Below the pieces are notes generated by a model, which was not told where the DNA came from, did not search any database, and worked only from the letters and a program-made list of their open reading frames with translations. DNA of 64,000 bases, taken from Sphaerodactylus townsendi (Eukaryota). The position numbers and the translations under genes were made by a program. The DNA lies in assembly GCF_021028975.2 (NCBI RefSeq), contig NC_059433.1:93620001-93684000 (forward strand), given 5' to 3'. Of this stretch, positions 1-64,000 are shown piece after piece (position 1 is the first letter of the stretch; every line of letters starts with the position of its first letter).

Positions 1-1851
1 AAAATCAAGGCAATTCATAGCTAAAGATTTTTTAAGTCATATAGTTTAGTTTGCATTATTATTTTCTGAGAACAAAGCCAGCAAAGTGCAACATCTTAAC
101 CTAATATTGAAAATGGTATTTTAATTGACAATATAATTAAGGACTGCATTTTGTTATTACTTGCAGCTCCCTGAGCCCTAGGTTTTTTTAAAAAAATTAC
201 CTCCAATGCCCCTCCTCTGTCCCTCTAGTTTTCTTCCCATCTCATCAATTCTTTACTTCCATAATTACTGACTTGGCCTTTGGGCTGTCTATTCAATTTA
301 ATTAGTAGACATCAGTTACTCAAAAATATCACAACAGTCTATTGGAGGGCATGAAATTTACCAAGTTTTCATCTTCTCTTTCTCAAGAAACCATTCCCTT
401 CTAGCCATAATCTTGCTATACCCTACCGATGGCATCATATGCAGAATTACACCCTTCTAAGCACACTGCCTTCAATGGACATAGAAGGATGCAACTGTAC
501 TCATGATGGCAATATAAATTATCCAAGGACATCATAATTGGTTGACAGCTAAAGATAAAAAAAAAATAATACAAGTACTATGCAAGGTAAATTATGGGCA
601 CTTCAATCTATTCAAAAGAACCAGCCTAAGGAAAATATCTTTTTAAAAGTATCTATCCATTGAGTTATCTCCTTGAGTTCCAAAGCAATGACATTTTCTT
701 TAGTTTAGCCCCTTCCCATTGTAAGATTACTTGCTTTGCTAGGGGAAAAAAAAAGATATTGCTGCATTTCTCTGTGTTTGAAATAACTACCTGTCACAGT
801 TTTACCCATCAACACACCTTACTCTCAGGATTGATCTTCAGGTGTCATGAATGACTTTTTCCAGAAGATGCTTTCCAGAGTACGTAAAATGGTCCCCTGG
901 CTTACAGTTTTCTTAATGACTCCTGGGGTATTTTTTACACCAATATGTTAAATGTATTTGGGTCAGAAAAGCTACGGAAACTTAATGGCAAAATGCATTG
1001 GTTTGGTTTATAGAAAGCCAACTGCAAATGGTAACTAGCTGTATTTTGGGGACATTTATTGTTATCATACAGGTGACAAAGTCAGAAGATGAAAAGGTTC
1101 TAGAGCCAATCTTCTCTGCATTCTTCCCCAAAAAGTAAAGGCAGGGTAGGAAATATACTCCAAGTGTATTACCAATGTTTTAATAAATTAAACTCCAAAC
1201 TTCAAGACCAAAGGACATTCTTAGCAGTTTGTGTGAAATTTCCAAAAATCTAACAATGTGAATTGTTTAAAAGGTCCTTTTCATACATCAAGGGTCCTTC
1301 ATTTCCTAGACAGCAAGCTATATCTTATATATCTCACTCTCAAGTGTATTTGATTTCCACTGCAGAATGGAGCCGCTTAAATTAAATTACATATTTATCA
1401 GTGACTTCTAGGAAGTTAAAAAAAAAACTCACTCCCATATCTGATACATGTATTATCAGAAATTAGCATACAATTACAACATTAAAAACATGAACTGATG
1501 ATAAAATCACAACAAATTATCATGCATTTAAAACATGAAACATATCAAATGAAGATACAATCAGAGAGAAAAGCCCAGTTGATTGGTAATCTAAATCTAT
1601 TAACTTACTCTTTAAAGAATTAAAAGCCCATTCTCAAAGTTTTCAAAAATCAACAAGAACCACATTCCCTTCCATTTAACTTGGCACATATATATCACTT
1701 CTTTACCAAAACTAAGTGGACGTGTTATTGCCATTCAGGAAGAATTACTTCTTGCAATTAAATTACACTCATTTTTAAAATATATGGGCTTCCTTGAATA
1801 GTTGTAGATTTGCATTAATTCATGAGCTATGGTTCTTTTCAGCCTGTCTAG

Positions 1852-1966
1852 GGCAGATTCCGCATGGGCCAAGAACAACGTGAAAATGGTGTAAACCTTT
1901 TTACACCCTTTTAAACCATTTTACACCATTTTCACACCAATGTTTTTGGCCCATGGGTAATCCGTC
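1852..1966. mobile_element. Palindromic PIF/Harbinger-type MITE (~115 bp)
   Basis: Imperfect TIRs GGCAGATTCCGCATGGGCCAA / TTGGCCCATGGGTAATCCGTC; flanks TAG/TAA (3-bp TSD-like); same family as 23661-23800. Confidence 0.7.
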
Positions 1967-2178
1967 TAAGGGATTTATATTGCATGATCCCACCAAAGTC
2001 TCTTACAAGGTGTAACAGAGCTACCTGGAATAGTTGTAAGCTAGTTCAACTCAAATTTTATACTACATAAGTAACAATAGGATCCAATCTCAGGACGTAT
2101 AGCAAAAACTGATTATTTGGTCACCTGAGACAGGAATGAGCTTAGACAGGAGTAACTATGATTATGATTGCATTTTTA

Positions 2179-2339
2179 NNNNNNNNNNNNNNNNNNNNNN
2201 NNNNNNNNNNNNNNNNNNNNNNNNNNNNNNNNNNNNNNNNNNNNNNNNNNNNNNNNNNNNNNNNNNNNNNNNNNNNNNNNNNNNNNNNNNNNNNNNNNNN
2301 NNNNNNNNNNNNNNNNNNNNNNNNNNNNNNNNNNNNNNN
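2179..2339. other. Assembly gap (N run)
   Basis: Run of Ns. Confidence 1.
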
Positions 2340-2755
2340 TTCTTTCTCTCCTGCAAGGAATCTCAAAGCAGCTGACAAATTCCTCCTCTTCCTTTCTCCA
2401 CAACAGGCACATTGTGAGGAAAGTGGGGCTGAGAGCAGTGGTGGGATTCAAATTATTTAACAACCGGTTCCGGTGGTGGGATTCAAATAATTTAACAACC
2501 GGTTGATTACAAGCATCATTTTAACAACTGGTTCTGCTGAAGTGGTGCAAACCTGCTGAATCCCACCACTGGCTGAGAGAGTTCTGAAGGAACTGTGACT
2601 AGCCCAAGGTCACCCAGTAGGCTTCATGTGCAGGAGCAGAGAAACAAATCCAGCTCACCCAGATAAGAGTCCACCATTCCTGTGTAGGAGTGGGAAATCA
2701 AACCCAGTTCTTCAGATTAGAGTCCAGTGCTCTTAACCACTATATCACGCTGGCC
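2340..2755 (-). mobile_element. tRNA-derived SINE (Squam3-like), interrupted by a hAT MITE
   Basis: Reverse complement begins GGCCAGCGTGATATAGTGGTTAAGAGC (box A) with GGTTTGATTTCCC (box B-like); body matches copies at 16715 and 8925. Confidence 0.75.
2436..2571. mobile_element. hAT-family MITE
   Basis: TIRs CAGTGGTGGGATTC / GAATCCCACCACTG; perfect 8-bp TSD GCTGAGAG (2428-2435, 2572-2579); internal ~33-bp duplication of the left end. Confidence 0.9.
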
Positions 2756-3610
2756 TGTCACATAGAAGAAGTAATAATATCATCCCTGTTGCTGCTACCC
2801 ACATTCCACAGTGAACAAGAAACTAAACTAGCAAATTGGGGCTTCAAGAATTTCTGCAATTCCTTTTAGAATAGGTATTCTCTGCAAACAGAGAGCAGAA
2901 TAAGCTTCTGAAGTTAATTTGAAGCATTGAACTTGACAAATAGAAGCATGCCATTTAGTCAGATGTAGTGGAATGCTTTTAACATTCTTTTCAATGCCTT
3001 GTCATAAAATGCAATGCCTGTTTCTCAAAATAATTGTAATAAAGACATTATTTGTCTGTGGCATAGATTAAAAGAAACACGTCAAGCCACAGTTGCCATG
3101 CAATTATGTTTATAAAAGAAGGCGGGTTTAGAGGTGGTTTACTTGCTTTTTTGGTTAATGAAACTTTGATCAAGTATCTTCTCTATTAGTTACTCACAAT
3201 TTGGATTTAGATATCTTGAGAGCAATCTTGAGCAGGATGATGCTATTCAAGTGCATTCAGTAGGTCTTACTCCCAGGAAAGTGTTTTAAGGATGGTACTG
3301 GTAATTTTTTTAAAAGAAAGGAATCTACGGTAGTTTTAAAAATAAATTTGATTGTATTTTATTTACTAAATTTTAAAAAATGATCTAATCCCCCCCCCCC
3401 AAAAAAATTCTCTGATAACTGTGGCCCCTCCTGGCTTTTCTGGCCTTATCCTCTAGTCTCTTGTCCCATTTACACAAATTGTCCATAACAGGACTTGGCT
3501 CCCCCATAACAGATCTAATCAGAAAGTACAAATCAGGATAATGATCACTAAATTAGTTGCTTAAAATAGTTATACTATCTTATCTCCTTGGTGGCAAACA
3601 AGAAGGAGGC

Positions 3611-3790
3611 ATAGTGTAGCCCGATCCTTATCAGATCTTGGAAACTAAGTGGGGTTGCTACTTAGATGGGAGATCACTAAGGAAGAATCTTCAGAAGAAG
3701 GCAGTGACAAGATACTGGTACTTCTGTTTTCACTTACCTTGACAGCCCCTAGCTGGGTTCATCTGTAACGCAACAGCACAAATGTATGTA
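3611..3790 (+). mobile_element. 5S rRNA-headed SINE (SINE3 / 5S-Sauria-like)
   Basis: GCCCGATCCTTATCAGATCTTGGAAACTAAG...TACTTAGATGGGAGATC resembles the 5S rRNA internal control region (GCCCGATCTCGTCTGATCTCGGAAGCTAAG...TACTTGGATGGGAGACC), followed by an unrelated body and simple-repeat tail. Confidence 0.7.
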
Positions 3791-3841
3791 TGTATCTCTT
3801 CAGTGTCAACGAAACTCCCACATCCACCACCACGTTACCAA

Positions 3842-4209
3842 GGCCGTTCTGCACAGGCCAAAAAGAGCATCCCAAGAACTGTAAAAACACCCATTCCAGG
3901 GGCACTGTTCGCATGGCTGCTGCCTCTGCATTGAGGCAGCGCCATGCTTTTTCTCCAAAACTGACAGGAAAATGCTGTTATTCTGCTTTTGGGAAACAGC
4001 GTTTCCCAGCTGGCGCTGCTTTCAGGTTCCTCTTGCTTTCCCCACACTTACCTTCTCTCTCTGTGGAGCTCCGCAGGGAGAGGGGCTAAGTATGGGGAAA
4101 CAAAATGGAGGTGGGCCGCAGCCGCTCTTGGGCCACTTGCACCTCAGTGTGCAAACGGCCCCGGGGCCACACTGGCATCATATATGCAGGGGCCCATGCA
4201 GAATGGGCC
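3842..4209. mobile_element. PIF/Harbinger-type MITE
   Basis: TIRs GGCCGTTCTGCACAGGCC / GGCCCATGCAGAATGGGCC; 3-bp TSD CAA on both sides. Confidence 0.75.
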
Positions 4210-6110
4210 CAAGTTTTGTTTTGTCCTAGAATATGGACTGGAAAGATAACCAGAATTGAGCTATCAATTAAGCAGTGCAGAGATAAATTCTACAAAAAAA
4301 TGTTGTTTTAAGAAAAACACCACAGCAAATCTTTTGGCAATATTTTCCTGAGTCTTCTAGGGGATGTACAAACTATTCTGCAGCAGTCAGCAAACTTCAA
4401 GTAACTCAGAAGCTGCCTGTAGAAGACTTGTGACCCTTATGCATCCCAAAATAATGTATCTTATATTTTATTTATTTAAAACATTTATAGGCCACCTTTA
4501 CAAATAGGATCCCAAGGGTGGTGAATATTGAATATGAATAAGATAAATACTTCATGTTTTATCACATAATATAAAAATAGGTCCTTTGCAGACTTGTAAT
4601 CAACACAAATGTTGGAATAATTATTGATAATAATAATGGATTGTTGTTGATGTTAATTAAGTCAGGAGACTGCCATCCTTGAGTTTAAAACATCAGAGAT
4701 AAGTACTAGATCGGCTTAGCATGGCTTTTTGGCTCTTTCTGTTTTATCAGAAATTCTAAAACATGGAAATCCAAGAACCAAACAAACCTGCCAACTGATG
4801 ACAAGTGCAAATTATTTCTAACCTTTATGCTGATAACCTAGACAGGAAAGGCAGCGGAAGAAATTTGCTTGACCCATTTTAATATTTGATGAGGAAGTGC
4901 TATGCTTAAAAATATCATAACTTTGGGGATTGTATAACTGATATTATTTGAAATGTTCAAAGGGAAGCTTCTAAAGCTGAGCATAATAAGCTTTGGATAA
5001 TACTGGAAGATCATTAATTTGTGCTCAACTAACTTTGAGTTACAATTTTAAAAAATCTTTTGAAAGGATATAGGATAGGCACACAAATCAGTTCATTTAT
5101 TGTCAATTTCACTTTCTAGTTATACTATAGTTAATCCTTTCGAATACGACCGAACAATGTATTTTAAAATGGAAGAAGTTTGAGCAGGATATTTTCAAAT
5201 TAATTCCAATTTTGGCAGCTAGTCCCACTGAAAAAGAATTTAAAAAATAAAGTTACAATCCAGATTTCTTTGAACCATGTGGGGAAATACTTATATATTG
5301 GATACAAAATATTGTTAGTAGTAGGCACAGCACACTTAGCACAGTTCTAACAATGCAATATAAGCTGTAGTATAGTGGCTTGATGAAGTCACTATCGATA
5401 GGAATATGAGGAGACGCTTCTGGCTCATGTCACAAGTTTTGTCTGCTTTTCTTTTTTTTGATCGGGCATCTGTTGACTGTTACAGCAGCACTGGAGAACC
5501 TTGGCCAGCCATGCTGGACCTGAGAGAGGGAGAACAGTGGTTATGGCTGTTCCCCCGTTGTGTAGCCATTCTGTTCTCTGGGTTGCTGAAACTGGTAACC
5601 AGAGGCGTAGATGCAATGGGGACATCCAGGATGGCTCGACCCGGGCGCCACCATTGCAGTCACATGGGGGGGCTGGGGCCACGACAGGGGTGGGCAGGGG
5701 TTTGAGGGGGCAGGGAGGGTGCACGCAGGCAGTTCACACTCCAGGCACAGTTCCCCCTTCCTTCGTCACTGCTGATAACTAAAAGCAGCTCATTTTTGTG
5801 AGATCAGCCAGCTATCCAGGCTGGGCCTCCTCTTTAGGCTTTGACTCAGGTTAGCCCTGGTGGAAGAACTATGTTGCATTTGATGATGTTTCTTAGCATA
5901 ATGCTAATTCACTAACAAGAATATGCCCTTCCATAAGGAGAAGGTACTCAAATGTACCTTTATATCCAATCCACATGCTATAATCGATTGAGAGTATTTT
6001 CACAATTATCTTGGTCAGTTATCCATGTCCCTTCTCCAAAAAACTGCAATCAAATTTATTTTCTGGGATATTCAGAATACATGCCTTTTGATTTTATCCT
6101 CAAAATAGTA

Positions 6111-6958
6111 ATTTCTGCACAGCAGAAATAAAATGTCCTGCAGATATTTTAAAAAGATCAGATTTAGCTTTTTTTAGTTCGCACACAGCCTGCCAAAAAC
6201 AACCAGCCAAAAGAGTTGCCAGCCAAAATGGATCTTTTTTCCCACTTGCCACATGGAGCTCCAGTTGCACCTACCATTTTGTTCTGCTGCAGAGATTCTC
6301 AGTGCCTTCGCCATTTGGTGAAGGTTTTCTGTGGAGGTTTTCTCTGCTTACAGCATATCTGTGTGCAATTTCCTTGTACAAAGTAGATGAATAAAGTTTG
6401 TTTTTCCAAGCAATCCTGTGAACATATTATTTTTACTTTTTTGTTTTCAGAGGGATGTCTGTGAAGTTACGACAACACAAATATGTGCATATTGTAGCTT
6501 CTCTAATTATGTCACCGAAGCTTCCAGACATCCTCCTCAAAACAAAACGGGAAAAGCATGCGCACGGGATGACTAGGCTAAACAAACTTTATTCATCTAC
6601 TTTTTATATGGAAATGGCACACGGATCAGCAGCAAGCAGAGGAAACCTCCATGGGGAACTTTCAAAGAATCTCTGCTGCAGCACACAAAATGATGGGCAT
6701 AAGCAGCAAAAATGAAAGTAAGAGGTTTAAAAAGGAGAAATGAAGTGTTTCCTGCCTGCTTTTGTTTGCTCAGCAGATAGGAAACGTCTTCAACATTGGA
6801 TGGGGGGCGGGGGGAGATAGCTAGTTTAGCGATTTTTGAAAAACCTGGGGTGAGAGAAAACATTTTAAAGACGTTTTAGGAAGAGAACCATGTGAACTTC
6901 TTTCCCAAAATGCTTTTTAAAACATCCCCAAAACATTTTATTTCTGCTGCGTGGAAAT
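6111..6958. mobile_element. Long fold-back MITE (Harbinger-like termini)
   Basis: Terminal IR ATTTCTGCACAGCAGAAATAAAATGT / ACATTTTATTTCTGCTGCGTGGAAAT; internal IR 6323-6402 versus 6580-6663 (AGTAGATGAATAAAGTTTGTTT / AAACAAACTTTTATTCATCTACT). Confidence 0.7.
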
Positions 6959-8829
6959 CCCCAACACCTCTGTGAGGTGTTAGCCAAAAATTATTGAGCA
7001 GCCAAAATTAATTTGTAAACAGGAATTTGAACCTCAGTCTTCATTAAGTTCATCACTCTGACCAGGGTATAAAAACTAGCAGGACAGAAGTTTGGTATCT
7101 GTATTGCTGGGCAGGATCAATATGCAGTTTATTTTTATATACTGTTTGAGTTGAGTTTGGATAGATGTACGGAGAGGCAGAGGGAACATTTGTCTGAGAA
7201 GCCATGGTAGCCTTTGGCTCTAATTCTAAACACTATATCATTGCTATGTGTTAACATGTTGGGCTGACACATGTTGACCATCAATAAATATGGCTTTTAT
7301 AGCCAGTTTTAGCTATGTAATTAGTGAATCGCATTTAAAATAGGCTAATCCTTTTCAATTTATATCACATAAATAAGTTTTTTGCTGTTTTGACCTAGGA
7401 TCCTCAACCCAATTTATTAGAAGTACCATAAGTCTGGTCGGATTTTAATTGGCAAGCCAAGGAATGATCAAGCTAAGCTATGCTTAGGCTCTTCTGGGTG
7501 AATAATGTCAAAGGAAGAATTTACTTGGTGTTGTTCTGGACTGGTAGTTTCTAGATAAGTCCTAGTCTCCAAAAGAAACAGGAACATTCATGTGCAAAGT
7601 AGTTACAGCCTCATTAGAAAGAAAAGTGTATTTCTGAGGACCCTATTTGCATTTTATAACTTGCATACTATAATTTCAGTAGAGCAATTTTTTTGTAACT
7701 CATCACTACTTAAACATAATTTTGGAGACAGGAAAAAAAATGCTGGAAGGGAGCTGTGAGAGTTTCCTGTACTAGTGCAGAAAACATGAGCTTTGATATG
7801 TGTTTTATATTAAGAAACAGCTTCATTCCACCACCCAACTTCTAAGTGTACATGCTTAACATTAAGATGTTAGCTGATGTGTGAAGAAAGCTACTGCCTT
7901 TTTTAAAATATCTGAACTACCTCAGCGACTATTAGACAGTCTACTATCTCCAGTGAGGAAACATATATCAGTCTTCATTATGCACACCAAGCAGACTCAA
8001 CTATTTGCAAAAGCAACTATCAAGCAAAATGCCAGAAGGAGAAAAACTAGAAGCAGATTTATTTTGCTTAGTGAGGATGTTGTGCATTTGTTTTTGATGG
8101 AAAGAGGTATAATTTTAAAGAGGGAAAGGCAGTGGAGCAAAGAGTTAGGTTGAAATCATGTTGTCACTTTCCTAAGAGTAGTCCGTAGTGAGCATAGAGC
8201 ATAGTGAAATGCTGGTGAGTAAGCTTACAAAGGATCTGGTTGCATGTTCATAAAAATTATATGAACTTCTATACAGTAAATAGTGAATGACTCCTGCCAT
8301 CTACCAAGTACAGCACAGCAGGAACTCAATACAAAGGTTTACAAAACAAGGTTTCTTTCTTTTTTTCACCATTTGCAAATGAACAAGTCTCTTCCTCCTG
8401 AAAAGTTAGGCATGCTTTTTTCTTCCTGGTTCAGTCAAAATTCACAGTGCCTCCTGACATTTAATCCATTCAAGACAGAAATTTCAGTGGAAAGACCAAA
8501 CAGTTGTGAGGACCATTCTAGAAGATGCTGTACCACTCCAGTTGTAGAAAGGACTAAAGTTCTCCTCAAAGAATAGAAATATTACTGGACCTCGCTTTAC
8601 TTTTTCATACTGGCTACTTTGCTTAATCTAGTAGACAGAGTATGGAATTTTACAGGGATTTTAGTGAAGGTATGAATAGCCATAGTACAACTGGCCAGTT
8701 CACTGATTAGAATTGTTGGGTATAATATAGAAGTGTAAGATATTGTCTATCAGACTGAAGAAGGAACATGAAAAAATGGATGTCTGGGAAAAAAGCTGTA
8801 AAAGAAAATGACAAATGGATGTATGGCAA

Positions 8830-9043
8830 GTGCCGTAAAGTCGCAGGCAACTTATGACAACCCCATAGGTTTTTTAAACCAGTAGGGTTTTGGGAGGTGG
8901 TTTACCATTGCTGACCTCCACATGAGAGAACTGTGACTAGCCCAAAGTCACTCAGCAGACTTTGTGTGGAGGAATCGAGCATTAAATCTGGTTCTCCAGA
9001 TTGGAATCCCACTACTCTTAACCACTACACCACACTGGCTCTC
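8830..9043 (-). mobile_element. Composite SINE: Squam3-like tRNA head (8925-9043) joined to the 3' body of the 5S-type SINE family (8830-8920)
   Basis: Reverse complement starts GAGAGCCAGTGTGGTGTAGTGGTTAAGAG; 8830-8920 matches the bodies at 30657 and 20195. Confidence 0.6.
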
Positions 9044-9948
9044 AAAACACAAATACAGAATTAATATTCAAAAGAACAAGGGACTTTATTAATTAAACAA
9101 AGGGGGATTAATCAAGAAGAAACATTTTGCAGATATTGTCCCTGTACTAGCTTCACTAGGAGTAATAGTTTGTATGCAAGAGGATATTTTGAAAGACCCC
9201 AACAAAACCTTATTGGAAAACACTGAGAATTCATCAATCCCAAGACCAGTGTATACACTACTTCACCATTGTCAAACTTATCAGCATAATAAGTGAATTG
9301 GACTCCTCTCTGCATGAATGTAAGTATGAGTGAATAGGGATTGATGTTGAAGGATGTTGAAGATGATCATGGTTGCTTAGAGCAAAATCATTTACAAGCT
9401 TGTGTATTGATTTAAGCTCAATAAAAGTTACATTCAAGCATTCCTAACTGCAACTCTTGCATCCATCCTTCTTCTTAAGATTCTATGTAAAAGGAAACTG
9501 AGAATTTCTTAAGAAACCTTTAACAGCAGTTGCCATCCCCACAAGCCAAGTGGCTACTAGAATTTCCTTGATGAGGTATGCAGAAATCATATTGCTAAAT
9601 AAATAGTGCTAAGTAAATAGTGCCTGACAGAAGGGCATGCTCAAGAACATCTATAGAATGTCGTGCTGCTGGTGAGTATGCTTTAAACTTGGGGCTACCT
9701 GAACCACGGACTTCACTCCATCAGGATTTGCTTATCAGGGCTCAGTGCCAAGTTCTTTCAAACTGTTGTTGCCAGACTGACATATGGTCAGTGGTTTTTT
9801 TTGGGGGGGGGGTGTCTGTTTTAAGACAGTAATGCCTCTACCCATTCTGCCAACCGCTGAAATGCCTAGCAGTGTCAAAATGGGGAGCCCATTGTCTACA
9901 TTGGCTCAGTATAGCCACAAGGACACTCAGTAAGTAAAAACTTGTCTG

Positions 9949-10378
9949 CAGAGGCTTATCAGGGTGAAATGGTGCCCAGAGACAACTCCTTCTCCAGGTG
10001 CCCCCCCCCCCCGCACCCAGCACTCGGGGCAGAGCTTGGGAGTATGACCCCGACCCCAGCCTTTGTGCCAGCTGGCATTTGAAAGCCAGAGCTTTTGAAA
10101 GCACAGAGGCCTGTGACAGGGCTTGGGGTACGGGCCCACCTCCACTCCCCCTGGCTGCACGTTGGCTTTTGAAAGCTGGAGCTTTTGAAAGCCGGCTTTT
10201 AAAAGCACTTAGGCCCTGCCCTGAGCCCCACCCCCGGCCTTTATGCTTTCAAAAACTCCAACTTTCAAAAACCAGCCTGCAGGGAGGCAGGGGGTGGGGC
10301 TTGGTAGTATGTGGCTGTGGTACACGCTGTTTGGTCATGTGGGGGTGCCTGGCATGTCCCCAGGGCAGTACACCCCTG
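9949..10378. mobile_element. hAT non-autonomous element
   Basis: Termini CAGAGGCTTA... / ...TACACCCCTG; perfect 8-bp TSD CTTGTCTG (9941-9948, 10379-10386); internal GCTTTTGAAAGC repeats. Confidence 0.8.
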
Positions 10379-10610
10379 CTTGTCTGGACTGACTGCCTCT
10401 AAATCAGCATTGCATAATGCCTTTCTGACACTGTTCCTGAAGGAATTAACACAATACCCCTGGCCTGGAGAGCGTTTCCATCTCCAGCCCTGGATCATAC
10501 ACCCTGTGAAGACAAACGAGTTCCTGCCCACAATAATACAAGTGTTGTATTAACCCAATGCTTCTGCCTCTGCCTAATCTTTCTAATGACCACCTCATTG
10601 GCACTGGCAT

Positions 10611-11158
10611 TGTTATGTAGCTGGAATTCCATTATCTACCTCCCCCTCTTAAGGCACTCCCAAGCTTGCACAATCAAGCTAATGTCTCAACCCATTGCAT
10701 AAATGACCCAACTATTAAGGTTTATGTCTGTCTCTTGCCTTCCCTGGAAAGGCAGAACTCCCTTTGACCTGGGAAATTAAGGGTCACTCTGCATAATCCT
10801 GAGGGTCCCTTCTTCCCTATAAGAAGCTCCCTGACTCAGTAGCCCTCAGACCATTCCACTGCAGTAGCCCTCAGACCATTCCCCAATTCCCTCATCTGTT
10901 TCAGACTTATCCCCCTTACAACTGTTTATATCCTAGGACAGTGTGCGTGTTCTGCTGCTTTGATTATTGTGTTCTTGTGTACCCATTATTCCTAAATAAA
11001 ACTGTTAAACTTTATTTGCTCTTTTGTGGAATCTGTTGCAAAAGCTGATTTTGGTATACATAGGAAACAAAGACTCCCAATCTTTTGCTAAGCCAAGAGT
11101 TTGCTATCACTGATTCCTCCACTCTAAAAGGAAGAGACTCTCACTATTTTGGGTAACA
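10611..11158 (+). mobile_element. Probable solo LTR
   Basis: TGTTA...TAACA termini, TATA-like CTATAAG (~10817), AATAAA (~10996), internal 21-bp duplication CAGTAGCCCTCAGACCATTCC; no clear TSD. Confidence 0.45.
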
Positions 11159-11254
11159 CTCTTGATTAAAGGCAGTGAAAGCAGCAATAGTGCTGTACAG
11201 AAAAAAATAAAGTAGAAGTCCAGAACAAAGTATTGCACCAATTAAATGTATTTT

Positions 11255-11990
11255 GATTGAATAATTCATTGATAGGCTGTCCATGTAATCTGCTTAGGGC
11301 AGATTACAACAAATACAGAAATTAAAAAAATCAGTGCTTGGCATGCCATCCCAAAGACACTAAAACTGACTAATTGAGGGGGATGGGGAAAATGAAGGAA
11401 AGAAAGAAGTGTAAGAGAAGGGAAAAGACAAGGAAAGGAACAGGGCAAAGGACAAGGAGGTTAGCTGTGTTGGAAGTATAGTTGCTGCCCTCAACCACAG
11501 CCCTGGCAGAACAGCTCTACGAAATTGCAACAAGTCCTGCAGGTCTCTGGGCTCATTCAAGAAAGCATTCTACCAGGCCAGGGCCGGAGCTGAAAAAGCT
11601 TTAGCCCTTGTCAAGAACAGCTAGATACTTTTTGGCCCAAGACCCTCAAGCAAGTTGCTGTCCATAGAGCGAAGTGAATCTATTAGTCATAGACTAAGCC
11701 TGGACTGGCAGGGGAGGTCCAGGACATCAGATTAAAAGAGACCCTGTGCACAGTTGACTTCCTGTTCTAGACTCTCCTAGCTTAGAAGATTTCCTGTTCT
11801 CTGCTATGCAAGGGATTTGGGAGACATGAAATAGGTTGGGAAACAACCAGAGCATCTTGAAAGAAGAAAACTTGTACCAACTGGATAGAGAAGATACCAT
11901 ACAGCCCATAGTAGGCCCTGATGTGGTGGTAGTAACTGCAAGAAATGTTCTTCCTAACCATTGAGACAGCAGAACTGTATCCAGCAAAAT
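11255..11990 (-). mobile_element. Degraded L2-clade LINE 3' fragment
   Basis: Minus-strand peptide ...EPRDLQDLLQFRRAV...LW resembles the L2 ORF2 C-terminal helices; similar to 61010-61830. Confidence 0.55.
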
Positions 11991-13477
11991 TGTTTAGGGT
12001 TGTTTGGGGGTCTGTTTTACACCTAGATTCAAAACTCTGGATAAAAATTTGATTGGTTGCTATGTTTTAGTTCAATTATTTGCTGATAAAATCTCGTGTA
12101 TTCCGACTGTACCATTCCAACATAGCATACCAATGTGGAGTGTTCTTCTTGTGTCAGTCAAAACGCCAATAATTTGTTACATTCTGTTTTCCTGTGTTGC
12201 CCATTCTTGTAGAATCATAGCCTATAAGATCAGAGGAGACCCCTAAGGCCACATGTTCTAACCTTCTGTGTAACACTAGCCTTTGAAATTGGTCAAACTC
12301 TTATTGCAGAAAGTCTGCTCCATGGTATCTGTCTAAAAGATGGTTTTTGAAAGTACAACCGGCCTTTAATATATATCTTTCTATTCCATTAGGCTTAGCA
12401 GGAACTGGGGGGAGGGGGTGTTTTCTTCACTTGTATACTATGTCATGAAATGAATTCTAACTTTGATCTGTTCTTTTGAGCAAAACAGGAGGGGAAGTAT
12501 TAATCCTTTATTCTTCCAGTAGTGTTTGTATCATCCCTTGAAGCAAGGCCAAAGCTGTCATTGAAATCCATAGGCATTTTGCCAATAAAAGGACTAAAGA
12601 CCAGCTCTGGTCTTCACTGAAGTTCATAGAACGCTTCCCACTGACATCAATGGGATTTTTAGAAAGCCCAAAGAAGATATCATAAGATCTAACATCCAAC
12701 ATTTTCTCTGGTCTTCTATCAAAGACCCAGATGTGCTTTTTTGGTGTTTCTTTGCACCACCGTATCAGATTTAAATCTTTAATATTTAGGATTTATCAGT
12801 ATTCCATAGCAATTGTACCGTGTGTGTGTGTGTGTCTAACATGCAGTTATATATAAATCTCATTACAAATGGGGTAATCCAAGCAGAGAAGTTTAAAGGC
12901 TGCTATGTTGCCAAGCACCAGTACTCTAAATAAGGGCAATTCCAGGACGTTGCCGCAAATTGTGTTCCCTGGAAAAAAACAAAAAAATTTAAACCTGAAA
13001 AATGGTATAGGGCAAACAACTCCACAGCAGCATTCCTGTACCTGTTGGGAAAATTGCTTCAGTATATTTGTCCCCTTTCTATCATGTTTGACTCCACAAA
13101 TTGTTATAACCATTTTTCTTGAACATGAGTGGGCCAACTTCCACCATTAAGTCTTTGATTCCTTCCAAAGTTGTATGGATGAGATAATTTCATCAGGTGT
13201 AGTTTATAATCTCACTGAGGGCTGCAGAAGTTTGAAAACTGCACCTGCTGACATATACTTACCTACACAGCTATGAAAAGTTCAGAAAAATGTTTGCCTG
13301 TTCCTTTTTTAACAGATATTGTTCATTTCACCCTGTACAGGTGGCTAATAACTGAAAAAAACAGTTGTAGATGTCTGCTAGACCTGTTAGTACTGCTTGG
13401 GATATGACTATTTGAAGAAGACAGAAAATGAGGAGGAGGAGGGGAAGGAGCCACCAAATTGCACTATGGGACATTCC

Positions 13478-13625
13478 AGGCAAGAGACAAGCGGAGATGG
13501 TTTGCCAGTGTCATCTTCCGTGTAATAATTCCAATTTTTTTGATGGCCTCCCATCCAAATACTGAACATGGTCAATTCTGCTAACTACCAAGCTCTGACA
13601 AACTCAGGTTAAGCTGAGTAATTCC
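13478..13625 (-). mobile_element. Degraded 5S-headed SINE
   Basis: GGCAAGAGAC...GGTTTGCCAGTG...CTCCCATCCAAATACTGAAC is the reverse complement of a 5S box C region plus SINE body. Confidence 0.55.
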
Positions 13626-14495
13626 AGCTGCTTCTTAAACATACCTTAAACTTGCAAAACCTTATACACTAATTACTTATTTAGTGTACTAATTACTTAT
13701 TTTTGTAAATTTTTAAAGGCATATCTTTCCATCTTTCCCTTCCCTCAGCAGGTCCCATGATCTCTGCAAAGCTAATGCCAAGAATAAAGGGAGAAAAAAG
13801 TCATGCAACATGGTGAGGACTACATTTAGAAAGGGAAATATTGTGCTGTTGAATATTTTGCCTTCTTCCTCTTCGTCAGAGCGGCACATGGCATGTTGTG
13901 CACTGGGAAATGATGGGGCTTCTATGGAAATGGGAAAGTATGAAGTATGAAAGATCCATTTTTGCTACTTACTGGCATGCATAGGATCAAACTAGGTAAG
14001 TCTCAAGTCCAAACTAAATTGTCCAGCAGCAGCATGGATGTTTCCTGCCTCTCCCCTTCTGCCGCATCCCTCTGATCTCCATGAAATCAAGAAAATAGTG
14101 GAGCCTGAGGAATGATGTGAAGGGGTCTTTCACAAGTAGCAGATATTGGTGGAAATTACTCTTTATAGTCCCATCCAATGGGTGAGGACAAAAGGGCTTT
14201 AGGAGCAGTAAGGACTTGCACCGCACATTGTCCCTCCCCAGGGCACTTACCCCAGTGAAGATGGCAGATGACCTGGCAGCCACCTATCCCTTAGCCCCAT
14301 GCTGCAAAACCCAAAAGTCTGTGCTGCTGCAGGCTGCACTGGCATACCAATTGGATACCAGCATGGGCGAGGGCAAGCCAGGCCATTCCTGGGGATAGAG
14401 CCAGCATTAGGCAGCTCCCTTCCAAGGTTAGGATTGGGAGCACTGAGCCCCCAACCCTCGGAGGGTGACGTGAGTTCTTTCCAACAGCAGGAGGG

Positions 14496-14803
14496 TGTAA
14501 GGAACCTCAAAGGACTCGAAATATAGCAACTGAGTTCAGTTCTTTTATTTCATAAACTTCAACGATCACACTACATGCAATGCGGATTCTGACCTTCCCG
14601 GGCTCAAGCTGTCGCTTTTACGGACAAGACGGCCCCTCCCCAAACTCCCAAACACAATTCCCACGACAGAGCGAAAACAAGCTTCAAACACATATGATAA
14701 GCGCAGTAAGGTTAAAGGCAGCAACCATCCCGGGCACTCAGCCCAGAACGTGGAATGTGCCAAGGCCAGGATAGCGGAGCAGAAACTAACCCCCAACCTT
14801 ACA
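14496..14803 (-). mobile_element. Solo LTR, 308 bp (Gypsy-like)
   Basis: Inverted termini TGTAAGG...CCTTACA; 5-bp TSD GAGGG/GGGGG; AATAAA on minus strand (~14545); CpG-rich, so relatively young. Confidence 0.75.
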
Positions 14804-15877
14804 GGGGGTTTCGGACATGTTTCTTACTCCACATGCTGCCAGCGTTGGCACTGCAACCTACCACCTCTGGCTTTGGAAGGGGCTGTTAGTTTGGATCAAA
14901 CTCTGTTTGTAGAAGATGACCTTTTCAATAATCATATTTAGCCCTGATGTTCCTCATCTGGCAACTATCACAAAGATTCCAAAAAGACTCTGCTTTTGGG
15001 AATGTGGCTAAAATGATGGGAAGGAGGTGAAACAATCCTGCTTATTGTTCACAATCTATTTTGTCTACATCTCTTCATGCTTGTGAATTGTAAAGAAAAA
15101 AGATGACATTTCTTTTCTTCTCTGGTTCCCTCTTCACCTGAAAATGCAATTCTGTGTAGTATTAACAATTGGTTGCCTTGGAAATAATTTTATTCCATTC
15201 TAAAGGTTACAATTTCAACTTGAGGTGTGACAGCACATGTAACGGAAGGGAGCACAACTTTGTTGTCAGCCAAATGTCCTTTAAATAAAGAACAAAAAGG
15301 GGGCTAGTGTTAGGAAGAAGTGATGCATAAGCCCATTTTATCAAGATCCCGCATTTCTGAAGTCCTGAGGCTTGAGAACAGCTCCAAATGACTGCACTCT
15401 AAAATAGATTGTGTGGGTGAACAAGATGTTGGTGGACAGCAAATGAAATGATGGCTGTGAGGTAGGAAAACACTCTGATTCTGTTAAAAGAAAACAAGTC
15501 CCCTTTTAATCTGAATGCATTTTAGTGTATAAAGAGGGAATCATAATTACCTAAGTGCAAACAATCAAGACGAAAGATTCTCTTCAAGCTAGCAACATGT
15601 ACTACAGAGACTTAGCACTGCACAAGATGCTAAGAGCTGGCACAGTTTCCTTCCCACACCTTAGCACTTGTTAAAGAGAACAAAGGGAGAAAATATTGCT
15701 GAATGTTGTACAGAACTGGTCTTGCTGGCCCCAAGAGTAATTTTTTTCCTGTTTTGCCAAGAATGATGGAGCTCTTCGGAAATATTATTTTATTTATGTA
15801 GGTTCTTTTATGTCATTTTTCTCCACAGTGTGTGGACTCAGAGCAGCTTCCAATATAGCAAGGGGCACCACAACAAT

Positions 15878-16097
15878 CAAGGTTGCCAATTCTAAGTAGA
15901 GAAATTCCTGGAAATTTGGAGCAGAGTATTGGGGAGGGGGCAGGATTTGGAGAAAGGAGATACCTCAGCAGAGATGTGATCCCATAGAATCCACCCTCCA
16001 AAGCTGCCATTTTCTCCAGGGGAATTAATTTCTGTAAGCTGGTAATCAGTTGTGATTCTGTAAGATCTCTAGGCTCCACATGGATTCTGGCATCTCA
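15878..16097. mobile_element. Dispersed ~200-bp non-autonomous DNA-transposon family (AGGGTTGCCA...TGGCAACCCT termini), copy
   Basis: Shares the core CCCTCCAAAGC(T/A)GCCATTTTCTCCAGGGGAA with copies at 26582, 31490 and 38628. Confidence 0.6.
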
Positions 16098-16714
16098 AAC
16101 AGCAATCCATCAACTAGAACAAGTCTACCTGTCATCTACAAGAAAGAGGAGGAGCACAGCACATGTTAAATACTTCCTTCAGTGGCGACAGTCCAGAAAG
16201 CAGTTTGCCTTTAGTCTTCCAAGGGCTAGAGAAGTTGTGAAGAGCAGAGAAGTTGGTAGAAGCTCTCTCCCCAGGCCCTTATTCTAATTAGCTAATCATA
16301 ATTGCTGTCAGTAGAAACACCTGTAGCTTCAGGCAAGTCCTGAACTTGAGATACTTGTGAATACATTTGCTTATGAATACATTTGCCAGAATGCATCCTT
16401 CTTTTCCTGCCATTATTTTTGAAGCCTAGTCTCCATAATAGATCCATAGAGCTAGGATTCAGTGGTAGAGTATCTGCTTTGCATGCAAACAGTTACAGGT
16501 TCAAGTCCTGAATCCTCCAGTTAAAACAAAGGCAAGCAATCTTTCAGCAATAGTCAAACCTGTACAACCCCCACCCCTTGCATGCCTGAAAATGTACAGT
16601 TTAACGTTGCTGATACTTGACATGTTGATCCATAATATTTCCATAGCCCAAATACCACTTATTGCAAGGCCTTTATTAGGAAGTGCCCTGTGTGAAAGAT
16701 ATCAGAAGATGAGG

Positions 16715-17020
16715 AGGAGTTTGTATTGATAGCCTGCCTTCCTGTTATGCAAGGAAACTCAAGGTGGCTTACAAACTTCTCCCCCCCCCCGCACGCACAC
16801 ACACACACACACACTCCCCACAACAGACACCTTGTGAGGTAGGGGCTGATAGAGTTCTGAAGAACTGAGACTAGTCTAAGTTTAGCCAGCAGGCTTCATG
16901 TGTAGAAATGGAGAAACAAATCCAATTCACCAGATTAGAGTCCACCACTCATGTGCAGGAATGGGGAATCAAACTTCAAATTAGAGTCCACCTGCTCTTT
17001 TTAACCAGTACACCATACAC
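16715..17020 (-). mobile_element. tRNA-derived SINE (Squam3-like) with internal (CA)n
   Basis: Matches 2340-2755 (CCCCACAACAGACACCTTGTGAGGTAG...CAGATTAGAGTCCACC...TTAACCAGTACACC). Confidence 0.75.
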
Positions 17021-19954
17021 CAAAAGTAACAGATGTAAAAAGAAGCACCTTGGCCAATTAGTTCAGCACCCTGGCTTAAATATCTGCATGGTTCTCACTT
17101 GGATTCCTCTGTTCATCTCTACTATTTCCTTCTCTGTAAAACATCTCCAAGAAGTCATTTAGCTCTCTGAAAATCTTTGCCTTCACATACTGGTTACTCT
17201 AGCAGCATATCTACCCCTTCAATATACGTCTATCTTTAAAATATGTTATTTTCTTTCTTAAACAGCCATATTTGGCTCTACAACCATAAGTTACGTACCT
17301 TTCAGTTAAAGGATCTCTTTTAGCAAATTCTGGAACATTCTCTTCTCTGCATTTGAAGATCTATCACCGATCAGAGTACACAATCAGTATAGTCTGGTCC
17401 AGTCTGCCAAATTCTGTTAGATGGATCAATGAGTTAGTTGAGTCAATGGCTAGATAGTACAAGGTGACTTTACATGATATGAACAAATATAATGGCACCC
17501 ATAAACTCTGTAGCAACTTTTCTTTGTATAGACAGAAATGTTCAGTAATAGCATTACATTACAATATAAAGGTGATCTTTTGCCAATATGAACCTCAGTC
17601 AATGTAAGCTGTAGCTGGCTTTGGTTTAATGAAGACTAACTGATAAACAGCAGCCTGGAATCCAATTTTCAAATTGACCCTGATTCCTCTCCATCCCAGA
17701 GGTATTTTGTTCCTAAGAGCCCAGCATGGCCCTTTGGGTAGTAAAAGGGAACCCTGTCTTTTTCACCACCCAAAAACCTAGTTGGAACCAACCCATTATG
17801 TAAATAGTATTTAAACCCCTGTCCCCCCTTTTAAAAATCCATTTTTATTTGATAAGTATTTACTTGAATATTTAAGATGAAATGCATTTAGATGTTCCAT
17901 TAAAATTTATAATGGCATTGAGCCTGTCAGTAGTTTGTCATCATTATATACTGTAAAGCTTCACTTTGCTGGGAGGAGCCACTGGATTCATTGGGGCTGG
18001 CTTCTAAGTAAACAGGCAAAGTATCAGGAATGAAAGCTCCAATTTTTCCATTCCATGGCAGCAAATGAATGCACACGTAAGACACATTTGCTGAGACATT
18101 CATTCAGTGCTGCCTCTCTCCATCCTTTCCATCAGCTTGTGGTATTATAATGCAGCTGGGACTCAATAATACCAGAATGCAGTTTTAATTCTGAAGATCA
18201 ACTCCAACTTTTGCTACCTCCTTTACCAAATCCTACTTCTTTGACAAGGTCATAGTCACCAGACACCCCAAAAGTAAAAGACAGCATGGTGCCTGTTTCA
18301 AACAAAATGGCAACAATGCATATTGGGAGGATTATGGGTGTGTATGTCCCTGATACACGTAACTGAATCTTCCACAATATCATGCCTGAAAAAATGTAAT
18401 AGTTCTGTAAAAACACTGGCATAATTCTTTTTTCAATATCCTGAATCTACCCAGAACCTTCTGGGTCTAAGCTTCTATTCTGAGCTTTCTAGACTTCAGA
18501 AAATGGAAGCTTTGCTTCTCAACTTTCAACTGTTAGGTTAGTCCCTTGATTTTCTGCTATATGTTCAAATGTTTTACTTAACTGGATAACAAACAGGGAA
18601 GAATATAAAAGTGAGAATCAACATGTGACAAAAATCACAGATCTCCATAAAACTCCAAGGTAAAATGCAGGTGCTTGCAGTCCCAATGTAGATGGGGGGC
18701 GGGGGTGTGGAGACAGGGTTTTACCACCTGTTATTCCAAACAGAAGCCAGTCCCCTGTGCTATTATTAGTGCTTTCAAATAAAAATGTTTATTTTCTAGA
18801 CCAGTTTCTATTAGTAAATGTGCCTGAGTTGACCTCATGCTCCAGAATTCTACCACTACACATGACAACTTCACAGAACCTACTGCTTAATCATCACTAC
18901 TTAATTAGCTTTTTGTAGGGATGCATATTTAGATGACAAAAAGACAACTCCAGAAGGATGCTAAACTAGAAAAACAAACTTGGACTTTTCACAGAAGCCA
19001 AAAACACAACTGTATATTGATATCAACAACATATTCCATACCAAGTCCAATGAGTATTCTATGACAGTGCCTGTTAATGTGGTCTAACCAGTAACAGCAG
19101 TTGGGGTTTGTTCTTAAACAGAACATCCTTGGTATACAGGCTTGCAAGAGAGTCTGGCAACTTATTCTTTATAGTGAATTCCCCCTTGCTGTTCCTTAGG
19201 GTTAGGTTGCTGTTACCAGGGGCACATATAACTGCTGTTTCTGGACAAAGGAACAAGTCTTTTGAGCTCTGGTCAACAAACTGAGTAAGTGAAGAGCCAC
19301 TTGGATAAGAAGCAGAAAGCCAAGGTTCAAGATCCCTCCCAACAAGTCCTGCTGTCCCCCAGCACCCAATTTCCTCAAACCCACCTGTTTGAGGAAAATC
19401 ATAAGCCACTTCAGCACAGCAGGAAAGATCAGATGGGCGGTGGCCCACTGCCTGAAGATTCCTTTGCTGCTGAAGGGGCAAACATTAGTAGCCTACTCCT
19501 GGCCATCCCAACCCTTGGCTTGCTCCACCCCCAAACCTCATAAGGAGGTTCCACAAAAGGGTTAGTTCACCAGCTCACCCTCACCAAGAGATCAGTCCCC
19601 CATGCACAATCTGCCACCTGGCTATGATAGAGTAAAGCATGCAAACAACAACATACTGAAAACAGGGAGAGGTGGGTGGGGATCAGAACAGGCTTGGCAA
19701 AGCAAGAGGGCCGAGGTGTGCCTGGCCCCGCCTATAAAGACACAGGTGGGACCTCCTGACGTCAGGACGCTGCACCCTAAGGTCAGCTGGCGATGGCGAG
19801 TCAGGCCGTGCATGCCCAGATGGGCCCCCTCAGCGCACCCACTGCCCCCCAAGGAGGGAGGAGAGAAGTGGTGAAGATGCTGCCACCCCTCCCTGGCCAG
19901 CAAGGGTGGCCACATTCAGTTTTGGCTGCTTTCTTTTTTGAGCTTCCTTTAGGG

Positions 19955-20112
19955 CAGGGGTGGCCAACCTATGGGGCTCCAGATGTTCATGGACTACAAT
20001 TCCCATCAGCTCTGCCAATTGACCATGTGAGCAGGGGCTTGACCATGTGAGCAGAGGATGATGAGAATTGTAGTCCATGAGCATCTGGAGCCCCATAGGT
20101 TGGCCACCCCTG
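19955..20112. mobile_element. hAT MITE (palindromic, 158 bp)
   Basis: Long TIRs CAGGGGTGGCCAACCTATGGGGCTCCAGATG / CATCTGGAGCCCCATAGGTTGGCCACCCCTG; perfect 8-bp TSD CTTTAGGG. Confidence 0.92.
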
Positions 20113-23100
20113 CTTTAGGGAATCAGGGGATATCCCTTAGGGTGCAAGATTAGCTTATGTTCCTGTAATTGTTCATTTCTGTTAATGGTGGGAAGTGTCA
20201 ACAGTTTGTAGCTGACTTATTGTGACCCTGTAGCATTTTCACAAGAAGAGATATGCAGAGGTGGTTGGCAATTGCCCATCTCTACATAGCAACTCTAGAT
20301 TCCTTGATGGTCTTTCTACCTTACCATAAATGCCAGTAAGATCTGTTAAGATATCATGGTTAACAGTGGGATAACAGGGAGGTTCTGGCTTCAAATCTCC
20401 TTTCATCCTCAACCACACTAGATGACCATCACAGATAATAAAAAAACTACCCTATATTCTCAGGTTCTTGCAAGATAGCAGACGGGAAACACTTCACACA
20501 CTGAAAAAAAATCTACAATTTAAGAGAGCACAAGCAAAAGGGGAAATGTTTATACATATTCCTGGCTTCATTTCAATAATCGCTAGCACTTAGTGTATGT
20601 CATCATTTGATTTTTACATTTGTGTCTCTTGTATTTCAAATTAAAAATACTACAGCCAATTTAACAAGCTCATACATTCGATGTTGACATTTCAATTACA
20701 TCCACTGTATATAAACAAAAAAAATCAATAGGCTTTTGCTTGCCTCAAATCTGACCTTGAAATTGGTTCATATTTATTTCATTTTGTTTTACTTCACTCT
20801 CTTTTGCCTCCATATACACATTTAATTTCCCAACTGTTGGTCTATGATGATGGTAATGAACACCATTGTTCTATGATGCAAATAAATTCCAAAATATGCT
20901 GTTGGCTGATGAAAGGGAAATATGATTTTAATTTTGCTTTACTTGCTCTTGGGTACACATCAGTAAACTAATTATGAAGTACACCTCAGCTATCTTTTCT
21001 GAGGTAGGAGGAAGACTGCTGATTACAAGTTTTGTCTTTAACTGTATTTGATGAATCATAGTTAACAGTAGTGTAATTACACAACCTATTTTAAGGTTTA
21101 GAACAAAACAATATGTGCCATGTTATAAGGTAGTACTTTGAAAAGAGAAAAATCTTAACAGTCGTAGTGTATTGGTTTTGCTTTGAAAATGAAGTAACAA
21201 CCAAAGTTAGCATCTCACCTATAAATTTAGCAAGGCTTTGTTATTCTATCTGAATAGGATGTAGGCCATTTATGCACTTGCGATGTTTAGTTGATTCGAT
21301 TCTTTTGCCCCCACCCCCACCCTAGGCATCTTGTTTGATTTTACACACCCCTTTCCCCAGCCTTTTTCCCACCTTTACCCCTCAAATCTGCTGCAGGGCA
21401 TCAATTTCTCTAATGAATAGGATTCCGCTTTTGATGCCCTGGGTTTCCATCTTCCACCAAATTGATCCTGCTCTCTTACTTAGGAGTAAATCTCATTAAC
21501 CTCAAAGTAAATATGCATAGAATTGAGCTACATATCTCAGAAGAATGGTTAGGGATAAAGAATGAGAGAAATAATTCATAGGACTAGAACTTAAGTAATA
21601 TTTGGGATTATGAGTTAATGGAATATTAAAGAACGCACACTCATTGGTGACTCCAGACATTAAAATGTTTTAACCCAGGATAAAAAGGTTGCTCTTTTAT
21701 ACAGCAAATGGACAATTCTCTTGTAGTAGTCAATTATAGTTTAAAATGGAGATCACTCCAATCCAATGCATGGATCCTGTTCAGTTATATACTTCAGAAG
21801 GCAAAATGTCATTATTTATCTTTTTTTAAAAAAAAAAGTAGAAGTACTTTGTTACAAATATTAGTGTGCTGATAAGCAGGTGATTTATTAAGGAGAATTA
21901 GATCTTGATCAAAATGAGGTTTTCAGATGCCATTAAGAGTATCCAGGGGTTGAAACAAAAAGATCCTGAGGTTTACAAAATATCTTTCTGATTGTGTTTA
22001 ATTTGTTTAATGGTGCACAATTGCTTAATGGTGCACAAAGTGCATTGTTTGCATTACTGTGCACTCAAAAAAAGTTCTCATGCTCAAATATGTGAAAGAC
22101 AGCAATCCTAAACAGGTCTACTCAGAAGTCAGTCCTAATTTATTCAGTGGGGCTTAATCCCAGAAGAGTGAACTATGCATTGCAATGTCATATACAAGAG
22201 CCTACACTCCACCCATTAAGATATACCTTTCCTCACTTATAGCCATTATCACTGAATGATTACAGAATTTATTAATTATCAGAAAGCTCTGCAATACAGT
22301 CAATCCATTGGCTATTGCCCTGAGCACAAACAGGTTTTAGAGGTCACAACAGTGCATGTTTAAAGGAAAAAGCTATTCTCATAGGCTGTGCATAGATGAC
22401 CATGTTGGAATAAATTGAAAAAGAAAGGGAGAAAAAAAATTCAAATTGCTTCCTTGAAATAATTTAAATGGTTTCATAAAATATATGTTCAAAATACTGC
22501 CAGGGATGGAGCAGTTCTCTTGAAAAGCAACATGGTTATACCATTGCTCAGAGTAAAAAACATTTCATCTAATTAATTTGACAACTGCATGAGATCATAA
22601 CAAGCAAGTATTGCTTTTTAAAAATGAGCTTTTTATAAACTGCAATTTTATTTCTGTAGGAAAATAATATTTAAAATCTTGGTAATATACAATGTACTTT
22701 TGTCCATGCCACACACCACATACACGTATATAAATCTCAAAGCCACATAATAGACATGCCTAATAGAGGTTGCCAGGCAACAACATAGCTCTTCTGTAGC
22801 TTAGATGATCGGGATATATTTTTCTGGGTATTAAGCCTTATGTGCCAAGGATAATTAAATCAGTTGCTTTTCCATTGCCCCTGCCTTTCAGCTGTTAAGC
22901 GAGGGCAGGCTTCTTTCTGCCTCTGTAAAGGTCTATTGATTTCAGTGAAGCTATAGCCAACACAGAGCTCCATGAGGGATAAATTCCTAAGCGAAAAACA
23001 TTCTGGACAAGCTCTGGTGAATGTTAATGCTGCATTTGCAACAGTTCTTTGAAATTTTGCACCCTGGAAAGCAAACTGTCATCTAAGTTACAATAACATA

Positions 23101-23660
23101 TCAGCAATTCTTCCCTTTGACGAATGGGATACAGGACCTGTTGTAACATTCTCCCTATTCTTTGCAAAAAATGAATGGTCCTTAGTAATTCTGAGTATCT
23201 TGCTGATACATCTGTGTGCAGGTATCACAGGAGATGCAGCATAGGGGAAACCACTTCAATGTTTTCTTACTCCTGTCAAATACTGATGCTTAACTATTCC
23301 TCTTCTGTTCAAAAAGACTGAACTGGAAAGCCAAGACAATGTCTGGAAGCTCAGATGGGTGCATAGCAATTCAAGCACTCACAATTCCAGATTGATCAAA
23401 AGTTTTCACACAGGGAAAGAAAAATATATGGCTCCAAAATAAATGTTAGTTTTGGCAGGAACCTTAAATAAGAAACTGATGCTTTTGGAGGCTTTGATGG
23501 GGGGGGGGGGGGCGGGGTGTTTCTTTTCATTTCACTGCCATCTTTTAAAACTTACTTCTGTTTGTTTCTCATTGTTCCCCTTTTTTCTCCTAATCACAGG
23601 ACTTATTGTTTGGGCTGGGAAAGGAAGATTCCAGGACTGAAGTTGTTTTCAGATCTGCAA

Positions 23661-23800
23661 GGCTGATTCCGCATGGGCCAAAAACAGCAGTGTGAAAACG
23701 GGGTGAAAATGGTGTAAAAGGGTTTAAAATGGTGTAAAAGGGTTTATACTGTTTTCACACCGTTTTCACACTGCTGTTTTTGGCCCGTGCGGAATCAGCC
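23661..23800. mobile_element. Palindromic PIF/Harbinger-type MITE (140 bp)
   Basis: TIRs GGCTGATTCCGCATGGGCCAAAAACAGCAGTGTGAAAACGG / CCGTTTTCACACTGCTGTTTTTGGCCCGTGCGGAATCAGCC; TSD CAA. Confidence 0.85.
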
Positions 23801-26581
23801 CAAGTTAGTGCATGCCAATGTCTTGCCTCCAGTGCCTCAGGGAATCTTTTGGTTTTAAACCTGTGCAAGGATGGACATACCCCCTCCCTCTGTGCAACTG
23901 TCAAGTTGTCTGCAGGCTGCAAGCACATGGAGAAAGTGCACACACACACACCCTCACTGTGCTTCATTCAAGAAGAAGCACTGCTGATCATAGGCAGGGG
24001 CTATACACGCAGGCACTTTCTCCATGTGTTTGAACCATTGAGATGACTTGGTGATCATACAGAGGTGGGGGAACAGGATTGATGCATTCATGCATTTTCT
24101 CCCTCCCCCCCACAGTGAGTCCAGATGCGATTGAATCATTGGGACAAAGCTACAATGGCTCAGTATACCCTGGATAATGTAGCCCTAAGATGCCTGAGAG
24201 TACAAAAGTATCTTTGATATGCCTGGAATTATATTTCCCAGGAAGCAGCTAGGATAAATAGAAAGAATATTTAAAGTTCTGATTGTTGACCTGTTCGATT
24301 GGTCAAGTTTGATTGTATTAGTAGCATAACTGGCACTGACACCAACCCAATCTAAATAGTAAATGAGGAGAAAATTCTGCATATTAGTTACATTATTTCT
24401 TCTTCCCATTCCTCTGAACCCACACAGTGCAACACTAGAATAATGAAGAGATACAAATACTACTACTAGTGTATGCTGTTAGTTTAAACATTGAATTATG
24501 TTAATAATATAAATAATAAGCTGATCCTAAGCTATCATGAGAAGGCAAATTATATAGTCTGTTGAAGCTAAGCAAGTCAGGGTATCATCATAAGTAAGTA
24601 AATAAATAAATCAGAATCTTATCAACAATGTTTTGGGTGCATTAGTTACAGTAATTAGTTAGTTTCCAAATATCCATCCCTAGCTATGGGCAGATATTGT
24701 TTCAACAAGTGAAAAGGAGCAAGGATCACAGAAATCCTTCTCCCATACTCCATGTGTTGGACTGAAAGTAAACACAGAGTTTCAACATATACTACATGAG
24801 AAATTATACACGTGTACAGTCAGGATACATAATGTATAAGGATTCCTCATCATGCAGAGGTGCCTGTATGGATATAGTTATGTATATATAGGCTCTATGC
24901 AGAATTTCAGTTCAGTAAGTTTAACCCTGGCAACTTGTTTAATTGGTGCCCATGAATACTACCAGCACAAGGTCTCTTCCACAAGAGCACCCTGCATCAG
25001 CAGAAGTGTTCTTGTATCAGAGGAGCATGAGAACACTGTTAAAAGAAAAATTAGAAATCAGCACAGTGCATGGAGATATGCAGTGCTTTCACACACACTG
25101 AAGAATGCACTTTTGATGCACTTAGCAATCATTTGCAAGAGGATTTTGCCATTTCACAATGTAAAATCCAGCTGCAAAGTGCATTGAAAGTGGATAGAAA
25201 GTATGTTATTCAGTTTATAAAGAGGAGGACGAGTTTGAATTTGTACCATGCTTTCCTCTCTTGTAAAGAGTCTCAAAACAGTTTACATTCCCTTCCTCTC
25301 CCCACAACAGACTCCTTGTGAGATAGATGGGGCTGAGAGAGTTCTGGTCCTGCTTTCCCTCTATCTGATGCTGAAATGATGATTTCATAAGGCTTTACAC
25401 TTTCATTTATTTAAAATTATGCCTGCGTGAAATGGATTACTCACTGAATAGTTCAAATTGATAATTGCAACTAAAAGACAACACAAATCAGGGTTCTCAC
25501 AAATCCAAGTTATGCATCTTTGGGCAAGAACAATTGGAGGGTAGGAGGCTGTGCCAAAGGTGTGCCATGTTATCTGTCTCAAGTCTTCCCAAAGTGTGCA
25601 ATCTAAACTGCAATGAACAGTCATTCTTCATTGTTCTTAGTTAAATACAGTGCCTTTGTTTGCCCATCACGTCATCCCTTTTTCCTTTAAAACTGCAGGG
25701 GAAAAATGTTCCCCACTTATGCCAAAAATATCCACTTTCTCAATATGCATTTTAACTGTAGTGTAATGAATTGAGATTCATCCCAAAGAAGCTTTTTCTC
25801 AGCTGTCATGTATTCTGTGTCCTCTTCACTTTAGCTCATTTTGATGCACTGAGTAGTGAAGATCCCTCTTGACATGATGGCTTTCTGAGTGACAGGCAGC
25901 ATACACATACAAAGCAGGATGTCAAAGAACACAGCATGATAAAAACCAACCTTACTTCAATATAGTTATGATAATACCATGCCGCTTAAAATTCTTGTCA
26001 GGCAAACCTTGTAGCTCAGAATATGTCTACCAGAGTTTATACATATTTGGAAGAGGCTAGTTTTGCTGGGCCTTGAAAGGTTTAACCATGTGTTAAGTAC
26101 AATTTTCCCCATTCCCCCTGCCCACTCAGGTTTACAGAAAACCATATAGCTTCTTAATAGAAACATATTCAAGGTAAAAGGTGTGAACACCTCAGATGTT
26201 AAGACAGCAAAATTTTGTCCTTAGATGTGAATGTAGTAGCCTGGAGTCTTTACTGTAATTTTGTTTTACTACAGTCCAGTATAGTAAAAGATGAGAGCTA
26301 CTCATTACATGCTGAATTTTCCATGTTAAACAAAAATGATTCTGAGATTGGTCCTTACTAGTTATATTGTAAGTATGCTGTTCAACTTGTGACATTTTAC
26401 TGCACAAGGAGTTTAGGGCCATCCTGATTCTACTTTGTGTGCAACAGATCAAACTGGACTCTTTTTTCAGAACCTTAGTTGAAGTTTAAGAGAAGTAGCT
26501 CTCCAAACTGAACCCATTTGATATTTGGTGGGCCAAGAGAAGATTGACTTTTAAAAACAAAACAAAACCAAAGGTCTATTA

Positions 26582-26782
26582 TAGGGTTGCTAGCCTCTAG
26601 GTGGGACATGGGCATCCCCAGAAATTACACTTCATCTCCAGACTACGGGGATCAGTTCCCCTGGAGGAAATGGATGCTTTGGAGTGTGGAGTCTGTGGTA
26701 TTGCTGCCCACTGAGGTTCTTGCAGTCCCCAGACTCCAGTCCCAAATTTCCAGGAGTTTCCCAACTTGGACCTGGTAACCCT
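26582..26782. mobile_element. Dispersed non-autonomous DNA transposon (TAGGGTTG...TAACCCT termini)
   Basis: Short inverted termini; core ATCTCCAGACTAC.G.GATCAGTT.CCCTGGAG.AAATGG.TGCTTTGGAG shared with 38628-38819. Confidence 0.65.
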
Positions 26783-29700
26783 CCCAACCCTGATTCCCTA
26801 CTGGTGGCCAAGAGAGACCTTGCGAAGATGAGAAGAAGTGGACAAGCTTCTTGCAAACCACAGTGTGAAATGTTGACTTTGATAGGTAACAATGCTACAG
26901 GCCTTTGCTATGGTGGCTCTTTCTGTCACTGAAAGCACCCTTATTTAATATCAGAGTGTTTTGCAATTAGGATAAGGATGAAAACTGCGAAAGATGGGTC
27001 CCCACTTCTTGTTCTGAGATGCAGAGAACATTTTTCAGGTTTTTGGACATCTCCATCCTCCCCTGCTTTTGCAGATTGGGGTCATTATATAACTTCATTC
27101 TCCTTTGCCACGGTATTTCAGTAAGAAGACTTAATAGACCCTATCAAGAAATTATCATCAGAATGCTTGAGACAAGGAGATTCTTTCTGCTTGTGGCAAT
27201 TCCAATCTGCATCTGGGTCAAGCATAGATTCACTATAGCATGAAGAAAGCTGCTGCTTTGAAGAGCCAGCAAAAGGTTAAAAGAGGTTCAGCAAGTACTA
27301 GATGAAAAGGCAGCATTCTCAATTTACTAGGATTATTCCTGCCTTGTGCCTTTAATAGATTGTGTTCATGTTTGCTCTTTCTTGCACTGTGAGTTACATA
27401 AATTGCTATGCAAGCACAAGATAATGTTTTCAAATCTACTCATTGGCCCATTTATCTCCTGCATGATAATCTGCCAGAAGATCAGGGAGGGGGAAAAGGG
27501 GGGAAAACATTATAAAGCTGTGAATGTCAGCTCCCTTGGGCTGGCAAGGTGTCATCAACTCAGTGCTAGCTCTGCTGACTCATGCAAACATCTATCCTCA
27601 GCAGCATTAATTTTCTTAGCCATAACATTATGTGCTGGAAAGGGATAGGAAGGAAGCAAAGTCATCTGAAAAAATATAGGCTAAATTTGTACAGCCTGCA
27701 TAGAAAATATGAAGTCAATAGGCAAGAGGGAAGCTAAACAACATACTGGTGATCTTTTTTTTTTTAGAAGTGCTGGGCACTTTCTTCAGACATTCTTCTG
27801 CCCGCCACCCACTGAACTATCAGTGAGCTATTGAAGAGCAGCACAGGGTCTGCAAAACTGATGAAAGTTCAAAAGCTGAGTTTGCTAACTCAGACCCAAA
27901 GCAATTTGCAAGCTAATTTGTTTGCAAAAGAGCTGGACTTTATTGCACAGTGCAGGCTAAATTTTCTGAAGTGACTTCCTTTTATCAAGCAGGCCCAGTT
28001 CTTAGATTTTGTATTTGCCAGTGCTTTGCGAAACTGATGTGAAACTGACCAAGACGCAGCCAAGTTGGCAGATGAGCAGAATATTAAGCAAATCAAATAA
28101 TTTCTGAATACAGGCTACACCACTAACATATGTCAAGGCAAACAAGTATTTGAGTCTGTGCACCAGATCCTGGTTTCTCAAACAAATTGCAGTTTTCGTG
28201 ATTTCACATAATATCTAAACTGAGCCACACATGCATTCAGAAATCACAACAAACTCTTTCCTTTTCCCTCACCACTCTCCTTACTCAGTCATGGAGATTG
28301 AACACTTCTTCACGGAGTATGTTAGGATGTTTCTAATCATGTGATAGCACTGTCTGGTTGATACTGATGTTCATGAGATATGTTTGTAAGACTGATCCAA
28401 ATATACCAATAAAAATTTATTTTAAAAAAAGATACTCTGATGTGCACACTTTGAATGTAACATCAGCCCATTTTAGCTGTCTTGATTATAAGGAATTTTC
28501 TATAATTTGGTCTTGTTTTGATAACTGTTTTGATAACATGCATTTGCTTTTGTAATTCCAATGGTTTAATTTGGCATTGTTTGCAGAAGAAACTATTAAG
28601 ACTATATTCCTCAGATGTGTGCTATTACAAGTCTAAACATACTTTGATAACAATCTAATTTCATAGGCACCAATTCCATTTGGATTGTAAGTGACCAAAA
28701 TCCTTTTTTTTGAATAATATCTTTATATAACCAAACTGCTTTTATCTTATATCTTAATTCTTAATTTTTTAGACATTTCTAAGTACCGGTAAATACTCAG
28801 ACTGATACAAGAGTCTAATTGTCCTAATTGTTTAATTTACATGTATATGGGTCTAATATGTTGTGACTAGATCACAGAAGAAGGCCTGGGAGCCAAAATG
28901 CATCAACCCTATATGTGGCATGTGGTTTTAGTTCATCAACTCTATATTTGCTGCAAAAAGCTTATGGTGTCCTTATTTTAAATATATATTTGCAGTTATA
29001 CTTTGTAATAAAAATATCTCATTGTCTAACTGAATTATATTTCTTCCAATTCTTTGGGTACCCACTTTGTTTCTAGATTGGGTGATTTTCCCTTTGTCTA
29101 TCTAGATTTGGGAGTTTTGCCTGGGGAAGGAAGAGTTAAATGTCGGAACTATAACACCACAACCTGTGATGTTATATCCCTGTGTTGTTGTTTTTTCAGT
29201 CAAAGCTCAGCACCTCAATCTTGTCCTTTTTCTGTGAGATTACTTCCTCCCACCAAAATGTAACCTAAAAAAATCTTCCAAAATTGTCTTCAGGATATTC
29301 TCAGTGTTAAAACAACAATATAGTCTGAAAACCCATAGGAGCATGTATGACTGCAGCATCCCCATCAGTCTCAACCCTCTACTGGTCCCTGGCCTTTAGC
29401 ATCTTCATAGGCAACAAATGCTTCATTTCTGCTATCTCCATATCTCATAAGAGAAATGTAAGTGCATCCACTATCTGTAGTCACTAAAGGATATTTAGTT
29501 CTTTTGTTGCCCCAGGGATCCTAATCTCTGGAGATCACTTATAATTTTGGAACATTCCGTGCCTCATCTGGAGGTGGGCATCCTCAGAGTTAAATACATC
29601 CTCAGAGTTAAATACATAAAATCTGTTTTGCACGCATCTTACCTGCTTCCTGCCTCCCAATAGGAATGACTGTGGTGTGTGAATTCAGATATCCCAAGAA

Positions 29701-30656
29701 GTCACAATTTGTACAAACTCTGGTTAACAAACTAGCTACTGACCTTGTTTTGAAATCTTGGTTTTGGGCTAACAAGGCTTGGTTTGTTTCAACTTCAGCA
29801 TTCAGGTGTCACAGCTAACAGCTCTAAGCATGGACCGAGTTGATATCCAGGTAACCCATGGTCAGATAGGGGAGCCATTTCTGCTGGGATCAGCTGAGTG
29901 CCCTATCAGTTATAATCTTGATATCATGTACAGCTGAGTCTCAGGGAACAGAACAAGGGTAAGAGTCAATCTTAATTCAAGGGCTTGACATCAAGAGCTT
30001 GACACATGACATCAGTCTTTCCCATCCCATATTTAAAATGCACAGCTTCAGGCACAGCTTCATAGCCACTCGCGTCTGATTAACAACAGCCCATCCTTCA
30101 GACAGTGCACCTGGCTCCAGCTTCCCAAAGAATTTGCAAATGTCCACCACTTGATTTCATCAGCAAACCTGCTAAATCTCTCTGGCCTCTCATTCCCCAA
30201 ACACTAACTTAATCTTAAACCTTCTGTTCAACTATTGAGCACCTTCAACCCTCCAGAGTTTTTTTTAACAGTCCAAGCTAATAAGCACTTGGAATATCCA
30301 TCAAATCATTTCCCACTGCATTGTCCATGCCTGAGAATGGAGCTTTGCTTTGTCCCAGAAAATTTGCTCCTCTTATTACTGCCAGAAAATCAATTTTTCT
30401 TATAACTAGACCCCTAAATGTCATGGCAAATTGCACTTGGATTTCCTCCTGCGAGAAGTGCTGGTTGTTTCTTCCACTCCCCTTGGACCTCTCCACTTCT
30501 CGAATAGCAAACACTGTCCTTCCAAATACCTCATTCTATTCCGGCATCTCTGTATTTTCTAGGCTTTTAAATTGTGTGTTTTGTGACTGTATTTTTATTA
30601 TTTTTGATCCTCTAATAAAATTGTAACTCTTTTCCTTTCAATTCTGAACTCTTTTT

Positions 30657-30832
30657 TGCCACTAAATCGCAACTGACATAGGTGATCTCATAGGGTTTTT
30701 AAGGAAAGAGACATTCAGTGGTGATTTGCCATAGTCTGCCTTTGTGTAGCAACCCTGGTATTCTTTGGTGGTCTCCCATCCAAAAGCTGACCTGCTTAGC
30801 TTCTAAAATCTGATGAGATCAGAGTACCCAGG
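30657..30832 (-). mobile_element. 5S rRNA-headed SINE
   Basis: Reverse complement reads CTGATCTCATCAGATTTTAGAAGCTAAGCAGGTCAGC...GGATGGGAGACCACC, i.e. 5S box A/box C. Confidence 0.75.
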
Positions 30833-30891
30833 TTAAGGTAACCTACTTTCTAATGCAGAGAAGTTTCAGCAATGAGAAGCAAACTTTGGTT

Positions 30892-31163
30892 TGGCAGTTG
30901 TGGGTTTTCTGGGCTGTGGAGTCATTGTGTGGTAGTTTTTGTTCCTAACGTTTTGCCCACATCTATGGCTGGCATCTTCAGAGGCATGTCACAATGAGAA
31001 ATGTGCTGCCATGGAGAGAAACACATCCCATTCTGACATGCTTCTGAAGATGCCAGTCATAGATGCAGGCAAAATGTTAGGAGCAAAAACTTCCAGACCA
31101 CGGCCACACAGCCCAGAAAACCCACAACAGCCAGTTGATTCCGGCCATGAAAGCCTTCAACAA
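30892..31163 (+). mobile_element. Penelope-like element remnant: inverted pLTR pair plus 3' extension; decayed hammerhead cores
   Basis: ~115-bp imperfect inverted arms; CTGAAGATGCCAG.CATAGATG..GGCAAAA.GTTAGGA in both arms; unpaired tail GTTGATTCCGGCCATGAAAGCCTTCAACAA. Confidence 0.8.
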
Positions 31164-31489
31164 AACTTTATCTTTAAATGAATAATCAGCCAAACTACAA
31201 ATCTGTTTTATATAAAGATAAAATGCTGTATTTTATACTAGGTTAAAATGTAGGAAATAATTATCAGTGCAACTGAGCAACTGACTTGAGTGGAGTTCTG
31301 AACAGAGCAGTATTGCTCTGTCAATGAACATACTATGCAGTACATGTTGATCAGAAATGCAGTTTTGGGAGAAAAAGACTCCCAGCACCTGGCCATTGGT
31401 ATATGATTTGCTCAGTTAAATGTTCTCTCAACCACATGATTCCCACTCACTGAAGTTTCATCAGGAATGGAAGTCTGGAATCTCAGCTG

Positions 31490-31712
31490 AGATTGCCAAC
31501 TCTTGTTTAAGAAATTCCTGGACACTTGGGTTTGGTATCTAAGGAGGGTGATGTTTAAGGACAGGAGGGTTCGGAATGGATGGAATACTGCCTTTTCTCT
31601 AGCAGCCATTTCTGAAGCTGCCATTTCCCCTAGGCCCAGGTGAACTATAATTCTGCAGTCATTGGCAATTCTGAGAGAAATCCTGGCCTCACTTGGAAGC
31701 TGGTAACACTAG
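31490..31712. mobile_element. Dispersed non-autonomous DNA-transposon family copy (as 15878, 26582)
   Basis: GATTGCCAAC...AAATTCCTGG...AAGCTGCCATTTCCCC...CTGGTAACACTA. Confidence 0.5.
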
Positions 31713-32771
31713 TCAGCTCAAGAATTCAGCCTGGGTCTCCAAGTATACTGTAACTTTGCATTTGAAATAAACATTACCATTTAAAGAAGCCACCATAAAA
31801 CAATCATGTAGAATCTTTTAAATTTACCTAAATTTCCTGCCCCTGGATATCCTGGGAAAAAGCTGTGTAGCTGTCCTTGCGTTCCCAAAGAATCCTGGAA
31901 TTCTAGTTTAATGTGGGTGGTAAGAATTCCCTGTTCGAGAGCCCTAGTACCTTCATATAACTATGATTTTGAGAGAATTTATCTGTACATAAGTAGCATA
32001 TGTACCGTAGTTACTATTTGATGCTGTCTTCTCTTTAAGCATACCTGGAGAACCAGCAGAAACAAAGCATCTGATCCTAAAGAAGCTTGCATAGTGCAAT
32101 AAAATGTTAGAATATGTTCCAGTACTTTTCCTCACTGTTAATCACAGCATTGTTCTTCTGCCTAGCAGCCTAGCTGTAGTCCTTTATCCCTTACATGTCC
32201 TCTCTTTCTCATTGAGCAAGCTTCCTGTATCTTTGTTCTCTACTTGTACTTTCCCTCTGTTTCTTTCTTCTTCCTTGACTGTGATTTCCTGGTTCTCAAG
32301 CTTGCATGGCTGACTCTGACCTCATTCTGAACACTGTGCCCCGGCAACAAGGATCAGGCTTATGTAATTCTGTCAGTGGACTGTCATTTCTGACAGTTCA
32401 ATTGATTGTGCCTAATTTGCACTAACCAAAGCCCAAGTTGCAAGACTGTTTGGTTTCACAGACTTCTCAGAGATATTTTTCTACTTGATTTTTTTGTAAT
32501 AGAAACCCTATTTACCTGAAAGGAAGACTAGGATTTCGGGGGAGGGTGGTGGTGGTATGTGTGCCATCAAGAAAAAGAGGAGGGTTCTTAAAGTCACAAA
32601 CAAATTACAGTTATGTGAAATATTAGAAACCATTTTAAAAGAGATCATCTAACATTCAGGGTCCTTTCTTTTTTGAATAAACACATTTTAATTTTTACAC
32701 ACCAAGGCCCGGGGTTATTATGAAATGTGTGAATTGCACATAGTGTGTGTATCCCTTGCACATTATATATG

Positions 32772-33945
32772 ATCAGCAATAAAGCCCATTGTGAAGGAAA
32801 ATACAATGGGCTCCAGAAAACTAATCATCCCAGACATTAACAAGAGACATGGCTAGTACATATCTACAGGAAATGGTGCCCAGCACAAATGCTGAAATTG
32901 CATCCTCACCCAAACATCCCAGCTTTGCCAAGGAAGAACAACAGGATGCCTGTGAAGATGGGGAGAGTTCTCCCATCTTCATAGGCACCCCAGCCTCATT
33001 TGCAAAGTTGGAGCTAGCAGGGTATCTGTGATGAGGGGAAGACTTCTCATCTCCATAGGCAACCCCATATTTGCAAAGACTTGGTCCATATTTGGACCAA
33101 GACTTTGCTAAGGTTGGGAAGAAGCCAGCAGGGTGCCTGTGAAGATGGAAAGAACTCTCGACCTCTCCCTCTACATCCTGCCACCCCTTCTTTTAATCTT
33201 CTCTATATTTGCCCCACTACCTCAACTCTCTTTCTGCCCCCTACCCTAGCTCTTTTTTTCCACCCCACTCCCCAGCTCTGTTTTAACTTTATGACCTGCT
33301 ACCCCAACTCTCTTTCTGCACCCCATAGTCCAGCTCTCTCTGTCTGTCCACTTATTCCAGCTTTCTGTTTCTCTCTTCCTATCCCATTCTCTATTCTGTA
33401 CATTTCTGCCACCCTATATCAATTTTCATTCTCTCTTTCTGGCCACCTACCCTAGCTGTCTCTTTCTGCCTTTCCCCAGCACTCATTCTTTTTCTGGCCC
33501 TACTCCAACTCTATCTTTCTCTGTTCTACCCCAGCCCAGTTCTTGGTACTTTGCCTGCAGTGTTCTGGGGGGACATGGTGAGGCCTCTTCCCCCATAGCC
33601 CCACTCTCATTGCCTCAACCAGAGCCATTCTTGATGCAGCATGGCTTTCCCTCTGCTCTCCCCCCCACCCCAGCCTGGGACAGGGTGGCCTGTTTAGTCC
33701 TAGCTGCTGGAACTTGGCTCACTGCTAATTTACTCAAGAGCTGGTTCAGGCAAGGAATAAGACAGCTGTGTGAGAACTTCAGAGCTTTAAGAAATGTTAC
33801 CAGCTAAGAGAAGGAAACTGGGATTTTTAGTCCTGTCAGCCTCTCTGTACCTGAAAACTGGCACCCTTTGGACTATACATCCCAAAGTCCTTCACTTTTT
33901 CTGGATCATTATCGGGAACATGCTGCTTAATTATATGTAGGGAGA
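32772..33945 (-). mobile_element. Probable non-autonomous Helitron-like element with internal tandem repeats
   Basis: Subterminal hairpin AGCCCATTGT-N10-ACAATGGGCT at the left end; internal ~80-90-bp repeats (GCCTGTGAAGATGG...) at 32920-33150; CCCAGCTCTCTTTCTG-type repeats at 33160-33540; right end ...AATTATATGTAGGGAGAT; no TIR or TSD. Confidence 0.4.
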
Positions 33946-34920
33946 TTGTATGACAAGATGATGGGTATCATTAAAAGCATTAGAATTAACAGAATTAAGT
34001 GGGATAGGGTTGATTAAATGTTAACCTTTACTTATTTACTTATTTTCCACCTTCCTCCACAATGGGGAACCATAGCATCTTACAATAGTGAAACAAAAAA
34101 TGGAACAGAAACAAACAGGAAGTGAGGAGGCTTCTGAGTTCCACACAGGTCTTCGTCTTGTCTGCTAATTGACCTTCTGCCAGGCTCTAGGATATAACAC
34201 TCAAGCCAAAGGATAAGAGTTTTTTGGCAGACACCTCTGGGTACACACAGCTCTGAAGTAACTGTGAGCAGAGAGGAGAGGAGAACAAACTCAGTGAGAG
34301 GTTATTTAGCTGCTGCTAGCCAGATAGGTAGCAGGATTTTTGCCAGTTCTTCACCTGGCAGATGTATCTCTGGGAACACCCATGTTATAACAACTTGTAA
34401 GCAGATATGATATCCTCGTGGTGCTAGCTTAGGATAGCCAGATTTCCTACTTTGATGGGCAACCTTCTTTCCCCTGCTACCTAATATAGTAATGGAAAAA
34501 AATGTGGAAATTGAAATGGTGTCCTACAATGTTTCAACTACAATTGTATCTAGATAACCTACAATTATATCTATATAACCAGAAGTAACATATGCTGATT
34601 ACATACCATGTGCTTGCTGCATGATGGGGGCGAATGTCCATCACAGCAAGATTTCTTCTATGGACCTATTTTCTGGGGGCCCACTATCACTTTCCATTAT
34701 CTCCATGGCAAGTGAGACCACTTTTAGCATGACTTTTAAATTGCTTCACTGCCAGAGCATGGAGATTTGCCAGTGAGCACAGCTTTGCCCTGGAGATCTT
34801 CCCTCCACCCACCGCCAGCCTTCCCTCGCCCAGCCACCCACACCTTCCTCCTTAACCCTACTCTTCCATGTTGCTGGCTGCTGCAAGTTAAAGAAAAAGA
34901 ATTTACTCACTTTACTCAAT

Positions 34921-35270
34921 CTAGAATCATAGAGTTGGAAGAGACCCCAAGGGCCATCAAGTCCAACCCCTGCAATGAGGGAACACACAGTCAAAGCACC
35001 CCTGACATATGATCATCCAGCCTCTCTTTTAAAACCTCCAAAGAAGGAGACTCCACCACACTCTGAGGTAGTGCATTCCGCTGTCAAACAGCCCTTACTG
35101 TCAGGAAGTTTTTCCTGATGTTTAGGTGAAATCTCTTTTCCTTCACCTTGAACCCATTACTCTTGGTCTTAGTCTCTGGAGCAGCAGAAAACAAGCTTGC
35201 TCCCTCACCAACATGACATCTCTTTGAATATCTAAACATGGTTATCATGTCACCTCTTAACCTTCTATTT
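34921..35270 (-). mobile_element. 5'-truncated CR1 LINE (ORF2 C-terminus plus 3'UTR)
   Basis: Peptide RRLRGDMITMFRY...SNGFKVKEKRFHLNIRKNFLTVRAV is the CR1 ORF2 C-terminus; tail CTCTATGATTCTAG; different subfamily from the 56-61 kb copy. Confidence 0.9.
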
Positions 35271-36611
35271 AAGATGCCTTTAAGAATCACTTGATGGGGG
35301 GAGTTAAGAGAACCATGTCTGGAGAATTCTCTATAGAAAAACTGCACACCCAAGAGGGAGTGCCTTCTCATGTGTAAACAGAAAAACATGAGGAGACCCC
35401 TCTGCAAGCCCACTGCATACTGATGAGCCCATGAAGAGCTCCCAGGTAAGTGTTCCATGTGTAAAGGGCCACTATGCCACTGCAGCACACCATTAGTCTC
35501 TGTCCCCACTTGCCTTTCTCCCAGGGTTCTTAGCTAGCATGATCTTCTCCACTTCCTACACATTTTACTTTTCTCATAAAATTCAAAGCAGTTGATGGCA
35601 TGTTAAAATATCCAATTTTTTGTAGAAAAAAAGTTATACCATAGAACATTTGTCTTAAAAATAATTCTATATCTGATTTTATATATCTAACCAAGTTTAA
35701 ATATATAAATAGCACTTAAATTGTAATTACATCAGAGGATCTTGATTGAAAGAATTGATTTCTGGGTGTTTTTTTGCACAGAAAATGAAAATGAATTCTC
35801 ATCTGTTAATATAACCATTAAAATGTATTTTTACAGCCTAATGGAGCCTTTGCACCATATTTATTGCTAGAGAAAGAACCTCTCTCTAACTGCCTGCATT
35901 TACCTGATCAATTATGCATACTATTATTAATCATACATTTTTAACATTTTAGAAAACCCATACAATGCTACAGTGCTTAATTCATTATTAACTTTCTGCT
36001 TGTGAATTTATGTCAAGCCACATTAGTATTGTTAGCATTAGATTTTAATTAAAACATGTACAAACAATAATCCATTTTTTAAAATTAAATAAACAAATTA
36101 AAAATATTTCACAAGTTTCCTACGACTTTCTTGGAGCTTATTAGGAGCTCAGGTCTAAATCATGAGATGTAGAATATGGATAAATATTGCAGTAGGTGTT
36201 CATTGAATCCTATCCAAGGCTAGAAGTATGCATAACCTGCTTGCCGTGTGTGGGGTGCAGTGCAGATAGGCTTTTTATTTTCACACTTCTGCAAAGTCTT
36301 GAAGGGGTCATGGGAATGGGGTCTGAACCAAGAGGAGAAACTAGCAATGAGAGCAATTATGGAGATATATGTCCAGGTAAAGTTATTTTCCATATTTCTG
36401 TGCAATATTGAAGTAGTGTAAATATTTGGGTGGTATAGGTTGTGGCTTTTTTCTCTTGTTGTTTTTTAAAATGTAGTGACCTTTAAACATCAGATATATG
36501 CCCTTTGAACTTGCTTTTACTAGGCCTATCCAGTATCCTTTAAACGATGCCAGGATGTTACAGTTTTCTTCCACTATGATTGTATGGACATGGCCCTTCT
36601 TCATTTAGTCT

Positions 36612-37133
36612 GAAGATTTATTTATTTATTTATTTATGGGATTTCTATACCGCCCAATCCCCAAAGGGCTCTGGGCGGTGTACAGCATGGGTTCCACATA
36701 CAATATATAAACAAAACCCCATTAAATTAAAAGTAAGTTTAAAAGTTTAAATATTTAAAATGCAGCAGTAGTCAACAAAATGGCGTCAGCAATACCCCAG
36801 ATTGAACCCTCCCAAGAAAGGGGAACAAGACAGTAACAGAAGTGGGTCCCCTAGATGACAGGGGGACTCCGAAAACCGGAGGAATAGAATAGAAGGGGCA
36901 CCTAATCAGCTGACTGGAGCACTCCAAAAGCCGGGTGAAACAACTCAGTCTTACAGGCCCTGCAAAATTCACCAAGATCCCGCAGGTGGACAGCTGGAGG
37001 GAGAGTGTTCCACCAGGCAGAGACCCAAGGCTGAAAAAAAGCCCTAGCCCGAGTGGAGAGCCAACCCGCATCCATTGAGGGGCAAGGGACCACCAGTGAA
37101 ATTGGCCTCTGCTGAACGCGGGAGGCCGAGTAA
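36612..37133 (-). mobile_element. L2-clade LINE 3' end, running into a gap
   Basis: (TAAA)n tail, GGGCGGTATAGAAAT terminal motif, peptide RARAF...WWNTLPP...FCRACKTELF. Confidence 0.8.
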
Positions 37134-37553
37134 NNNNNNNNNNNNNNNNNNNNNNNNNNNNNNNNNNNNNNNNNNNNNNNNNNNNNNNNNNNNNNNNNNN
37201 NNNNNNNNNNNNNNNNNNNNNNNNNNNNNNNNNNNNNNNNNNNNNNNNNNNNNNNNNNNNNNNNNNNNNNNNNNNNNNNNNNNNNNNNNNNNNNNNNNNN
37301 NNNNNNNNNNNNNNNNNNNNNNNNNNNNNNNNNNNNNNNNNNNNNNNNNNNNNNNNNNNNNNNNNNNNNNNNNNNNNNNNNNNNNNNNNNNNNNNNNNNN
37401 NNNNNNNNNNNNNNNNNNNNNNNNNNNNNNNNNNNNNNNNNNNNNNNNNNNNNNNNNNNNNNNNNNNNNNNNNNNNNNNNNNNNNNNNNNNNNNNNNNNN
37501 NNNNNNNNNNNNNNNNNNNNNNNNNNNNNNNNNNNNNNNNNNNNNNNNNNNNN
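37134..37553. other. Assembly gap (N run)
   Basis: Run of Ns. Confidence 1.
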
Positions 37554-37700
37554 CTCCATTTTATCTTCATAACAACCTTGTGAGGTAGGTTAGGCTGAGT
37601 GTATGTGGTTGGCCCAAGGTCATCCAGCAAGCTTCCATGGCTGAGTGAAGACTTGAACCAGATCCTAGCTCAACAGTCTAACCACTGCACCATGCTGGTC
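37554..37700 (-). mobile_element. tRNA/MIR-like SINE fragment
   Basis: CTCCATTTTATC...ACAACCTTGTGAGGTAGG...GCCCAAGGTCATCCAG...TAACCACTGCACCATGCTGG. Confidence 0.65.
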
Positions 37701-38042
37701 CTTGCAGATGGCTGCACTGGAGCAGCATTATCGACTCTTAAAAGACAATGTAATTTGTCAATGGATGATTAAATTTGTTTCCCACCATTAAATCCAGAAG
37801 TCTAATTGTATTTGCTGGTTTTAGCATATAAGTTTCTAGAGCATGTCTGATGAAATAAGTGCATGGCTTCATAAGCTCTGGGACACAATACATGGCCTAG
37901 TCTTCAAGAGAACTCACCGTGTGACCCTCACTCATGAACTGAGTTTGGCTTCCTCCCTGGTTTTGAAATTTTAACAATTGACATACAAACCCAACCAACA
38001 GAATACTGGCCTTTGGCTGTCAGTTGTCCTCTAGAATTCAAG

Positions 38043-38368
38043 CAGTGGTGTAGCTACCACAGGAAAGGGTGGGACAGGCGCCCTGAGCAGATGCCATTGG
38101 GGTCGCGTGGGGGTAGAAAATAGTCCCCACACCCCTCCTCCTTCCCCCCTTTCCCTGCTCAACCAGGCCCGGCAGAGGCCGCTGCCAGGCCGGCCTCACC
38201 TGGCCAGGCCTAGTGGAGGCCGCTGCTGGGCGCCTCTGTTTGGCCCCGCTCCGCCAGGCCCCATTGCCGGCTAAGGTAAGTGGGGCATGGGGGGTGCAGG
38301 GCCCCATGCGGGGGGTGCAGAAAACTCACAGTCTGCCCTGGGCTCCATTTTCCCTAGCTACACCCCTG
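38043..38368. mobile_element. hAT non-autonomous element (GC-rich interior)
   Basis: TIRs CAGTGGTGTAGCTA / TAGCTACACCCCTG; 8-bp TSD AATTCAAG/CATTCAAG. Confidence 0.85.
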
Positions 38369-38627
38369 CATTCAAGGTAAACTGTCAGCATATTAAACAC
38401 GTTTTCTGTTTATTTAGCACCTTGTTAATTAAAAAAAGCGAACAGAAACATCTTTCAAAATGACAAAACTGTTCCAGGGATCAAAGAAGGAGGAGCATTA
38501 TGTGCAGCTAGCTTCCAGTAAAACTCTTCTCCCAGAGCTCAGTTCCAGAGAGGAAAGGTATGTTTTAACTGAATGCAGTGAAGGTGCTTTCAAATCAGGC
38601 TTGGTGGTCTAAAAAATATTACATCTC

Positions 38628-38819
38628 CAGGGTTGTAATCTCCTGGAGTTGCAACTGATCTCCAGACTACAGATATCAGTTGTCCTGGAGAAAATGGCTG
38701 CTTTGGAGGGTGGACTTTATCACATTATACCATTGCTAAGGTTCCTCCTCAGACTTTCCCCTCCACAGGTTCCACCTCCCCCCTAAACCATCAGGAATTC
38801 CCCAAGTTAGACAACCCTA
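38628..38819. mobile_element. Dispersed non-autonomous DNA-transposon family copy
   Basis: CAGGGTTGT...ACAACCCTA termini; core matches 26582. Confidence 0.6.
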
Positions 38820-39621
38820 AAGCCAAATGGCAGATTGCTGTCTGCAATTTATAATCTAAAGCGTGGGAAACAACAGAGGAGAGTAAAGACACAGATTCAA
38901 ATATCCGTTCAGCCATGGTGTTCATAGGTTGCCCTTTGGTCAGTTACTTCTCCGTGTCTCAACCTGGCCTACCTCAGAAGGCTATTATGAATATAGATAC
39001 AGGGAAAATAATCCACTACACCACCTTTTGTTCGGCATGGCTTTTGGTGGGTGAGGTTAAGTTTGTAACGGGATTCCAGATCTGCACGCGTTCTTTTTAG
39101 CCTGATTTTAAGCCAATGTATGTGTATTTTAAATTATTTCCTGTTCCATGCTTTCAAACAATAAACGGACAGATAAATAGATGAGAGCCAGCAGTTAAAG
39201 GTAGCATAGAAATGTAAATAGATAAGCAGATAAACATGCATACTAATAAGGGAATTATTCCCCATACCCTTGTGTGGTTCAGTTGTGTGCACTACAGTCC
39301 CTTTGAAATCAATGGATGCTTAACTATACGCTAGAATAGATTATTGGCTGAGTCTGCTAATGTTGAGAGAAGTTCCTGTTTGCCTTTTTCAATCTAGAGG
39401 CAGCTTTACTGAGTGGGAATTTTGTGTTTAAAAGATGACGTTTTAGCAAAAAAGAAAGCATTACTACATTTCTAATTCAGCTTGATTCTGTTTTCCCCCA
39501 CTGTAAATGAGACAATTGTTACATTTTCCTGGCATATGAGAAGGCTCCCCAAAAGCACAGATCTCACTTTGTGATGCAACAAGAATGACAGTAATTTGAT
39601 GTTCCATGTTGTTCTTTTTCA

Positions 39622-39736
39622 TTAGTATCTAGTGGTAAACCCATTGAAGTCCAGCTTCGAGATCTCCCTCTCATTAGAAAAGTCGGCTCGTTCAATTCGA
39701 GAGCTGGGGCTTCCAACACTGGACAGCCAGGTCTTC
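39622..39736 (-). CDS. Candidate terminal coding exon of an unidentified host gene
   Basis: Strong acceptor on the minus strand: branch CTGAC ~32 nt upstream, tract CCTATTGTTTTCTCTTTACAG; phase-2 reading [37 protein letters not shown] (the phase-1 frame is also open to ~39564); locally retained CpGs in non-repeat DNA. Confidence 0.45.
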
Positions 39737-40337
39737 CTGTAAAGAGAAAACAATAGGGGCAGGTGAGTCAGGAATACTGTAATATTTATTGGGTAACTTT
39801 CATTCTGCCAGTGCACTTTGGTGTGTTTAAGGAGGTTCTTTTCTACTTCTATCAAAGTCATACAATCTTCTGCAGTGCATAATGTAGTTTTACAGCCTCA
39901 TCTTTTATGCTGAGGCAGAAGCTCCTAACACCATGGCTAAGAGAACCAGCACTGAATCTGGAAGCAGATGTTAACTCCATGCAAGCTCTAGTACAGCCTT
40001 AGAGAGTGATAGGGTCTTTTCCCTTACCAATGTGGGCTCTGATGGGGGCATGCAGAAGGCTTTTAGAGAGAAGCCATGAGAAGCACTCAGTGATGGCTTC
40101 TTACACAGTAGCGACCTTTATCACTACATAGGTCATAGGACAAGCAAAGCAGCAGGATCTCTTTGTCCCATGTTTCCTGACCAGGGGAAAACTTATTTGT
40201 AAAGACCAACCTGAATTGAAATATTTATATCCACCCCTCTAGGCTGGAGGTATCTTAATAAAAGAGTATAAAACAATCACAGTTTGAAAAAATCCATGAT
40301 ACACACTCATAAAGCAGTACGAAAGTGTCACTGACCT

Positions 40338-40528
40338 TGGGTGCTGTGTGGTTTCCGGGCTGTATGGCCGTGTTCTAGCAGCATTCTCTCCTGACGTTTC
40401 GCCTGCGTCTGTGGCTGGCATCTTCAGAGGATGATCCTCTGAAGATGCCAGCCACAGACGCAGGCGAAACGTCAGGAGAGAATGCTGCTAGAACACGGCC
40501 ATACAGCCCGGAAACCACACAGCACCCA
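40338..40528. mobile_element. Perfect palindrome of two inverted Penelope-like pLTR fragments
   Basis: 95-bp arms are exact reverse complements around a single G (40433); related to 30892-31163. Confidence 0.9.
40435..40477 (+). ncRNA. Minimal type I hammerhead ribozyme motif (mirror copy on the minus strand at 40389-40431)
   Basis: Stem I TCCT/AGGA; core CTGAAGA; stem II GCC...GGC; GAAA; palindromic mini-stem III ACGT; GTC cleavage triplet (after 40473); architecture of PLE-associated hammerheads. Confidence 0.8.
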
Positions 40529-41384
40529 TATATACAAAATGTTTAAGGCTATTAAATAAAAAAACACATTAACACACGCATACTGGGAGGAGGACTAATG
40601 TCAGTGAGAGAATGCCAAACAGAACAAAAAAAGAGTCTTCACTTGCTGGCAGAAGACAATAGGAGAGAGACAGATTAATTCCGCTGGGGAAAGAGTTCCA
40701 AAGCTTCAGCTCCACTAACTTGAATGCTTTTTCTTGGGCTGTCACCCATCTAGCCTCAGATGGCAAAAGCACCCAAACTAGTGCTCTGAGGTTGATTGGA
40801 GTGGTTGGGTAGGTTTTGCATTCCATGACAAACTCTTATATGCCAGTAACTGTAAATGCTTCAAAGCTTCTAATAGCCCAATCCACAATGCTGACCCTAA
40901 AGGGGGAATCAGCAGTGTGGGTTCCAGAGAACAGGGAGAAAATACTCAGCTCTCCCCAGTAGCCCATTATCCTGAACAACTTACATCATAATTTTTGTAA
41001 GTCTGTGCCAATGGGAGGGGACATTCCCAGGCTGAAAGTGCCTCCAGGACCCCCCCCCCGCCCCAAATGGTTCCTCTCTACTCAAATGCAGGCATTTGTG
41101 GCAGTGTCCATCTGCCGCAGGGCCCAGTTTCTAGGTTTGGATGCTGCGATGGCTGGCCGCCTGGGTAAGCTCCTCAGAGCTGTGCTACTTCATGCGATTC
41201 TGGTGGCATGAACACCAGCACAATCCTTCCGCTGCTTCCAGGGCATCTTCAGTTGCCCCCCTTTTGGATCGCAGTTATACCTTTTCCACGGAAAGATTTA
41301 AGTGAGGCCAGTAGTGCTTCGGAAGAAGAGAGAGAGAGGCATGCTTCCACCATTAAAAATAGTCCCTTGATATTTGGGTCATGA

Positions 41385-41632
41385 GGAGGGTTGGAGAGGG
41401 CTTAGGAGGACTGGTGACAGGCCTGGCATAGCAGCAGTGACTTGCCACCACTACCGCACCGGCCCTGGCTTGATGTTTGGAGGGGGATGATTGGAGGGGC
41501 TTGGTAGAGTTGGTGCCAGTCCCGCGTGGGTGTTTGGGATAAGGGAGAGTTGGAGGGGGCTTTGGAGAACTGGTACCAGGCCCAGCTTGGTGTTCAGGTT
41601 GGGGAAGGGTTGGAGGGGGCTTGGGAGGGATG
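41385..41632. repeat. Degenerate G-rich minisatellite (~59-bp unit, GGTTGGAGGGGGCTT core, 4 partial copies)
   Basis: Core recurs at ~41389, 41490, 41549 and 41609. Confidence 0.65.
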
Positions 41633-43181
41633 AAGGCAGCCATTCCTTTTTAAGATATCTTTCTGTGATTTTCAGTCTCCAATCTACACTTGGCCATCAT
41701 TTCCTTCTAATTCTCATGAATCTGAGGGTTGAGAGGTCCACAAGGCTTTGACGGGCCTGTCTTATATGCATATATGCATTATGTGTGTTCACATACATGC
41801 ACTCTTTTGTTTCAAGTGTATTTGCAATGTGTGGTTTATTTATGACTGATTCACTTTCCTTTTTCCACATGATGTGCCCATCAAATTTTGCATATCAGTT
41901 CTTTCAGTAGCCAATGAGTTTCAGTGGGGGCTGCTCAGTCTGTTCCAGCATAATCATAAAGTTGCATATCATAAAAGAATATAAATAGCATTTCCAAGTG
42001 AGTTATTGGAAATAAATCCCAGTGATAAAAATTAACAGCATATCGGTTTTCTACTTCCTGGTCCACTGCTTATTGAATTAGCCTCGTTATCTCTTGGATG
42101 GAATCATAAAGGCTTGAGGTAGAAAAGAATTTGGAAGACATATTTGTTTATGATCTTTTAGCACCAAGAAAGAGATCAAACTCATGATTTTAAAATCATC
42201 CTTCAGAAGGAAGCACCAAGCAGAAAACAATCTGCTTTCTCTCCACAAGATATCTTTAGTCTATGGGAGTATGGCAAAGAGCAGCTTGGCTATGTGCAAT
42301 TTTTCAAGGTGAAAGAAAATCCCTGTCAAATCCCAGCAGTGCAAGAAAATGAGAAAGCATGATTAATAGCACCGTTGAAAGCAACAAAATAAACCGTAAA
42401 ACCTAAACTACCTAACATTGTGTAGAAAGCATGTAAAATCACACGAGACTGTCCAATGTGTGTGATGGTGGAAGCTGACAATATATATCAGAAATATGTC
42501 TGTTTGAAATGCAACGGTTGTTTAGAGCACTTATGCAAATATGCTTTTCAGCTTAAGAATTCATCTAACACAGCTCCAGGGTGATATTATCAGAATGTCC
42601 TTCATGCAAGCGAGAGACCAAGGTGCCACAAGAACTGCTTAGAAGATTCAGGAGTGATATATGAAGATGCCTAAGACCCAGTCTAGACTATTGGTCCATT
42701 TCTCTCAGTACTGTTTACTCTGATTGGCAGTTGCTCTGGCAAAAAACAAGATTTCCTACTGTAAATTGGAGTTGCCATGGATTGAACTTTGAATTTTTTA
42801 CATGCAAAGTATGTGCTCTGCCACTGAGCCAGAGACCATCTTCAGACTTACCAGCCAGGACTGCTTGTAGAAAAAGAGGAAGCCATCCACATTCTTAAAA
42901 CAAAGAGATCAACAATTGTTACTGTACCCCTGAATACATGTACTACTGAATCTGTCATGGGCCATTGTTGCACGGTCAAAAAATCCCTGGGTGAGCATGG
43001 AAAATATTCCTGTGCAGCCAGGAATTCTGTATGTCTCCCGAAGCTGCACAGGTATTCCCTGCAATACTTACCTTAGCCTGGGATTTTCAAAAATCATCAG
43101 TCTGAAGGTTCTTTACTTCTTTTCAAAAATCCCAGTGTGACCTGCTTGTGCCTGTGCCATGCAAAAACACCATGCAAAAAT

Positions 43182-43492
43182 GCAACGTGTGATTGGTGTT
43201 TGGAATATGCTGCCACAGGAGGTGGTGATGGCCACTAACCTGGATAGCTTTAAAGGGGGCTTGGACAGATTTATGAAGAAGTCGATCTATGGCTACCAAT
43301 CTTGATCTTCCTTGATCTCAGATTGCAAATGCCTTAGCAGACCAGGTGCTCAGGAGCAGCAGCAGGAGGAGGCCATTGCTTTCACATCCTGCATGTGAGC
43401 TCCCAAAGGCACCTGGTGGGCCACTGCGAGTAGCAGAGAGCTGGACTAGATGGACTCTGGTCTGATCCAGCAGGCTAGTTCTTATGTTCTTA
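43182..43492 (+). mobile_element. 5'-truncated CR1 copy, same subfamily as the long CR1
   Basis: Closely matches 60553-60890; encodes RVIGVWNMLPQEVVMATNLDSFK; ends in TTCTTATGTTCTTA. Confidence 0.9.
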
Positions 43493-44609
43493 ATGAGGAG
43501 CAGGACTGGTTTATTTTTTCCTGCCCAGTCGGCTGATCTCCCCCACCTGACATTCATTCAAGCTACCACTCAAAAACAGTAGCCAATCAGAATGCAGGAT
43601 ACCGGGCAAGCTCACAGATGCTTGCAGCTGTCACTCAAAGAAACAGCCAATCAGAATAATCACTTGGTCTATTTTCCTCAGTACAAGCGTTATTTTAAAT
43701 CAATTAGCAGACCTATTCACTAGTTTTCTCCCTCTGACAGCAAAATCTTATTTTAAACCATTAAAAACACAGATCAGTTTCTTCCATTCCCACAGCACAT
43801 ACACAAAAACACCAATTAAGGTATTGTTCCCTGCTCTGTTCCCTAAGCAAACTAAATTCACGTGCCTTGAACTTGGCCAGAACAGAGTGTAAGACCCACA
43901 GACAAATAAGTAACAGTTCAAAAATGGTTTAATAATATTGAAAGTTTCAGTCTCTGACTCCTCCCATGACATCTATCTAAATAAAGAATATTTGCAATGC
44001 TGGAAACTGTCTCCAACCTTCTCCAGACACCTGAACCAAAATCAAAATATTTTTGCAATCCTACATGAAATATTTGCATATTTAGCAAATGCTCATGGGT
44101 ATGTTGTTAAAATGATCACTATAACTTGAAAACATAGTCCAAGGCACTGACCTTGGAGATTAGGAATGTGGCCCTGTCTCCCTGCTTTAGCAGGCCCAAT
44201 TCTGTCTTGGAATATCTTTTCAAGTTATTTTTGAAATGCTCACCATAACGTGAAATGAAAGTTCAGGCAGGTCTGGGAGTGAGGGCTTTGCACACAGGGA
44301 GTGAGACTGGGGTGTTCCCGGCTCCCTGAAGCAGGGAGGAGAGTGCCTGGAGGAGGCTTGTAAAAATTAGACACAGCGCTTTAGCAAAGCTGTTGTGCCT
44401 CCATCAGGAGACTGACTCTCTGGTCATGTGGGGGGCTGATTTTGTGGTGGGGGGCATGTGACCAGATTGTGTGCACCCGGAGACATGGGTTACCCCATTT
44501 CACCCAGCATATATGCCTTTGGTTCTGTGGGCTCCAATTGCTGCTTGCAAGGATGCATGCGAATGTAAAAACAGGAAAGCGGGTTACTTTATCCTGACTG
44601 CAACCCACT

Positions 44610-45340
44610 ATACATTTGCTGCGCAGAAGAGGCCTCTGATAAGCATTCATAGTCACTTCTTGGCCTGGCTATCCATCAACTTTTTTTCAAATGATGGAGG
44701 AAGCTATGAGGGACTTGGCCATTCTCAACTTAAATTAACCAACAGGGAAGAGTTAGTTGATGGGGTGAAGGTGGTGAGGACCTTAGGAGGAAGTGACCTC
44801 ACATAATTCCTTTTTCTGTGGGGGACCAAGGAAGTTCACTGTCAGACATGTATGTTATATTTTTAGTAGGGTAGACTTCAATGAACTAAGAGGCATAATG
44901 CAAATCATTCCATGGGCAAGAATGCCAGAAGGAAATAGAGCAGGTGGTGGGTGCTATCTGCTAAAACAACAGCACTTGTAAGTTCAAGCCATCACTATTC
45001 CAACAAGAAGGAAACATGGTAGGAATCCAAGAAGCCAACGATGAGATAAGAATAGAAATGTTCAAGAAATGGAAGAAAGAACATATTTCTAAAGAAGAGT
45101 ATCTGCAGGTTGGTAGGCAAGATAGGTCAGTCAACCAAGAGGCCAGAACTCAGAATGTGCTGATGCTGGCCAGGGAGGCACATGATGACAAGAAAAGCTC
45201 TTTCAGATATATGAGGATCAATTGCAAGGTAAAAGAGGCACTAGCTCCCCTCTTGGGTAAAAATGAAGAAACACTGACAAAGGATAGAAAGAAGAAGGAC
45301 TCAATGCCTATTTTCCCTCAGTTCTTTCCCTGAAGAAGAG
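44610..45340 (+). mobile_element. Old degraded CR1 ORF2 fragment (endonuclease C-terminus and linker)
   Basis: Peptides LTNREELVDGVKVVRTLGGSD, RVDFNELRGIMQIIPW and AREAHDDKKSSFRYM...EALAPLL in shifting frames. Confidence 0.8.
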
Positions 45341-46797
45341 AACAGGCGCATCTAGAGATTAATTCCAAGGGGGATATCAAAGAGATATTGTTCTCAATTA
45401 AGAACTAAAAGAGTTCATGTCTTTAACAGTGTGATCCCACCTTGTGACACTTAACGTTCACAAAAATAACAGAAAACAACTTCAAATTTGTTCTTTCTTT
45501 TTTCATAAGAAGAATATATAGGACAATAAAATATGTAAATCAATAATTAACATATAACAGTTCAGGCCTGTTGTGCTCAATCAATTCAGGCCTGTTGAGT
45601 TCAAGCTCAAGCAGAGCAGCAGGGTCTCAGTCTTTCTGACTTCTGTCTAACCAGGTTTCTTAGAGATGAACAGACTTGCAACTCTTCTCTGCCTTGCTGA
45701 GTCATCTGTTCTTTCTCTTCAGGAGTTCCAATATAGCCCTAGATTAGAATATTATTATGTATTTAATAACAAAATTGGAGTCTTTCTGAGATGCAGCTTC
45801 AGGCCCTCTAGTCAGTCTGGGAAGATTGTGCCTTATCTTCCTTATATTATAGGTTCCCAATCTGGGGTATGCATACCTCTGGGGGTACACAGCAGAACTT
45901 TAGGGGGTACATAGGAAAAATTATTTAATGGTGGCAGGGGGGAGAAAAGTGGCCAATCTCTCCCCCCCCCACTGCCATCATTGAGAGTCGCCTACTCTTA
46001 ACTACTCCACAATGCTGCTGTGTTTCTCTTTCTGCTATATACTTATTAAGCTAAAATATATCCGAACTTTATTATTTGTATTTGCACACAATATGTAGTT
46101 AGTTATTAACTGAATGCAACAAAGCAAATTTCAGGATCTACAAAGCAAAATAGTACCCATTTTCACACAAACGCACACACATATCCCAGTGTATCTTGAA
46201 TTACACATTTTCAGTGCTTCATTTGATTCTCACTAGGTGTTTCTTTAAAGCAAGCACCATAGTGATAGAGGAAGAGCAGCAAGACAACAGATTTCCAACA
46301 TGAAAACAGGTAAGTAATTCTTAAATTAATGGGTTTTGCTTGCAGGCATTTGCCAGATCATCAATAGCACCCTAAGCAGCACATCATTTTCTCCCCATCT
46401 TGTACTCCAACCTCCTACTGCAATTCAGAGCTTCACAACATGGTCACCATTATTTCTGTCAAAGAGAGCTAGATACTAGCTATTTATTCCCTTCATCGGA
46501 GAGCTGAAAAATAAAGATATTGCTATATTGGATCAAAACAATCCAGTCCTTCAAGAAGTGAAATATAGTTGTATTTTAAAAAGACCCATAAAGATTAAAA
46601 AATAGGTCATGTTATTTCTTTGGGTTGTTTTTTTTTAAAAAAAGCTTTCTTATATCAGGAAAAAATAAACCACTTTCATTTTTGGGGAAAAAAAGAATTG
46701 CTGAAAGCAATTATAAAAATTATTGGGTCAAATTTTTCAATTTGTTTGGTATTCAAGGGCGTAACAAAATTATGTGTAGCAATACTCAGAATAACCT

Positions 46798-46990
46798 TAA
46801 GAACATAAGACGAATCCTGCTGGAACAAAACAAGGCCTTATCTAGTCCAGCATTTTTTTCAACAGTAGCCATCCAAATAGTTTTTCAAAGACAACAAGCA
46901 GGTCATGAATGCAACAGCCCTCTTCTGCAGCACATGGTATATAGTCGCCAAACATAGATGTTCCATGCAGCTGTCATAACTAATAGTTAG
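46798..46990 (-). mobile_element. CR1-type 3' end fragment
   Basis: TAAGAACATAAGA is the reverse complement of the (TTCTTATG) tail; CCTGCTGG...ATCTAGTCCAGC is the conserved CR1 3' motif. Confidence 0.65.
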
Positions 46991-47109
46991 TAGGAGACTT
47001 AAGAAGACTCAAAGAAAAAGGAAAATCCAATCTCGTTTTCCTCCATTTTCTTGCTTGCTATTCCTGGTTGCCCTATCCTGCTCCTTCCCCAACTGTGTGT
47101 TCATGCATG

Positions 47110-47245
47110 TAAAGCGCTGTCAAGTCACAGCCATCTTATGGTGACATCAGCAAGAGGCTTTCAAGCACGTGAGAAACAGAGGTGGTTTGTCATTACCTTC
47201 CTCTGCAGAGTCTTCAGTGATGGTCTCCCTTCCAAGTACTGAGCC
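47110..47245 (-). mobile_element. Truncated 5S-headed SINE
   Basis: GTCAAGTCACAGCC...GAGGTGGTTTG...GGTCTCCCTTCCAAGTACT (5S box C reverse complement). Confidence 0.65.
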
Positions 47246-47477
47246 TGTGATTACCCAAAATGCTGAGGTCTGCCCCTTTTAGATGGGGAATTAGCAAGGG
47301 CAGACCGTGCTTAATGAGAGTCTGAATAATTTTATGAGATCTTTTCCACTTGAGTTTATGGAGACTGTTTCTGCAAGAAAAAAAGTAAAAGTCTAACAAT
47401 TTTATTAGAAAATGTAAAATAATAAACGCATAAGCACACAATTGGTAAAAGCACGCAGAGAATTCACACAGTCCTAG

Positions 47478-49017
47478 TGTAACCCCCATGCCCAGAATGG
47501 GTTGGCCCAGAATGGGTTGACCCAGTAAGGGGTGGAGACTCGGAGCAGCAGAGAGGCTGAAAGAGCTCTTTTGCAGAAGAACAAGGCTACCAGACTCGGA
47601 CCTTGATTTCTATAAGCCCTTAACACCTTGTTAAGGTAATTTCAATATTGTTGGGAACTACTGGGAAGGTAGTTGTTGTTTTGCTGTGTTGTAAATGTTG
47701 GAGTTTATTGTTTCAGGGTTTTCTTTTGTGGTTGTAATGGGTGAGAGTTCTCCTGGAGACCTTCATCATGTTGCAACCTGTTCATCAAGCCCTTGGAGTC
47801 TTCAGGAGCCAGCCAACTTGCAAAGAAGATTTGGACTTGGCAATATCAGTAGACTGTAAATAGAAGGACTTGAAATGCAACCTGAACAGGACCTTGAATT
47901 GTAACGTTAAATGTTGATGTTTTAAAAGTGTTAATTGTAAAGAAAAGTAAACCATTTTGTTGTTTAAAAATTGTTGTTGCAACTCATTCCAAGTACTGCC
48001 CCACAGAACCCACAAGAGGAGGTTACAAATGGCGCCCAACGTGGGGCTTGGAAGTGAGATTGCAAATATAAATTGCTTGCAATGGAAGTGTGCAGCAAGT
48101 TGGGGTTTGATCCCCATATAACTGTTTTGTTATTTGATGTAAGTTCAAGAGATGTTGCTATGTGAATTTGAAGCACATGATTCTGTTTGGCAGTTGCCTG
48201 AAGGAGGGGATTCCAGTTGCAACCCCCCATCCCTTCTGCAAACTAATTGGCTGAATCGCAACATTTGCTGGAAAGTTTTGCAAACTTCCAGTGCAGCTAA
48301 GTTTGGAACAGTTGGAAATCCTTGCAAGGGAAAGACAATGTTCTGCATTCAGATGCACCAAATGTGGTTCCTCCAAGTACAGGAATCTCTGGGAAATCAT
48401 TGTGCAATGATTTCAAAAGTTGCATAGTAATTACTGTCGAGACGACAGAATTTTAGTGGGGGAGAATGTAACCCCCATGCCCAGAATGGGTTGGCCCAGA
48501 ATGGGTTGACCCAGTAAGGGGGTGGAGACTCGGAGCAGCAGAGAGGCTGAAAGAGCTCTTTTGCAGAAGAACAAGGCTACCAGACTCGGACCTTGATTTC
48601 TATAAGCCCTTAACACCTTGTTAAGGTAATTTCAATATTGTTGGGAACTACTGGGAAGGTAGTTGTTGTTTTGCTGTGTTGTAAATGTTGGAGTTTATTG
48701 TTTCAGGGTTTTCTTTTGTGGTTGTAATGGGTGAGAGTTCTCCTGGAGACCTTCATCATGTTGCAACCTGTTCATCAAGCCCTTGGAGTCTTCAGGAGCC
48801 AGCCAACTTGCAAAGAAGATTTGGACTTGGCAATATCAGTAGACTGTAAATAGAAGGACTTGAAATGCAACCTGAACAGGACCTTGAATTGTAATGTTAA
48901 ATGTTGATGTTTTAAAAGTGTTAATTGTAAAGAAAAGTAAACCATTTTGTTGTTTAAAAATTGTTGTTGCAACTCATTCCAAGTACTGCCCCACAGAACC
49001 CACAAGCGGAGGTTACA
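47478..49017 (+). mobile_element. Young non-autonomous LTR retroelement (TRIM-like): LTR 47478-48027, 439-bp non-coding interior, LTR 48467-49017
   Basis: Both LTRs TGTAACC...GGTTACA, 550/551 bp, differing by 2 substitutions and 1 indel by eye; 4-bp TSD CTAG; PBS; PPT AGTGGGGGAGAA. Confidence 0.95.
48030..48047 (+). promoter_or_regulatory. Primer-binding site complementary to tRNA-Lys(CUU)
   Basis: TGGCGCCCAACGTGGGGC, an 18/18 match to the Lys1,2 PBS, 2 nt after the 5' LTR. Confidence 0.92.
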
Positions 49018-49680
49018 CTAGGATATAGAGAAAATTAAGGGTATAACTCTAGGATAGAAAAGGATTTGGGGGAGGGGGGAAATAGATGATAATTACCTTA
49101 TCCTGAAGAAGGGATACAGAAAAGCAGAGTTCAGTGCCCACACTGAGCTCCAAAGAGATGGGATGAAAACAAATGGCACACAGCACAACTGAGCCAGGGA
49201 CAGTCCAGAAGATGCTGGGTGTAACTGAACAATAGGTGCAACTGAACAATAAGTGGCTCAGAAAACACTGGGGACTGACTGCAGGGTTGACAGCTAATTC
49301 ATAGAGAAGATTGGGCCTTCTAGCCATGCTAAGAGACCTGATCTTCCCAGGACAAAGACAGCTCTTGTTCTCCGAAAGGAGGACAAAAGGTGGGCACTTA
49401 AGTGGTGAATAATTAGACGTTATGGTCGACAGGCTTAATGTTCTAAATGACCACTGTAAAATGCTTGTATCTCTGGAATCCCTTGGCTATTACACTGGTT
49501 TGTACTGAATTCTGCTTGGGGTCACCTAGGGATTCTTCTATACCTATTGATTTTTCAAAACTCAAACCTTCCAATTTCATAACTTTTCCTGGTCCCCTAA
49601 TATGGTTATCACCTCCTTTCAATACAAAGAAGGTCCAGAAAGTAGCTGTGGATTAATTCAGCTTTGAAGTTCTATCTTTC

Positions 49681-50207
49681 TGTGAGACAAGGTATAGCAA
49701 ACTGCCACCAGAACCACACTGCTATTTTGGTGTCATTTGGTTAAAAACAGCAATCCTAGCTCCTGGAAAAATGTCCCACAATCCCAAAACTTGGCTACGC
49801 AGCCGCAGGATTTGGGCCTCTCAAAAACTGATGTTCACTTTGAGGGCAGACCTACAGACTTTAGAGGTTTCCCTCACAAATAAAACCAAACACCTGAGGG
49901 CGGACACACGCCTCCAAACTCAGGGTTTGAATCACTGAATAGTCTCCCCAGCTATTCCTAACACAGCAGTGAGAGATCTCTGCAGATGCTCTTCACTCTG
50001 CCTCAAAAGTACCCGAGGGCATAAAACGCTCATACAGAGCCAAAACAGTCCGAAGACTCCAAAGACAAGAACCCCTCAGCTCTAGCGCTGACAGTTTATA
50101 AAAACTCTGCCTTTTTCCCTCTGGCCAATCAGGGCTGGCCAGGGCTTAACTCTTAAAGGGGCGGGTCCACCCTGTAACCTGAATGCAGGCTGAATGCATT
50201 CGTCACA
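49681..50207 (-). mobile_element. Probable solo LTR
   Basis: TGTGA...TCACA termini; on the minus strand a GC box (50158-50164), CCAAT (~50125) and TATA (~50096-50103) occur in promoter order; CpG-rich; no clear TSD. Confidence 0.4.
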
Positions 50208-50379
50208 GTCACCCAACAGGCTATATGTGTGATCTTAGATGCTTCCCTTAACTGGCTGCTCAGATCACAAATATCACTAGGATGGCATTTTTTCATGTCC
50301 ATCAAGCCCAGCAGCTGGCTCCCTACCTGTCCCATACTGATCTGACCACAGTGATTCATGCAGTGGTCATTTCTAGGCT

Positions 50380-50830
50380 AAAATAGTGTAACTCGTTCTG
50401 TGCAGGTATACCTTTGCGGCTGCTCCAGAAACTGAAACTTGTCCAGAAAGTGGCAGTGCAAGTCCTTACAGGAGACCCCATGTGCAATACACATATGACC
50501 TGTGCTCCATCAGCAGCACTGGCTGCAGATTGAGTACTACTGGATCAGTTCAAAGTTTTAATAATTACCTTCAAAGCCCTAAATGGTCTAGGGCCATCAT
50601 ATTTTCAGCAGCACCTCTCCTGATACATCCTCCAAAGAGCAGTATGCTCTTCCAGCAAAATCTTATTATTGGCCCTAAAACCATTCGACTGTCTTTGACC
50701 AGGGTCAGGGCTTTTTAGCTCTGTCTTTGGCCTGATGGAATTCTCTGTCTGGTGAGATTCATGCCCTGCAAGACTTAGTTCAGTTCCTAAGGGTCTGTAA
50801 CACAGAAATGTTCCACCGGACATATGGTTG
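50380..50830 (+). mobile_element. Degraded L2 ORF2 C-terminal fragment (probable tail at ~52170-52275)
   Basis: Peptides LLQKLKLVQKVA and QFKVLIITFKALNGLGPSY are typical of the L2 ORF2 C-terminus. Confidence 0.75.
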
Positions 50831-51029
50831 AGGGCAATCATGGTAATAGATCTGGTGGTTTCCCTTCCCTTCCTTGTTCTTCCCTTCCTTTCTTTTCTCT
50901 CTCCTTTTTTCCTTCCCTTTCTTATCCTTTTTCTTTCTCCTTTTCCCCCTCCTCTGTTTCCCTGAAGACATGGGACTTCTGGGTCATTGTTGGTCTTTCC
51001 AATATCATCCATCTTCACCATCAAGAAAG

Positions 51030-51077
51030 TATATATATATGTTTTAATAATATATATTATATATATATATATATATA
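51030..51077. repeat. (TA)n microsatellite
   Basis: Interrupted TA dinucleotide run. Confidence 0.9.
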
Positions 51078-51419
51078 AATTTCTATAAAGTGGTCTGGAG
51101 TTAAGATGCCATCTTGCTAATTTAAAGCGAACAATTGTTTTTAACTGTAAGTTTCACAGCCCACTCCAGATGGTGGGGAACGTTCACAGGGAGGGGCAGG
51201 GGTTGTCATCTTGGTGAGAGGGCAGGGTGTTCCGGGGGTGGGTGGGGTGGAGCTGACATTCCAGCCCTGGAACACCAGTCCCCAGCCCTTTGGACTTATG
51301 CTGCACACAAGTACAGTTTAAGCCACTGGCAGCAACAGGCCAATTTAGACAGCACAAAGGATTTTAAGTTTTCCTTTCTCCTGTGGAACCTGAAGTCCCT
51401 TTGAAGTGGCACAGCAGTG

Positions 51420-52099
51420 CAGGTGCGTAATGTCCATTGGGCAAGGTGGGCAAAGAATGGGGGATGGGGGTCCATAACTTTGGACCCCCTAAACCAAACT
51501 GCACCAAACTTGGGGGGGGGGGTCCCATCAGGACAGTTTCCAGATGATACCCTGAAATTTTGGTGTCAATACATCCAAAACTGCAGCCCCTGCAGTAACA
51601 TCCCAGAAATTTGCCCAAGAATCTTTGTTCTGCATTGAGTTTTCTGTATTGCTGTCAATGGGGGTTGCAGGCTGGGGGGCGCACTTTTCTGAAGGCACAG
51701 TCTTCAGAAAGGGAAAACTTTCAGGGTCTCATCAGGAGACTGCCCTGATGATACCATCCAGGTTTGGTGCAGTATGGTTCAGGGGGGGCAAAGTTATGGT
51801 CCCTCAAAACTGTAGCCCCCATGTCCTATTAGCTCCCATTGGAAACAATGGGTGATGGAGCACCCCCTTTGGGAGTCCATAACTTTGGACTCCTTGAACC
51901 AAACCTCATCAAACTGGGAAGTAGCATAAGGGCAGTCTCCTGATGATACCCTGAAATTTTGGTGCTGGTGTCTAAAAATGCACCCCCTGCAGGCACCAAT
52001 GTCGTGGTGCAAAAAAAATTTTGGTCGTGGTGGAGTGGCTGCCCATGGCATCCAATTCAGGTTTTGCCCAGGGCTACAGTTTGCCTCGTTGTGCCCCTG
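51420..52099. mobile_element. hAT non-autonomous element with three internal ~120-bp repeats (direct, inverted, direct)
   Basis: Termini CAGGTGCGTAA / TTGTGCCCCTG; 8-bp TSD CAGCAGTG/AAGCAGTG; unit CCATAACTTTGGAC...AACCAAAC...TGATACCCTGAAATTTTGGTG at 51472 and 51877, inverted at ~51715-51800. Confidence 0.8.
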
Positions 52100-55050
52100 A
52101 AGCAGTGCCTTTGCCACACTGATTCCAGCCACCACAATACTACCCCACCCACAATTGGATTGGGCCACCCACCTTGTATTTATACTGTAATATACTGTGA
52201 TTGTTGCTATCAAATGCTACCCTGAGCATAGCTTTGCTGAGGATGGCCTGGCCAGGGTATAAATAAAATAAAATCACTTCAAGTTTGAGCCCTTTCAAGT
52301 TACCCAGCACATACCACCTTCCTATGCTGTTGCTCTTTCTCCCAATTAGTTGTTCATTTGTGAGTTGAAAATGAGTTTACATTTTTATTGCATGGCTCAT
52401 TAGAGAGGTGCTTGAAGTTGTTTGTAGTATTTCTACTGGTGCCAACATTCATAAATTTATGAACAGCATGCTATGTATGGGAGGAAGGGGGGTTAATAAG
52501 ACTGATCTCTGCATTTCTATGGAAAAAACATAAAATCTCTTTTCTCTTTCACAAAATGAAATAATTAACAGATTGGTTAAAACACTAAAGTACAAGAATA
52601 TAATCCTGTTCTTCCTATTTGGGTTTAACTATAGCAACTGGTTGTACTTGTCTAGCAAGATTTCTATTTGATGTCAACCAGCAGAATCTATACCATAAAT
52701 ACATGTCATCAATACTAAAAATTGGAGGAAAGATCCATCAGATGCATATTGTTGCCTACAGTGGAGGAAAATATCTTCTTGCATACAAAATTAGTAGTGC
52801 TAGCCAAATGACATAACCAAAGCATAAATTGGTGGCCCTTTGTAGAGATGGAATTTGGTTTGGTAATGAGGCATCACATTCTGTTAAAGTTTTTGTGTTC
52901 TCTGTTTCTACAACAAACGTGTCTTTTATGCTCAAAAACTTCCTCCCTTTTGTTTGCAGAATGTCATTATAAGCTTTTTCATTCATAACTGAAATATTAC
53001 TTCAGTATTACTTTGATTCTTTAATGCTGTCTCTTATTTGAAACCAAACTGTCAAATAGAAGGAAGAAAAGGGGCAATGTTACTTCTTTCAGGCCTGTGT
53101 ACACAAAGCAAATGTTGTAAAGGTTGTCTATGAAGTTTCATGCGACTGAACAGGATGCCAATTGAAGGAATTATTGTGGGTAGATCTATAGCAGTGTTTC
53201 CACAAAACCACGTTTTGTGAGATGACACAGGGGGAACGGACCATCTGAAAATCAAGAAAAAGTGCTCCAGCTCTCACAGATACTCTATGGCCGTTTCTGC
53301 CTGGTAAAACACCGTTGGGGGGGGGACCCTTCACACAGGCGCTGCTGCCAAATCGATGCAGCGTCGCTCTCTTCCCACCCCTCAACGGTGTTTTTAAACC
53401 CCGAGCAAAGTTTTTGGAAATGCCGGCTTCCATCTGGTGCCGAGCAAACGGCACCAGGTGGAAACCAGTGTATTTCCTGCACCGCTACTAGACACCTCCT
53501 ACTTCCTGCCACCTTCCATCACTCTGTGGAGGCTAGGGGACACGCCTCCTGGCCTCCGACCTCAGAGGCAGCGCTCTGGCCACGGGGGCATGTCCCCTGG
53601 TCTCCTTAGAGTAACGGAATGTACAAATGTTCATGTGTTATGTTGATGCTTATGCTTTGTTTCAGCTCAGTTCTGTCCAGATTTTTGCTTGTTTTCAGAT
53701 TTCTGCAATCAAAACTCTACTGCTTTGTTTACTAGATGTCCCAATTGTGTAGATTTAATTTCTTGTGCTGTGTGATGCACGTTGAGTCTCAGTGAAAAAG
53801 GCAGATTATAAATGATACAAATCAACAAATCAATAAATGGAGATTGGATGTGTGGTAGACAAAGATTTGATCATGGGGGAACACTCCCATGACTAGAGGT
53901 ATTTATGTGAAGAGCTACATACAAATTATATAAAGGATTTCTTCTCATGATGAGGGTCCATGATGAGGGGGGGGGGGGGGCGCGCACATTTAATGGAATG
54001 GAATTCTAGTGAAGTCCAGTGCCATCACTATCATGGAAATATAGAGCCCTACTACAATTTTCTTGGGCCCAGAATGTTTAATAAGCCACATAGAAAGCAT
54101 CTACTTAAGTGATACTATGTTATCAGTCAAAAGGCAGTATGATTTCACACCCTGTTGAACAGATTCGATATGTGATTTCCTGGAGATGGAGATGGAGCTA
54201 CTGTGGCCCATAATTGGTTTACCAGAGTGAACTAACAGCTAACATAAACATCCTGATTCTGATATTCACCAGTGGTTTCCTATTTAACCTCTGCTATCAT
54301 AGTGGAAACCTAAGCAAGTACTACAGAATAATCTTTAAAAAGTACACATCAGATGCATCACCAAAGCTCCCCTCTGGACAGATTATTAATCAAAATATGC
54401 TACAATTCATTCATCAGTTTTGAATGCAAATGGTATAGCTATATTAAGATCCTGATGTGTTAGTAACAAAAGCAATGGTTTCTTGATTTCATCCATTGCT
54501 CTGCAAGCATGAAATTCATTTCATGTAGCAAAAAAGTCATTTAAAACAGCATGGTTCAATTTTTTCTGTCAGTAAATGTAAACAGAATGTAAATAAAAAA
54601 GAATTTAAATTAAAAAAGGTATCTCATACATTTCAGAAAGGGTGTTGCCAAGGCTATGAATAGAATATATATTTTCTAAGCATTTCAAGATTTGTTTCAC
54701 ATTTATTATTGGGGGAAGGGGGGAGGTTAAGCCTTCCTTTACAGCAAAATCTAAGCCAACCACTTAATAGATTCCCAGGTTCATTAAAAAGAACACGAAA
54801 GGCACTATTCACAAACAAGAATTAAAATTTAGCCCATGTATGTAGAATATGTACATATCACTATTATACTTTATAAATAGTATTCTAGGTGGCTTATTAT
54901 ATATAAAATCAACAATAAATACAAAAACACATATACTCACATAATTTAGACATAAGTAACAGAGAAGCAGCATCAAATATCAATAAAACTGTTCTTGTTT
55001 TAAGTAAAATAGCAGCACTAGAAGAAGTCCAAGAAATTCAACCTGTCTTT

Positions 55051-55114
55051 TCAAAGTCCTCCAAAATCAAAGAAGGCATCAGATGCTGCGGAGTGAGTTC
55101 TCCAGGTGACCATC
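55051..55114 (-). CDS. Weak candidate terminal exon
   Basis: Acceptor TGTTTTCCTTCAG; phase-2 reading MVTWRTHSAASDAFFDFGGL* (phase 1 gives WSPGELTPQHLMPSLILEDFEKTG*); followed by AT-rich repeat-free DNA with AATAAA at 54702-54707 (minus). Confidence 0.2.
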
Positions 55115-55341
55115 CTGAAGGAAAACATTGTCCACAGTCTGGGTGAAGTAACTTAAGAAGGCCCATCTTAACGAGTGACAGTAAAATCTCTAAGAGCACA
55201 GGTGTCAACATATAGGTGAGGCAAGAGTCCTTCAGATAGTTGGTTGTAAACAGACAAAAGTACTTCAGTGCCTCAAAGATAGATAACTGTATTATTTCAG
55301 ACTTTTGGCTCACGAAAAACACTTATGTGTATTTAGTAGAT

Positions 55342-55672
55342 CAGTGGGGGATTCAGCTGGTCTGGTTCAGGCAAACTGTTTGTTAAGCTCCCCGTTCCCC
55401 CACCCCTGGAAGATGGAGTGATGGGACTGCACCGCCAGCCCAGATGCACGTGGCCCAATCAAGGGGGTCTGGCCGGCTGCAGATCAGGCCACATGCCTGC
55501 CGGGCTGCGCAGCCTTTGGGAGAGGCCTCCTGGTGCCAGGTTGCAGCTGGCCCAGAGGCACACAGCCCAATCAGCCGCCAGCCGGCTGGCCTCCAATCAA
55601 GTAAGTGGGTGATGGGGCACGCAGTGGGGGGGGGGGCAAACTGGTGGTTGAGGGATTAGAATCCCACCACTG
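55342..55672. mobile_element. hAT MITE (same TIR family as 2436-2571)
   Basis: TIRs CAGTGGGGGATTC / GAATCCCACCACTG; 8-bp TSD TAGTAGAT/CAGTAGAT. Confidence 0.85.
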
Positions 55673-56708
55673 CAGTAGATGTATTTCTTTTAGGCCCCTT
55701 CTGCACGGGCCAATAAATATGGGTGTAGGACACTAAATAATCTGCTTTGCGGTGAGGACTTCACACAGATCCCACCCTCAGAGCGAGTCTGCCTCATGTT
55801 ATTTCCCCCAACCTGCTTTTTTTTAAATTACTAAACAAGTAATCCTTTGCAAATAAATCCTGGGTTGGAGCTGCTCCTGAGTAAATGGCCAGGCAGGAGG
55901 CATTCTGTTTGCCTCCCTTTTCCTTTTTTTGTTAAAAAAATGTGCAGCTTGCATCTGCGAAGCTACACAGGTTCAGCTGGTTGTATTGTGGGACATTGGC
56001 ATGGCTGTGGGAGTTTATTTATGCATGCCTGCATAGCTAGGCATGTGTGGGAAGTAATTAAAAATAAATAAATGTGTCTCTCTGCAAAGGCATGACAGAA
56101 ACCTGGATTGTTCCCATGAGCTCCAATTGCTGAGAAAGGAGCAGCAGTGAGAAAGGAGCAGCAGTGGACAAGGCATCTGGGCCAGGAAGAACAGAGTGAC
56201 TCTGGTGTTCATTTTGGAGGGCTTTTCTCAAAGCCACATCTTTTAAAACAGTGTATTTTTAACAGGGGTTTGCAGGGGTTATCTCTTTTTCTCCTTAAGG
56301 CTACTAGGAGCTGAGACTGCTGGAGGTGGGGCTTAACAGGGGTTAACAGAGGTTACTCTTTGTCCTGGGCTGCTAAAGGTGGGGCTCCTGAGGTGAGTCA
56401 TTCAGTCTTTAGTTCAGTCTCTGGAACCAGCAGAAAGGAGCAGCAGTGGACAAGGCATCTGGGCCAGGAAGAACAGAGTGAGGTGAGTCATTCAGAGGTG
56501 AGTCATTCAGAGGTGAGTCACTCCTGAGGTGAGTCATTCAGTCTTTAGTTCAGTCTCTGGAACCAGCGGCAATTTCTTTCTTTTTTCTTTTTTAAAATAA
56601 ATAAATTAATTAATTAATAAGGACATTTCTTGAGGGATAGTAGGTACAGATAGCTCCAAGGGGCACTGACTAAAAGTTTAATATCTAAATATCTAAACAA
56701 AAGCAGAT

Positions 56709-57610
56709 ATGAAGGCAGGAAGCCAGCAGGGGGATGGGGGCTTGCCAGTGTTTTGCACTGAGTGTCACATGTATGACTATCTGCCACTAGGCCAGAAGTC
56801 GTGGGTGTGCCCTCGCTGCAATGAGCTCCTGGCACTCAAGGAACGTGTCCGTTCTCTTGAAGCCAAGGTGGCAGACCTGGAGAAGCTGAGAGAGGCAGAG
56901 AGGGCAACAAACAAGGCTTTCAGGGACCTAGCAGGCGGGTCCCACTCCCAAGGTGACATCTCTTCAGATGTCATGGAGAATGAGAGTCTGGGTGACAGAG
57001 GGTGCCAGTCTGAGGTGGGGGAAGATGCTCCCTTAGATGGGATCCCTTCCTTAACTGGTGATCAGCTATCCTCTCGCACTGAGGATACCCCTCAGGGAGG
57101 TGGGGGGCTCCTTGTAGTGGGTGATTCGATCATTAGGAATATAGAGAGTTGGGTTTGTGACAGGCGTGATGACCGCATGGTGACTTGCCTGCCTGGTGCA
57201 AAGGTTGCGGATGTCACACTACGTCTAGATAGGCTGTTAGACAGTGCTGGGGTGGAGTCAGCAGTTGTGGTCCACATTGGTACCAATGACATTGGGAAAT
57301 GTAGCCGGGAGGTTCTGGAAGCTAAATTTAGGCTGCTAGGAAAAAGGTTAAAATCCAGGACCCCCAAGGTGGCATTCTCAGAAATGCTACCTGTTCCACG
57401 TGCAGGGCGAGCTAGGCAAGCGGAGATACAGGGTCTCAATGCGTGGATGAGAAGGTGGTGCAAGGCAGAGGGTTTCAGCTTTGTCAGGAACTGGGGAACC
57501 TTTTGGGATAAGGCAGGCCTGTACAAAGGGACGGGCTTCATCTTAACCAAAGAGGAACCAGGCTGCTGGCGCTCAACATTAAAAAGGTGGCAGAACAGCT
57601 TTTAAACTGA
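56709..57610 (+). CDS. CR1 ORF1p: CxxC...CxxC zinc finger, leucine zipper, SGNH/GDSL esterase
   Basis: CTEC...CPRC followed by heptad leucines; esterase blocks VVGDS, CLPGA and HIGTND; a +1 correction at ~57525 restores DGLHLN...LLN* (TGA 57608-57610). Confidence 0.9.
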
Positions 57611-57807
57611 TTCCTGGGGGAAAGCCGACAGGAGCTGAGGTGACTTTGGTTCGGAATACAGAGTCCATGGGGATGCAGACAGAGAAGGAGGTTTTTTTAA
57701 ATCAACCACATACAAGTGAGGAACATAGCAATGTGATAAGTGATAGTGTCTACAAAAGGCTAGAGGGCAAAACACATAAATCCCAGGTTAGGGACAGAGA
57801 CAGAGTA

Positions 57808-60680
57808 TACAAGTGTCTCTATGCTAATAGTAGTAGCGGTTGCCCTAATCTAAAATGGGGGAGCTGGAATACAGAGTTTTGAAGGAGGACATTGATATAG
57901 TGGGCATCACAGAGACATGGTGGAATGAGGAGAACCAGTGGGATGCTGTTATCCCAGGTTACAGGCTCTACAGGAAGGATAGGACAGGGCGTATTGGGGG
58001 TGGGGTGGCCCTCTACATCAAAGAGAGCATAGTGTCACATAAAATAGACAATGCAGGGGGAGCTGATTCCTCTACAGAAGCACTGTGGATATCAATACCA
58101 GGGTGAAACATAGTTTAACATTAGGAATATATTATCGTCCCCCTGACCAAAGCGCACAAGAGGATTCTGAGATGGAAAAAGAAATTAGAGAGGCCAACAA
58201 AAGCAAAAATGTCGTGGTAATGGGCGATTTTAACTATCCCCATATAAACTGGAAAAATGCATGTTCAGGTCATAGTAAGGAGAGAACATTCCTGGATATG
58301 CTAAATGACTGTGGCTTAGAGCAGATGGTTGTAGAACCAACCAGGGAGATGTGATCCTAGATCTAATTCTATGTGGGACCCAGGACCTGGTGTGGGAAGT
58401 CAGTGTTGTTGAGCCGATAGGGAACAGTGACCACAATGCTGTCAGATTCAGTATCTCTGCATGCGAACAAGTGACAACTACTAATGTAGTTACATTCGCC
58501 TTCAGAAAGGAAATAGTGCGCAGGAAGCTGAAAGGGAAAATCAAGAGAGTCAAAACTGTCCAAGATGCTTAGAGTTAATTAAAAACACAGTAATAAAAGC
58601 TCAGCTGGAATGTGTTCCGCAGATTAGGAAAGGCAGCACCCAGTCCAAAAGAAAGCCACCATGGTTAACAAGAGAGGTTGAGGAAATTATTAGGAAAAAA
58701 AAAGATGTCTTTTAGAAAATGGAAGTCCAACTTAACTGATAAAGAATACCAGAGAGAACACAAATGGTGGCAAAAGAGAAGCAAGTTAGCTGTAAGGGAG
58801 GCAAAAAAGGATTATGAGGAACGCATGGCTGTGAACATCAAAACCAGCAACAAACAGTTCTTCAAGTACATCAAAAGCAGGAAGCCAGCAAGGGAAGCGG
58901 TAGGCCCGTTAGATGACAAAGGAACAAAGGTGTGCTAAAAGATGACAGGGAGATTGCAGAAAAGCTGAATGAATTCTTTGCATCTGTCTTCACCCAAGAG
59001 GAGGTGAGGAAAATTCCTGCACCTGAACCAAGCTTCTTAGGAGGCGAATCCGAGGAACTAACGAAGATAGTGGTAGACAAGGAAGAAGTTCTGGCAGCCA
59101 TTGATAAACTAAATGCTACCAAATCCCCTGACCCAGATTGCATTCACCCAAGAGTTCTTAAAGAGCTCAAGCATGAAATTGCTGATGTTCTCACTTTAAT
59201 ATGCAACTTATCCTTGAAATCAGGCTCCATCCCTGAAGACTGGAAGATGGCCAATGTCACACCAATCTTTAAGAAAGGATCTAGGGGACCCGAGGAAATT
59301 ACAGGCCAGTCAGTTTGACATCTGTTCCTGGTAAATTAGTAGAATCTGTCATTAAAGATAAAATTATAAAACATGTACAAAAGCAAGACCTGCTGAGAAA
59401 GAGTCAGCATGGCTTTTGCAGAGGCAAATCCTGTCTTACAAACTTACTAGAGTTCTTTGAGGATGTAAATAGGCATGTGGATAAGGGGGAACCAGTGGAC
59501 ATTGTCTACTTGGATTTCCAAAAGGCTTTTGACAAAGTTCCTCACCAGAGACTATTGAGAAAACTCAGCAATGAAGGAATAAGAGGGGAAGTCCTCCTAT
59601 GGATTAAAAACTGGTTGAGAAACAGGAAGCAAAGAGTGGGTGTAAATGGGAAATTCTCACAATGGAGAGATGTGGGGAGTGGGTGTCCCCCAAGGATCCG
59701 TATGTGGGACCAGTGCTCTTTAACCTATTACATAAATGACCTGGAAGTAGGGGTGGGTAGCGTGGGTGGCCAAGCCTTCTGCAAGATGATACCAAATTCA
59801 TGCTAGGGTGAGTGAGAACCACAAAAAGGATTGGCGAGGGAGCTCAAAGCGGACCTTGGAGCATAGAATTCAGGTGGAAGTGGGCTAAGAAATGGCAAAT
59901 GCAGTTAACAATGTAGCAAAATGCAAAGTGATGATGCACATAGGGGCAAAAAAATCCCAGAAAGCCTTCACATACACGCTTTACAGGGCGTCAGTGTATG
60001 CTATCAGTCACAGACCAGGAAAGGGATTTGGGCGTCTTAGTTGATAGTTCCATGGGAATGTCAACTCAATGTATGGCAGCTGTGAAAAAAGGCAAACTCT
60101 ATGCTGGGGATAATTAGGAAAGGAATTGATAATAAAACTGCAAAAGATTGTCATGTCCCTTATATATAAAGCCGTGGAAGCTGACCACACTTAGAGTACT
60201 GTGTTCCAGTCTCTGAAGGTCACCACATCTCCAAAAAGCTGATATTGAAAGAGATAGAAAAAAAGAAAGTGCAGAAGGTGCAAACTGGAGGGATGATTGA
60301 GGGACTGGAGCACCTTCCTTATGAGGAAAAGGCTGCAAAGCCGCTTTGGGACTCTTTAGTTTGAGAGAGGAGACGTCTGAGGGGGGATATGATTGAAGTC
60401 TATAAAATTATGCATGGGGTAGAAAATGTTGACAGAGAGAAATTTTTCTCTCTTTCTCACAATCACTAGAACCAGGGGCATTCATTGAAAATGCTGGGGG
60501 AAGAGGATTCAATTAGAACTAATAAAAAAAGGAAACACTTCTTCACGCTATAGCGTGTGATTGGTGTTTGGAATATGTGCTGCCACAGGAGGTGGTGATG
60601 GCCACTCCAACCTGGATAGCCAAAGGGAGCTTGGACAGATTTATAGGAGGGAGGAATCAATTTATGGCTACCAATCTTGA
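57808..60680 (+). pseudogene. CR1 ORF2 (APE endonuclease plus reverse transcriptase), frameshifted as assembled
   Basis: Motifs IVGITETWW, GGGVALY, GIYYRPP, MGDFNYP, SDH, PEDWKMANVTPIFKKG, SQHGF..GKSCLTNL, YLDFQKAFDKVPH; corrupted FADD region at ~59770-59795. Confidence 0.92.
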
Positions 60681-61009
60681 TCCTCTTTGATCTGGCAAGA
60701 GATTGCAAAATGCCTTAACTGCAGTCCAGGTGCTTTCCGGGAGCACACAGCCGCATGAAGGCCATTGGGCTGCTTCACATCCTACATGTGAACTCCCAAA
60801 GGCACCTGGTGGGCCACTGCGAGTAGCAGAGAGCTGGACTAGATGGACTCTGGTCTGATCCAGCTGGCTTGTTCTTATGTTCTTATGTTCTTATGTTCTT
60901 ATGCTGTCTGCATTGATGCATTTGAATTTGAAAACAAGTTACTTTACTGTGACAGCAACCCATTATACATTTACAATGCGGAAGGGGCCTTAGTCGGTTT
61001 CTTCCTGTT

Positions 61010-61830
61010 TATGCTATTTATTTTATTTGTACCCCGTCCTTCCCTTCAAAGATAGCCTTGGGGTGGCTAACAACATATAAATACAAAAAAATGAACAATT
61101 AATATACAATTAAAACCATAAAATCTAAGCTAAGCTAATAATGTCGCCTATCATATATACTGGTGGCACCCTAAAATGTGTTGCAATTACCCTACCACCT
61201 GAAAGGGGAGGAAATCAACATAGTTTCAGGCTAAGAAGATAATAGCAGTCACCAGTCAGTAGTTGTTTTGCTACTTCAATGAGATGGAGGCAGAACCAAA
61301 AAGGGGAAGAAGAACAAAAGAAAAAAAGATAAGACAGGAAAGGAAGAGGGTAAAGGGCGGGGAAAGGAAGGGAGATCAGCTAATATAATATTGTTGCTGA
61401 CCTCAGCAATAAGTCTGATGGAGCATCTCTGTCTTACAGGCCCTGTGGAACTCAACTAAGTTCCACAGGGCATATTAGACAGAGTTCCATCAGGCCAGGG
61501 ACAGAGTTGAAAAAGTCCTGGCCCTAGTTGAGGACAGCCAGACAATCTTAGGACTAGGTTTTACCAAGAGGTTGTCACCTGAGGAATGTAGCACCTTCTA
61601 AAAGAATACCAGTCCATAGACATGAGGGCCCAGACCATTTAGGGCTTTTAAGGGCAAACCAAACCCTTGAACTGATCCAGTACTCAAACTGGTGATGTAC
61701 CAATTAAATATGGGCTCTCCATAGGGTTCCTGTAGGAACTCATGCTGCGGCATTCTGGACCAGTTGCCACTTCAGGGGCAGCTTCTAGGGAAATCTTAAG
61801 TAGAGCAAATTAACAGGAGTCTAATCTAGA
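61010..61830 (-). mobile_element. Degraded L2 3' fragment
   Basis: TATTT-type tail, then ORF2 C-terminal remnants similar to 36612-37133 and 50380-50830 (GTCTTACAGGCCCTG, TTTAGGGCTTT). Confidence 0.65.
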
Positions 61831-61844
61831 GGAAACCACAAAAA

Positions 61845-62045
61845 CCAGTTTAGTGTAATGATCAGAGTGTTGGGCTAGGCCTGGGGAGATTCTGGTTCAG
61901 ATCCTGAGTTGTTACAAATAATTCGCTGGGCAACTTTGGGTCAGCCATTTTCTGTCAGCCTAATTTACCTCACTGGGATACTATTAGGAAAAAGAGGAAA
62001 GAAATCACATCTCTGAAACTGCTTGGAAGAAGGATGCATTTAAAA
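61845..62045 (+). mobile_element. Old tRNA/MIR-like SINE
   Basis: AGTTTAGTGTAATGATCAGAG box A, GGTTCAGATCC box B, CAGCCTAATTTACCTCAC core. Confidence 0.55.
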
Positions 62046-62773
62046 TGCTTTGGGGAGGAAGGGAATAAGGCATTGGAAGGAAGAAATATCAGCCACTTTG
62101 AGAAACTTGTAATTGAAAAATAAGATATCATTTAATAAACACACATACACTGAACAGAAAATGCATTGAAAACAACAGGCACTTTGATCACATTTCATTT
62201 TTTAAAATTGCAATTTTGCTGATTTGGGTTTTTTTAAAGACTTTCCAAGACTACATGAGAGCATGGTTTATGTCATAATAGCAAATAAATCCATTCAGAT
62301 AGTAGTGGAAGCTTTTATAAGCTGTAATTTAAGAAGTCTTGCTTTGGGTAGTGTACTCCAAATAAAATAGAACCTGTAAATGGCTTTTCTTATCATCCAT
62401 GAAGAAGCATAAACTTAATCTAGTCACTGTTGCTTTATCTCAATACCCTTTTTAATTGACATTCTGCCTAAACAAATGAAAAACCAACCACTCTTCAGCG
62501 ACCGCTATTAGCACCTTATTTTGGCCTTGTCAGGAATGACTGACTGAGAAGTGAAGCTTAAATACTGATAGCTAGAAATCTTCCCGTTAATCCAGAGTCG
62601 GTGAAATCTTCAGAGTCCTCATACTGGATATATCACTATTATTCTTTGTATCTAGCTTGAAGAGGATTTGAAATGGAAGATAACACAATTCAGTCAGAAC
62701 TTGATACTCTCTTACAATTTCCCTTAAAGGGTGTCCCCGATCTATTGAATTTATTTTGCTGGGGATAAGCTTT

Positions 62774-62894
62774 TTAAGAAGGAACACAACACACTGAAAG
62801 AGCCATCTCTTTTTCATCATGATCTTTCCCCTTTTTGTAATTCAACATACCAGCACTGCATGAGAAAATGTCTTTGACAGAACTGGGTATCCAA
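62774..62894 (-). CDS. Weak candidate terminal exon
   Basis: Acceptor CTTTTGTTACCTAG; phase-2 reading WIPSSVKDIFSCSAGMLNYKKGKDHDEKEMALSVCCVPS*; AATAAA at 62750-62755 (minus). Confidence 0.2.
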
Positions 62895-63079
62895 CTAGGT
62901 AACAAAAGTTAATTTGGAGCCTGATGATTCAGAAGCTATATTTGAAAAAAACAAGTGAGAGAGTGTTAAAACTAGCTAAGCATACTCTATTTATAAAATT
63001 TAATATTTAATTTAACACCTTTTATAACATTTTAAAGATGATAAAAACATGTTGATATATTCCAAAAATACTCTTTTCG

Positions 63080-64000
63080 CAGAAGTGTACTACAGAAGTA
63101 CAAGATATTATAACAATTCCCAAACTGGTCAATTAGCATATTTAATCAATACATTTTACTATTAGATATGTGTGAAGGGAGACCTGAAGCCATTTTAGAG
63201 ACCTATGAACGAACTGTGCAAATACTTAAACCCCTCCTGTCCAAAAACAATGTGACTAGTCAACAAAAAGGGACCGCTGACAAACAATGGTTTGATCATG
63301 ACTGTAGAATGGCCAAAAGAAACCTGCTAAGACTATTCCATCAGTTTAAAGAGGGCGTGACTAACAAAGAACTGGTACTGGAAGGGAAAAAAAACTTATA
63401 AGGCCATGCTAAAATATAAGAAAAAAATGTCCATGCACAAAAAATGGCAATCTCTAATCAAGGCGGTAAGATCGAATGATTCTGCCACTTTTTGGAGACT
63501 AACAAGCCAGAATAATAATCTAAGTAAATCATGGGCTTAGCTTAATCCAATAAATAACAATAAACAGTCTGGGTGGAGCATTTTTTCCAAACTTTTTTAC
63601 AAAACCATCAGCCTTCTTTGGGACATTATAATCTCGCTTCGGATAACACACCTACATGGCCCCTGTAACCAAAGCAGAAAGTCGCGCATCTCTATGATTT
63701 CCAAATTAAAAATCTGGGGAAACAGCCCCAGGGAATGACTATATACTCCCCATAGAGCTATTGAAAGTCAACATTGACTGGTGGGCTACAATTCTAGCTT
63801 CGAACTTTTCACGTATATTAATAATACCAGGCTATATTCCAACAGATTGGAAAGAAGCCATAATAGTCCCTATATTTAAAAAAGGGGATAATCACGGACC
63901 CAGCCACAACTACAGGTCCCGATCAGCTTCTTGCTTAATTGTTATAAGTAAGATATATACCAATCTACCTGTGCACAAAGGTTTCTGGTGCATGGCTCGA
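63080..64000 (+). mobile_element. Non-LTR retrotransposon ORF2 fragment (RTE-X/L2-like), runs off the window
   Basis: KQWFDHDCRMAKR linker motif, then frameshifted RT N-terminal motifs APGNDY, IELLKVNIDWW and DWKEAIIVPIFKKGD...NYR..ISL. Confidence 0.8.

What the first reader, a model, noticed from the sequence alone, without database searches (positions are those of the whole stretch)
40338..40528. Perfect 191-bp palindrome carrying an intact hammerhead ribozyme on each strand
Seen: zero-mismatch 95-bp arms with a 1-nt spacer, all CpGs intact, and a complete minimal hammerhead core (TCCT-CTGAAGA-T-GCC...GGC-GAAA-CGTC-AGGA) radiating from the centre in both directions. No ORF, no TSD and no 3' extension. 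Established: Penelope-like elements carry minimal type I hammerheads whose palindromic stem III favours dimeric cleavage, and they often form inverted pLTRs. Inference: a transcript from either strand contains one ribozyme preceded by its exact antisense, so it could fold as a long silent hairpin (ADAR/Dicer substrate) or, if the arm is removed or unwound, as a self-cleaving RNA. It lies ~600 bp upstream of the candidate minus-strand acceptor. It may represent an independently amplifying MITE-like or retrozyme-like family. The DNA is also cruciform-prone.
Basis: partly seen in the sequence, partly recalled or inferred. Interest (0 to 1): 0.7.

Follow-up and report, generated by a model that had tools for sequence, protein, structure and literature searches.

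The report
Mis-joined Penelope retrotransposon hairpin stub
This mirror-image stretch is one of thousands of short head-to-head leftovers of a known lizard jumping gene, its ribozyme is predicted to be locked in a hairpin, and its unusually perfect, tail-less form here is most likely an assembly error that joined halves of two different insertions.

Summary
The letters are as described (95-bp arms, 1-nt spacer, a minimal hammerhead on each strand). They are the first ~95 nt of the mRNA of a Poseidon-type Penelope-like element (PLE), joined head to head; the genome holds 2,120 such junctions with varied centres. Typical copies have one arm ending at +84, one at +118 (the 'tail') and an 8-16-bp TSD, matching the two RT start sites shown for the anole element PAc. 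They are likely made anew at each insertion: not a MITE or retrozyme. The window's special features (no tail, no TSD, perfect symmetry) are most likely artefacts. Its left 2.8 kb, including the last ACYP2 exon, belongs on contig C1, where the insertion has a tail, a TSD and the continuation seen in three other organisms. The hammerhead is predicted locked (+80 kcal/mol). Of some value: arm 5' ends pile up at a predicted transcription start and, less often, exactly at the hammerhead cut site, a possible genomic record of in vivo cleavage. The scan noted this family and both pile-ups before on other DNA of this genome.

The parts
40338..40432 (-). Left arm: Poseidon-type PLE positions -11 to +84 (ATG = +1), read on the minus strand; the short arm of the insertion that really lies in the ACYP2 intron (contig C1)
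40433..40433 (.). 1-nt centre (GGAT-G-ATCC); 56 genomic junctions have it, 1,152 have the commonest GGATCC; the C1 copy shows it in the opposite orientation
40434..40528 (+). Right arm: PLE positions -11 to +84, ending at the inner RT start site, no 33-nt tail; its outer junction most likely belongs to a second insertion
40435..40477 (+). Minimal type I hammerhead: stem I 40435-38/40474-77, CTGAAGA 40439-45, bulged T, stem II 40447-49/40463-65, GAAA 40466-69, loop-less CGTC, predicted cut after 40473
   Evidence: layout as in PMC4209133 and PMC11167929
40389..40431 (-). Mirror copy of the hammerhead; the copy read in sense by ACYP2 pre-mRNA, after its antisense
   Evidence: mirror coordinates
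40445..40528 (+). First 28 codons of the PLE ORF; with the tail, 39 codons are 67% identical to the N-terminus of an 836-aa Anolis RT protein
40326..40339 (+). Left copy of the 13-14-bp target-site duplication; the right copy follows the tail at the C1 locus
39622..39736 (-). Last coding exon of acylphosphatase-2 (ACYP2); the preceding exon lies on contig C1, 60 kb from the C1 copy of this exon
37554..40337 (.). 2.8-kb segment also present on contig C1 as an indel-rich copy (94.8%, 65 gap openings); likely misplaced here

Best explanation
The stretch is a head-to-head pair of 5'-end stubs of a Poseidon-type Penelope-like retrotransposon, likely made when both strands of a staggered cut primed reverse transcription, and the tail-less, TSD-less copy in this window is most likely an assembly chimera of two such insertions. 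Steps: (1) Shown: the arms are positions -11 to +84 of a PLE whose longer copies encode RT and GIY-YIG motifs. (2) Shown in the genome, matching PAc biochemistry: outer ends sit at +84 and +118 with an 8-16-bp TSD. (3) Inferred: the protein nicks both strands, each 3' end primes at one internal site on the mRNA, and both cDNAs run off the RNA 5' end at about -12, a predicted TATA/Inr start. (4) Inferred: the cDNA ends are joined through GATC or other short homologies, or untemplated bases, giving varied centres. (5) Predicted: in ACYP2 pre-mRNA the antisense arm comes first and locks the hammerhead, so the stub is a passenger. (6) Inferred from strong data: the assembler crossed from the ACYP2-intron insertion to another one through the palindrome.
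For: Parent with RT and GIY-YIG motifs upstream of the same 128 nt; its C-terminal part is 82% identical, and the arm-encoded N-terminus 67% identical, to an 836-aa Anolis RT protein; the cut lies 26 nt after the start codon as in PAc. 2,120 junctions, control 0. In the first 50 on C1: short arm ends +83..+88 in 32, long arm +113..+118 in 38, TSD of 8-16 bp in 30, 21 centre types. 5' ends of 90 tail-bearing arms: 38 stop before -6, 45 at -18..-6, 7 beyond; stop rate about 25-fold higher there; TATATA at -41. Asymmetric centre on the tail arm in 9 and on the short arm in 10 of 20 loci, 1 unresolved. Hammerhead fold costs 80 kcal/mol in the hairpin, 2.5 in a single arm. Chimera: duplicate on C1 with tail, TSD and the continuation found after 40339 in 3 of 3 runs of other organisms; C1 copy has 93 gap letters and 55 substitutions, 28 transitions; upstream ACYP2 exon on C1; run X19 gives one record, no variant letters, over the left flank.
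Against: No read or contig spans the whole element. Left/right contig depth is 30/32 in X21 but 73/59 in X19, so a real extra copy is not fully excluded. The missing tail side of the second insertion was not found (0 matches). The transcription start is a motif prediction only. The assembly is error-prone at these hairpins (degraded arms), so some sampled junctions may also be mis-assembled; 20 of 50 had no TSD of 8 bp or more by my search. Fold-back of one cDNA from either end is not excluded: 427 junctions have the predicted fold-back letters.
Confidence: 0.75

Rival explanations
1. The window is real: the PLE RT primed at +84 on a read-through transcript of the ACYP2-intron insertion and copied the hairpin plus about 2.8 kb of host DNA, including an exon, to a new site (5' transduction).
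For: The right end is exactly an RT start site followed by AT-rich DNA; pLTR-driven capture of host DNA is reported in rotifers (PMC3846280, passages); X19 left/right depth ratio is 1.24 against about 0.8-0.9 in two other organisms.
Against: The right junction lies in one unbranched contig in X19 and X21, so a real copy should double left-flank depth; X21 shows 30 vs 32. The C1 copy has the centre in the other orientation and T at +15 in its clean arm where the window has C. The C1 copy is the error-laden one with a frameshifted exon.
Confidence: 0.1
2. Palindromic stubs arise by fold-back: one cDNA self-primes at its 3' end and the hairpin is then resolved by the endonuclease (the self-priming idea of Arkhipova et al. 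2013).
For: 427 junctions match a 5-bp-stem, 3-nt-loop fold-back; arms often share private variants (for example L068, L093, L181, L213); several long palindromes have near-equal arms.
Against: The commonest centre has no loop (1,152); the loop sits on either arm equally (9 vs 10 of 20); many pairs have very unequal arms; PAc extends both strands in vitro (PMC11167929).
Confidence: 0.2
3. The palindrome is a non-autonomous family (MITE- or retrozyme-like) that amplifies as a unit.
For: 1,152 of 2,120 junctions share one centre; outer ends are stereotyped.
Against: The shared centre is a GATC self-homology at the common stop; 21 centre types in 50 loci; several sequence subfamilies each make palindromes; mixed centre polarity; continuum of arm lengths with the same ends; arrangement is head-to-head, not tandem.
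Confidence: 0.04

Closest known systems
PAc / Poseidon_Ac of Anolis carolinensis (Frangieh et al. 2024, PMC11167929; parts 1-2 of 4 read, plus term passages)
   Same: ORF starts at the hammerhead stem II, cut 26 nt after the start codon, tail bounded by two RT start sites (one given at +111-118), both strands extended; close protein similarity to an Anolis RT protein (that this record is PAc itself is my inference).
   Different: Different species and subfamily. The paper's main text has no 'palindrom' hit and does not describe short head-to-head stubs. It found no RNA reads ending at the cut site, whereas genomic arms here pile up there.
Inverted pLTR / palindromic PLE junctions (Arkhipova et al. 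2013, PMC3846280; Craig et al. 2021, PMC8557442 Fig. 2; passages read)
   Same: Head-to-head 5'-truncated copies, 30-40-nt tail at one end only, TSDs of about 8-10 bp, TATA and Inr-like motifs in the pLTR.
   Different: Here thousands of minimal two-arm stubs with a sharp inner stop. Those papers propose self-priming or endonuclease resolution, not two run-off cDNAs.
Minimal PLE hammerheads (Cervera and De la Pena 2014, PMC4209133; parts 1-2 of 4 read)
   Same: Type I core, bulged base before stem II, loop-less palindromic stem III; dual motifs on opposite strands already noted.
   Different: Their opposite-strand pairs are 100-700 bp apart; here the motifs abut. Stem II is only 3 bp plus an inner pair.
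Non-LTR retrozymes (bioRxiv 10.64898/2026.07.22.740005; part 1 of 5 read)
   Same: Short, non-coding, hammerhead-bearing, PLE-derived.
   Different: Retrozymes are tandem head-to-tail repeats with a hammerhead in each unit; this is a single inverted pair.

Membership tests
Penelope/Poseidon PLE (fragment of) | Parent ORF with RT and C-terminal GIY-YIG | tested here: met
   RT and GIY-YIG-type motifs in frameshifted pieces upstream of the same pLTR (motif labels recalled); 82% identity to an RT protein with PF00078/PF26215. Direct Pfam scan of three pieces gave no family.
Penelope/Poseidon PLE (fragment of) | Hammerhead overlapping the ORF start, cut 26 nt after the start codon | tested here: met
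   against PMC11167929
Penelope/Poseidon PLE (fragment of) | 30-40-nt tail at one end only, and TSD | tested here: met
   Met for the family and at the C1 locus; absent in the window copy
Penelope/Poseidon PLE (fragment of) | Phylogenetic placement of the RT in the Poseidon clade | not tested
   No tree built; rests on similarity only
Minimal type I hammerhead | Core C3-U-G-A-N-G-A, GAAA, NUH, stems I and II | tested here: met
   Rfam models do not score it
Minimal type I hammerhead | Self-cleavage | not testable with these tools
   Indirect only: arm 5' ends at the cut site
Non-LTR retrozyme | Tandem head-to-tail units each with a hammerhead | tested here: not met
   One inverted pair, no direct repeat of it in 38000-43000
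Non-LTR retrozyme | Circular RNA | not testable with these tools
   No usable RNA run
MITE | Symmetric termini, fixed short TSD, DNA-transposase partner (definition recalled) | tested here: not met
   Asymmetric ends, TSD 8-16 bp, RT parent
MITE | Copies descend as a unit with one internal sequence | tested here: not met
   21 centres in 50 loci, mixed polarity

The most novel reading that the evidence does not exclude
The stub family is a genomic record of the Poseidon cycle: both target strands prime cDNA at the two internal start sites, both run off the RNA 5' end, and a subset starts exactly at the hammerhead cut (both arms in 11 of 50 inner junctions, with intact tails and TSDs), showing that the minimal, protein-assisted hammerhead does cleave in germ-line RNPs.
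Probability: 0.6. Interest if true: 0.5.

Novelty: new member of a known kind. Interest (0 to 1): 0.28.

Why it matters
As a locus it is ordinary, and it warns that perfect, TSD-less palindromes in this assembly can be mis-joins that move a real exon (ACYP2) to the wrong chromosome. As a family it offers a testable account of how PLE inverted pLTRs form, and indirect evidence on an open point: whether minimal PLE hammerheads cut in vivo, which RNA-seq in PMC11167929 did not show.

Tried and rejected
Rfam scans: only microRNA-like hairpin scores, no hammerhead. RNA evidence: no RNA holder listed; only contigs could be laid. Arm discordance as a test of two templates: 59 loci differ at +15 against 4 for the matching CpG control, 23 for a nearby transition control and 43 concordant C/C; the excess is about twofold, rests on single control sites and could come from polishing, so it is inconclusive. 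The ratio 1,924/35,942 was dropped as a truncation measure because about a third of 30 sampled arms belong to a sister family. A target-site deletion was my first reading of the missing TSD and was replaced by the chimera reading. A splice acceptor at -11 was considered for the inner stop: stops spread over -17..-7 and share no common upstream exon. A plus-strand exon at 39628-39753 found no relative. Pfam and NCBIfam scans of parent pieces gave nothing at cut-off. The tail side of the second insertion was not found. Literature searches showed no paper, among those listed, on two run-off cDNAs or cut-site junctions; the library lacks most subscription papers and Repbase/Dfam. Supplements of PMC11167929 gave no term hits, its figures are not held and its GenBank file could not be read; they may bear on the novelty claim.

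Full report
Observation. The window holds arms at 40338-40432 and 40434-40528, 95 nt, fully complementary, with one spacer base. A hammerhead descriptor matches once per strand and never in 100 shuffles. The parts are stem I TCCT/AGGA, core CTGAAGA, a bulged T, stem II GCC/GGC, GAAA and a loop-less CGTC, with the cut after 40473. Rfam gives only hairpin-type scores.

What it is. The window lies in a 1.81-Gb genome in which the 191-mer has many near-identical copies. Copies that run further upstream carry RT and GIY-YIG-type motifs in frameshifted pieces. Their C-terminal 197 residues are 82% identical to an 836-aa Anolis RT protein, and the arm plus tail encodes 39 residues 67% identical to that protein's N-terminus. 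With the ATG at 40445 as +1, the cut lies 26 nt after the start codon, as reported for PAc, the anole Poseidon element (PMC11167929). Each arm is positions -11 to +84 of a Poseidon-type PLE.

The family. There are 2,120 exact head-to-head junctions: 1,152 with centre GGATCC and 56 with this window's centre. A further 427 have a fold-back-like centre. In the first 50 junctions on C1, the short arm ends at +83..+88 in 32, the long arm at +113..+118 in 38, a TSD of 8-16 bp is found in 30, and there are 21 centre types; several sequence subfamilies are represented. Insertions with arms of hundreds of bases have the same outer ends. PAc primes at two internal sites that bound the tail and extends both strands. 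Inverted pLTRs, one-sided tails and palindromic junctions are known PLE features (PMC3846280, PMC8557442, PMC4209133).

Inner ends. I measured 90 of the first 100 listed of 4,822 exact-tail arms: 38 stop between +85 and -4, 45 between -18 and -6, and 7 go further. The stop rate there is about 25 times the rate before it. A TATATA lies at -41 and an Inr-like motif at about -13, so the simplest reading is run-off at a transcription start (inferred). The Drosophila Penelope promoter is TATA-less and further upstream (PMC2377424, passages), so this is not a general PLE rule. The asymmetric centre lies on the tail arm in 9 and on the short arm in 10 of 20 loci, and the window-type centre faces either way (12 vs 10 of 30, 8 unresolved). 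That fits two cDNAs joined end to end better than a single founder or one obligatory fold-back.

Cut-site class. Arms that begin exactly at +30, the base after the predicted cut, number 130 against 24, 42 and 64 at +27, +33 and +36. About a fifth of the listed +30 rows and half of the +36 rows are microhomology joins. Of 131 junctions centred in this region, the first 50 were tallied by eye: 30 of 100 arms start at +30, no other position from +28 to +38 has more than 6, and 11 loci have both arms there, often with untemplated A/T between. The 19 loci with a +30 arm all have one tail arm and one short arm, and 15 show a TSD. No templated homology explains these joins, and a pause at stem I would be expected at +34. 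This is indirect evidence of in vivo cleavage. Earlier notes of this scan gave me this lead; I tested it here.

This copy. Contigs of three other organisms follow the left flank to 40339 and then continue with other sequence. Window 37554-40337 recurs on contig C1. There the palindrome has the +118 tail, a 13-14-bp TSD matching 40326-40339, and then that same continuation. The C1 copy is 94.8% identical with 93 gap letters and 55 substitutions, a read-error profile, while run X19 shows one variant-free record over the left flank; X19 may be the source sample. The segment holds the last exon of ACYP2; the preceding exon lies on C1, 60 kb from the frameshifted C1 copy. Both outer junctions are each supported by short-read contigs, but nothing spans the element; left/right depth is 30/32 in X21 and 73/59 in X19. 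The segment's left edge abuts a run of N, so that boundary cannot be read. The window most likely joins the short arm and left flank of the ACYP2-intron insertion to the short arm and right flank of another insertion. That accounts for no tail, no TSD and, possibly, the zero mismatches.

Function. In the full hairpin the hammerhead fold costs 80 kcal/mol; in a single arm starting at -13 it costs 2.5. ACYP2 pre-mRNA would read the antisense arm first, about 600 nt before the acceptor, so the stub is predicted to be a silent intronic hairpin. ADAR, Dicer and cruciform effects were not tested.

Verdict. A new member of a known kind, with the striking features of this copy most likely artefactual. 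The family-level junction statistics are the only part of wider interest, and the scan has noted them before on other DNA.

Noticed in passing
window 37554-40337 and G000:C1:39381500-39384300: The last ACYP2 exon is intact in the window but frameshifted at its likely true place on C1; annotation of ACYP2 in this assembly is probably broken.
   Followed up: yes
window 30901-31172: An older head-to-head Penelope-like pair of a related family (about 81% to the young arm), with a spacer of about 60 nt and a tail on the right.
   Followed up: no
L099, L104, L106, L108, L112, L115, L116, L125, L126: A sister family shares the hammerhead start but has a different upstream sequence and also forms palindromes, centred further upstream.
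   Followed up: no
L019, L028, L043, L130, L170, L173: One arm is clean and the other heavily degraded, as expected when a long read passes through a hairpin; divergence estimates for this family are unreliable in this assembly.
   Followed up: partly
L244/L245 (C1:4930894-4931174): A rare palindrome with the +118 tail on both arms.
   Followed up: no
window 41387-41639: Degenerate 60-nt G-rich direct repeats.
   Followed up: no
L337, L338 (C1:125367047, C2:142215472): Intronless acylphosphatase-like open frames, 48-50% identical to the ACYP2 query; possible retrocopies.
   Followed up: no
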